This document shows positions 1-64,000 of a DNA stretch of 64,000 nucleotides, piece by piece. This DNA is from Chlorokybus atmophyticus (lineage: Eukaryota; Plantae; Mesostigma and Chlorokybus algae), in NCBI GenBank assembly GCA_009103225.1, contig RHPI01000818.1:124001-188000 (forward strand), read 5' to 3'. Position 1 is the first letter of the stretch. Every line of letters starts with the position of its first letter. The notes below the pieces were generated by a model. The model searched no databases. It was not told the DNA's origin and saw only the letters and a list, made by a program, of their open reading frames with translations. Made by a program: the position numbers and the translations under genes.

Positions 1-312
1 TTGTGTAATGCTGCAATATCACTGTTAACAATAACTCCGCGATGGTACTTCCAAAAAAACTTGTGCTTTCCGGCCTTTCAAGTGATTATCATAGACTGAA
101 ATTTATAGGTTGGCGAGGTTTTTGCAAGCAATTAATTAAACATCCAGGCAGCGCCTTTCAGGAAGATCTCGAAGCACCACGGTAGTAGGGTAGGTAGTGG
201 TGCCAGTAAGTTCCGTAGCCAAGTGACTAACCCAAGAATCGTGTGTTCAAAAGGCAAAGGGGAACTCGACGGGAACTCTTGCACACAGCCAAATTTGCGT
301 GAACATGCAATG

Positions 313-358
313 CCACAACCACAACCACAACCACAACCACAACCACAACCACAACCAC
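313..358 (+). repeat. (CCACAA)n hexanucleotide microsatellite, ~7.5 units
   Basis: Directly visible: ccacaa repeated from 313. Confidence 0.95.
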
Positions 359-1225
359 GTGGTTGAGTGACTCACCAACTCGGCCACTAAGCTAAGGCAT
401 GCGTATGCATGCTATCTACCAACTACCCCTACCCCTACTACTACTGCCCCCCTGTCAGATATGCATGCATGCATAGGCATAGACTGTAGCAAAGGCAAGC
501 AAGGCAACGTGACCAACAACCAGTGGCAAAACTAGCCGCAGTAGATGCAGCAAGCGGAACAAGTTAGCGTTTGCACACTAGCAGCAACCAGCAAGTACGG
601 TAGCGGCAGCAGTAGCGCGCTGGGCCCTTAGCAGTACTTGAAACACGGCAAGGCAGCAACTACGGTAGCTCCTCACCTACACAGAAGTCCACAGTGAGCC
701 AGAAGCCGTTGGGTAACTGGACACTGTGGCCGCCAGTGGTATAAGTAGTCCGGAGTTTGAGGTTAGCGCCATTCCCCCATTCGCGCGCAGGCAGCACATG
801 ACATGTTATGCGTCAATGCATGCATGCATGCATTGCAATTGCAATACCTGCACAAGCGCCTTGGTGTGTCAGTTGAAGATGGTGAAGAATGACTGCCCCT
901 TGCATACAGGCAAATGTTCCCTTGCATGTGCGCAGTAACCGTTATATCCTTTCAATAGTGCACTGTGAAACTCACTAGTGATACAATGATTGCTGACACC
1001 CTAGACCAATACAATGCACAATACACATCACCAGGTAGTGCGACAGGTTTGCCCGACCACTGACACAGCAGCAACATGCACTGACTCACAACAGTGTCAT
1101 CCAAGTCACCAATTGGGCAGCACAGGTGTTTCAACTTATTATACCAGCGGCCCGGATGTTGTCATGGAAGCTGAACTACCATCCCAGCTAATATATGCAC
1201 ATTTGTACAACTCCTGCAGCACTGC

Positions 1226-1230
1226 TTACA
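1226..1230 (-). promoter_or_regulatory. candidate TGTAA polyadenylation signal of the ABC1 kinase gene
   Basis: ttaca on + (TGTAA on -) about 57 nt past the stop at 1287. UGUAA is the established chlorophyte poly(A) signal. Confidence 0.4.
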
Positions 1231-1286
1231 CAGCTCTGCAGACTATCTAGCACATGTACCGCACTATGCCAACAATTAACAAACAC

Positions 1287-4140
1287 CTAGGCTAGGCTAC
1301 TGGCAGTCAAACCGAACTGCAAATCTCCATCAGAGCGTCTCCGCCGGGGAGGCAGACCGCCGCGGGTGTGATGACTGCGGCTCAACAATCGCCGCTTGGT
1401 GCGGCGGTGCTCGTCGAGCTTGTTAGATTGATGGTTTCCTTCCAATGCAGCCAGCGCCTTTTCAGCAATCGGCTTCCAGGCTGCGGCTGAAGACCAATCG
1501 ATCCCCATCCCTGTACTCAGCCCTCGCAGCAACTGTGTCACTCGCAACACAAAGAACAGATCTTGGGGAAACTTCTGCACACACCCCACACTGGTTGTCA
1601 GCCACATTGAAAGCATGACACCCAGTCAAGAGGCAGCAGGATGAAGACGCATGCCAACGTGTACAACTGCAATGCCATGTATCCAAGCATACACCTCCCA
1701 CGTACCTTTACTGCATTCTGTTGCAGTGGGCCCTTCTTGTCAAACGGGTCCACATGTTGTCCTTTTGTGTCAAACATGTTGCACACCATTCTGCCAAACT
1801 TACTCAGGTCGCCGCTCACGGGCCTCTCCATAACAATCCCAAGAGATTCAAACTTCTTGGCCACAGCGGTCATGTTGCCCTGTGTCATGGCCAGTACCAG
1901 CTTGGCAAAAGCCACGCGCGTCTTCTCTGGCAGCCGCTTCGTTTGTCCATAGTCAATCAGCCCAACCTGCACATCAATGTCAGTGCGGTAAACAAGCCAA
2001 CCTCCACCTATGACAAACATGTGCTGCACATGTAATTGCAACCATGTAACAATGTGCGTCGACTGCGTACTTCCCACCTTGGGACCCTTCAATATCATGA
2101 AGTTGCCTGGATGCGGGTCAGCCTGGAAGAACCCATCTGCAATGATCATCTGCCCATATGCATTTGTTATTGCCGCTAGAATTTTCGCCTTCGTTCCACG
2201 CGCTAGAAAGCTGTCAGGGTTGATACCTCTCTTCAACATCTCCTCCTGTAAGACAAAACAACGCTCTTACCATTTCTTGCCGTCAGACTTCAGAGACACA
2301 TAAGGCAGGAATGCCTTGGAAGCGCACTGGACATTTAGCCAGCATGTATACATTACACGTGCGCAGTTAATGATACACTTCCTGACCATGTCCGCATCAC
2401 AGCTCACCCTCATTCGCATGATGGGAGTGCCCTCAAGGAAGTCCATTACCAACACACGCCTCGTAACATAGCTGTCAACTGGCCTGGGGACCACTACTGG
2501 AAGAGCGTCCTGTCGTTCTTCTTTGCTGAGGGGCCTAGACATCAAACCAACTCAACAAGTTGCGAAGCAGCAAGCATTGTCATGCTTGATCACACATAGA
2601 TACACAGGCTGTGCCATGTACCAGCATGTTTATCTCATGTAACTCTGGCTTTTGCAGGTTACCTGTGCGTCAAGACGTGCGAATTTCGTGTTCTGGCCCG
2701 GTCTTTTTCATGCTGGTATTCCATAAGAGAACCCCCGATTTCTTTCATCGAAGCGGCTTCCCTCACAAAATCAAACTCATATTCAATCTGGTGACAGTGA
2801 TGCGGACCGGTTAGTGACCTTGTGTAGAGGCATCAAGGACGACTGAACAGGGCAAGCCAAACAACAAGAAGAAACACTGTGAAATTGATTGAAGCAAATG
2901 AAGCCTGAAGCGGAGACTAAGTTACCTGCTCTTCCAATTCCCGGAAGACCGACATTAGATCAAAGGGCAGCTCTACTCGCTGCAAGAATGCGCCTAAGTG
3001 CTTGAGGTTCCGTATGTCCATCATCATCAACTCTTGCGCATCAGGATGCTGTACCTGCATTGAGACAAAATACGTGCATGGCTTCTCGACCATGCCCATG
3101 CAGATATGGACATCAGATGTACCACCATGGATACCTTTACAGCGACATCTGTCTTCATGCCTCGTATCCGTGCTCGATGCACTTGTGCAACGGACGCAGA
3201 GCCTACGGGTTTGGGGTCAAAGCGCTCAAAGATGTCCTCAAACCGTCTGCCAAGCTCTACTTCCAGTAGACTTCTCACCTGCAAGTTGCGCACCATCAAA
3301 CTTGCCTCCCATTGACATCCATATCTTGTGGTGCGTGTGCCTACATGTGATGACTCACCTTCCATAACGGTGTTTGAGGTGCATCATCATGCAATCGTGA
3401 CAATCGCTTCACCCAAGCCATAGGTACAAGGTCGGGCTTTGCTAAGAATTGTCCCGTCTGTGGCACATGCCAATCATGTCATTGCCGGTTACGACCCAAG
3501 CAAAGGAGGTCACACGCGCAGTGCGAAGGATAGAGCCGTGCATGGCACCTACCTTCAAATAAAACCCACGCAGGTCAATACACAACCCGTAGACGGCATC
3601 GGCAGCTTGCTGATGCTGCGCTTCCCACAGCCTTAACCTTTCGGCATCGCTCTTGACAAGCGCGGCTTTCAACTGGCAAACCTGCACAGAATTGTTCATT
3701 ACGCATGGCCAGCAAGCAACATGATGATAGCCGTGCCTATATTGACTCTGTGGGTAGCTCTTTGAGACAATTGCCAATGTGACGCTAATGCCATGCACTG
3801 CATTGTTGTTGTGTTCCATAACAAGTCCATCACACGAGTCTCACAATGTGTGATGCACAGAAGCGCACATAGATGTCCTGCGTGCGTCCCAACGCCAAAT
3901 GCCATGCTACGCAATGCCATGTGGCGTAATGCTGGAGACAAGCTCATGACATAAGAGAAGTTGAGATGCCCACCTTGTAGCTGCCGTAAATGGCAACAGC
4001 TCGACCCCAAAACTGCAACAACACCAGTACAAAGTTAGCCCATACCAAGGTTGTCAAGGTGACTCCGCAGTGCAGCATCAGCCCACCTCGCGCGTGCGTT
4101 GAAAGGTTTTCCAGTCTCTAGTCCGGGTGAACGCTTCGAT
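1287..4140 (-). CDS. ABC1K: ABC1/UbiB (ADCK) atypical protein kinase, multi-exon; start codon unresolved
   Basis: Spliced segments read FWGRAVAIYGSYK / VCQLKAALVKSDAERLRLWEAQHQQAADAVYGLCIDLRGFYLK / FERFDPKPVGSASVAQVHRA..VAVK / VQHP..LMMMDIRNL / VTRRVLVMDFLEG / FFQADPHPGN / LIDYGQ / FPQDLFFVLRVTQLLRGLSTGMG, the canonical ABC1 motif order. It recalls the plant At4g24810-type subgroup. Stop at 1287. Confidence 0.93.
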
Positions 4141-5856
4141 TCGCGTCCCAACAGGTGATGCTGCGACTGCATTCCTCCCTCGTGCGCGCAGTGTGTCCCA
4201 AAAATGCACACCATGTTGTGTTGACGTTCCTGGCTGCGGCCTGAGTGCACGTTGTGGTCAGTGCGATGCTGAACTAGTGTGCGGTAGAGTACAGGTTGCC
4301 ACGTCAACGCCCCCTCTCTCTCGACCCAGCAGGCTGAAGTAAAGCATGCCGGTGCACACTCGCATTGGGTCTACGCCCAGTACACTACAAGTATTAACGC
4401 TGGACTTGTCGTATTGTGTGCTTGCGGGTCAATGTGGAATGCAGCTCGAGAGCAAGTTCAAGATCAGACAAAACACAATGCGGCAACACTGGCCAGCCAC
4501 AACGCATCTGCATATCATTTAGATCTATGACAATGAAGCTAGCCGAGTACGAATGCTGTGCTGAAGACATGCGTCCGTAGGCTTGGCAACGGTCTGCAGT
4601 GCTCTCACAACACTGCGACTCTCAACCACACCAGGTTGAATGTCAACTCAATGTACAAGCGGACGACATAACCTCCGCCTATGGTTGAAGTCGTGACAGT
4701 CCGCTTGGTGCATGGCAGCTGAGATTCTCGCTCAAAATGAAAGAGCTCATCAAGGATGTGCAGACTGCAGCAATCAAGCAGTGAACTACATGCTGTGCAA
4801 ATCAAGCGCCAGAAGGATGGCATGCAGCTGGCTACGAAGCAAGCATCAGTTGCAACTAAGAACATACTGCTCTTCTTGCGAGCCTTGTGCAATGGAAACT
4901 TGCTATTTGCAACGCGAACTCGAAAACAACAGTCATCGTAGTAATATTGAGTCGGCGATGGATGTAATGCATGTGAACAGCTCACTGAGATCAGCCTCAA
5001 CGACCATTGATCCCTGAAAGATCTACAGGCGAAGCTTCAGCCAAGTAGTACAACCAAGACAGCAAGAAGACCTCACTGTCTTACGCATGCGCAGGGCTCG
5101 TGGTGGCGGTCTGTACGCTCCAGGCAGCGACGGCAGCAGCGGCGGCGGCTCCAGCAGCCGCAGCTGAGGTTCCGAACCCCTTGGTGGACCCCCACGCCCC
5201 TGGGTCCACGGACCCCGTCCCGGCGACCATCCGGTACACGAGGCGCCAAGCAGCTGGCGCTTACCTCCCCCTCCTGGTCGTCCTTGCTCCTCACCACCTC
5301 CACAAACACCACAGGAGCGCCTACCTCCAGATCAGTGCGCCAGGCGTACAGCCGCAGCTTGCTTACTGAATCGCTCCACACAATTGCAATCAAAACGTCA
5401 TGTCCCAGACACGATCTCAACCGCTACGGGTACGGTACCGACGGTACCCCCGTAGAACTCATTTTGGGTTCTCTGCTTGTGGGACTCGCTGCGTGATTTT
5501 AGCGCTGCTGGCTAGGTCCCCATCTATGAATTGTCGAGGGGAGTTTAGTCCCGGTACAGGACTGTGCTGGATCTCGAAACAGGATGTGGTTGAAGCTGTA
5601 TCTAGATACGCCACGCTGTGCCACACTGTAGCTTTGCCAAAATCATTGGTTTGGGATCTAGGTGGTAGTGGCAGACACGTGGCTGGCTGCGGTGGCACCG
5701 GTGGCGGCGGAGGCGGCGAGCTCACCGTTTGGGTGCTGGTTGTTGTCTCTGTGTGGAGATAATCCTCGGCGTAGACTATTGCTGAGGCAGTGGCAGTGGC
5801 AGCAGGTAGCCAGCTAGCAGCTTGGTAGTTGTCGCTGCACGCGTGCATGGGAAGGT

Positions 5857-8522
5857 ATGGCTGAAGTTGTGCTGTCGTCCGCTGTCTGCTGCTTGAGCAG
5901 TAGTAAAAGCATCACAAGCAGCAGTTTGGGGCCTAGCTGGCAGGGAAGGAGAGGCGTTAGGCAGTCAGCTGTTGGATTGGTGGGTGGGACGGGGAGCAGC
6001 AAAGCAGGTAGTTCAAGTAGTTATCGTAGCTTGTCATCTAGGTTGCGCAGCGCGTCTTACAGTGCAAGGCGGGAGAGGCGACGAGGGTGGGGTGTTGCTG
6101 TGCCGACCCAAGCTCGGACCGACGCTGATGTGAACGTGGGAGAGTCTGTCAAGGTTGATGTAGGTGTACCGCCGCCGCTGCCGGAAGTTATTGAGCACAC
6201 CAAACGTAACGCACACAAGCTAGAACCCGAAGGTGAGCTTAACCTTGCTGTGCCACTAGCTGTACAGCTTACCCACCCCCCCCACCCCCCCCACCCCTAG
6301 TGCGGGGTGGTATCCCTTTTCCCTCTTCCTTTTGCTGTGTGATTCTTGTTGAACGTTAAAGCAACATACCATTATTGTGCTGCAGTTGCCACAGCTATGG
6401 TTGCGTGCATGGTGTCTCAGCACCTCTGAAAAGTTGATTGAGTATGTACGTGGAAAAGGATGCTAGAAACAACAGCACCTGAAGCTGGTTGTGTCATAAA
6501 CTTAACCTACCGGTACGCAAGGAAAGATTGAATGTTATTTGTAGGGTCACATGGCAAGCAGCAAGGGATACTGCAGCGATTGAGTGGCGTGCTGGGCGTG
6601 GAGCCAAGTCCAGACATTGCAGCGATAGCTAGTGTCTATTTTGTGCAGGGCGTGCTAGGGCTGTCTCGCTTGGCGGTGTCCTTTTTTCTGAAAGATGAAC
6701 TACATCTAAACCCAGCGGATGTAAGCAAGCATTCCTGTGTCAGTAAGCGTGTCTTGTGTACATCTTGGTGAAATTTAAACCAAACCCCTTTTGCGACAGG
6801 TCGCTTTGCTGACGAGCATTGCTGCATTCCCATGGATGGTCAAACCATTGTATGGTTTTCTGAGGTGAGTTTGCACCGTCACCACAGCCGCCACTGGTTT
6901 TCTCTTGGACCTGCAGCTTGCAAATAGTAATGTGCGCCGTGCGCAACAGTGATGGCTTGCCCCTGTTTGGGTATCGGCGACGGTCATACCTGGTGCTGTG
7001 CGGACTTTTGGGCGCCGGTGCTTGGGCTTCATTGGCAGCACTTGTTCACACACCTATGACAGCTGCGGTAGCAGTGACAGTGTCATCGCTGTCTGTAGCT
7101 GTGGCAGATGTGGTAAGTGCCACCTAACAAACTGCTATATTGTGTCCACATGTTGTGGCCATGTGGCTGTGATGCACTCCTGCTCCTATGAACTGCAACG
7201 ACTGGTGCACAGGTTGTGGACTCCATGGTCGTGGAGAGGGCTAAGGGCGAGTCTCAAGCTGCCTCAGGCTCCCTGCAGTCTCTGTGTTGGGGTTCCTCTG
7301 CCATTGGAGGCATCCTCTCTGCGTACTTGGGTGGCTTCTTGGTAGAGGAGTATGGCCCGCGGTTTGTGTTTGGCCTTACGGCTGCGCTGCCTCTCATTAC
7401 CTCAGCAGTTGCTATCTTGGTGAATGAAGACAAGGTTGCTCCTGCGTCAGAGTCTGGTGAACTGGAGGGCATAGCGCTAGTGAAGCAGCAGGTACATTGT
7501 GCTTGCTTGTGTCAAGTTGTGGTCTATGTGACTACAGGGAAGCAAGTTCACGCGCACGTCGTTAATGCAACTACAATGTCGCAGGCAACATTACTCTGGC
7601 AAACGGTTAGGCAGAGGAGCATTTGGTTACCAGCGCTGTTCGTGTTCTTGTGGCAGTCTACTCCACATGCTGAGACAGCCATGTTTTACTTCACGTAAGC
7701 AATGCAGCTGGACGTGTTTGTATGCCAGTGTACTGCACCTACTGAGGCAGCGATGTTTCAGCAATGCCAAGAGATAATGGTATTTACTTGGAAATCCTGA
7801 CGGTTGCATTCTGCCACGTAGGACAAACAAGCTTGGCTTTGGCCCGGAGTTTCTCGGCCGAGTAAGGCTGGTCACCAACCTGGCGTCACTTGGAGGCGTC
7901 ACACTGTACAATACATCACTTAAGGATGTTCCCTTGCGTAGAATTCTTTTCTGGACCTGCATAACTGGTGTTGGTGTTGGTCTCACTCAGGTATCCCTCA
8001 TCCTGTGCTGTTGACACAGTACTGATGACTTGCGAGTGGCATGTCACTGTGTTTCATCAAAATCACTTGTGTGCATATCTGCTTCGCAGCTGGTGCTCAT
8101 CACTGGAGCCAACCGATCTTTGGGAATTAGCGACCAGTGGTTTGCAATGGGTGACACGCTTGTCATTACCGCTTTGGGTCAGGTATGTGCATAAGTTGCG
8201 CAACGTACATACAAGCAGTCTATTGGTGACATCCTGCTCACTTGCTGTGCGACAGATTGCTTTCATGCCCATCCTCGTGCTGGCAGCACAGCTGTGTCCA
8301 GACGGTGTAGAAGCGACATTGTTTGCAACATTGATGTCAATCAGCAATGCTGGTGGCGTCTTTGGTGGCGCTTTGGGCGCAATGCTCACAAAAGCTCTCG
8401 GCGTGACAAGCACGGAGTTTGACAACTTGGGGTTGCTGGTTCTGCTTTGTAATCTGTCATCATTGCTGCCTTTGCCCTTTTTGGCGTGGCTTCCTTCAAC
8501 TGCGCCAGAGAAAAAGGAATAG
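5857..8522 (+). CDS. plastid folate-biopterin transporter (BT1/FBT family, MFS), multi-exon
   Basis: Ser/Arg-rich transit-peptide-like exon 5857-~6232, then [116 protein letters not shown]. Stop at 8522. Confidence 0.95.
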
Positions 8523-8585
8523 CTGGAGTGTCCGCAACAGGCTGATGTTGTAGTGAAGCAACATGTATTGAATCAACGCCTGCCG

Positions 8586-8590
8586 TGTAA
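8586..8590 (+). promoter_or_regulatory. candidate TGTAA polyadenylation signal of the FBT gene
   Basis: tgtaa about 64 nt after the stop at 8522. Confidence 0.45.
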
Positions 8591-10251
8591 CATATGCTAA
8601 TTGTAGAGGTAGACTTGTGGCAAGACTGCTGCTTGCTACGCAGGCGCTCATTGCGCTTTGTTACGTTGTACATACACTAGAGACCATGCTGGCTTGTGGT
8701 CTTGTAGATGCTGCTTTGGCTGGTGTGTAACAAGCACGGCAGTCCATGCTATTTGCAACACGCATGCTGTGCAGCGAGGCCAACCTTATAAGCCTAAGTC
8801 TCTAGTTGCTGCTGATTTACTCAGACACCTTGCCAGTACCCTCCATCCCCCTCCTGCCCTACCTTTCCTCGACTTTGCTGGCCTGATATCATTATGTAGT
8901 ATGCACCTATGCTGGTCATCAGTTGCAGTCGGTGCAGCTCTAATACTGCTCACACCTCTGTATTTCTCTCCTCTGCGCCTCTGCAGGTGGAGACAGTGTT
9001 TGTTTGCATAAGTCCCACCCCTCATCTCTACTATTGCTGCCTGACTAGCATTGCACATGGTTAGTCCCAATAGCTGGCCCCTTAGGTGTGATTGGTTGTA
9101 GTAGTGATTGGGTAGGGAGGGGATGTTCCAGGTTGTGCGTGTAAGTGTGTGTACAAAAACGCAAAGCGTATAGTAGACATACATGGTTAGCACTCAGCAT
9201 GTCACAACTACTACCCTACAACAATAGGGCTTACATCATTGACCGCCGGGCTTATAAGTTTATGAATTGACCCATTACTTTTACCACTACCATTACACCC
9301 CACCCCCCGTTTGTCATGTGTGCATGCATTGTAGTTGGTATCAGTAGTTATTTGCACAACACTAGCGGCTCGAGTCTTCGTAGGGTAGTAACAACAACAG
9401 CGTGTGCAAGTGCAAGTGCCTGCGCGTGTGTACCTGCGTGTACCCACGAAGCACACTTGCAGCATGCACACGGATGGTGTGCATACGCTCAACATGCTGT
9501 AGTAGAGAGTGGCACACACACCAACACTCACCTCACGGCTATAACAATTTGACCATCTGGCTACCACCAACTCTACCACTGCCACTACAACCCCATCCCG
9601 TCAGTCATGCATGCTTACGTGAGGACTGTAGCAAGACAAGTGACTGGCATGGACAACTCACACTACCATACACAATCAATAAACTCATGCAGGTATCATC
9701 GCGTTTCCTGCGATACAACCGCGTATCAGAGCCGACGCGACACATTGGCTAGGACGACCAGCCGACTATGTGCGTGTGCAAATGCAAATGTGCGAGTGCT
9801 TGCGTGTGTTGGCAGAGTGATAGTGTGTGCGTTTTGCTTTCTTGTCGTCTACGGTTGTCAGTCTGGGGTGAGTGAAATTATTATTATACCTTTCGTGCGA
9901 CTTGTTGCGTAAACTGCCAATCGGTGCTGTCTGAGCAGGTTGTGCAAGTGTGTGCTGCTTACAGTGGGGCTACCGGTAGACGTGAAGAACTGTGTATGCC
10001 TATGTGCACCTCTTGCTACTTCATGAAAGCTCTGATTTTGAAAAGGCTCTAATTAAGCTCTTGTTCCACATGACGAAAGTTCCGCCATGTTAGCCGAATC
10101 GGCTAAGCCGACAGGCTGCATCATGCTGCTTGATGATTGATGCAGCCATTGCGTCAGAGAGTCCGAGTCAGACTCGCGTACGGAGCATAGTTCAGCAGTC
10201 TCGGAGACTCGGAGAGTGTTCAATTACGTAATTGAGTACTCTAAGACTTAC

Positions 10252-10351
10252 TGAGTTTCGCTCGCATGCCGCATGCAGTGGCATCGTCAGCGTCCTCCGC
10301 CGCCGCCGCCTCCTCGTCGTTGGCAAGGCTGCGGTTGTCGGCTGAAGTCAT
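10252..10351 (-). CDS. candidate first coding exon of an unidentified gene (MTSADNRSLANDEEAAAAEDADDATACGMRAKL)
   Basis: ATG at 10351, GC-rich open frame, ending at a consensus GTAAGT donor (10251-10246). Divergent from the RRM gene ATG 203 bp away. Downstream exons not resolved. Confidence 0.3.
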
Positions 10352-10554
10352 CTTAGCTTAAATGTACTGTACTTCTGTCTGTATTACTCTCTCTCTCGTG
10401 CTCCCTCTCGCTCTGTGGCTCGTCCAGCCGCACCTCACCTTTGCCTAAAGCCTTTACCATACTGGTCGGCTGCTTGCGGGGTTTGCTGCCGAGGGTTACG
10501 TTGTCCGGCATCGGCACTTACTGGCAGTATCAAGCGCTTGGCATGTAACCTCGA

Positions 10555-13500
10555 ATGGATAGTGATGGTGAAGGTGAGTATGTCCATGCCGCACTCTAGC
10601 TCAGATCAGCTCAGTTTAGCTCAGCTCAGCTCAGCTCAGTTTAGCTCAGCACAGCACAGCTCGGGCCAGCGTAGCCAAACTCAACTGGGATAAGCTGCGC
10701 TATAAGGTGAATTCCGCTGAGCCGGTTGATTAGTTAGTTAGCTGATGAATTGGACGACGCCCATCAAAATGCTTGCAATGGTGCAGCGATGCTGATATAG
10801 CTGCAAGCTGGTTTCAAGCTCGCTTACAGATAGTCGCGGTGGTTTCAGCACTGTAAGACCTGAACCAAATGTCAACCCGAGAGGTTTGCATTGCAGGGGT
10901 GAAGGAGCTGTGGGTTGGCAACATCGACAGCCGCGCTACTGAGTTTGACCTTTTTCGGTTCCTAGATGAGTACGCAGTTGGCATGGTGGATTGCAGGCTG
11001 TTTCCCAGAACCTCGCCGATCACTTACGCTTTTCTCACAATGAAGGATTGCCAGGTGCGTTCGTGTACGTTACAACCACTGGCTTTCACTTTTGCTGCTT
11101 ATAATATATGACAGCCCAAGACAAACTCGCCTGTTGTGTGCTGGCATGCAGGCAGCGGCTCGTCTATTTGCGAGGGCTGATGCACACCCGTTGATGTTCA
11201 TGGGCAGGCGACTCTCTGTGCGGATGAAGCGGTGTTTTGTCCCGTCAACACGAGGTGTGTAATTGTTGAAGGAATTGACAATTTGCGTCTTTAGTTCGTT
11301 GCCATTATGGTTGACCTTGCATTGCATCGCAGGTGGCTCCGCTGGTCCAAGCACAAGCAAACCTGCTGCAGGCTTGGAGGTGAGAGCACTGTTTTGTGTG
11401 CTGTTATCTATTCTGTAGCTGTCTCCTGCTTCTGTTACTCGTCTGCGGCACCTGCATTGACGTACTGCAATTGACAACCAGAAGCTGAAGCTTGATATCT
11501 ATGATGTCCTGAGAGCAAGCCCTGAACCTTTGGAGCTCTCTAAACTCCAAAGTGCCTTTGCTGCAGTGAGTATCCTCAACAGTTGACACACTCATTGATG
11601 CAATTGCATTGCGGCTGACTCGTATTCTACGGTTGTGTCAGCATCACGGGAGGCAGCTTGATACGACCGCTTTGGGAACACTATCTCAGGTGGTTACGAG
11701 GCTGCTGCCGGATGAAGTGCACATTGCGCACGTGTGGAAGCGAGTGGGGAGAGAAGCAACCTGGGTGGAAAACGTTGTGGTGTTGAATGGCCCAGAGGTC
11801 CCCAGCCATTGGCAGGTATGTTGGTTATGGGCTATGCTGCGCAACCCCCGTGAACATGACGGTGCCATAGGTGTATTCGCGGGGCCAAGTTGAGGCGGCA
11901 CAGCGGAGTCTTTTTAAGGAGTTGAAAAAGGTCTGTAAGACAATGGCTTTCAGCTTGTGCTTTACATAAGGTGTTGTATAACATCAAGCGTGGCAATAGG
12001 AGCTTGACAGCGGACGTCACTACCTCTCACTGCCTGCTTCCAGCGCGGATGATGGGAACGGTCCTGACATCGCTAGCTGGTGGGACTTCTTGTGCCGGCA
12101 TTCTTACCAGACCATGAGGTATAGTGCACTGCCAACATTATTTTGCGGGGACACACCCGGTCATGCTTACCTTGCCCGATAGGTTTGAACGTGGTAGAAT
12201 TGTGCTGGACAGAAAAGGACCCTCAGCTTTGACAGAGCTGGAGCAGGTAAGTGCATGCATGCATTTGGTAGCTCTTTTAGTGCACATAGTACCTGCAGTG
12301 AATAGCTATCTGGGTGTTGCTGTGACTCCAGTTGCCCATGCCACGCTGCGAGCCGCTGCGTCGTGAACGCATGCATACCACACAGACATGCATTGCATCC
12401 ACCGACTGAGCTTGCTTTGCACATCCGCATGTGTTGCATGTCAGCTGTGGATAGGATACCTGCAGCAGGTGGCATGTGACGTTGTCACCTGCAAGTGCAT
12501 GCTTCCGCAGGAGGAGAGGCAGCAGAGGCAAGACAGCAAACGAAAGAGGATAACAGACCGGTTGGCTTTCCCAGAGGGCCAGCAGATGGCGCGCGAGGAG
12601 GAGCCTTGTCGCAACACGCGCAGTGATTTAATGCACAGAACAGAGCATTCGGATGCGGGTGCATCAGGCCAGCCAGATAGCAAAAGGAAGAAAAAGGAGA
12701 TTATGCTTCGACTAAGTTTTCCGGAGGAACTGAGGCGTGAACCGAAAAAGAAGTCAGTGTTGGATCGATTACAGCTGCCGCCAATGCTGCCAAAACTGAG
12801 CCCTGTCCCTGAGCCCCCTCGAATTGTTGATCCGTCCCCATCAAGCTCTCAGTGGGCTCTGCAAGTTAGTGCTGCCAAGTTGTCACCGACTGAGTGTGCG
12901 GATATGTTCTTAGAGACTTTCGCCGTTCACCCGCAACAGGTGAGATTCGATAGAGACCAGGCTGGACCCTCAGACCAGTTTGCTTATGCGCGGGCTGAGC
13001 GGCGCCACGAGGGTGGCACACGCAGTAATAGGGCTGCAAGCCCACATGGCAACGAGGCCAGCGACGACCAGACCATCGAGTATGATGCTTTAGGCAACAG
13101 CCAGGCCACTACAGACGGGCTTTACATGGCTGTTGACCAGCCTGCCAAGAGTGACCAGGCCAAAACTGGCCTGGTCACCACCGAGTATGCTACCAACCCA
13201 ATACCAGGGAATGGAAGCACTGAACAGCATCGCAGGCCAGACTGTGCAGTGCCAGCTGTTCATGCACAAGCCATCATCGTGAATGCGGGTGTTGATGTGG
13301 TACAACAGCCACAGCCGCAACCGGTAGCTATGAAACAGGCGGATGATGAGGTTGAAGAGGGTGAGATCGTTTCCGACAACATGGTGCCTGCTCCCAGAAG
13401 CAACAACCACCACACCTCAATGGGGCAGCAGCACAAATCCCCGCTTGTTAGTAGCAATGTCAAGGCGGAAGATGATGGCACAGCCCTCAAAAAGGGGATC

Positions 13501-13902
13501 AGTTACAACCCCTTGCCGGTGATACACGCCCCAGCAGGCAGCAAGCCCCCTCAACCCACATTGAGCGTGAGCGAGGGGGAGTCCTTCCTGCCTTTGTCAA
13601 CATCGCAAATGGCGGTGCAGCCTCTTAAACCCTCCCGGCGGATCAAGATCCGCCTCGAAGGGTGTAAGGAGGTCACCACCGTGAATGCGGCTGCCATCTC
13701 CTCAGTGCCTGAGCTGCTGACTACAGTGAGTGCACGATTCGCTGCGCTCGGCGTGAAAGTGCCTCCCGTGTCAGAGCAGACACTCCTCTATGTGGATCAA
13801 GACGATGACATGAACATTGCTGCTCCAGATGAAACTTGGGAGGAGATTGTTGAGCGTGCCAAGCAGATCATTGTGAGGATGAAGGCGACTGCTGCTTCAT
13901 AG
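10555..13902 (+). CDS. RNA-binding protein with RRM + LOTUS/OST-HTH + disordered region + C-terminal PB1 domain
   Basis: Exons join in phase: 10555-10573 (MDSDGE G) to 10897.. GVKELWVGNID (RNP2)..TYAFLTM (RNP1); then KLKLDIYDVLRASPEPLELSKLQSAFAA|HHGRQLDTTALGTLSQVVTRLLPDEVHI (LOTUS-like); small internal exons; long last exon ending RRIKIRL..LLYVDQDDDMNIAAPDETWEE (PB1 basic strand plus OPCA motif). Stop at 13902. Confidence 0.8.
10598..10660 (+). repeat. degenerate (GCTCA)n pentamer repeat in intron 1 of the RRM gene
   Basis: agctcagatcagctcagtttagctcagctcagctcagctcagtttagctcagcacagcacagc. Confidence 0.9.
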
Positions 13903-15451
13903 CGCGTGGGTGGTTGACGGAAGAGGGCCTGGCAACAGCACTCGCAGCTCATGTCATGAGACGGGACAGGTAGTTGAGAGGGTGGCGACTGCTGCGTCAT
14001 AGCGCATTTTTTTTTGGGTGTTGATATGAAGGGCCTGGCGGATGCACTTGTGGCTTATATCACGACATATAGGCACAAGGCCGTTTACTTGCTATGGGTG
14101 TTCAAGGCTGGTAGGGATCTCTGCACAGGCTTTCGTAGTTGCGGCGAGTAGGCTTATATGTAGGGTTGAGCGCGCACAGGTGGCAGCGAGTCTGCACCTG
14201 CGTTTGCGCCTCTGTCTGCTGTGTAGTTGTACATGATGGACAGGCAACAGTTGGGCAATTCACTGCCCAGGTTGTGAAAGTGTGTGTTGTGGCAGTCACG
14301 AGTATCCTGTGCAAACTGTTCTTTGCTGTGTTTCCGATGCGCCCCCCATCAAGGTGATCTGTCTGCATCTCATGCCGCACATTTGGCGACCGTTGCAGCC
14401 TTGCGCTTGTGGTGGCCTGGTGGTGTCCACTGCATGGGAGATGGATGGTTTCAGACACTGGTGAATTGTTTTGCAATTTCAGGCCTTGTGCAGGCGTTTG
14501 AACAGCAGTGCACGTTGATTCATCAATGAGTCCCTGTCAATGGTGGGTGTCGACCAACACTGTCACTGGTTGGCTGGAACTGTTACTACAAGCAAGAAGA
14601 ACATACATGTCGTTGACACCTCTGCCCTGCCTCTGCCCAGCACGCACTAGCGATTGCATTCGCATTCATGTAGGTTAGCAGCCCAGTAGGCTAGGTGCTA
14701 GAGTTTGTGCAGTGAGGCTGTTGAAATGTTAGACTTAATCTGTCAATCATGGTTCGACACTGGGTTTTTGTTCCTATACTTGATAGCGTTGCTGATTGTG
14801 ACGCATTCTGTGCAGGTGGGACTGGGGGTGCCCCACCTGACACCTCTCTCTACAACACCTACGCATCCATGTTGACATGCTCTGATACTTGTGTATTGCA
14901 TGCTTCCCTTGTTGAGAGTGAGGTGCGAGTGGCGATGCGCGCACAGGGCACAGGGGCTTGGATCAGCTTGCATTGCATGCCTTGTCCTGTTTACTACGTG
15001 GACAGTGCGTAAGGGTTGACGCAGCACAAGACCACAAGCAGCGACGGAGCAAGCGGAAGAAGCGCAGGGAGGCGGAGAGGGAGGAGAGGGCGCGAGAGTT
15101 GTCGCTGCTGCTGCTCATGTTGACGTTGGGGGCAACTATCAACCGCTAACTACGGCCCTTGTGGGCAGGTACTACGTGCATGTACTGACTGCCATGGCTA
15201 TCGGGGTGTGGGTAGTAGAGTAGGAGGTGAAGTTAGTGAGTAATAGTAGCCCGGTGGTCTACATAGACAGCATGTGAACTGCATGTTGACATCATGCCGG
15301 GTCCAATGCATGTGTCGCGCATTTTCTGTACACTAGCCAACCCCAAGTTATGTGTGCAACGTATGCGCACGGCGAATACATGCACAAAAGATATATGCTG
15401 TTGTTCTGCCTACACTATCAAATGCATAGGTGTGCGGCCTCTCTCTTTACT

Positions 15452-15974
15452 GGATGTGCAGTCATGTTATGTATTGTTCATCATGCCTATCCAAACGCAC
15501 TGCACACACACGGCACACACACAGCATGCAAGCACTACACGACAGCAGCCGCCGGCAAAGTGTCCTCCGCCGTCAGGGCCGAAGTGCGACGCGTGTAGGT
15601 TGGAGTTGGACTGGTGTTGCCGAAGCAACATCAGCTTTCAAGCTTCGCGCAGAGTGTCATTACATAACGCAGAGCGCAAAGTGTACGCATTTATGGCTAT
15701 GCTCCACTACAGGATGTGCAGTCATGCTATGTATTGTTCATCATGCCTATCCAAACGCACTGCACACACGCGGCACACACACAGCATGCACTACAAGCAC
15801 TACACGACAGCAGCCGCCGGCAAAGTGTCCTCCGCCGTCAGGGCCGAAGTGCGACGCGTGTAGGTTGGAGTTGGACTGGTGTTGCCGAAGCAACATCAGC
15901 TTTCAAGCTTCGCGCAGAGTGTCATTACATAACGCAGAGCGCAAAGTGTACGCATTTATGGCTATGCTCCACTA
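15452..15974. repeat. near-identical ~260-bp direct tandem duplication (15452-15709 / 15712-15974)
   Basis: Both copies begin ggatgtgcagtcatg and end ttatggctatgctccacta, with only a few substitutions and a small indel. Confidence 0.95.
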
Positions 15975-16107
15975 GTGTCGGAGCTACGCAAATGAGCACT
16001 GCTCAACCACAGACGCCAGATGCAAACACCACTGCTTGCACTGCTACTACAACATTGTCAGCAACCAACACATTCTGTACAGCTAACAACAGACGATCAC
16101 ACCTGCC

Positions 16108-19100
16108 CTACTGCAGCTTATGTACATGTTGCGCAGCGCTGGACAGTGTGTAATCTGACCCGCTGCCGTACTCCCACGCGTCCACTAGCCTGAGCAGCCT
16201 GAACTTCAGTCGGCCACTCTGGCCCTGAGCGTACTGCCGCAAAGGCCTGCCCAGCGTCCTGTACAGCGCCATGTACACCGCCAGCATGATGAAGTGCTTA
16301 AACCAATCTAGAAGCGGCCCCGGACCCAGATGGATCAGTATCTGAGGCAGCATTGCCGGGGAGGATATCACGAGGGCTATCATGGCTCGCGCAAGCGGCA
16401 CGAACTGGATCACATCCTGTATATTGTTTGCATTAATCAATATGCATGCCAGCATCTAAAAGCAAAGTTAAAGCCTAAGTTGCAAAACACACATGCGCAC
16501 GGTGTGGCAATGCTTATACTTGTTGTGATGCAACGATCATATATTACAGACTGAAGACAATTAACAACATGCTCGCATGCGCGGCATTTAGCACTGATGT
16601 TGCGCGTACCTGCAAGAAGGGTCTCAGCACGGCATCTCCAAGCTTCTCCATAGCTGCGAAGTTACGTCCCAGGACGTAGTTGATGAACCCAGGTGGTGGC
16701 TTTGTCCCTACCGGCGCACTCATTGCCCGCTGCGATGCACATCGCAGGCCATCGTTCAGCCGCGCAGTTTCCGTAAACAAACTGATATACAACGTGCAGC
16801 ATGAGGATCAGGCAAGTTCACCTGCATGAACCATGCTATGGACAGGTTCGGAAGGTACGGGTTGATCGCCGCAAGATCTCCCTTTGCTCTTATGTTGGCC
16901 TCCAGAGCATCACTGATGCCATCTGACAAGACGCACAGGTCCAACATGAGAATATGAACTCTACGTAGGTCTTGGGCCATTTTGCACTCACTTGTCAGGC
17001 GCGAGAGGTGCCGCGCAAGGGCCCCAAAGCCCCCGAAAGAAAGCGGTGACTGGATGCCTGAAGCATCTCCCGCTTGTATGACACGATCAAAGTTGGGACG
17101 TAGAGGTGAAGACCTGTGCGGCCAACAATGGTGTTACGTAAGTGATTAATGTAACAACTGTTACAACTGGGCGAGAGCTTCTTGACATGTTTCAGCATAC
17201 ATGCATGCTGACACATATATATCGCAAAGAAGCCGACCTAACAATCACCTGTAGGTGCCGAAGAAGCCAAAAAGAACTCTAAGAACTTCAAGCTTCTCCA
17301 GCGCTGTCTCTGCTCGGGCTGCAGAGCCGCTACTACTGTCGGGTGAATGGTTATTCCCGCCGTGATGACCGTCATTGTCATCACGTGCATCAACCATTAA
17401 GCCCTGGTACTGAGGCATGAGCTGCCAGTAGTCTTCCATGATTGTAAGCAGAGATGGCCGGGACGGGTGCGCATCCAGGTACGTGAACAAGTATGTCGTA
17501 CGGTCGCGAGGTCCTGAGCCCGCGGGGAAGGCCTGGCATTATAAGTTTGGTGGCTTCATCGGCAACAGCAGATGGCATGCAAGCAGATATGTGCATGTGT
17601 ATACCGCTACGTTACCTCCCAGAAGTATTGTGATGGGGAGTCTCCTCTTGTCACGATGTCAGTAGCGGTGTAAATGACATCTGAAGATGTGTTTGTTGCC
17701 TTGTCAAAGCCACGTGCGCAAGCACCCGCAACCAAACACACTCCATCTGGCTTTGTTCCCCAGCGAGCCTAAGTGACAGACAAAAGAGCCAGACTTGTAT
17801 GTATTTGGATCATGAAAGGTCCAACACCTTACAATTACCTGGCGCACGATAGGTGAGAAGTTGCCCATCACATCCACGACAAGGCGTGTTCTGAGGCTCG
17901 CTGGCTCGGCATCCTTTGCTTTGATGCTCTTGATACCCAGCAGTGCCGCGTCGTCATATACGTCCACCCCTTCTAAGCCAGTGAACTCGAGCAAGCAGCC
18001 ACCGAGCGATAGAAAACGATCACGCGCCTTTGTAATGACTTCTCTGTTGCACTGCTGTAGCTCAGTGTGCGCACATGTGCAAGTGTGACAACTGTGCATG
18101 TGTGCACACCGACACACACTGGGCGTACACGGCATGCATGCATGTGTGCATGGTTAGGTGTATGGGACTCAGGTTTCGTGCAGCTGTGAGGTTACGTGCA
18201 TACTCACACTTATGGCCATATGTGCGTGTGTACACCTGCACACCCATATGTTTTACTACATGCGTACTTTCCTACGTGGGTATTCAAGTGAACTTTGATG
18301 CACTTGTATACGAGTGTAAGTAGCACTGCATGAGCGCGTGGATATACGTATGACTCAACCATGCACAGTTTGCGGCTTATCACCTTGGTGAAACGCCAAT
18401 GTTGAGTATGTCCTCCACCCACAGATCTTTGGCACCCTTGAAGCCGACGCGATTAGGGTTAAACTCAATGTTGATGCACTCCTCCACTTCACCAGCAGTC
18501 AATACCCCCATGTGAACCAAGTCCACAAGTTCCGACCGAGATATGTTCCAATCCTGATCCCTCTGCACAACCACAATCCAAAGCAATCCAACTCAATCAT
18601 ACAAGCTTGCATGTACACAACGTTGTGCATCCTCTCAACCACCGCGCATACCCCTTTTATGGGTCCCCTCTCAATCACGGCAACTTGCCACCCGCGCAAC
18701 CGCAAAGCCACAGCAAGAAAGATCCCGAGCGTGCCTCCGCACACGGCCACATCGAACACGGTTGACGGTGGGGGCAATGTGGGCGAGGATGTGGAGGGCA
18801 AAGGAGGTGCGGGTCCCGCATGCTGGCGAACAAACTGCGGAGGGGGCCCCGCATCCGCACCTGTGTTTCATGGAGCTGTTCATGTGCGTGCGGACTCAAC
18901 CGCGCACATGTCCATGTACGCACACGCATACAAGCGCCTGCGTACATGTTTAGCACTTGCATGCACCCACATGCACAAGTGACTTACATGCTGCATGTGG
19001 GTGCACATGCAGCATGTAAAGTCACTAGTGCATGTTGTGCAAAGTTGTCACTTGCAATACGCCTGAGATGCTGAGTCTCGCAAGCATGCATGACAGTCCT

Positions 19101-19639
19101 GAACACTTACCCACTTTGGCATTGCGCAGCGCATGCCAGGCGGCATCCGCTTTCAGCAAACCCTCCCATGTGGCCGCCGCACCAGCTCCTCCCGCGGCAT
19201 CCTTGGCATTCCTCGCATCCAACGCCTTCAATACACGCTGGACAAGACAGCGACACACGGTAATGTCCTGTTCTCTTAACCACACATGCATGCATGTGTA
19301 CATGCACACAACTCTTAACGTGACTTTGAGTAGACAAATCAACAAATTGACCATACCTTGACTCCCACCCACCTCTGTAATGCTTTGTGCAGCTGAGGAA
19401 GACTGCTGCTCCACAGTCTGGGCTGGTGGCGGGGAGGCATGCGCCCGCACCAGGACAGGCCTGGTCCAGGCAGCTATGTGCTTGTGTGTATGCCGCCTGG
19501 TGTGACAAGGATGATGACGAAGATGGTTGATGCGCTGCTTGCGGGCTGCAGCGTGCCTAGGGGAGGCTAGCAAGACAGACTGCTGCTGGTGGCCTTGATT
19601 CGTTGATGGTGATGGAGACAGCAGCAAACAGGCTGCCAT
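16108..19639 (-). CDS. cruP: CruP-type lycopene cyclase family FAD-dependent oxidoreductase, plastid-targeted, multi-exon
   Basis: Transit-peptide-like exon from ATG 19639; FDVAVCGGTLGIFLAVAL..VAVIERGPIKG|RDQDWNISR..EFNPNRVGF..WVEDILNIGVSP; RLVVDVMGNFSPI; TTYMFTY; INPYLPNLSIAWF; LGDAVLRPFLQ; RLVDAWEYGSGSDY. Motifs recall plant CruP (At2g32640-like). Confidence 0.92.
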
Positions 19640-21117
19640 CAGGCCGGGACAATCAACCTGTGGACGGTGGAATGCCGTGAGAGTGAAGACTTCTGGGATG
19701 CATACAGTGGGCCAAAGAACACCAATAATGGCCAGCAAGGGGTTGCTTCACTGTGTAACTACTACTGCATTAGGGTTTTCTAACAACCAGTGCTGCTCCA
19801 GTGGCCAGGTGCGACTGGGCCAGATTGGCAGTACAAAAAAATGGCTGCATGTGGCTGTTTATTGCTTTATAAGCTCAAACCAAATCCCCCATCAGGCGAG
19901 GACGACAGCTGGAAGAGGGCAGCCAAGTAACATCCCTACTTCCTGGAGGCGGCCAAAGCATGCTCGCGCAATGCAAGCATTCTAGACGACAACTATCGCA
20001 ATCCGTTGTAAACACACAGTGCTGCAGTTAACCTTCAACGCATGCCAAACCGAGCATGCAGGCTGCCGCAGTCGGCTTACCCCTTCCAACAGCCTCCCGC
20101 CGCCGACGCCGACGCCGCCGCTGCCAAGGGTAGAAGCATACCTTAAAGGCGAAGACGTGGCGTCATGTGACCAGCTTTGCCCACGTGGAAGATGCATTGG
20201 AGCGCCAAGTGTGCAGAGGCACTGCACAGGTTTGAATTATTGGTAGGCCTGTCACAAAAATACTTGTCAGGCCCAAGAGCTCCTGACGGGCTATCAATCA
20301 CAGCCTGTTCAGGTCATGAAGGGCTTGGCATGCCTCATTGCCCATAAGGCCTAAAGCCTTGTATAGTCAATGAGCCATGCCAATGACAACCCTATGACTC
20401 ATGGGTTTTATATTGGCATGCTAGGCTATGACTCATAGCCCTATAAGTGGTAGCTTACGCCTCATCATGAATTGTAATGTTAAGAAAGGTTGATCGGTAA
20501 GACGATCATATCAACTCATAAATCTACAAGTCGCAAGTTTGACAGAACTACATATGCTCACTTTATGCATTGCAGTGATATCACAATATTATGAAGCTTG
20601 CTTCAATTATGCGCTTCATGATCTTCACTCAGAAGAAGCTTCGCATCGTCAACGAATATTGTCAGGTGTCACCGATTCATTATACAATTGTAAACAATTG
20701 TACTCGTTCAAATAAACATTACATGCACAGTGTTTGCTAACTTTTGTTCAAAAGCCCACTTTTGCATACAACTCATGCCTCGTGTATGTTGCTTTTTTGC
20801 AAGCATAACATAGAGCACATGAGAGCAACTCTCATGTCCTCTATGTCCGATGCCAATTCTAACCAGTCATGTGCAACGCAGAATCCATTAAAAAGACCTT
20901 TTCCCCGCCTGTCGCATCGCAGGGCATTCTACACAGAGCGGGCATTGGTTTTCTATACAAACAGTGCTTCATGCACACTTTTGGTTGAAATTGGCAATGA
21001 TGAACTCGCACCATAGCGGAGGAGCTACCGAGTCTTGGTAGGAAGGCCATCCAAATTGTATGCACGTAGGACCTATCAGCATTCGAGGGAGGGGACCGCA
21101 CGCGGCCGGGGGGGGGG

Positions 21118-21204
21118 CAAGCGCTTGGCATGTAACCTCGAATGGATAGTGATGGTGAAGGTGAGTATGTCCATGCCGCACTCTAGCTCAGATCAGCTCA
21201 GTTT
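21118..21204 (+). repeat. exact 87-bp second copy of 10531-10617 (RRM gene 5' flank, exon 1 and intron 1 start)
   Basis: caagcgcttggcatgtaacctcgaATGGATAGTGATGGTGAAGgtgagtatg...cagctcagttt is identical at both loci. This copy runs into an N gap. Confidence 0.9.
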
Positions 21205-21308
21205 NNNNNNNNNNNNNNNNNNNNNNNNNNNNNNNNNNNNNNNNNNNNNNNNNNNNNNNNNNNNNNNNNNNNNNNNNNNNNNNNNNNNNNNNNNNNNNNN
21301 NNNNNNNN
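21205..21308. other. assembly gap (N)
   Basis: Run of Ns. Confidence 1.
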
Positions 21309-21617
21309 NGGGGATTAGCGCTCAGTGCCCTGCAAACTCTACTTCAAGACAACGCACTGTCCATGATCATCAAGATGGAATATCTGATGGGTGTTGGACT
21401 TTTAGTGCTGACAACCTTGAGCTGAGGGAATGAGGCAGCAGATGCAGTGCAGACGCAGGTGGCATGGGCCGTACGTGTAGGTGGTATGTGTATCAATAGG
21501 CATTTGTGTGTAATTAATTGTGCATACAACCCTTGCATGCGAGCCATGCAGTCTGCACTGATCGCTACAACCAATGTGATGTTGACTGTTGTGCAGTGTC
21601 ACCACAAGAAACCTGAC

Positions 21618-23153
21618 TCATCTCGCCTTTGCTTCACGCGCGAGGTCCATAGCCTGCAGCACCATGTAGTGCGTATTCCGCATGACTTCCATGGCAGGGG
21701 ACTCGGGGCCAGCAACCAGCTGCACAATTGATGCCGTTAAGCAATCAATGTAAGAGGGTGAGCAACATGCCATCCATACCTGTTCCAGGCCTATGCGCTG
21801 CACGGTAAGACCATCCTCGTCGGCTTCTCTCCGCACCTGCAGTTCATGTGATGGAGCGGAGATGCAGCACTGGACTTCTCGCGACTGTTGGCAACATGTG
21901 GCAGATGCTGCCTCAGTCAGCATTGCAGTACCTTCTGAACATATGTCAGCATAGCAGTGTCATCCTTGTCCCCTGGATCAAGTGGTAGCGACTCCTTCCC
22001 ATCGGGAAAGGACAGCTCTGCGTACTCCTGCCATGCAAGTGGCAGGTCAAAAAATCGCATTGCCTTGACAATGGGCAATGGCTGGAAAAGCCATTTGCTG
22101 TTCTCATTTGTATCATGCAGAATGCATGATACAAATGCTGGCACGCTGTTGCATACTGTCGGTGGCCACCTCAAGGTCCAGTGTCATGTAAAGAAGCCGT
22201 ATCCAAGAAAGCTTGAGCTTCATGTCACGGCCAACTGGGTCTACAGGCTGAGCTTGTGCATCTGCCTCGTCCTCAACTGGCTTGACCACAGCATACGCCC
22301 CCTCCAGCGCAGCCTGAGCCTGGACCAGCAGCAACTGCAGCCGTGCGTAGTCCACGCCATTGGCGTACGTCTCCATGCAAAGCAGAACAAAGTCCTTCAG
22401 TGCATCCTGCACTTGCAACAGTGGGCATGTGACGAGTTGCACTATTGATGGCGGAAGCATTGTAAAGTCATTGTACAAAAGAACACGAGGCTGTGGATAG
22501 CAGGGTGTTGACCGCAGCTGCATAAACAAGGTCACGTACATGCCTGGGCTTGCCGAGGCCCTCCACGCATGCTTGGTAGAATGCACGCTGCAACTCAAAC
22601 GCCACGCGATGCCCATTACGCTCTAGCCACTGCTCGGGTGAATTTGTACCTACACCGCAACAGTACAACCGAAGGTGAGTACAGTAACTGAGCCACAGCA
22701 ATTGACGACATTCTCACCACAAACAACTACCACGTATCATGTGGTTCACACTTACAGAGCTAGAGGCTCGGGCAGCTTGACGCTATGACAAGCGCTAATG
22801 ACGGACTGTGACCGGAATGCAACGCTTGTGACAACTTTTGTCAACCATAACCCATGGCCAATGACTGTATATATTGCACTGGCAATGCATGTGTCCTTGT
22901 CCAGTGTGCTGCAGGGGAAACATAATCAGGACTAACCTTCAATGCAGCAACGTGTAGGTCGCCGCCGGGAGGCAATATGCCGATTGGCAGCTAGAGGAGG
23001 TGACACAACTGGCCTGAACGGTGAAACCTTCTTCAAGGCAGCGTCGGGACAGCTCCCCCGAGGCAATGCAATTCTTGGCCGCCTTGGTGACAAGCGAGGA
23101 CTGACAATGCTGGCGCTGCAACCAGCCTGTGTTGCTAGCAACGCTGCTGCCAT
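21618..23153 (-). CDS. hypothetical plastid-targeted protein, ~6 exons, ~300 aa
   Basis: Transit-peptide-like exon (MAAALLATQAGCSASIVSPRLSPRRPR..) then GT-AG bounded exons GTNSPEQWLERNGHRVAFELQR.., VQDALKDFVLLCMETYANGVDYARLQ..LSWIRLLYMTL, FQPLPIVKAMRFFDLP.., VRREADEDGL.., LVAGPESPAMEVMRNTHYMVLQAMDLAREAKAR*. Family not recognised. Confidence 0.75.
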
Positions 23154-23541
23154 CCAACCCTCCAGACCCCAGCTGCAGCGTTGAAGTAAGCAGAAGCGAT
23201 AGCTCCAGTTCAATTTAGTCAAAGTAGCAAGCTCAGCATGCTCAGCCTGCCCGACCAAGCTTCAAGCACAATGCCACCTGCAACGCCACATGGGCGCTGA
23301 AGCTGATCAAGTTGATCAGCCTCGGCAAGCGGCACCGCCTGCAATCACTGCCGCCGTCGCCTCGGTCTCCGCCACAGCTACAGCTACAGCTACCGCCCAA
23401 TCACCACACTGCTGAGTTGTAAAGTGCAGCCTTGGCCGCGGCGGCGGCGGCAGTGGCGGCGGCGGCGGCCAAGGCCAGGCGGTATGGGGTTCAGCGCGAG
23501 GCGGTAGCTGCTGAGGTTGTTGCTGGCCTGCAGTTGTCGCC

Positions 23542-26500
23542 ATGCTGGGGTCGTTGCTGAGGTCGGCTGCGTTGGTGCGCGGCGCTGCTGCAGCTGCGGT
23601 AGTGGGGCGGAGCACTGCTGCTGCTGCTGCTGCTGCTTTGCCTGCACCGCAGTCGAGCAGCAGGTTTCAACCTCTCCTTCAAGCTGCTGTTGAGTCGCCT
23701 TTGGGGAGGTTGTTCTCGTCGCAGGCTGCTTCTGCGGCCTCCCCAGCTTCAGCAGCAGCAGCAGATATCAGAGACTTCGCCATCATCGCACATGTCGACC
23801 ATGGCAAGACCACCCTCATGGACCGCCTGCTTAAGGAGAGCGGAGCGACCGTCAGCGGTAGGTTAATACAGCACGTCGAAAGCATACAACTAGTTTGCTG
23901 CATGCATCCAGTTTGTAGTTACTAGACTAAGCCTCAAACCTAGAGACTGTGCAAGATGCAGCCTTGAGCCAGAACCAACCTGAGCTCAACTATACCAAGC
24001 AGCGGTTGGTCGGCGATCGCCAGTACCAACGTACCAACGTAGCGCTTTGACATGTTCTCGTGGATCATCCCTCATGTGTCAGCCACCAGGGCTTGCATGC
24101 AGCGTATGCGCCCAGAACCGTAGTTCATGTGTCACATCGGTACCAGATCACATTGTCATTGCTGCACTAGCAGCGAGGCACTGACAGATTATGTGGTAGG
24201 CGAACGTGTCATGGATAGCATGTCACTAGAGGTGGAGAGGGGCATCACAATCTCGTCGAAGTACACATCCTTTCAGTGGAACGGTATCACGCTGAACGCC
24301 GTGGACACACCTGGGCACGCGGACTTTGGAGGAGAGGTTTGCACTCGTTATGTCTGGTGTTCTTGCGCAATGGTTCCGTTCAATAAGCATACTCGCGTAG
24401 GTGGAGCGTGTGCTGGACATGGTGGATGGCGCATTGCTGCTGGTGGATGCAGCTGAGGGTCCACTCGCGCAGACTAAGTTTGTTTTGGCCAAGGCGCTGA
24501 AGCGAGGGCTTCTGCCACTGGTGTTGCTCAATAAAGTCGATAGACCGGAAGGTGAGATGCAGGTGGCTTGTTGCACTACTGTCAGCGCTAAAAGCGTGTA
24601 ACTGTGGTGCTGACTTACATGGCAATCAGTCACCGAGGAGCGATGCAAGGAGGTGACCAATGAGCTTTTTGAGCTATTTGATGCGCTCGGAGCTTCAGGC
24701 AAGTACTAGTGCCATTCCCCTCGAGCACCATAATGTCAAGTGTACATGCTATGCCAAGTTAATTGCTGTCTCACTTGACTTGTGCAGATGAGCAGCTGGA
24801 CTTCCCAGTTCTATACTCATCATCGCGTGAGGGTTGGGCATCTCGCAGCTACACGAAAACTGGTGATGGCGGCAATATGTCGCCTTTGCTTAATGCAATT
24901 GTGGATCACATACCGTGCCCTCAAGTAGATGATGCGGCACCCTTCTCCTTGCTGGTGCCTTGAACCTTGATGCTTGCCTATATGGCCATGGTGCAATGCA
25001 GTGTATGCTTCCTTGTTGGCGCTTTTGATGACCCGCACATTGTTGCATATGCAGGTCACAATGATCGAGCGCGACCCGTTCGTTGGCCGTATTGTAACAG
25101 GGCGCATAGCCAGTGGCAGTGTACGAGCGGGTGACGCATTGCACGCGCTGCATCGCAGCAGCACCACTCCATTCGAGACTGGACGGGTAAGCTTGCGACG
25201 ACATATTATGCAGCATGGTGTTTGTGTTTGTGTGAATAGCTCCTTTGTTCTAGTTAGTAGGCAGTTAGATATCGCTTCCCTCTGCTCTCAGGTCACAAAA
25301 CTACTCAAGCGAGTTGGGATGAATCGCGTGTCAATAGACTCTGCGTCAGCCGGTGACATTGTTCAGATCGCCGGCCTGGAGTCAGCATCCGTCACGGACA
25401 CCATTGCTTCCCCAGAGGTTTGTGCAATGGGGTTTGTTGTGCATGCATCTCTTGTGTTTGTTGGGTGAAGCTTATGTGGTGTGGCTCTCAGGTTTTGCAA
25501 GCTTTGCCATCAAGCCCGATTGACCCACCAACAATTTCCATGACCTTTGGTGTCAATGACTCACCATTGGCTGGACGTGATGGGACAAAGCTTACCGGCT
25601 CAAAGATTGGAGATTGGCTACTGGCAGAGGCTGAGACCAATGTCTCAATCAATGTGAAAAATTTGCCTGGCGGTGACGCTTACTCAGTGCAAGGCCGCGG
25701 AGAACTACAGCTGGGTACGGCCCTTGCATGCGCTATCCATGTGTTGTTGTGCAGCTGCTAGTTATAAGTACATGAGAGCTTATTTGCCTCAACTGCAGGC
25801 GTTGTGCTGGAGCGAATGCGGCGTGAGGGCTTTGAGTTGTCAGTGTCTCCACCTGCCGTGCTTTACCGCGAGGAGAAGGGCAAGAAGTTAGAGCCTATTG
25901 AGGAGGTTGTTATCGAAGTTGAGGATCAGTACGCTGGAACGGTTATCGAGAGCATCACGGCAAGGAAAGGCGATTTGCTGCAGGTACGTCAGTTGAGGGT
26001 ACATTGTGTACAGCAAAAGCAATGTCAACACACCCACAACATGTTGGCTGCGCAGATGGTACCTGCAGCTGGAGCAGTTGGGAAGACACGCCTAAGTTTT
26101 CTGTGCCCATCCAGAGGACTAATTGGTTACCGCAGCATCTTTACCACTGAGACCCATGGTACAGGTGTTATGCACAGAGCCTTCCATGCTTATGAACCTG
26201 TGAGAGGGCAGCTGGACAGTATCCGCAAGGGCGTGCTGGTATGTTGTACACGCTTGCGTGTGGCTTTCTCTTGGTGAACTGGTGTGCAGCTGAGACTCAA
26301 TCGCTCCTACTACTTAACCCTATGTCTTGAAGGTGTCCATGGCTCGTGGACCTACCACTGCTTACGCTCTTGCTTCTCTGGAAGCACGCGGAGAGTTGCT
26401 TGTAGACTCTCAAGTAGATGTCTATGATGGGATGATCGTTGGCATACACAGCCGCGATGAAGACCTGCAGGTGGGCTGTGTACATGCACTCATGAGTGAT

Positions 26501-26907
26501 GTGTCTGCTGCACAAAATGCATAGAGACACAGCAGCGTGCAGTTCATGTCTTTGCAACTTACTTGCTGGCTTTCTTGCGCTGCTATCCTGTCTTAAGTAG
26601 TATGGTGCAGGTCAATCCTGTGCGCGCAAAGCAGTTGACAAACATTCGCGCTGCTGGCAAGGATGATTCGTTACAACTTCGACCTCCCAAGAAGATGACA
26701 CTTGAGGAAGCTATTGGGTTTGTGTGGAGCGACGAACTTATTGAGGTACAGCTCTTGGTTGCCGTCTTCAAAGACGATTCTTGCTAATGTCGGGCATTAC
26801 AGTATGCTGACGGTGATGGTCTTGTGCAGATAACGCCCAAGAGCATTCGGTTGAGGAAGAAAATACTGGACGCTAATGTGCGGAAAACACAAAAGCGCAG
26901 AGAGTAG
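23542..26907 (+). CDS. typA: TypA/BipA ribosome-associated translational GTPase, probably mitochondrial, multi-exon
   Basis: Ala/Arg/Ser-rich presequence ending RLFSS; G1 [13 protein letters not shown]2 ERGITI, G3 [13 protein letters not shown]4 NKVD; [56 protein letters not shown]. Stop at 26907. Confidence 0.96.
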
Positions 26908-29820
26908 TCGCATTGCAAGGTGTGCCGACCAATGCGTAATGATCAAGCCCGCATCACCTAATAACGGTTTGTCAAGCATCTGGTTGAGTGCACATGCCTT
27001 GTATTGGTCATTACCACTTCCGATATGTGTATTCTACAAGCGCGAGCCGTCAGTGTTGCTGAACCCTGCTAACAAAGCCACTTGCACTATGCTGCTGAAT
27101 ATATGAGTATATATGCGCTATACAGATACTGACATACATGGCACAAAAAGTACCAGTAGATCAGCATTTGGTAAGAGATATTTGGTGAAAGCACAATTAG
27201 TGCGAAGTTGTTCATGTATGTTTTCATATCTTAGTCATTTCAACATTATTCAATCAATGCCATGTGCGTTAATCTCAGAATTACATGTACACAGGAGATC
27301 AAACGGGCTTGTCTGGTATGGACTATGTACTATGTGTGTGATAGAGAGCATAGATAACGTGTGTCATTTACAAGACATCAACCATGCAAGGCCATGTTTA
27401 GCGCATCATGTAAGCATTCAACAGTTCAATATGTGCGTGCGCATGTGGAAAAAGTTGCTTACATTACCACACAGAGGTTGCGCGTGGCAAACCCCGAAGT
27501 AGGTGGCAATAGGGCAAAGACAAGCAAGTAGTCATGTGATTATGTAAGGGCCAAGGCAGAGCGTGTACAATTTTCTCTTACAAAAGTCAAATGCAGTCAC
27601 CATCTTAACACTAATTTAGGAACTGACCAAAAATAAGTACTTGGACTTATTTGAATACCGAATATCCTCCCTTTTTGGCCGCGATATACCTCTTAAACCA
27701 AGCCGAATTGGCTGTAGTATTGCTCATTACGCTCCGAATCGCCCGCAATACGGTCCTTAAACATGAGAAAATTGTACTTATCTAAGTACATTTAGCTCCC
27801 ATCCTCGTGTTAACTTTAAGACCTCAAGCAGCAGCAGGTGGGCGTGTATAGCAAGGTGCAGACGAACATTGTTTCAATTGACTAGAGTGTGACATGTTGC
27901 ATTTGTGCACGTTGGTTGACAACCATACTGTATATATGTGTCAATTTGTAATAATAGGGCGGGGGGCCCTCACAGTTAGTACTGCCTAGATATGTGAATC
28001 CCCATTGCGAGATTTGAAATCTTTTGTAATTGCGCGTACTTTGCAAAGCCTTAGAGACAACATAATCACAGCAGCGATGCACGGCTGTTTGATGCGTGTA
28101 CGCTTTTCATGACATTATGACCTCGTAATTCTCATTTTTTTAGTGTATGACAGCGTCGGTACTTTGCAATGTCAGTAATTGTGCTTTTACATTAAGGATA
28201 TGTCACGTTGCATATTAGGCAAACACATATTGTGACGTGTTGTGACATGCAATTCATGTATATAAGGCGGATATCTTACATGTTAAACTTTCAGGTTGAA
28301 AGATTCAATAGAGCATGCTTATTGGTGCATCCTGCAACTCACCTTTGATGTATAAATCTTAAAGATGCTAAGATGTCTTGGTGCAGGGTTTCTCACTTTG
28401 CGACAGTATTATATTTCATATGGCTTTTTGTTCATTGTTTTTAACTATTTACCATTGCGGCAGTTTGCTTTGCGGTTGCTTATTACGGAGCTCTATTTAT
28501 TATAATGTTTTAAAAAAGTGTTTCTCAAAGCTAGATCTGTTACTTGTAGGGCTCCAAGAGGTGATCGTGTATTTGAGTGATATATGGCAATGCAGATGTG
28601 TGCAGATCACATCCTTTCATCTTATCTTGAGGACGCACGCGTGCTTGTATGCAGTGGGGCCGCCGGGTGGCCTACTCATGTCACAACCATCATGGATGAT
28701 CATGGATGATCAAGACATGCTGTAAAGTACGATCTTGTGTATGGTAGACCCAGCAGACTGAGTCTAGCATACATGAGACCCAGGCCTATTCGGTCTATTG
28801 TACATGTGTGCCACACATCAATATATTAAGCAAGGTCGCAAAATGCACCATGCGTGTCGCTGTCTTGCAGAAGGCGCCAAGCATGTCCGCTCAAGGCTCC
28901 ACCAATGCCACATGCACTGCCCAATTGCCCCCCCCCCCCCCCCCCCCCCTCNCCACAGCTGGAATTGCATAAGCGCCAAGCTATGCTGCAAGCTGCAGGT
29001 TACCAAAGCGCAACTTCTTTAAAACCGTCAACTTGTAATTGCACTTCCAAGTTGCGCAATACTAGTTGTCATATTGGCAGTGCAGACAGTACACGGCCGT
29101 GCCGACAGTAAAACCACGACACAAAACACGGTTGACTCAGGCAGACCTCAAGAATGTGGTCCTGCATAGCTGCAATGGCCTTATGTGCATTGTTTATCAT
29201 GTTGAGACATATGGGCACAGCTGCACTCTTGCGTGGCACGGCATGATAATGCATTTGTCTACTGAACCTAAACAAGCAGAGGGTTGGATGCACAAGGGGC
29301 CACAGGTTTACGCCGATGTGATAAAGACGCTCGAGCGGCTCACTGCCGCAGAGCTGAAGCTCTTTCGCATGCGACCGCTTATTATATTAAATTGCCATGC
29401 TGTAGACTGCATGAGTTGTAATGCACGTGTACATCGCGATGCGAGCACACAACACCGTGGCATTGCACATAGCAGGGCAAGCGGCAGGGAAACGACCCAA
29501 CAATCTCAGCAAGAACACCCACAGAGCTGATTGCATACATCGACATCCATCATGTGCTGCTGTGTGCAATGCAATGCGATAAGGCATGCAGTAAGGGTAG
29601 CGGGCAGAAGTCATTACTGAAGCAACGTCTTATCATGGATGACTTATCAAATGAGTAGAGGGAGGCCAACAATGGTTGAGAGCTTGACGTCCAGCTTCAT
29701 GCAAGTAGCCTGCATGGCAGTGGTACATGTAATTCTCTCTTCTAATCACGCACACAAGCATGCATGCCGCATGTGGGGCACGTATGCACACCACTTGCTA
29801 ACCCACCCACCCACCCCCCC

Positions 29821-30009
29821 NNNNNNNNNNNNNNNNNNNNNNNNNNNNNNNNNNNNNNNNNNNNNNNNNNNNNNNNNNNNNNNNNNNNNNNNNNNNNNNN
29901 NNNNNNNNNNNNNNNNNNNNNNNNNNNNNNNNNNNNNNNNNNNNNNNNNNNNNNNNNNNNNNNNNNNNNNNNNNNNNNNNNNNNNNNNNNNNNNNNNNNN
30001 NNNNNNNNN
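29821..30009. other. assembly gap (N)
   Basis: Run of Ns flanked by poly-C. Confidence 1.
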
Positions 30010-31472
30010 CCCCGCCGCCTCCTTCTCTCTCGCTCTGTTACTCTGTATGTACTGAAGTTATGCACACGGTTTTATACTTAGTGTTTGCTCACAGAGCTCA
30101 AGATTGGCACGGGCAGCAGAACGCGGGTCGTGTGCGCTGCAACGGAGACAGCGTAGCAGTTAAGGGCTTTATCATTGGTCGCTGCTTGCGGCCGTCGGCT
30201 CTCAAGTTATTCACGCTCTACGTCGGCCACTTCATAACAGCATCTCGGCTGAGGCTCACGGGCGCTTGCATGTGTCGGTGACCTAATGGTTCAACCATTA
30301 GATTACCGACACATGCAAGCGTCCGAACTCATTGCAGTGCATAGAGTCAATGTGTGCGTGCTTTCGTTGTGAAGTAAAAATGGGAGCCTCACTCAAAGAG
30401 AAAAAGGTGATAAGTGAGCTTGAAAAATCTTCAACTCATGTCAAATGGGGGATCTACTAGACCTAGTAGGTCAAAGACAGGGAAAGGAGAAACATACAAG
30501 CCTTATGTCGCAGTGGCTTAAAATTCGTGAATGACTTCAAGAAAGCATTGTGTGACAAAGCGCAGCTGCGGCAGTTGAACTCCAACCCTCACTTAGCAGG
30601 AAGCTCGTTCTGATAGCAGTGCTAATGATTTTGCGCGTCACAATCGCCTTCATTGTGTGCGAGGCACTCGCTAATCATGCAATGATTGAAAGGATGACTC
30701 TTCATGGTGTGATGCAGCACTGTGGGTATCATCATTTGTCCACGTGTTGACATTTAAGTAAGCACTCTAAAGCCGATTATGCACATGCCACTTGAACTCA
30801 AGCGGGTGCGCTGCATGTTATCATGCCCCGGACGTGACAGTGAGTGGCACTCACTAAATGCGCCTACAATGAATGTTGCTCACAATCAGTCTGATTGAGA
30901 TTATGAGTCTTTTGTAACTAATGGTGTGCGGGTGTGCGCGCATGAGAGATTCAAGGCATATCAATGCGTGCCCGTAATGCATGCTCGTGCGGCCTTCGAA
31001 GGGGAATTCTGTTGAGCTCTATGCTGCTTCAGTGCTCAACATTACCGCAGCAGCATTGGCGTATTGCACTTCAGTCTTGTGTGTTGGCACTGAGTGTGCG
31101 GTTGCGCGTGTGCTTGAAGGGAGAGAGTGTGAATCGGAAAACACTCTCCTTATTATAATCCTCCCACCCTCCTTGTCATAGAGAAACGGATCCGAGGGTT
31201 CAAATGACACAGGTTGCCAAGTGCATGCACATTAAATTTACATGCATTGCTCATGCCACAAACAGAGTACTAGACATGTACAGGGCATGCGCAAAAAGAG
31301 TAACAATCACGCCAAGGGCCTTAAGCTAGTTAACGCTATTTCTATAAGATAAGTGCCCATGTGTGCAACGCAGTAGTATGCAGCAGTAGCATGCAGAAGT
31401 AGCCATCAGAAGAGCAACCTAATTGTAATCTACCTTCCATCTCAGCACTCAAGGGCCAACGCGATCCTCAGC

Positions 31473-31476
<4 letters not shown>

Positions 31477-31523
<47 letters not shown>

Positions 31524-31546
31524 NTCTCTCTCTCTCTCTCTCTCTC
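31477..31546 (+). repeat. (CT)n microsatellite
   Basis: Directly visible, contains one N. Confidence 0.95.
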
Positions 31547-32837
31547 CGCGGTTAAGCTTTGCTTGCAGAACTTACGACCGACGCGGTCAGCAAGCTACCG
31601 GTCTTGGGCGGAGCGGCAAGGAAAGGCTGTCGGTCAGGCGCCCGTCCGCTTGGCGTCACTGCGGCAGTGACACTGCCTTGCCGCCGCGGTTGGCTGTTCC
31701 CCCTCCCTCATTGGGCGCTCTTCGCCGGTCAAATGAGCTGCGGCTGCCGCTGCCGCTGCTTCCCGCCAAACCGAGAAGAGCGGCCGGGACTGACTGAGAG
31801 AGCCGCTCAACCGAGCATTAGCTGCTTGGCCGCTGCTCCCGCCAAACCGAGAACGCCGAGATTGCCGAAACAGTATCAAAGTTAGCTTTGAGCACACAGA
31901 GTGTGTGAGAGAGAGCGAGAGAGAGCGAGGCAGGGAAAAGAGGCGGCGGGCAGGTTGGTGAGCATGCATGCGTGCTTGTACGACTGTTGCATGCGGGCCT
32001 GTGTTTATGTACTTGCCTGAAGCTCGCTGCGCTTGCTGCTGGCAGGCTTGCTGCTGCCACCGAAGCCCATCATCTTAGTGCCGAGGTACTGAAGTCGAAG
32101 CTGCGAGTCAGTAAAATTGGTGCTCAGCTGCCTGTTTGCTTTCCCCGCAGTCAACAAGGGCCGCCCTCACCGCCTTGGTACATGGCCTGGAGTAGAGCGC
32201 AATATGCATGCATGCGGTTTGCCCCTTGAGCGATCTGGCTGCATGCTGGCATGTTGCACGCACTGCCTGTCCACTCGAGTTTCCTCGTGCCTGACTTCCA
32301 AGCTCGTAATTGGTGCTGAGTCATGAGCTCATACCTTACTGAGTGGACAGGCAATAGCCAGCTGTCTGGCTCTTTTTCTCATGTGGTGCATGCGTATGGC
32401 CGTCTATGATGCCGGAGCTGCCATGCTTCGCGAGCAGCAATGTGTGCTTGAGTTGTACATGCGTGTTTTGTGCGTGTTGTATCTCTGTTGTATTGTGTCG
32501 TCTTGTGCATGTTGTTTTGTGTTTTGCATGTGCGCGTTACTTCTCGATCTCCCTAATTTTATGGTCAACTCTCAATGCCCACCAGTGCAGTACAGTGACC
32601 CAAGGTACCTTGTCCATATGTGCTTTTTGCTAAAGCTCAAGTTGGACGAGTGTGAGGCGGGCTGGAGGCCCTGGGCCTGCACACGTACATGCAATGGCTG
32701 ACCAGCGAGCACTGCACAAGCATTGGTGTAGCAGATGGCAGAGTGCAATCTGTGCAGTCTGTGCACCTGGACGCTCAACATGGAGCCTTTTCGCCGTTGC
32801 TCTTCGTGCAGGCATTGCAGCAAAAGGCGCAGACACA

Positions 32838-33623
32838 ATGCCGCAGCGTGAGCTGAAGCTGTACTGTGAGGAGACGGATGTGAAGAAGACCGACAGTGCT
32901 CACAAGCAAGTGTACGTGAAGCAAAAGGCCTCATTCGAGACCCCGCAAGAGGTGCGGGCATTCCTCTCGCAACTCCGGCAGGCACTCCGGCTGCGGCACC
33001 AGCTGGTGTGGATCGGCATCGTCGCCGTAGAGGACCATAAGGACGCATTCTTCGTCCCTCACATCAGCGACGTGCAGCGCTTTGCAGTGCCTAGCGAGGA
33101 GCGCCTCGGAGCCCGCATGATTGAGGTGTGCAACTTGCTGTGCCGCTGTGCTGCCTTTCAGTACATGCGCTGGTGTGCGTGGTGTGCTTCTCTCAAGCCA
33201 TTAGGTGGTCGTCCGTAAAGTGTGCTACAGTTGTACGCAGTGTTGCGTTGCAGAAGTGTTGTTTCATGTCAATCACCGCTGACAGGCAATTGTGGCTGGC
33301 ATCATGTGCGCTCTGTTCAACATTGCCAAACATGAGACAAGTTTGGCAGCACAACTGTATGGCTATTTATAATTTGTTACGCACCCATTGCCCAGGATGT
33401 TTATGGCGAAGGCTATCCTGAAGCCAATATTCACCAGTACCCGCGTTGGTTTACCGAGCGCTACCCACCGACTTGGTGGTCCCCGGTGTGGGAGTATTGC
33501 CGCCGCAGGAAGGCAGAAGCGGACCTCACTGGCGAGCAGAAGCTAACCGCCGAAGACTTTGCCATGTTCGCAAGGCATAGGTTCGCCATCAGCATCCTTC
33601 GCCACCAGCCTGGTAGTAGCTGA
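32838..33623 (+). CDS. orphan hypothetical protein, two coding exons (32838-33125, 33396-33623), ~171 aa
   Basis: GC3-rich frame; phase-0 donor (GAG|gtgtgc) and phase-0 acceptor (cccag|GAT) join in frame to give ..ERLGARMIE|DVYGEGYPEANIHQYPRWFTERYPPTWWSPVWEY..QPGSS*. The true start may lie in an upstream exon. Confidence 0.7.
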
Positions 33624-34917
33624 CTGTGGCACTACACGGTAAATGCCACTGACTTTGTCGACCATTACTTAGCGGCATAGCGACTTTTAGCACACTCAGA
33701 GCTGATTGGCATGTACTGTAGCCACACATGCTGTTGATGGTCTTGCATAGCCTGCACGTAGTTCAACATTGCACTGCGTGGTGACATGGTAGCCGTCGTT
33801 GACATTGCTAGCGGCCCATGGCCCATGACATGCAGCATGCTCTGCCAAGGAGCTGCAGTTTGCAGTTCACTTGTTGTGGTGCTGGGATGGGTCACTCGCA
33901 GGAGTGAACTATGCAGTACGGCGTGCTATTGAACAGAGTGCGTGCGTGTGCGGCTCTCATGGCCTTGCTTAAAGCGCCAGGCCACAGTCTAGCATTGGCT
34001 CCACAACCCGTGCCAAACCCACTGACGCACTCAGAGCAGCCCGCTGTGCTCAGAATTTGCTTCATGAATGCGGCGTGCGATTACTAAGACAATGCGGCAG
34101 TGACTGGCATTATGATGAATGGTTGGCAGCGAGTAATCTTCTCTTGCATGCTGATTGCACCGCCAAGGGCCTTGTGCTAGCCAGGGAAGTTGTATTGCGT
34201 GCTGCTGACCTGGGGGCATCCAGGCCTGCTGTCGCGTGACAGCGATTTCACGGGCGCGCATGCAGTGCATGTGTGGTTGGCAATCTGATGCCCCCCCCCT
34301 GGTTGCACGGAGCCAGTGTGCGCATCTTTGGTCCTGGCGCAAAGGAGGGAACCTTGCGCACTGCAAGCTTGCCGGCTTGCACACGCAGGCGAGGAGCAGA
34401 AGGTACAGCTTTCCAGGTCTTCAAGCTATTGCGCTTGGGACTCTACAGCTGCCATCTGGAGGGTCCACAGCTAAGTCCTCTCTTTCAGATCAGTGATCTG
34501 AAAGGGGACTTAGGTCAGGGACGAGGGAAGGAGAGACGTGAGCCTCATGTTGCACTGCCTGAGTAGCATGGCCACCGAGTGCAGCTGCAACTTCAACCCA
34601 TACTTGGCAAGATCACATCAATTGTGACTGCTGGAATGCATGAAGCGCTTTGCGGTGCTTGTAGACGGAACGAGCGCATCATAAGCCCTATGCTGCAATG
34701 AGAAGTCATGTCACTGAGTGCAGTCGTAACCCCAACCACAATCACTGATGGTTGCTGAGTGGCACTTGGCAAAAATTCTGTCGATGAAGATGCTGAAAGT
34801 GACTGCAGTAGCACCCATGGTCACAACATGTACTTCTTCTTTGCGCCAGTTACATGCTTATGGAGCAAAGCAAACACTCTCCACAGTTGATGCAACAGCA
34901 TTTGCAGCATTATTGGT

Positions 34918-34919
<2 letters not shown>

Positions 34920-34981
<62 letters not shown>

Positions 34982-35194
34982 NNNNNNNNNNNNNNNNNNN
35001 NNNNNNNNNNNNNNNNNNNNNNNNNNNNNNNNNNNNNNNNNNNNNNNNNNNNNNNNNNNNNNNNNNNNNNNNNNNNNNNNNNNNNNNNNNNNNNNNNNNN
35101 NNNNNNNNNNNNNNNNNNNNNNNNNNNNNNNNNNNNNNNNNNNNNNNNNNNNNNNNNNNNNNNNNNNNNNNNNNNNNNNNNNNNNNNNNNNNNN

Positions 35195-35244
<50 letters not shown>

Positions 35245-35260
35245 TGTGTGTGTGTGCGTG
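34920..35260. repeat. (CA)n - N gap (34982-35194) - (TG)n
   Basis: Directly visible. The gap is flanked by opposite-orientation dinucleotide tracts. Confidence 0.9.
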
Positions 35261-35413
35261 TGTGCTTATGTGTGGGATGCAGGTGTTTGCGTGTGCGTGT
35301 GCGTGTGCGTTGTTGTGAGCTGGTTGACTCGTATGGTTGCAGGATGGGTAAGTAACATTCCCCTTGCTGTTGGGCTTTCACGTCTTATGTGGTTGTGGCC
35401 CGTGTTTATGCAG

Positions 35414-35553
35414 AGATTGGGGCCCTCACATCGATGTTGTGTGTGGGCTTCTTCTTCCTCAGCAGCCTCCCCAAGCACTATCAGCCGCCCGCAGACTTGG
35501 CCGCAGTCCTCGAAGCCGGGCCGCCTCCTATCTACGTAGGCTTTGGAAGCCTT
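35414..35553 (+). pseudogene. exon of a sterol 3-beta-glucosyltransferase (UGT80/Atg26-like) gene carrying a frameshift
   Basis: Bounded by tgcag| and |gtgagt. Reads DWGPHIDVV, then after a shift inside gttgtgtgtgggc reads GFFFLSSLPKHYQPPADLAAVLEAGPPPIYVGFGSL, matching the UGT80 segment DWGPxIDVVGFxxLxxxxxYxPPxxLxxxLEAGxxPIYxGFGSL. Confidence 0.75.
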
Positions 35554-36227
35554 GTGAGTGTGAGTGCGTATGCGCGTGTGTGCGTGTGGCAATCAGTATG
35601 CTACTTACGTTAGCAGCATCACCGAACACTTGAACGCAACGCCACCACGTCGGCAGCAACGTCGGGTGGTCATGTTCTCCTTGTGTACCCAACAACAGTT
35701 AACAGTTGCACGTCATGTACGCAACAGTGACCTTGTACTCCTCTTCAAGTACAACATGTACCGCACTTGCAGGTTGCGTAGGCGTGTGTGTGCGTGTGTG
35801 CCAGACTTGGGGCTTTTTCTGCCTTTTCAGCGTTGTTGATGAGTGACCGGTCTACTTCTAATGCACGTCTATCATCATCGTGTTGAAAGTCGACATATCG
35901 ACACTATGACGAGGGAAAACAGGCCGCTACTCTACACGCGCACGCGTGATTGAGTGTGCATGTTGTTGTTGGTGTCGACTGTACCGATGCCAGATACAGG
36001 ATGGAGGAGCCGGCCCAGCGCGATCGCGTGGTTGTTTGGCGACCCGCCTTTCTGGTGCACTCATGCTCACGTGTGTGCGTAATTGCGCGTGCACATGTGT
36101 ATGCGTGCGTGGCTACATGTATAAACGACTGTACGTACATACACACGCGCACGTGCTTGTGCGTGTGGTTGCATGCATGCGCGCATGTGTGCACAACTCT
36201 TCATCGCATGTTGGGCTCTGACTGTGG

Positions 36228-36806
<579 letters not shown>

Positions 36807-39772
36807 GTGTTGTCGCAGGGGAACCACTTGCCACTGAAGACGATGATCTGCGATCTATGCTCAGGAAGGTGCACATGTGTGAATGCTTGACATGGGTGCC
36901 AACAAGTATGTAGCATGCCGTTCAGGCTTGGCTCAGGATGTTGTCTTGCTGTTGTCGTGTCGTGAGTGTGTGCAGTGGTCTGCATGGGTATGAATAAGAA
37001 AATTATCTCGTCAAACTGAGTCCATGCCAGTATGCATGTCTGCAACATCCTGTGTGTGCGGGCGCGTGCACACACACACCAACTTGTCATTGTGCGCGTG
37101 TGCTGGCGTGCTTGCGCATATACACACACAACTTTTCAGTGTGTGCGTGTGCCTGCATGCGTATGCGTCATGTGCGCACGCCTGCTGTCACCTTTACATC
37201 AGACAGGTGAGAGAGGAGAGGAGTGAACACACTTGTGGGTGCGTTAACAAGTGTTTCTTGTCCAATCCAAAAGTGTAAACACACTTGTGGCGATGGCACA
37301 CCCACATGTGCACTTACCTTTCACATTCACAAGTGTGTCACTTGCTCCTTAGAAGTGATTACACTTACAAGCGCCAAACACGCCCAATGTGTGCCATTTG
37401 TGCCTGTACATTGTGGCTGTATTTGCACTTGTGGGTGTGTTTACAGTATGCTCCTTCTGTATGTTTTCGTGCTGAATGACTTGGGGCGCTCTGCTCTTTG
37501 AGTACAGGAATGAACACTCAGTAGAACACAAGCGTTGGCTCTCTCGCGCTTTTCTACTCATGGATACATCACATTGCTTGCACTGCTATACGTCAGTTGG
37601 GCCTGTATATATATCATCACTGCTAACACTACCTACACCCGTGTCCATGTTGGTGTGTTGACACCCTCCCTCGCGCGCGCGTGTGTGTGTGTGTGTGTGT
37701 GTTGGGGGGGAGGGGGGTCTGCGTGTGCGTGTGCATGTGCGTGCGTGCGTGCGTGCGTGCGTGCGCACCCACATGTCTGTGCGTGTGTGAGCAAGCGCGT
37801 TGGTGTGCGCATGTGCGTGCGTGCGTGCGTGCATGTGTGTGCGTGTGTGTCTTTGTGTGCATGAGCGCACACACGCACATATACCACCAGCCGCGTGTGC
37901 ATCTGCGTGTGCGTGTATTGCGCGCATGCGTATGCGTGTGCGCGCGTGCGAGCGTGCGAGTTTGCTTGTGCCAGCGTTTGCGTGTGTCCGACTTGGATGA
38001 ATGTTTGTTTGTATACCAAGCTGGCCAATCGACATGGTGGTGCATCTCAGACCGCCACAATCCAGCACGTCGGCGACGGTGCGTCGATCGTACTTTCAGA
38101 GATACGCTTCATGTTGGGTGGGTGCGAGAGTGGTTGTGCATGTTGCATGTTGTATGGTGCGACCGGGGCGATCATGGGCACAGGTGATGAGTCAACACAT
38201 CATGAGAGTGACTTGTTGGGTTGCTGGAGGTCATTGCCGTTGGTGTTGTGGCATCTCGAGCATGCATATCATAACCGCATGATGTACTGAGAGACATGCC
38301 CATGTGTGCGTGCATGCATGTAGATACACACACGCAGACTCTCTCTCTCTCTGACAATATCAATCTACTCCAAAAGCGTGTCACTTCTGCTGTTATGCGT
38401 ATCACGCGTGTCACACACTTGGTGTGTTACACGCTGATATAACAGAGTACATGAGAGTGGTTTGCACTACATTTACATCAGGGTGTACCACACCGTCGTA
38501 GTGTTGCTTCAGTATGTACACTGGTGTAGTGCGCATGACCATCACTGCAACTGTGCGCACACACTTACAAGACAGCAATCAATACACCTGCCTGTCCTTT
38601 CTTTTCTTGTTTGCCTTCTCTCATCCATGTGTGTTTTACTCTTACTCTTGATGCAGATTCTCCAGATGTCGCCATCAACAACTTCATGAGGCTCAGGTCT
38701 GAAAGGGAGGCCGCGGCGGGTTGCACGTACGTGTGGTTATCAAGCGCAAGCGCGCGCATATACACTACTCGCATCGCGGGGATGCATGTTTTGTGCACTG
38801 CAATTTGCGTTGGTGCAAGGCAGTGCTGCATACATGTACATAGGTTGTAGTGTAGCTTGTGCAATGGCGTTGACAATGGTGGGGTTTGCCTGTCACTTGC
38901 TGCAATGTCGACAACAATAGTACTGATACCATTGCTATGTATCTCACATCGTTGCAACGCTCATCAACAACAATGACAACAACTGGTTAACACGCTTGGC
39001 CTTGGTGATAATGTTGTTGTTGGTGGTCCTCAACAATCCATCAACGCTTGCCTGCATTACAACGGTTCAAGATGTGCGCAACATGCGCACAATGCCACTG
39101 AGGCGGCGACACAGGGTTGCACGCGAGACATGAGCTGCCACATAGTGTCGTCTACTGCACGGCACGCACCTGTTGATGACTTCTTCATTTCATCACTTTT
39201 GGCAAAGTCAGTTTGAGTTGGGTTATGTGCGTACCTTATCAACTCGGCTTGGCAACAGCACGGGCCTCTGCCAGCAACAAATTGATGTGCTTCAAGTGAC
39301 AGGGGGGAGAGGGTCAACAACGGGACTTGTTGTGTTGCTATAAGCGCTGCAATGGTGGGTGTGCACACGCACGCGCGCAAAAAGAGGTTTCAAAGAGTTT
39401 GGTTGAGCGTTACCTTCATCAGGCTCCGACATGGAGCGTGCCAACCTGCATTGCAACGACAAAGCTATCAAGGGGCTGGGCATGATGGACAATGTTGTGT
39501 TGCTCACATATCAAGAAGGACACCGTGACTGAATGTGACACGAACCGGTTCTGTCTGAGGTCTTTCATCCAATCGGCGCAGGTCAACCTTGACCCTGCTG
39601 TTAGCGCTACGCCAATGTCTGCTAGATTATCCTGGAGAGGCGTCCTGCAAACGGGTGCACTGCCGCTCTCATCTCATTACGCCCCGGGCGTCACTGGCAA
39701 TCACCAAATGCGGCTCCTTTGATGAGTGTTACTGACTACCTGTAACTTTGTATTGTGTGTGTGTGTATGTGC

Positions 39773-39803
<31 letters not shown>

Positions 39804-40736
39804 CGCGGGAAAGAGTGCGCACCTCAACGCATACTTGCAAGGCATCACAATGCATACAGCACATAAAACTTTCAACGAGCTTGCTTGCTTCACTGCACTG
39901 CATTGCCACTGCGATGTACTTGCAGCTGCTGCCGCATGCATGCATGCATGACTAACAGGGAAGCCCGTTTACTGTAGTTTTGGGACTCAACCAAGTTGGT
40001 AAAGCTGTAGGCAGTGGTTCAGTGCCTTAGCCTGATCCTAGCCATCGTCAGAAGGTGCCTGTGTTTGCCATGCATGTTCTCAATAAGGCTTACCATCTCT
40101 CACACTCTTCACGCACACACTCCTCTACTCCAAATACTTGCTACTACTTCACCCTTCCCTGCCAGTGCCACGGTGTGTGTACATGCATGCTGCTATATAC
40201 ATACATGCTGTTATACACATGCATAACACCATGCGTGTGCGTGTATGCCACATGGCACCTGTATGTGTGCTCGTGTGTGCATGCACACGCGCATGTGTGT
40301 GTGAGTATTGCACGAAAAAAATGGAATATACGTGATACATAGAGAACAAATTTGTAGTGCACGGCTTTGCGTATAAGCACTACCTCGCCAGCCTGTCCAT
40401 GCCTTCCATCATCGTCAAGGTGCTGGGAATATGTGTGTTTGTGTGCGCATGCGCGTGAGTGTGCATGAGTGCGTGTGCGTGTTCTTGCGGTGAGCGTGTG
40501 CATGTGCGTGCGTTGCTGCGTGAGTTACTCTCACGTGTCAAGTGTGTTGCTGTACACGCGCATGAGTTGATGAGTTTGTAGGCCGGTGCGGTATATGAGC
40601 ATGCCTATATCTCATCTGCGCCAGTGCGGCCTATGAACCTGCCTGTGGCAACTGCCTCATAGGCGGCGCTGGTCAGTGCGGCCTGTGAGTCAGGTTGGTG
40701 TATACACTATGCCTGTGAAGAGGTGTGTCCCCCCCC

Positions 40737-40945
40737 NNNNNNNNNNNNNNNNNNNNNNNNNNNNNNNNNNNNNNNNNNNNNNNNNNNNNNNNNNNNNNNN
40801 NNNNNNNNNNNNNNNNNNNNNNNNNNNNNNNNNNNNNNNNNNNNNNNNNNNNNNNNNNNNNNNNNNNNNNNNNNNNNNNNNNNNNNNNNNNNNNNNNNNN
40901 NNNNNNNNNNNNNNNNNNNNNNNNNNNNNNNNNNNNNNNNNNNNN
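40737..40945. other. assembly gap (N)
   Basis: Run of Ns after poly-C. Confidence 1.
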
Positions 40946-41231
40946 GGCCTTTCTCTATAGACAACGCGCATGCCAGCATGTGCGCACGTGCATGCTCTCG
41001 CTCCTCAACTCACTCAGCACATACAGGATGGTGCCGGATGGCGCGCTAACCAGTGCTCAGCAGGGGAGAGAGCGGAACTTGAAGGGCCCTTTCCGCCACG
41101 GGGGCAAAAAAAGTTGTTGGTGTGTGCTTTGTGTTAATGATTGCTACATTGCAACGTTATGCACAAAACATAGCATACCCTGTATGTGGAGACATGTGCC
41201 TGCTTCAGCGCAATCGAGTTTAAATTGGACT

Positions 41232-42535
41232 CTATGCATTACCGAAACAGCGTGATCGCTTGGCGTTGCCGATGATCAGCAAAGGTCGTATATCTGTGCC
41301 ATCAGCATTCATGCATAGCGCCACAATGATTCTAGCCTTCTGGCGTTTCAAACCTTTCACATTGGTGCCAATGGCTGTTAGTGTACGGGTGGGCCGTCCC
41401 TTGTAACAAAGTCCACTCTCATTAAGGTTGTATGTCCGACTTGGATGGTAACGGCGTAGCACACGAGGAAGATGAGTTCTAGCCAGCTCAATTCCTTCAA
41501 TATCTCCTGATTCACTATGAGTAGAGAAAGCACGAATGCCATGCGTAGAACTTGAAGCGATGCACCCATCCATGTGAGGCAGTGAATGTTTCCAAAATGT
41601 CCATGGCCTCTGCAAAATTCATGGCTTTGTTAATTAGGAAAGCATCTGTAATGACATCATTTTGTGCGCGCGCTTGTGAAAACTACATGAACAACGCCTC
41701 GACCAATTGTGGACGTGCTTGATGAAGCTTCCTTGTTTTGACCATGAAATCTCCACCTTTCACTACAACAGTCACCACCTTATCACGTGTTTTCAACAAC
41801 TTGCACATTCAACAACTTGCACAAGGCAGACTGTTTTATGCTGGATTTCAACTTCTCCTTGATGAGCTTGATAAACTCTGATTGAGGCATGGCCTTATTT
41901 GCTTCAAGCAAGTCTATTACTCTCTTTTTGTCGGCCAGGCTTTTCACATTACATTTCATTAATTCCTTAAGTGGCATGATGTGTCTGCATAAAAACGCAT
42001 GGTGCACAGGGCGTCGCATGTGCATCAGTTGAACAACTGACTTCGTGCATTAGCTGAACGATTGATTAATGCAAGAAAGCACACGGCTTGGGTGGTTGGC
42101 ATGTGCACGACAGTAAATTGCAGCTTGCAAGATAGTACAATGCACACATGCACACCCATGCTACCCACCTGAGAGCTGACGCGCCGCCCTCCTGGCACTC
42201 AAGACAACTGTCGGCAAAAATCGCCGTTGCCGCCAACACCATTGCTACTGCGGCAAAGGAGCAGAATTTACTTGTGCGCAGCAGCTGCGCACAAGTAGTG
42301 CGCACAAGTTGTGCCACGCAAACCATGATCGACGCACAACAAATGTCGTGAATGCCCCCGCCATTGGAATATCAAGGCGGGTTTTAGCACGATTTCGTAA
42401 AGTCTTCGAAAAGATCAATCAAGATTATCCTTACAACGACCATATTTTTCTCAGCGGCCATTCGTTTTACAGAATTTTATCACAATAATAAAGATATTCC
42501 ATCGACAAATATGATAACAGCGGGGGTAGTCTGTA
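41232..42535 (-). mobile_element. decayed pogo/Tigger (CENP-B-like, Tc1/mariner superfamily) DNA transposon, 3'-truncated
   Basis: From ATG 41959: KSLADKKRVIDLLE (HTH_psq-like), LVEALFM*FSQARAQNDVITDAFLITKAMNFA..FTASHGWVHRFK (CENP-B HTH), HGIRAFSTHSESG..YHPSRTYNLNESGLCYKGRPTRTL..KGLKRQKARIIVALCMNADGTDIRPLLIIGNAKRSRCF (start of the DDE_1 domain, first Asp mutated to Asn). One TIR-like end TA|CAGACTACCCCCGCTGTTATC on - at 42535-42513; the other end was not found. Confidence 0.88.
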
Positions 42536-42559
42536 CAATGAGGGTATTAAAGTTGAAAT

Positions 42560-42858
42560 GCATTATGTATACATGTATTATATACATACGCTTGTATATA
42601 CACATGTATACAACATATAAAATTATATGTACGAATTTGCATTTACGAACACATACATACTCATGTATACATACACATATACGCATCTACATAAGCACGT
42701 GTATCTTACACATATGTACATGATATAAATGCTATAAATATATGCAAAATAATAAACATATATACCTAAGTACATATATGAACACATATATACATGAACA
42801 TATATATGTATACATTTCATACAAATAATTGTGTGTAGATTTTAAGCATATACACACG

Positions 42859-42889
<31 letters not shown>

Positions 42890-42950
42890 ATGTGTGTGTG
42901 AAATGTATACATATGTATAGGTATATGCATATACACTTGTGTATATATGC
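42560..42950. repeat. AT-rich low-complexity (TA/CA/TG mixed) tract
   Basis: Degenerate tatatacat/tatgtg repeats next to the transposon end. Confidence 0.8.
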
Positions 42951-44062
42951 AGCAAGTTCCCTCGATTTGAGCACAAAGTGTGCTTGTAACGAGGTAAACT
43001 TGCAGTAGTTATAATATGTTTATTTAGAGGGTTTCACACCCCGCTGTAAGCACAAAATGGTGGGTAACCAACCATGTGCTTAGATCGAGGGCAGACTGTA
43101 GATGAGAAGTAATTTGTGTCGATGTATAGGTGTGTCTAAACGTGTCGAATTCGAATGTCGCGCGGTTTTTCGAGTGCATGCAAGACTCACATGAACATCG
43201 TGCAATCAATACTCGCGATATTTTGCAACGTACCGTCGGTACGCTGCAAAATGTAGGCAGTTGCGTGCGATGGACTGCTGAATACAGTGCGCTACTCATT
43301 AAGGACCTTGATGCACGCTGTTGACGTGTATCTCAGCCAGGGCTCCCGTAATGGCACGTGACGCGCCGCGCGTACGTGATTGGCCGGCACACGCATGTCA
43401 CTCTGCAACATGACTAGCTGCTTGCTAAGCACTGTGCATTATGAACGCGACTGGTATAGTGAACCGTACCCTGTACGCGACGCGTCAAAGCACACGCCAT
43501 GTTGGGACTAACGTTACCGCCGATACCATCTGCGGCGCGCACCGTGGTATGCAAGGGGCGGTCGCGCGCCAAACACCAAAGGAAGCGGTAGTAACGTTAC
43601 GTCACGTTGCCTTCAGACACGCACGTTACCTTGGGCACGCCTTCCCTCCGATGGTGCCAGTGCCGGGAATGGCGGGACGTGTCGCGCACTGCGACTGGGG
43701 CGAGAAAGCGCACTCGGGCGTCACATCGTACGCGCCTCGTGCATTTCACCACCTCTGTCATCGTAGGTCACAAATGGCGTGTGACGCGCACTGCCACTGA
43801 CGCGCACCGCAATAGACGCGCATCTCGGCACCCGGGCACCACCTCTCGATACACAAAACTAGACATCAATCCACACGGTACAAAGACATATTTTTACTTC
43901 GGGGCGGCGGTGGTGGTGGTGGTGTGGGTGTGGGCGTGGGCTGTGTGGGCGATGGCGGCGGAGGCGGTGGGAGGAGCGAGGTGCTAAGGGGGTGTTGGAG
44001 GGAGGACGCTTGCGTATATTCTACTTTCTACTCCTCCTGCTGCCGCCGCCGGGGCCCCTGGT

Positions 44063-46366
44063 ATGGTGCCGGAGCCTAGGGAGGTGCTGCCTGCGGCAGT
44101 GGTGGTCCTGCGGGAGGGGAGGGATGGTGTTGCTGGCATTGGCGGGGGGGTCATTCTGAGCAAAGACCAGTGGATTCAAGTATTGGACGTAGTTGGGAAA
44201 GGTGCATTGCAGCCGGACGCAGGCGTTGGGACCAATATCGAGCAGGTAACGAGGTCTAAGCACAGTTTGACAAGTGCACTCATCCTGCGCTGTTCTTACT
44301 TTGATTCAGCACCCAATATGTTGCGCCAAAGATTCCATATGGAATTCATGATTGAAAGCACCACAGCGTACACATTGCCTCTCGTTACATTCCTGCTTGC
44401 GCACAACAAGCTGCAAGCCAGTGCACCAGACATAGGGCAATGCTACTGCATAGTAGATGAGTACTACTGGCAGCTCACGTAACCCTAATTGGCTTACCTA
44501 CAGTTTGCGTAGCATGCCTGCTTCATTCTTGTCAAACAACCGTAGTACCACAGTGTAGACAGAGGGCACATTGCCTCTGTGTCATGACACAGAAAAGGTT
44601 GCTGACTTGTGACTGACCTACCAACATTCTCAGAGCAATGCCAAGGCCACGACTGCCGCAGACAGCAGCATGCGGCGGTCGTCGAGCACAGGCCTCGCAC
44701 GGCTCTCGTCTCTGAGGCCAGGATCGCTGAACCTCAAGGCCCTGCGCCTCGCTGTGTCGGACTCCATCCACCACACCCTGCGCTCTCCCCAGGTGAGCCC
44801 TTTCTCTTCTGACATTCTTTCATTTCTATTCTCTTGCTGTGTGTGCGCGCGCATTGTAGTTTTTCATAACATCATGCTACTCGTTAAAGCACAGGACAAC
44901 ACAATGCGCTCCTCCGTTGCTGTTTTTGCTTCCTCCACAACACAAATCACTCAGTTGCTCTACTTCCAGGTGCATCCAATCTGCGTTGGGGAGGAGGTGG
45001 CAGCTTTGTCGGTTGCGCTCCCACAGCAGCCTCCGGTGCGCTCAAGCGTGGTGGACGAGGAGGACATCACTCAGGAGGGCGGGCCGAGCACGCCCATTGT
45101 GGTGGAGGGCAAGGCGACGCACAACGGGCGGGAGTTTGCGGAGGCCCTCGCACCATGCGGTGCGGATGTGGAAGGAGAAGATGACGAAATTGTGTTCTAC
45201 AAGAAGCAGCCTGCTAATGAACTGGACCCCGCTGTCCTGCGGGAAGTTTGCCTGCTGAAGATTGCGGATGAGCTCGACCGTCGTGGCGTCATGCAAGGAG
45301 AGATTTTGCAGGTGAGCTTGGCTTGCTCTCTTTGGTATGCGTGCATGTGTATGTTTACATGCACGTGCGTGCGCGGTGTGTGGGTCACACATGTGTGCTC
45401 GTGTATGTGTGTGAGGACATGCACTTGTGTGCATGCGTGTGTGCGCGCATGTGGACGTATGTAAATGTATTTCACATGTTTAGTCGTGTCTAGTAGCCTG
45501 TGGTTCAGTGTAGCTAACACTAACACGCATGCGGTATGTTTTCAGGTGCAGCGCAGATACAGAGCGCAGTTGATGTGCTCATTGGCCAAGGATCTCTCCC
45601 TGACGCGGTTGCAGAGCGTTGTGGACTCGTGCTTGATGGACGAGACCCTCGTGCTGGACATGCTGGAGACACAGGTACATCAACAAATCTCACATCATCC
45701 CACCAACAACACGTAGTCCACCAACCAACCGCAAACTAACACGTATCACACCATCAGATTCCGCCCCACCTCTGGACGCCGATGTCCGCGGCGAAGGTGT
45801 TCCAAAAGCTCGTGGACGAAAAGCTTGCAACGGGTGCGTCGTTGTTGGCGTGGTCTGGAGGGCGTCCCGCGCGTGACCCGGCCACCGGCGACATTGTCGG
45901 GTCCTTCCGGTCCTACTGCATGCTTGAGGCCGAGTACGAGCGCAACCCCGAGGTGTTCAACGAGCACTCCGTGTGGAACCTCTTCTGGCCCGCCGCTAAG
46001 ACGTGGCTCCTCGGCAGACACAAGCAGAACTATGAGATCCTCCCGGACGGCGTGTTGAGGGTACACGTTGAAGAGGGTGAGTGTGACGGCGTGTTGGGTG
46101 AGTCTTCTCCCTCCCCATATGTGGATGTGAAGCTTGAGACGGAGGACCAGCAGCTTGCGATGGTGTACGCGCTGAGCTATGATTGCCACTCGTCGTGGCG
46201 CACGCCACGCGTGAACGAGCAGCGGTACCTCGTGCTGCGGGCCTTCGTGGAGGCTGGCGTGCTCTCGCGCGCGGCGTTAACTGCGTGGGTTGATCGTGGC
46301 CTTGGCTTCGGACGCTCCATCCTCGCCGTTGTAGATGAGATTCTTTCGGCAGATGGGGTTGCCTGA
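44063..46366 (+). CDS. hypothetical protein, ~5 exons, ~470 aa
   Basis: Phase-0 compatible exons ~44063-44245, 44634-44792, 44969-45312, 45546-45674, 45769-46366 with GT-AG junctions and GC3-rich codons. C-terminal part reads FRSYCMLEAEYERNPEVFNEHSVWNLFWP..YLVLRAFVEAGVLSR. Family not recognised; the start is tentative. Confidence 0.7.
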
Positions 46367-47468
46367 AGATGAGTGTTGGATGTAGAGGAGGAGTTGAGAG
46401 GGAGTTGTGTACAGGCGTCTTCTTGTTCTTTCCCCCCATGAAGCGGCCTGCTGTAACAACATTGACGAGGACAACAACCTGCTGTGTCATTAGCTCGCGT
46501 TGCGGAGGTTCCAAGGGAGAGTACGTGTGATCGAGAGTGTCTGCCCACCCCAGCTGTTCCGGCACAGTTGGGTGGGGTGGGGCAGGCGCTGAGCTCACAC
46601 GCTCTAGCTCTTTCTTTGAGGCAACCTCCTCGTATACAAGAATAATTGCTCGCCTTTCCAGATAAAGATTTAGATATACTATAGCGCCAAACCCCAAGCT
46701 TTCCTCCTTGTCGGCCGCTTCTTCTTCCGTTGCTGCTTTGCTTCCTTCCGCCTCTCCTCCACTATTAGGCGTGTGCTGTGCTGCAACACAGCTATGTTAG
46801 TGATACATGTAGTGTGGTACCGCGGGGACACAAAACGCGTGTGTGCGTTTGCACGTGTTGGTGTTTCATAGTAACGTGTCTCTGCGGCACTGTAGTTTAA
46901 GACAGCGGCCACTAGGCGGCGAAGATATGGAAAGTTGGTTGGTTGGATAAGATTTGTAGGGTTTGACAATCATAGCCTCCTCTCTCAGATACCAGAAGAG
47001 TTGACATTTCTCTGCGCCGGTCGCATAATGCGCTAGTTGCTTGCCCCCTTGAGTGGATGACAGCTTCTATACAATGCTGTTAGTTGGGTTGCTGAGGCTT
47101 GCATCTTTCAGTTGACTGTGTAAGTGGTGAGTTCTTTGCTCGTGTGCACATTGTTGCCGGAACCTGTTTGGACGTGCACGGAAAAGCGCAGCAGTGCACA
47201 ATGCGCTTGCAGCCAACATGCTGGCCACTACACAGGTGTAAGACTAACCGTGGTATATTGATGTCTATATAGTAACATAGTGGGAGGGCTGTAGCAACAG
47301 CAGTATGCAGCTCTGTCACTCTACAGGTTGCTGGCTGTTGCACGACAGCAACTACTAGCTGACCCGGCTGACAGCCTACATCATAGTTGCTAACAATGTG
47401 AACTATGTCTTCACACACAAGGGCTACGTCAGTTCACACACACGCCCACACACATACTTACAGCTCTA

Positions 47469-50400
47469 TCAATCAACATGATCTTGCGTTTCACCCGGTA
47501 TAGACTTAGCAGGCTCTGTCGGTGAGTGCGCATTCGACTGAGCTGCATTCGCATCCGTCCCATTCTGAGCTTGGAGCGCCGCGAGCTGCGTGAGCACGCT
47601 GTGGATGTTGTGGTGGGACTGGTGCAATGTGGACTTGGGCTGTTGCAAGTGCAGGGCCTTGAGTGCCTTGGGCGTGAGATTGATGCCTTGTGCGTGAGGT
47701 TCATCACTGGAGGATTTAGTTGGTATGTGTACGTTGGGTGGGTGTGTTGAACTGTTAGTAGACTCAAGGGGAGAAACGGGGCTCTTGGGTGTGGCTCCTG
47801 CTCCTCCTTTGTTGGGTGAGAGTGCGGCCATCTGGCGTGTCATCTTCCACGCCTTGCTGGCCTTGGCTTCGGTCTCCTCGTAACGCAACATCTCTTCCTC
47901 GGTGATTGTCTCGTGCACGTTCCAAACGCGCTGACCCGAGAGGCGCTCGCTGCGCCCGGCCTCCAACACCTCGCCCAACGCCGTACGCTCACGCGTCTTC
48001 GCGTCCATCTTTTGCTGTGGATGTGCGTATGTGAGCGCGCATGCATGTGTATGTACGTATCTGTGCGTGTGCGTGTGCGTGCATCATGTACGCATACGTG
48101 CTCACATGCATGCATCGTTGTTGTGCACGCACACACGCACACGCACATACACGTGTTCTTGCATGCTCGAATGTGGATATGTGCAATTCTTGTGAGTGCA
48201 TCATGGACTCTGTGAGTGAGTGATGAAGCTGTGCTGACGCACTTGTGTGAGGAGGATGAACCGCGCCCACTGGCTCCTCCACGTCTTCTCCATGTTCTCG
48301 TTGACGTTGGAGAAGGTCTGGCTCATCATGGCAATGAGGAGGTTGAGCAGCAGAATCACCACCAGCACCGTGTATGCGATGAACAGCAGCCGCGCCACAA
48401 CCGGAGAGTGAGACTCCCCGAGACCGTCCTACAAGGAGAGTGGGACAACACACACGTTGGCCTCTCATCACAACGCCCATCCAACGCATACACGCACAGG
48501 TACAGTCACACAGGCACGCTTGCACACACACACACTTACATGCGCACGCATACACACATGCATGCGCACGCAGGCACATCCACTTTCGCACACGGACACA
48601 CGCACGTGCGCGTGCACGCAAACAATCACAGACACAACATACCCAGTCAAAGTCTCCCAGGATGATTCTGTACATGCTCAAGGCGCTCCCAAGCACCGTA
48701 TTATACCGGTTGCCCGACGTGGTCACCCCAGCAAACAACAAGAACATCGCCTGCGCACATAATTGTTGTTGTTGTTGTTGTTGTTGTCGCCGTTGTTGTT
48801 GTTCCCCAACGTATAGAAACAGAGAGTCTTTCCCACAAGCTACTACTACTCACTCACTTGAGAGAAGCCGACGACGATGACGGTGAAGGGCACGAGGAAT
48901 CGGAAGACGTCGTGGAACAGCATGTCGATGAGCATCGCCACCAGATGGCCAGTCGGAGGCCAACCAGCGGCGTAGTATAAGAGATGCAACCAACCAAGCA
49001 ACGCTGCGGGTGGGAGTAGAGTAAGCACACAGTTGCAGCGACTGCATCACCAATCGACTGCGTGCATGACAGTGTGCGTGTGCCTGTGCGTGTGCGTGTA
49101 ATGCAAGAGCTTTGAGAGTATATGCGTGTGCATGCGCAACCATCCAGACATATGGTTACTGAGGCGAGCATGTGGGACACGTGCTCGCCACCGCAACATA
49201 CTGTTTTTTGCTTGTATGGCACACACCCCACCCACTTTCCCCCCTCCCCCACTTACCCGCGACCGCCACGATCGTATCCGTCGCCGCGTAATACTTCGTG
49301 AAGTTCACCGGTATCGCCACCACAGTCACCAGCACGCAATGCAGCCACGACGACAGCACCAGCACGCCCGGTCCCTTGACGAAGCTCTCGAGACGCTCGA
49401 CCGACTGCGACAGAGCGCCGATGCGGGCCGTGTCGCGGACGTCGCGGACCACGTGCTGGAGGGCCAGGAAGACCACGAGGGACTCCATCGCGAGGCCGAA
49501 ACGGGAGGAGGCGTTGGTCTGGGAGGAGGGGAGGGAGGAGTGTGTGTGTGTGTGTCAAGTTCTTATCACTATGTGTACACCCATGCTTTCAGATACGCTG
49601 TGACACAGCAGAGCAGAGCAGAGCGAGTCTCTCCAGTGTGGTGTAGTGTGGTATGTGGTTGTGTGATGTCGTGCCGTCTAGTAAGCCGTGATAGGTAGTA
49701 CTAGGTTACTGTAGTCAGCGTGTTTTAGCTTAGTCGCACTACGTAGTGTACTTTGGTGTCGTAGCACGATTAGACTGTGGTATCGCACTGCACTGTGATG
49801 GTGCAGTGTGCAACAACACCATGCTACACCATACCCGACTGTACCATGGTGTCGCGTTGTGTGGTGTGGTGTGTTGTGCTAGTAGCACACGACTCTACAC
49901 TACAGGACACTACGTGCCGTAACATAACGCAAAAAAGATGCGTTGAATCAGGATGCTAAGTAACGGACAGCATGGTTTGCATTGCAGACCTAGTTTGCCA
50001 GTATAAGTATAAGCATGGGCGTGTATTCTGTTACCTTGCTGGCGGCGCCAAAGAGCGTGTTGCCGTAGTAGGCCGCCACGGAGAACAGCAGCATGTAGAC
50101 GAACGAGAAGGCCATGCGCTGGAGGAACGCGCGACGAGCGAAACTACGCCACTTGATCAGCAGCGCCTGGTGAGTGATGAAAGTTGACTTGCGTGTGCGT
50201 GTGAGTCTTCGCACGTGTGTATGAGTGTATGAGTGTATGTGGATTGTGTTACACACCTTGTGGATGATGGGCAGCATGAGGAGGTCCCAACACTCATGCT
50301 CGATGATGAGATTCAGCGCCTCCTCCAGCTTGTCCACAGGGAACGCCGTGCCCAACACCGTCCCAAACCTCCAAAGAATCTGTTGTGCAAGAGCCCAAGA

Positions 50401-50941
50401 TTGTGTGCGTATGTGTGTATCTCTGAGCCCAAGATTGTGCATATGTCTGCTTGTATAGAAACACACCTCTTTCTCCGACTGCACCACTTTGGCAAACATG
50501 TCCGCATCCCCCAGCTTCGCCGCGAGCGCGAACGCGGTCAACCCCTCCTTGTTCTTCACATCCAGCAACCTCACTCTCACCTGCTGCATCGTCCCCCCCT
50601 CTCCTCCCCCCTTGCCACTATTGCCGCTCTTGACTGGGGCCCTCGCGCCCTCGCGCTCGCGGGCGTGCTGACGCAGGAAGTTGTACATGTCGGGACGCCT
50701 CTGGACGATGGACATGTGGAGAGCCGTGTTGCCCTGGGTGTCTTGGGCGTAACTGCGGGAGAGAGGGGGGCAGAGAGGAGGGGTGTGGGTGTGGGTGTGG
50801 GAGTCGGCGTGGGTGTATACTGCGCGTGGTTGTGCACGCGAAGGTGTGTTTGTTTACGCGAACGTTAGGTGGGGTATGCAATTCCGTGATGCTGTGAGCA
50901 TAAAGACCAAAGTATGCGACGCGCACGCGCACACACACACA

Positions 50942-50973
<32 letters not shown>

Positions 50974-52107
50974 CATGCGCACACACTCCCTCCCCTCTTA
51001 CAGGTCCGCCCCGTGCCCCAGCAGCATCTCCGCCACCCCCCCCTGCCCGCTCGCCACCGCGAACGCAAGGGGGCTCTCCCCGTAGTAGCAGTCCCCCTCC
51101 GGCTGGAAGAAGGACCCCGTCGCGCGGACGGACAGGTCGGCGCCGGAGGAGAGGAGGAAGCGGACGAGGGAGAGGTCGCGCTTGATGATGGACATGTGGA
51201 GGGGGGTCTCGCCTCTGGGAGGGGTGGGCGGGGGGGTGGGGGGGGTTAGTGTTAGAACAAACATGCGTACATGCACGCACGCGCATGCGAGCGCGCGTTC
51301 GTGTCCAACGTGCACGCACGCACGCGCATGGGCACAGTACCTGAATATGTCGCTCTCGTACACGGCGTTCACCAGCGGCTCCCCGCACCGCGAGAACATG
51401 TACTTGGCCAGCGCTATGTGCGCCGGCGTGTGGAACAGTATGCACAGGTGCGCTGCCGTCTCGCCATTGAAACCTGAACAATAATTCGTTGTGTGCAATC
51501 ATACAAGCTGATGCGTTGGGTTGTGCCTGCGCGCGTGCGTGCGCGAGTGTGTATGTCCCACGTCTTGCATGTGCATGCCATATTGACATTGTAAATTGAA
51601 GTATAGCCCATGTGCCAATTGCAGACCATGTTGTTCTTCAGCTACGCTGACACACCTCTTTGCGCCAACGGGTCGGCCCCGCCGTCCAACAACGCACGCG
51701 CAGCGACGAAGTCCGCCCTCTTGCTCGCAGCCAACAACGGCATCTATCAAGCAACGGAGGTCATGTACATTACTACGAAGCACGCACCAACTGCACTCCG
51801 TGCGTGTACACACACTCCCCCACCCCACCTCATCGATGATCCTCATCTGCCCCTGCAAGTTATCATCCTCCTCGTCCTCGACGTCATCCTCCGTGATGTC
51901 CGACACGATCCTCTCGATGTCGCTCGTCCACCGTCCCACCACGTCCGCGCGACGGCTTGACCAAGACGTCGGCAGGCAGCACGTGAGCAGGCGGAGGAGG
52001 AGGGAGATGAGGCAGGCGAGGCGGGAGAGGGAGGCGTGCGTGAGGGACTTGGGGGTGGCGGTGGTCGTGGATGTGGGAAGGGGTTTGGAGGACGACATGG
52101 TGGACAT
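47469..52107 (-). CDS. ankyrin-repeat transient receptor potential cation channel, TRPV-like, multi-exon
   Basis: Ankyrin repeats GETAAHL, GETPLHMSII, RATGSFF..CYYGESPLAFA, QDTQGNTALHM, KNKEGLTAFALAAKLG; ILWRFG linker; LLIKWRSFARR pre-S1; S4-S5 LGWLHLLYYAAGW..LVAMLIDMLFHDVFRF; pore SALSMYRIILGDFD; S6/TRP helix LLLNLLIAMMSQTFSNVNENMEKTWRSQWARFIL. Stop at 47469; 5' end tentative. Confidence 0.93.
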
Positions 52108-53171
52108 GGTGGGGAGGGGGAGGCGAAAGGAGGCCTGTGGGGATGTTGACAGGAGGTTTGGCTGGAGACATTGGGTGGGTGTGGGCGTATGTATGGTAGG
52201 CAAGTGTGCACGTATGTGCGCGTGTGTATGAGTGTGTACATGTATATACGTGTGTCTGTGGGGTGCGTGTCTGCGCGCACTCACACACGCATTCGCACAC
52301 AATCTTTATCTCTAAGGTTATGCTCAACATGATTACACCTCACGTATGTAGACCTGATCATGGGTGCGTGCCGTTTGCATCATGATGTGAAGTACACATA
52401 CATACGTACGTACGTTGTGTGCATGTGCGTGTCACCGCTCTTGAATCCCACTTCTCCGTCGCAAGCTTAATGAAGATGAACCTCCACTTCGCGAAGCAGG
52501 AACAGAAAAGCTACGCTCTGGCAGTCTCGTCATCGTCGATGCTCGCTGATCTGCTCCGACTTAGCTTTTGAGTGCTGCGCAAAATCCTGCACAACAGAAG
52601 TGACGCGCATACTCAAACACGAAGGATCAATGTGCCAAGCTTGGAAGTCTAGGCTAACTCACAGTTCGAAAAGAATACCGCACTGATCATATCAATTGCC
52701 CTGATCTGTTACAACCTTCAACCCAATCCTCCTCACTTGTTGTCAAGCGTCTGTATAGCGCTCTGTTGTTGTACTGAGACTTGCTCCAGCTTTTAATCCA
52801 CTCTCCGCCGACGCCAACGCCAACGCCAACGCCAACGCCAATGCCGACGACGGCGCCAGCGACAAGCGCAACGGCGTCACGTGATCCAAACGGCTCGGGC
52901 GGATATCGGCCATACGCCATGCGCCAGGCTGCAAGCGATATCTGAGATACACCGCTATTTCTGCAACTGCCGAGCAGCGCGCGCGAGATTGGCGATATAT
53001 GGAGCCAATGTGTGGATACATCGGGGCAAACAGTGTGGATTTCGACGGCGACTAGGGTTCAGCGGAGGCGGAGGCGGAGGCGGCGGCAGGCGGAGGAGGA
53101 GGCGAGGGAGGAGGAGGACAGGAAGGAAGAGAAGGGAGGAGGAGCGCCCAACTGTTTGCTGGCACGCAAGG

Positions 53172-56100
53172 ATGAGGCCGCATGCGGCTCCTGCTAGCGG
53201 CAATATTGTGGATGAGGTGAGAGTACTACTCACACGGGCTTGTGCAGTAACAAACTCACAGAAAAGAGACACGCACAGCGAGCATCACTTCATCTCATGC
53301 TCCGCATGCTTTGCCTCGTGGCTTACGGCGCAGCAGCTGCAATGAAACTTCCAGGCTGCATACTGCTCGATGCATGCTGCATCGGACATTGACACAACTG
53401 TAGCAGACAATCTCAGTCGATGCTACCATGTTCAACAACACCATTTCCTGCTGTACATTCGACCCAACACTCTGCAGGTGTTGTATTCGGTAGTTGCTGC
53501 CTTGATAACTACCAGTTGTGCATGTGCGTGTGCGTGTATGCGTGTGTGCAACAAACACATGCTTGTACGCATGTGTGTCTTCAGTGAACAAACCCCTCTG
53601 CGTGCGTGCGAGCGTGCACGTTGCGCGCATGCGCGTGTCCGTGCAACGTGCACAACACACACGCGCTTGCATATGTCTATGCCTCTCACTAGCACCATTC
53701 CCTCACTCTCCCCTGCAGGCGAGTCTCAGCACGCGTTTTTCGGTATGGTTCTCGTCCATCCCGCTAACGACGGCGGTGGTGCTGTGCGTCTGCTGCGCGG
53801 TTTACGTGGTCTGCCTCCTCGCGGGCATCGACGACTTCTCGTACGTATGCGTGCAGCCGGTCGCCATGGTACAGAACCTACAAGGTGGGGGGTTACCACG
53901 CATGGCGAGAAGGCACGCATGCACGTGATCACACGCGTGCACACACACACACACGCACGCGCACGGTCACATGTGCATACGCATTGCATCACAACAGACA
54001 CATCGCTGTCTGCTCTTCCAGTGGCTGCATTGTTCACTCTACAGATACCAACCACATCCCAGACAGACGTTCCTACATGCATGGCATACACCCATGCCCA
54101 CGCATTGGTTTGCAACGCATGCGCGTGAGCGCATACCCCCCCCACCCCCACCCCCCCACCACACACACACACTGAACACCCTCTTAACCCTCTCTCCCCC
54201 TCCCCTCCCCTCTCTCCCTCCTCGCAGTCTACCGCTCCCTCCTCTCCCCCTTCTTCCACTCCGGCCTCCTCCACCTCGCCTTCAACATGCTCGCCTTCGT
54301 GCCCATGGGCTCCGCGCTCGAGCGGCAGATGGGGTCGATCGGACTCGCGCACGCGGTGGGGACGGTCGCGACGCTGGGGAGCGGCATACACGCGGTGGTG
54401 GGAGTGGGAGCGGGGTACGCGGGGGTGTGGCCGGGGCTGGCGTACGAGTGCGCGGTCGGATTTTCAGGTATGAGGGGGGAAGCGGTGGGACAGTGGTATC
54501 GGCATGCGTGCGTGCGCGCGTGCGCATGCGCATGCGCGTGGGTTCGTGCGAGTGCGCACGCAGGTGCATGTGTTTATGTGTGTTGTGCGCACGCTTGCGC
54601 ACACTCACGCTCACGCTCACGCTCACACTCTCGCGCACGCACACTCTCTCTCCTTCATGACTTTGTCAGATGCATGCGCACGCACACTGGGATGCTCCCA
54701 AGCCCACGCACACTGGTGTACCTTCACACACACGCTCGCACACACATGCCCCCCCCTCCCTCTCCCCCCCCCCTCAGGCGTCCTCTTCGGCCTGATCGTC
54801 CTCGAGCTCCGTCTCTCCCCCGACTCCCACCGGAGCCTCTTCGGCTTCTTCTCCATCCCTTCCGCCTACTACCCCTGGGCTTTACTCATCCTCTTCCAAC
54901 TACTCATGTCTAGAGTATCGCTCCTCGGCCACCTGTGCGGACTTCTTGTTGGAATGGCGTACAGCAGGAGTTGGCTGAAGTGGGTCACGCCGAGCATGGA
55001 GAGGGTGGGGAGGTGGGAGGAGATGAGGTGGATGGGGAGAGTGGTGGCGCATAAGAGGTTTGTTATGAGTGGGGGAGGGGGAGGGGGAGGAAGGGGGGAG
55101 GGGTTGTTGGGTGGGCAGCAGCGGACGCAGAGAGAGACGGGGGGAAGGCCAGCCGCCCCTGCGCATGCGTGGATAGCAGGTTAGAGAGGACGAGGCTCGT
55201 ATCTGCTCACGTGTGCTTGTTTGATGTGTTGTTGTTGACAGTGTGCCGGTATTCGTATCACACGCACACGCACTCTCTCTGTCAGGCTTGGCGGACAAGG
55301 TGTGGCAGCGTGGTGCAGAGGGCATCAATGGCGTTGGCCAAGCACAAGGAGCAGGAGTACAAGGACAAGGAAGCGGAGCAGGAGGGGTTGTCGGAGGCAG
55401 CAGCAGTGGCGGTGATAACAGCACCTTTGCTGGAAAGGGGAGGACGTTGGGAGGCGGGACGGGAGTGTCGAGGTTGGTGGGGGTGGGCGCGAGCAGCAGC
55501 GGTGCATTGAGTAGTAAAGGGGCCGTGTCGCTCCTGCCACCAGTGAAGGCACATCAGCCGGAGCAGAGCACAGCGAGGTTAGAGTGTGACTCATACGCCA
55601 TGTCTATGCACATTGTATCGAATGAACACATATGCACAGCGCATGCGACACTTGTACACAGGCACACACCAACAGATTCCAACCCTTGCATGCAAGCATC
55701 GGCGTTCGCGAGGTACTGATCGTTTGCACAACCTTGTCCTTGTGTGCGCAGCGTGGAGGCTACGTTAGGGACACATGCATCCGCGAGTGCTTCGCAGGTT
55801 GAATTGCGTTGTACTGTTGCATGCCAGCGTTGTATATGTGATATTTCATCTTCAGGGGGTTTATTGCTTGGCTGTTTGAAGCAGATGACAGCAGAGCTCG
55901 CGGCAGGACTGGAACAGCTTAAAACCATGGGGTTTGATCCGGTGAGAAAGCACTTGTTTTGTTTGACAAAGTGTATCTTGCAACAAACTCAACCACTATT
56001 GGCCGTGTGCACGCACACATTCACATGCATGCAGAGTTTGATGTCGCACTTTTGCAAGCATGGTGACCAACTTGCTTTAGTGCATAACGTATTTGGGTTT

Positions 56101-56373
56101 TGGTGGTTTATAAACCTATGCACACACAGTCACAGATGTATTCGTATTGTGCTACCATGAACCGCACATTGTTTGGTTCATGTCTATAGAAGCTTTGCGA
56201 ATCTCATCAAGTGGCACGTCAATCATGCCACAACCAACTGATGTTGCTCATCTTCCTGACAGGTGCGAGCGCGGGGGGCGCTGATAGCTGCACAGGGCGA
56301 TCTAGGCGCTGCTGTGGACATTTTGAGCGGCAGCAATGTCACCACCACAAGTAGCAGCAGTAACATTAGATAG
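53172..56373 (+). CDS. RBL15: rhomboid-like intramembrane serine protease with C-terminal UBA domain (plant RBL15-like)
   Basis: MRPHAAPASGNIVDE|..WFSSIPLTTAVVLCVC..HLAFNMLAFVPMGSALERQMGS..YECAVGFSG (catalytic Ser)..YPWALLILFQLL..VSLLGHLCG (catalytic His)..AGKGRTLG..LEQLKTMGFDP|VRARGALIAAQGDLGAAVDIL (UBA). Stop at 56373. Confidence 0.92.
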
Positions 56374-56510
56374 TTGTACATTCAACCACTGTGTAGTTTG
56401 CATACTGTACAGTTGTACGACACACGAAGCGTCCTTTTGCGCGCCAAAGAGTGCGGGATTGCCTGCGCGCATGTGAGAGAGCGGGTGCGTGGGTTGCAAT
56501 ATCACGGCTC

Positions 56511-58154
56511 CTACTTTGTGGGTCTGAACCTGTGTTGTATGTTGTACACCCCAACAGAAGCCTTCCCCTTCTCGTCGTAGTCGACGAACTCGCCGTCGGA
56601 GAGGTCCACGTCGTCGAAGCGCGTGGCCGATGCGGCGGATTCGGCCGTGTAGCCGTCGCGCGGGTGCCATGTCACGGGCTCGACGCCGCGACACTCGAGC
56701 AGAAGGAAGGGGGCGTACTCGCCCGACTCGCTGTCATCTGCACATCAGAGAGAGAGTGTGTGCGCACGCGTGTGTCTATGCATGGGTGTGGGAGTGTCTG
56801 TGCATGCGGCTCTCCCTCCCTCTCTCCCTCTCCCTCTCCCTCTCTCCCACTCTCCCTCTCTCCTTGCGCGCACGAGTGTCAACATCTGCTTTTCTTGCGT
56901 CGATGTTGACAGAGCAATCTTGACCACTTGGTCACTCGTGGCGCATGCAGCAAATACACTGACTGATCCTTGAATGTCCACAAGAAACACTAGCAGAAGA
57001 GTTTTGATACAGCAAGTACAATTACGGCTGTACACAAAGCCTCCATGCAGTTGCATGCGGACATTTGGGATTGCAAGTGGTGCAAGTACTTGGGCAATGG
57101 TTGGAGTCATGGTATTACCAGCGCTGTGTGTGTGTAATGTTGGTTGCGTCAGTTACATGCGCACGCACTTGTGCGCGCATGTGTGTGTATATGCATGCGT
57201 GCGTGTGAACGTGAGTACACGCGTGTGTTTGTTGCGTGAGCGTGCGTGTGTGCATGTACCTGCGGTGACGGCTCGTGTCTTTCCCTTCTCCTCGACGAAG
57301 TTGATTGTGCCGAATCGGCCGCAGAACTTGCACTTCTGCACGAGGTTGGCCTCCCCGCGGCTGTTAGGGATATCGTACGTCTCGCCCTGCACCATGTGAG
57401 ACTCCTTGTCGCTGCGCTCCTGACAGCTTCCGCATTTTATCTGCATAGCACATATACCACTATTTACAGGCTTTATTGAACTGCCAGCTTCACTACACTG
57501 CTGCGTTTCATCTCCCGGCCAGCCCACGCAATCACACTTGCAATTCTTGGGTCAGGGACTTCTACTTCAATGCCTCTCTTCATTGAGATTGCAACTCGAT
57601 ATATATTGCATGTGTGTGGGCAGACAAATGGGCAGAAACAAGGCTAGCTGATACCGCATTATAATGTTGTTGCGTTGCTTCGATGTGATGTGTTCGACAA
57701 CAAACGGTGACGTTCTCGGCACCGTCTGACTGTTATAAACGAATAAAAGGCTAGCTGTACACCCTGAAGACATGCTGAACCCTGTCTACAATGGGCGGAT
57801 CTCGTAGTGAAGGCCTATGCATGTGGCAGACAGATCATGCATGCACGCATGCCTGCAAGGGAGGTATGTTGAACTATCTTGCAACAAGTGCAATGTGGCT
57901 TGTATGCATATGCAAGGTGCCAAAGCGTATAAGACCGCACTTCGATACTGTTAACCGTGTTGGCCACTGCTTGCGCCCCTCAGCCTAAAGAGAGCAATCC
58001 AACACAAGCATGTTGAAAAGCAGCGCCGTAACTCTGTCAAGCCCCTGGAGTCCAACGCAAGAACCCTTACCGAGAAGACCCAGGGCGTATCGGGCTTGGG
58101 TTTGAGGCTGGCGAGGTTTTCCAGCTCGCACTTCACCTCCAGCAGCAGAAGCAT
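56511..58154 (-). CDS. CZIB: DUF866 / CXXC-motif zinc-binding protein (C1orf123-like), 3 exons
   Basis: MLLLLEVKCELENL..| IKCGSCQE..IPNSRGEANLVQKCKFCGR |..LLLECRGVEPVTWHPRDGY..FDDVDLSDGEFVDYDEK..SVGVY; two CxxC motifs. Stop at 56511. Confidence 0.92.
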
Positions 58155-58399
58155 CACAACAACAACAACAACACCACCGCCGCCGCCACCACCGTGGACA
58201 AAACGGAAAGCAGTGTCAGGTTTAATGCCGAATTAACGCCGATGTCCGCTCGGACTCGTCTCGATATCTACATGACACAACAGATGAGAACTAAAGTGCA
58301 ATATCGCATTCAAAAAGACATAGTCGGAACTTGGGTGATATCGCGCCCTACCAGCCTTATCCAGCCACTCAGGCGTGCTGCCACGTGGCAGACGACACG

Positions 58400-61300
58400 A
58401 TGGCGGCGGCGGCGGCGACGGCGACGGCAACTGCGTCGGTGTCGGCGGTGTCGGTGTCATCATCGGTAACGAGGAGCTTGGAGAAATCGGCGTTACTGCG
58501 TGGCGGTAGGTCGCACAGGGCATCGCTGCGCCGCCCTGCGCTCCCTGCTGCCTTCCGTGGCAGGAACGGCGGCGGCATTGCCAGCGACCGGGCTGCAGGC
58601 GTCAGCAGCAGAGACCATTTCAGCACTCGTTGTGTGTTGGAAGCTGCAAAACCTCAGGTGATCTTGGGGTATCTAGCATGCAGTTTGCTTCCACTCTTGC
58701 TGAGTGGGTCGATCAAGCTTGGCAGCATTACAACATGCACGTTGGACTCAGCATGCACGAGCTGAAATAGGACAGCGCGCTGAACTTGGCTGATATTTTA
58801 GCCCATGCATATCCCCTATTCCACTGCTCAGTTTAGAAGCCGACATCAACAAACATACCTGTGACCGCAGTTATCTCACCATCACCCACATGTTGAACTC
58901 CTCACCTCAAGCCTTGCATGTTGTGTGTGCTTGTAGGTTGCAAGCACGTCCTCTTCTGTTGGAACAGCAGATGAGAATGAGCTGTACGACGCGATTATCA
59001 TCGGCAGCGGCATGGGAGGACTTGTTACAGCGACTCAGCTCGCAGCCAAAGGCGCAAAGGTTGGCAACAGAATTTTGGTTGTGCTAACCAATGAGATAAG
59101 AAGGGTACAAGAAGGGTACAAGAGGAGCAGACATTATATTCATGTTGATCAGGTCAACAAAGCATCCTTATAACTGGTCTCAACGGCAGGTGCTGCTGCT
59201 GGAGAAGTACGTCATTCCAGGCGGCAGTGCCGGGTACTTTGAGCGCGAAGGATACCGATTTGATGTTGGATCGTCCATGATGTTCGGCTTTGGAGACAAG
59301 GTAAGGAGAAGTAAAATTATTCCATCTTTGGAACACCTGTGTGCATCCAGATTTGTACATCCACATGCGCATGCACGCATGTGGATGTACACGAGCGCGC
59401 AAGTGAGTGTTCATCAGTTCACATGAGTATACAACAGCAACTATGCTAGCCAACTCTCTCCTGCACAGGGCACCACCAACTTGCTGACGCGGGCGCTCGA
59501 CGCGGTGGGTGCGAGGCTGGAGACGGTCCCGGACCCGACCCAGATCCACTATCACCTGCCCAAGGATCTGTCGGTGCGCGTCCACCGGGACTACGAGCAG
59601 TTCATCGCGGAGCTCACTGAACGCTTCCCGCATGAGAAAGCGGGCATACGCAAGTTCTATGACGAGTGCTGGAAGGTGGCATGCCAGTTGTTGCTGTTCA
59701 GGATGGGTTGTGCTCGTTGCAACACGCAACCACCATGAACAGCATGATGGTTGCGTGTTGCAAGTGCATACTGTGCACTTGAAATAGGAACTGTTCTGCA
59801 CTCACCTGTACGTTGGTAGTTGCAAAGCAGCAGCTCTTACTAGTTTTGCTTTATGGTAAATTGTGGTTCCCTCTTACAGGTGTTCAACTCTTTGAACTCG
59901 CTTGAGCTGAAGTCGTTGGAAGAGCCGCGCTACTTGCTGCAGCAGTTTGTGCGACAACCACTATCATGCCTCACCCTCGGTGAGTGTAATGTAGTGTTGT
60001 GGCTCAGGTGTGGTGCTTCCTACTCTTGCAAACACAAATTTGGATTAAACATTGCACTTGCTGTATGACTGAACCCGTGTCCCCGCGCACAGCCTACTTT
60101 CTGCCGGTGAATGCCGGTGATGTGGCGCGCAAGTACATCAAGGATGAGGACTTGCTGTCCTTTATTGACATGGAGGTGAGAGAAACCAGAAGCTCGCCGT
60201 GCATGAGCAACCATGTGCCGACCAAGTATACTGATATGACATGGTATTTGTGTTTCAAAGTGCTTCTGCTGGAGTACTGTGAAAGCAGCCATGACGCCCA
60301 TGATTAATGCCGGCATGGTGAGTCGATGTCTCAAATGCAGCGCACGTTGGTCTGGTGTTGTTTACATTTGTATTAACAAACATGTGCAATTATGCCAGAA
60401 GGCTGACTTGGCAGATTGACTCCACAGGTGTTCTGCGACCGACACTACGGCGGCATCAATTACCCTGTGGGTGGCGTTGGCAAGATTGCAGGTCAGTGGC
60501 ACTAAGTAGCCGGTTGCAGTATCACTCATTGGACACAGCAATGCATCTGATGGGTTTTATGCTGCGCTTTCTCTTTTCTGCAGAAACCATGGCAGAGGGC
60601 CTCACAGGGCTCGGCAGCAAGATCTTGTACAGGGCGAATGTGAAGCGGATCCTGCTGGAGAATAACGCTGCTGTGCGTGACCGTATACCACTCTTGTGCA
60701 CTTGTGCGCATGCGCGTGCTCGTGCGTTTGTTGCTTGATGGCTCATGCAGTCAAGTTGGTACGTCTCAACTTGCGTCGGTGATACTTAAGGTAGTTTGCT
60801 GTTTGACACAAGTGCAGAGGGGTGTGGAGCTCAGCGATGGTCGGCACTTCCGCGCGAAGACCATCGTGTCGAACGCAACGAGATGGGACACATTCGGTGC
60901 GCTGCTTTTGTTGTGCGAAAGTTGGTTGGCTTTGTTGGTCGCTGTAGGCATGAACACGCGCCAGCAGAGCTACATTCACAGTTTTTAGCTGCTCTCTTGT
61001 AAACAGGCTATGAACACGATGTCAATGGGTTGATTGTGTATTCTGATTGGTGTTGCCCATGTGTGTGCAGAAAAGCTCCTGCAAGAAGATACGATGCCGG
61101 AGGAGGAGCGCGAGTTCCAGTCGAGGTATAAGAAGTCCCCGTCTTTCCTGTCGGTACACATGGGCATCAAGGCGGACGTCCTCCACCCCGACACCGACTG
61201 CCACCACATCATCCTCGAGGTGCCAACCGTGTGCAATTGTGCATAGCTTGTCGCACAATGTTTACATTAGATACATCAAACTTCTCCCAGAGCTGAGTGC

Positions 61301-62442
61301 TGTTGCGTTGTGATCATGAGCAGGATTGGGCCAGATTGGAGGATGCCTACGGCACGCTGTTCGTGAGCATACCCACGCTGCTCGACCCGTCACTGGCACC
61401 AGCGGGACAGCACGTATTTCATGCTTTCACTCCAGCTTGGATTGATGACTTTGCGGTATGTACCTGTTCGCTGTTGCCACAGGTGTTGTTAACAATTTTC
61501 CTTGTTTCGTTTTCAAAGAGTACTTTGTCGTGTAGGGCCTGGGCGTTGCAGAGTACAATGAGAAGAAGGAGAGGATAGCGGATCAGATTATTGCACGCCT
61601 AGAGGCTGCATGCTTCCCCGGCCTTGCTGCTGCCACAGTCTATAGGGAGGTAATGTGGTGATACACCGGCTATGTTATTGCCGGTGGTTGGTACGCTTTG
61701 TGTAATGGCAGTTATAATGTTGTGCTGCAGGTTGGTACTCCACGCACGCACCGACGGTTTCTTGCACGCGATGACGGCACGTACGGTCCCATTCCATCAA
61801 GAAGGCCGCTCGGTCTATTAGGCATGCCATTCAACACAACGGTGCGGCTCACGGCTTTTGGCATGCGTGTGTGGTGCGTGTAGTCGTTTGTGACTAAGCA
61901 TTTGATATGACTTGTTTGTGCAGTCTGTACCTGGCTTGTACTGCGTTGGCGACAGCTGTTTCCCTGGCCAAGGCGTCAACGCGGTGGCCTTCTCTGGCAT
62001 GGCCTGCGCGCACCGCATCGCTGCCGATCTAGGTACACACACCACAATGATGTGGTCGTCGCGTCCATCTGCATTATGTGGCTGAGACCATGCTGTTGTG
62101 CCAATGTACGCATCTTTGATTGCGTGGCATAATGTGTTGAACTGCTGTCGTCCTGTGTTGTTCTTGTTGGACAGTGCATGCAGGCAAAGCAAAGGTTTGC
62201 CATGCAGGTTGTTGTATACAAGTCAGTGCATGCTAGAGTTGGTGTATAGGTCTGTAGCCGTTTTAGGTCAGTGGTAGTAGCGTGCAGGTGGTCTCAGCAC
62301 GTGCGCACGCGCGCATGCACGCACGCGCGTGTTAATGGCATGACCTCACCATGTTGGCTTGGTTGCAGGCATGGAGAAGCGAATACCCGGGCTGGATGAG
62401 GCGTTCAATGCTTTGTTGCGGACCGTCAGGAGTAAAGTATAG
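58400..62442 (+). CDS. CRTISO: carotenoid (prolycopene) isomerase, plastid-targeted, multi-exon
   Basis: Transit peptide; [20 protein letters not shown]; [31 protein letters not shown]; [11 protein letters not shown]; [19 protein letters not shown]; [11 protein letters not shown]; [13 protein letters not shown]; [22 protein letters not shown]; [22 protein letters not shown]. Stop at 62442. Confidence 0.97.
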
Positions 62443-62496
62443 GACGGTCCTAGTAGGACCGCTTTTGCAATTTTGGCTACGCACTATGAAGTAGTA

Positions 62497-62501
62497 TGTA
62501 A
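62497..62501 (+). promoter_or_regulatory. candidate TGTAA polyadenylation signal of CRTISO
   Basis: tgtaa about 55 nt after the stop. Confidence 0.45.
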
Positions 62502-63909
62502 TGTAGGTTTGAACACAGCCACCACACATATGTTTGCTGTATGCGCGTTCTGCTATGCACAGCGCATATAGCAAGCTCTTGCCCTCTTTACGCATGTTGG
62601 TTACCCTGTATCACCTTTTTCTTACATTGTTCCATTGAGTTGTCGGAGATCCATCTTATGCAAAGATGCACAAGCACGAGTAACAAGTTACAAACCCACC
62701 GTGGACCCCAGTAAGCGCCGGCCTGCATGTGGTCAACATTATAATGAGCTGAGCAGTGACCCCACATACACAATGACATGTAACTATGTGGACAGGTATC
62801 ATGCCTTGCATGCAAGGGAGGTAATTATTCACAGGGGGTATTGGTCATGAGCATCCGCATGGTAGCTTTTGCCTACGTTGTCATAGTTGTTTGATTAGAC
62901 AACGGCCGACATTTTAGCGTAACTAAATATATATACAATAGTCACATTGACAAGTTGGTCATTGATAACTAGAGCAAGCTTTGTGCGGATCCACAATCTT
63001 AAAAAGAGTAATACGAGTAATCAGTAATTATGTTTGCACATCATTATAATCAAGCCTAATGTATATCATGTTTACTGCATAGAAATCTTGTTCAAGCGAT
63101 ACGTTATGATAAACAAATCACGCGTGTGCACTCTCTTTAATGCACATTCTCGTGACACGCATCTCCCACAAAAGCAATAAGCACTTTCCATAAAATAGCA
63201 GCAAAGCTTCCACGTATACTACAAAAACAAATCAACAGCTTTGTAAGATGAGTACATATACTTATACTTGACAATTACAATTGACATATATAACGCTACA
63301 ACGTTTACAACGTCATATATATGATAACGTGATTACTAACCCCGTTGTGATAAGGTTGCCAAAATCTTACTTCCATGAGCATATTCGCACGAGACAGCCT
63401 TAAAACGAGCACGTATGTTTGCAAGTGAAAGGAATGGAGAAAGGAGAGCTATTTCCATAACGTGGGAGAGCATGATCAATCAGTGGTAAAATAGCTACCA
63501 GGTCACGGCCTACCATTGGTGCTACCATTTTGGTAGGCTACCAAGCTTATCATGAACCTTGCGCTTACAAGTTGTGACTTGTGCGCTACACCCCTATCAT
63601 GAGAAACATAGGTCCCAACTCCGGACCTTTGTTCTGTTGGGTTGCTGGGGTTCTGACCCAGGATCTCGAAGATTCAAGGGCGCGTATCCGGGAGGCGCGC
63701 GCCACGTGGACAGACGCAACTGACAGTCGCGAGTAACGCGTCCGATGCCAACCGTCGCCGTCGAATAAGCAAACCGCACGTTGCAATTTGTCACATTTCA
63801 TGCGATACACAGCGTGTCTGAAAGGTATCTGGCACTACTGTGTATATCCTATTACTGCGTTCACCCTGTTGGTGGATTTTTGTCCAGCATACAGGCGGCG
63901 GCGGCGGTG

Positions 63910-64000
63910 ATGGCGTACGGCGGGGATGCTGTGGCGGCGGTGCTCGTGCGCTTGGAGTCGGTGGAGGTGTTCCGATTGGCGTCAGCGGACGCTCCCAGCA
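63910..64000 (+). CDS. probable N-terminus of a gene running off the window (MAYGGDAVAAVLVRLESVEVFRLASADAPS..)
   Basis: ATG after an AT-rich spacer and GC-rich leader; open to the window edge. Too short to identify. Confidence 0.5.
   Translation, partial: MAYGGDAVAAVLVRLESVEVFRLASADAPS

Follow-up and report, generated by a model that had tools for sequence, protein, structure and literature searches.

Plant proteins that combine an RRM with a LOTUS (OST-HTH) domain include rice MEL2 (Os12g0572800), maize PAM1, moss PpLDCP3, Arabidopsis AT3G52980 and a rice protein with ANK, RRM, OST-HTH and UBI domains (RSSG8). The C-terminus of such proteins (MEL2, PAM1, PpLDCP3, AtC3H18) carries a RING domain or, in rice, a ubiquitin-like domain. 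Within this family the RRM serves for RNA, the LOTUS domain for CCR4-NOT, and the terminal domain for localisation or effect. The LOTUS domain of PAM1 has been reported to bind CCR4-NOT, and maize PAM1 acts on the chromosome axis in the nucleus. In animals, Drosophila MARF1 is reported to recruit CCR4-NOT (PMC6168497). Binding of Vasa requires the C-terminal alpha-5 extension of eLOTUS domains, and plant LOTUS domains are reported to be without this extension. By the definition in PMC7051960, a PB1 domain has a lysine in its first strand, a tyrosine in its third and a core of the form D-x-D/E-x-D/E. That paper names eight plant PB1 families, all of them without RNA-binding partner domains, and RRM and LOTUS are absent from its text.

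Chlorokybus is an early-diverging streptophyte alga. Inspection of a 64,000-nt window of the Chlorokybus atmophyticus genome (GCA_009103225.1, contig RHPI01000818.1, positions 124,001-188,000 of the forward strand; all positions below are those of the window) revealed a gene that appears to join modules of these different systems. Its structure is as follows.

10555-13902, + strand: whole coding region, 10 exons, 739 aa (frame check, identity to P0001, joints in RNA-derived contigs)
10555-10573, 10897-11054, 11152-11254, 11333-11379 and 11482-11565, + strand: exons 1-5
11642-11815, 11871-11930, 12000-12118, 12183-12246 and 12511-13902, + strand: exons 6-10
12247-12510, + strand: intron 9, 264 nt, retained in a minor contig

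The gene is real, spliced and expressed. The ATG at 10555 is preceded just upstream by an in-frame TAA (10546-10548), the frame runs through all ten exons with no internal stops to the stop codon at 13900-13902, and the nine introns (323, 97, 78, 102, 76, 55, 69, 64 and 264 nt) are all of the GT..AG type. The translation, whose peptides lie on the + strand at the coordinates listed, is 100% identical to a database protein, here P0001 (eukprot jgi/Chlat1/1981/Chrsp158S02279, a JGI Chlorokybus gene model). The phase-consistent spliced model of an earlier, sequence-only reading was thus confirmed, also by RNA-derived data: two runs, belonging to two independent studies (2013, 2021), contain contigs without introns in which all nine exon joints are spliced. 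A contig retaining intron 9, spanning 12218-12536, was present in both runs at lower depth; retention leads to a stop at 12364-12366. Sequence searches were made exon by exon and afterwards with P0001, which equals the gene model.

At the N-terminus, preceded by 7 residues only, sequence comparison gives good support for an RRM.

10897-11254 (exons 2-3), + strand: RRM, aa ~8-90, with RNP2 LWVGNI and RNP1 ITYAFLTM

An RRM protein (P0002) matched aa 6-104 with an E value of 6.5e-4 in the search of representative proteins. Its RRM, validated by Pfam (RRM_1 E 3e-38), aligns over the whole domain with aa 9-104 at 29% identity (pairwise BLASTP E 1e-9), and the aromatic positions of RNP2 and RNP1, as read from the sequence, are retained. 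The RRM named in the sequence-only reading therefore stands. The Pfam model itself (RRM_1, PF00076) scored 11.9-12.8 bits (E 0.11-0.22) and did not reach its gathering score of 20.7; the exon-by-exon scan gave a weak half-RRM only. Sequence matches in the PDB were mostly RRMs (E 0.15-1).

The next segment probably folds as a LOTUS domain and is followed by a stretch that may also be structured.

11365-11885 (end of exon 4, exons 5-6, start of exon 7), + strand: LOTUS/OST-HTH-like winged helix, aa ~105-200 (Pfam, language model, structure)
11886-12246, + strand: aa 201-276, unassigned, predicted helix then beta-hairpin (low-confidence secondary structure; no Pfam match)

The Pfam OST-HTH model (PF12872) matched at E 0.006-0.017 (15.4-16.8 bits), the same across five choices of boundary; the best score (16.8 bits, E 0.0061) remains below the gathering score of 23.8, and the match covers profile positions 2-44 of 71 only, that is the first 60%. 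The language-model neighbour was also OST-HTH (score 0.85, 178 features in common). In a VIA structural search the best six matches were all LOTUS domains (Z 6.1-6.6 over 66-76 residues), among them TDRD7 (Z 6.6, 72 of 76 aligned), Oskar (6.4), TDRD5 (6.2) and Tejas (6.1), although the query was a low-confidence model and Z values below 8 are not decisive. The AlphaFold single-sequence model of the region had a pLDDT of 39.8 overall, with values of 53-75 only at aa 110-150. Foldseek with this model returned no match at E <=0.001, and a PDB sequence search with the segment did not find LOTUS. The LOTUS domain proposed earlier is therefore probable, with a Pfam score below the curated cut-off and a low-confidence model. 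The roughly 80 residues at aa ~196-276 possibly extend the domain by a helix or make up a further winged-helix-like unit: aa 199-218 are predicted, at low confidence, to be helical, and alignments to SelB-type tandem winged helices extend to aa 261-264 (VIA, Z ~5, low-confidence model). The earlier proposal of helicase recruitment, by contrast, appears unlikely, since plant LOTUS domains are reported to be without the extension that Vasa binding requires.

Most of the last exon encodes a linker with a repeated motif.

12511-13626, + strand: hydrophilic linker, ~370 aa, aa 277-648 (composition; no family match)
within 12538-12780, + strand: triple motif, a basic run followed by hydrophobic-x-[D/L]-R-L-x-[F/L]-P (pattern search)
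12538-12573, + strand: motif copy 1, aa 286-297
12682-12723, + strand: motif copy 2, aa 334-347
12745-12780, + strand: motif copy 3, aa 355-366

The linker is hydrophilic (hydropathy -0.86) and poor in order-promoting residues (0.22), and composition suggests that it is probably disordered; the LOTUS-like and PB1-like segments on either side are, unlike the linker, order-like in composition. A low-complexity region of about 400 aa had been claimed here. A long, disordered-looking linker is indeed present, but by entropy (4.05 bits) it is not of low complexity. The basic runs of the three motif copies read KRKR, KRKKK and KKK; the pattern was composed after the copies had been seen, so that the shuffle test is indicative only. 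An identity of the triple motif with EAR (LxLxL) was considered and dropped, as none of the three copies fits a strict LxLxL.

The C-terminal domain is plausibly, and even probably, a type-AB PB1 domain.

13627-13899, + strand: PB1-like beta-grasp, aa 649-739, with K655, Y703, acidic core and D716/E717 (PDB phmmer, structure searches)
13645-13647, + strand: K655, in strand 1 (predicted aa 653-658), within RRIKIRL
13789-13809, + strand: Y703 and acidic core D705-x-D707-x-D709; Y703-V-D705-Q-D707-D-D709 aligns with YVDYESD of ARF5

The lysine of the PB1 basic face is found in strand 1 (K655), and the OPCA core of the acidic face follows the tyrosine (Y703, D705/D707/D709). The arginine that strand 2 typically contributes to the basic face in plant PB1 domains is lacking: strand 2, predicted at aa 664-668, reads VTTVN, with only K662 nearby. 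In a phmmer search of the PDB the best matches were ARF5 PB1 domains (6l5k, E 0.013-0.019; 4chk, E 0.07), with alignments that span the OPCA motif, and all matches at E <0.1 were PB1 domains. Pfam PB1 (PF00564) and AUX_IAA (PF02309) gave no match at E up to 10 with any of eight boundaries. One stray Pfam match on the C-terminus, to Rpf1_C (E 0.18), was discarded. The AlphaFold single-sequence model (pLDDT 59.2) contains strand 1, strand 2, helix 1 and a long C-terminal helix. With this low-confidence model, the ten best Foldseek matches were all PB1 domains of ARF5 or ARF7 (E 0.3-2.6, none at E <=0.001), and an Atlas shape search placed AUX_IAA, ARF and PB1 clusters in five of ten rows (TM 0.38-0.49). 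A wide VIA search, independent of Foldseek, was likewise enriched in such domains among weak matches: its best 50 of 48,161 held seven PB1 or PB1-like domains and about 13 other beta-grasp domains (Z 3-4.4). The PB1 tail of the sequence-only reading thus keeps its basic strand lysine, its OPCA core and a match to ARF5, but Pfam PB1 is silent. The AlphaFold models for the LOTUS and PB1 segments, a check it had called for, give matches that lean towards LOTUS and PB1, although with pLDDT values this low the coordinates behind these matches are unreliable (Z <7, TM <0.5).

Taken as a whole, we read the protein as a lineage-restricted, multidomain RNA-binding adaptor of Chlorokybus, with a probability of roughly 0.55. 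By analogy with its family, the N-terminal RRM would bind single-stranded RNA. The adjacent minimal-type LOTUS domain may bind structured or G-rich RNA, or recruit an mRNA-processing complex such as CCR4-NOT, for which plant PAM1 and fly MARF1 are precedents. Beyond the disordered linker with its three basic RLx[F/L]P motifs, the PB1-like domain could use its basic face (K655) and acidic face (D705/D707/D709) to dock head-to-tail on itself or on other PB1 proteins, which would yield a multivalent RNP. What is said here of RNA binding, of the partner of the LOTUS domain, of docking by PB1 and of granules or condensates is inferred from knowledge of the families. The self-polymerisation and condensate formation suggested earlier are purely conjectural.

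What the PB1 domain docks on is the point at which the strongest alternative departs. It may instead be a heterotypic docking module that acts in the nucleus on the ARF, RAV, NBR1-like, kinase and orphan PB1 proteins of Chlorokybus, with no self-polymerising granule scaffold, a reading we regard as possible but rather doubtful. Its nearest neighbours in sequence and shape are the PB1 domains of ARF and Aux/IAA proteins, type I/II PB1 domains occur in the ARF and RAV proteins of Chlorokybus, and maize PAM1 works on a nuclear structure. The three basic runs resemble nuclear localisation signals and suggest a nuclear rather than a cytoplasmic-granule role, but this is pattern recognition only, and two-faced domains such as those of p62, TFG and ARF5 often self-associate (PMC7051960).

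The same tail could also be a generic ubiquitin-like beta-grasp rather than a PB1 domain, as in the rice protein with a 'UBI' domain, and connect the RNP with the ubiquitin system. Fusions of OST-HTH with ubiquitin-like domains are catalogued in plants, and the silence of the Pfam PB1 models would fit. So would the mixed beta-grasp neighbours in the language model (GRHL1_C, Ubiquitin_GT-1, ANKRD40_UBL and PB1, all <=0.80) and the non-PB1 beta-grasp domains, about 13 in number, among the best 50 matches of the wide VIA search. Against this stand the restriction of the better PDB sequence matches to PB1 domains aligned on the OPCA motif, the joint presence of the strand-1 lysine and the D-x-D-x-D core, and the PB1, ARF and IAA domains that head the shape searches; we consider a ubiquitin-like tail unlikely. 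That only the RRM is real, and that a fast-evolving, mostly disordered orphan protein resembles LOTUS and PB1 by chance, would agree with LOTUS and PB1 scores that all fall under curated or conventional significance, with the low confidence of both AlphaFold models and with the lack of a homologue in which conservation of these segments could be followed, but is improbable, as Pfam HMM, language-model features and structural alignment agree on LOTUS, phmmer, VIA and Atlas agree on PB1, both domains had been named beforehand, and both segments, not the linker, are order-like.

Relatives were sought widely. An exhaustive phmmer search of 1.84 billion representative proteins returned the protein itself and P0002, with no relative beyond the RRM, so that no alignment could be built to feed AlphaFold or hhalign or to study conservation. 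In word-seeded searches (E up to 10) the last exon, aa 645-739 and aa 1-285 matched only the protein itself, and NCBIfam gave no match. A literature search for fusions of LOTUS or OST-HTH with PB1 found no relevant paper; in the sole match PB1 stood for the first polar body. The combination of RRM, probable LOTUS, disordered linker and probable PB1 was found in no catalogue or paper searched, in agreement with the earlier remark that no LOTUS-PB1 fusion is known.

It is tempting to speculate that this is the first natural case of an RRM-LOTUS cassette joined with a two-faced PB1 domain, and that the streptophyte lineage which diverged earliest invented a polymerising RNP scaffold in this way, but we put this forward tentatively. 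As a bolder extension, the last exon, with its three NLS-like and RLx[F/L]P motifs, linker and ARF/IAA-like PB1 domain, recalls the layout of Aux/IAA proteins (EAR motif, KR and PB1) and could tie the regulation of RNA to the PB1 network of ARF and RAV proteins in Chlorokybus. If the domain calls are true, the protein is a natural test of the idea that RNA-binding modules joined to a head-to-tail polymerising domain make condensate scaffolds. RNA binding would then be a ninth partner context beside those of the eight plant PB1 families, and the plant RRM-LOTUS cassette would have been joined to different C-terminal effectors already in the earliest streptophyte algae. In practical terms the reach is narrow: no orthologue is detectable, the functional statements are all inferred and, to our knowledge, Chlorokybus does not serve as a genetic model.

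Among known families the plant RRM+LOTUS proteins (MEL2, PAM1, PpLDCP3), which belong to the Viridiplantae and have roles in RNA granules or RNA processing, come nearest. The Chlorokybus protein shares with them an RRM, one LOTUS domain close after it, a long linker and a C-terminal interaction or effector domain. It differs in having no ankyrin repeats or CCCH finger before the RRM and a C-terminus that is PB1-like, where theirs is RING or ubiquitin-like (no RING was found in the Pfam scan). No sequence similarity to any member was detectable in the exhaustive and word-seeded searches, and common descent is therefore not shown. Since the plant proteins already carry a C-terminal RING or ubiquitin-like domain, the RRM-LOTUS-effector layout as such is known. 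The sequence-only reading named MARF1 but missed this plant family, the closest one known. MARF1 (NYN, RRM and tandem minimal LOTUS domains) likewise combines an RRM with LOTUS of the minimal type, whereas the Chlorokybus protein has only one LOTUS domain, lacks the NYN nuclease and carries a PB1-like domain in addition. In structure, aa 105-200 of the low-confidence model come closest to Oskar, TDRD5 and TDRD7, Vasa activators with extended LOTUS domains, but these differ in that their binding of Vasa depends on the alpha-5 extension. From the type-AB (type I/II) PB1 domains of ARF5/ARF7, Aux/IAA, p62, TFG and Cdc24p the tail departs in the missing strand-2 arginine and the lack of any Pfam PB1 or AUX_IAA score, but it resembles them in its size of ~90 aa, its C-terminal position, its strand-1 lysine, strand-3 tyrosine and D-x-D-x-D OPCA core, the last followed by D-E-x-W-E-E where ARF5 has D-D-P-W-E-E.

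The gene at 10555-13902 on the forward strand comprises ten exons, with splice sites placed from the sequence, and its nine introns (323, 97, 78, 102, 76, 55, 69, 64 and 264 nt) are all of the GT..AG type. The joined exons form a frame that is open across all junctions, contains no stops and encodes 739 amino acids. Exon-by-exon profile and protein searches were run first, and thereafter the database record and its parts were used as query. A search with the last exon gave a single database match, P0001 (eukprot jgi/Chlat1/1981/Chrsp158S02279, 739 aa), a protein of Chlorokybus (class Chlorokybophyceae, Streptophyta) that is identical to the spliced model. Furthermore, all nine exon joints are present at the model positions in contigs from two public runs, belonging to two studies dated 2013 and 2021, with exons 1-8 covered by a single contig and the joint of exons 9 and 10 by another. 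The run type is RNA by guess only, but spliced RNA is the sole possible source of contigs from which the genomic introns are missing exactly between GT..AG borders. This confirms the phase-consistent spliced model of the sequence-only reading. An in-frame TAA at 10546-10548 immediately precedes the ATG at 10555, and no earlier protein start is therefore possible in this transcript.

The contigs give the gene a long 5' UTR of about 300 nt or more (10251-10554, +). It holds four upstream ATGs, which hints at translational control: three open uORFs, at 10266 (31 codons), 10273 (27 codons) and 10362 (28 codons), and one forms a minimal ATG-TAA (10543-10548). Intron 1 contains an (AGCTC)13 microsatellite (10598-10662), alternatively read as a 25-nt unit repeated 2.6 times. 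Intron 9 is retained in a 319-nt contig (12218-12536, +) in both runs, at a depth below the spliced form, and retention leads to a stop at 12364-12366. This form may yield a product with only RRM and LOTUS, without linker and PB1, or be an NMD target or plain precursor RNA. The upstream neighbour (about 5857-8522, +) belongs to the BT1 family of folate-biopterin transporters, PF03092 being matched by two of its exon ORFs (E ~1e-29). Downstream, 15448-15974 consists of two tandem copies of a 265-bp unit (97% identity) whose overlapping ORFs encode the same peptide. A (TG)291 array (36229-36810, 582 bp, 99% purity) accounts for the GC/AT-skew spike at 36-38 kb.

The N-terminal part of the protein carries an RRM and a probable LOTUS domain:
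aa ~8-90, exons 2-3, + strand: RRM (P0002 alignment, RNP motifs)
aa ~105-200, exons 4-7, + strand: LOTUS/OST-HTH-like segment (Pfam, language-model and structural matches)

We regard the RRM as established with very little doubt. Pfam RRM_1 gave only E 0.11-0.22; the proposed domain is upheld by P0002, the single foreign match among 1.84 billion representative proteins (E 6.5e-4, aa 6-104). P0002 itself has three RRM_1 domains (Pfam E 3e-38) and aligns with the whole RRM at 29% identity. Weak PDB sequence matches are mostly RRMs too, and the aromatic positions of RNP2 (LWVGNI) and RNP1 (ITYAFLTM) are retained. No orthologues or paralogues of the 739-aa protein were detectable, including among the 1.84 billion proteins, so conservation is unusable as evidence for the domains.

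For the second segment, Pfam OST-HTH ranked first at every boundary tried (E 0.0061-0.017), its 15.4-16.8 bits falling below the cut-off of 23.8 and covering profile positions 2-44 of 71; DUF7516 is a second sub-threshold match on the same residues. The nearest language-model neighbour is an OST-HTH cluster (0.85, 178 shared features), followed by more OST-HTH, MARF1_LOTUS and Egalitarian winged-helix clusters. AlphaFold modelled aa 1-285 from the single sequence with poor confidence (pLDDT 39.8; 53-75 for aa 110-150 only); with this model Foldseek nevertheless placed the LOTUS domains of TDRD7, MARF1 and TDRD5 among the best rows (E 0.06-0.3). In a second structural comparison (VIA) of this low-confidence model, the best six matches were all LOTUS domains: TDRD7 (Z 6.6, 72 of 76 residues), Oskar (6.4), TDRD5 (6.2), Oskar NTD (6.2), Tejas (6.1) and Oskar NTD (6.1), with generic winged helices next. 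A PDB sequence search with the segment found no LOTUS domain. Three different methods thus agree on a family named beforehand, no single line being decisive, and a LOTUS domain is therefore highly probable. Downstream, aa 201-276 match no Pfam family; the weak model predicts a helix at aa 199-218, then a helix-hairpin-helix, and SelB-type tandem winged-helix alignments extend to aa 261-264 (VIA, Z ~5).

Helicase recruitment by LOTUS is the least supported part of the earlier interpretation, since Vasa binding requires the eLOTUS alpha-5 extension, plant LOTUS domains are reported without it (PMC5458760), and in maize PAM1 the LOTUS domain is reported to bind CCR4-NOT and the RRM to bind RNA (PMC13187813).

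PB1 domains are defined by a strand-1 lysine, an OPCA core D-x-D/E-x-D/E and a strand-3 tyrosine (PMC7051960). The C-terminal domain (aa 649-739) has these residues: K655 in the first predicted strand, Y703 and D705-x-D707-x-D709, followed by D716-E717-x-W-E-E. Among 177,635 PDB sequences the sole match with E < 0.1 is the ARF5 PB1 (6l5k, E 0.013-0.019; 4chk, E 0.07), aligned from helix 1 to the OPCA motif. The two-faced PB1 proposed earlier is supported in these respects, whereas Pfam PB1 and AUX_IAA gave no match at any of eight boundaries and strand 2 lacks the arginine that is usual in plant PB1 domains. The single-sequence model (pLDDT 59) resolves no more than helix 1, strands 1 and 2, and a long helix at the end. 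With it, the best 10 Foldseek rows are all ARF5/ARF7 PB1, yet at E 0.3-2.6; VIA gave Cdc24p PB1 (Z 4.3) and IAA17 PB1 (Z 3.4), and a shape search of protein clusters found AUX_IAA, ARF or PB1 in 5 of 10 rows (TM 0.38-0.49, weak model). In a Foldseek-independent comparison of this model with 48,161 chains, the top 50 included 7 PB1/PB1-like domains (Cdc24p twice, TFG, MAP2K5, Par3-NTD, Bem1p, p62) and about 13 other beta-grasp domains; the language-model neighbours are beta-grasp families (≤ 0.80). A beta-grasp fold is very probable and PB1 homology likely. That the tail is a generic ubiquitin-like domain would agree with the language-model neighbours and with the non-PB1 beta-grasp matches; set beside the ARF5 match, we consider this doubtful.

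The linker (aa 277-648) has few order-promoting residues (0.22) and a hydrophilic composition (hydropathy -0.86); with an entropy of 4.05 bits it is not the low-complexity region described previously. It contains a threefold motif absent from that description, with a basic run ahead of hydrophobic-x-[D/L]-R-L-x-[F/L]-P:
12538-12573, + strand: copy 1, KRKR-ITDRLAFP
12682-12723, + strand: copy 2, KRKKK-EIMLRLSFP
12745-12780, + strand: copy 3, KKK-SVLDRLQLP

The runs KRKR, KRKKK and KKK look like putative nuclear localisation signals and the RLx[F/L]P core looks like a short linear motif; no matching family or paper was found for the triple motif. The core has a likeness to EAR motifs; LxLxL is not strictly matched, and this assignment was not adopted.

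We favour a multivalent RNA-binding adaptor (probability about 0.55). The RRM would bind RNA, LOTUS would recruit structured RNA or a processing complex, e.g. CCR4-NOT, and the PB1-like tail would dock head-to-tail onto itself or other PB1 proteins. Access to the nucleus may come from the three basic motifs. Chlorokybus ARF and RAV proteins carry type I/II PB1 domains (PMC11685440) and are candidate docking partners. A heterotypic, nuclear docking role also fits the domain calls, and we consider it possible if rather unlikely. Chance resemblance of both LOTUS and PB1, with two of three domain calls sub-threshold, is very improbable beside the agreement of independent methods on each of these families. 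The combination of RRM, LOTUS-like and PB1-like domains is neat and testable; its interest is limited by those sub-threshold calls, by the orphan gene coming from a non-model alga, and by every function being inferred. The gene is solid, and its unusual architecture is plausible.

No paper with both a LOTUS and a PB1 domain was found in the literature search, where a co-mention of OST-HTH and PB1 proved to concern the polar body. The survey of eukaryote PB1 domains covers eight plant families and nowhere mentions RRM or LOTUS (PMC7051960), and PB1 is absent from the text and full architecture tables of the 2010 OST-HTH catalogue. Within these sources, the earlier statement that no LOTUS-PB1 fusion is known finds support. 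The same catalogue contains a plant RRM+OST-HTH+RING cluster (MEL2 Os12g0572800, Physcomitrella CCCH+RRM+OST-HTH+RING, Selaginella RRM+OST-HTH+RING) and rice ANK+RRM+OST-HTH+UBI proteins; RRM, LOTUS and a C-terminal interaction domain are thus already known in this order from plants, including with a beta-grasp domain at the end. In contrast to these proteins, the Chlorokybus protein has a probable PB1-type tail and no N-terminal ankyrin or CCCH modules, a combination that, judged against the literature, the survey and the catalogue, appears to be new.
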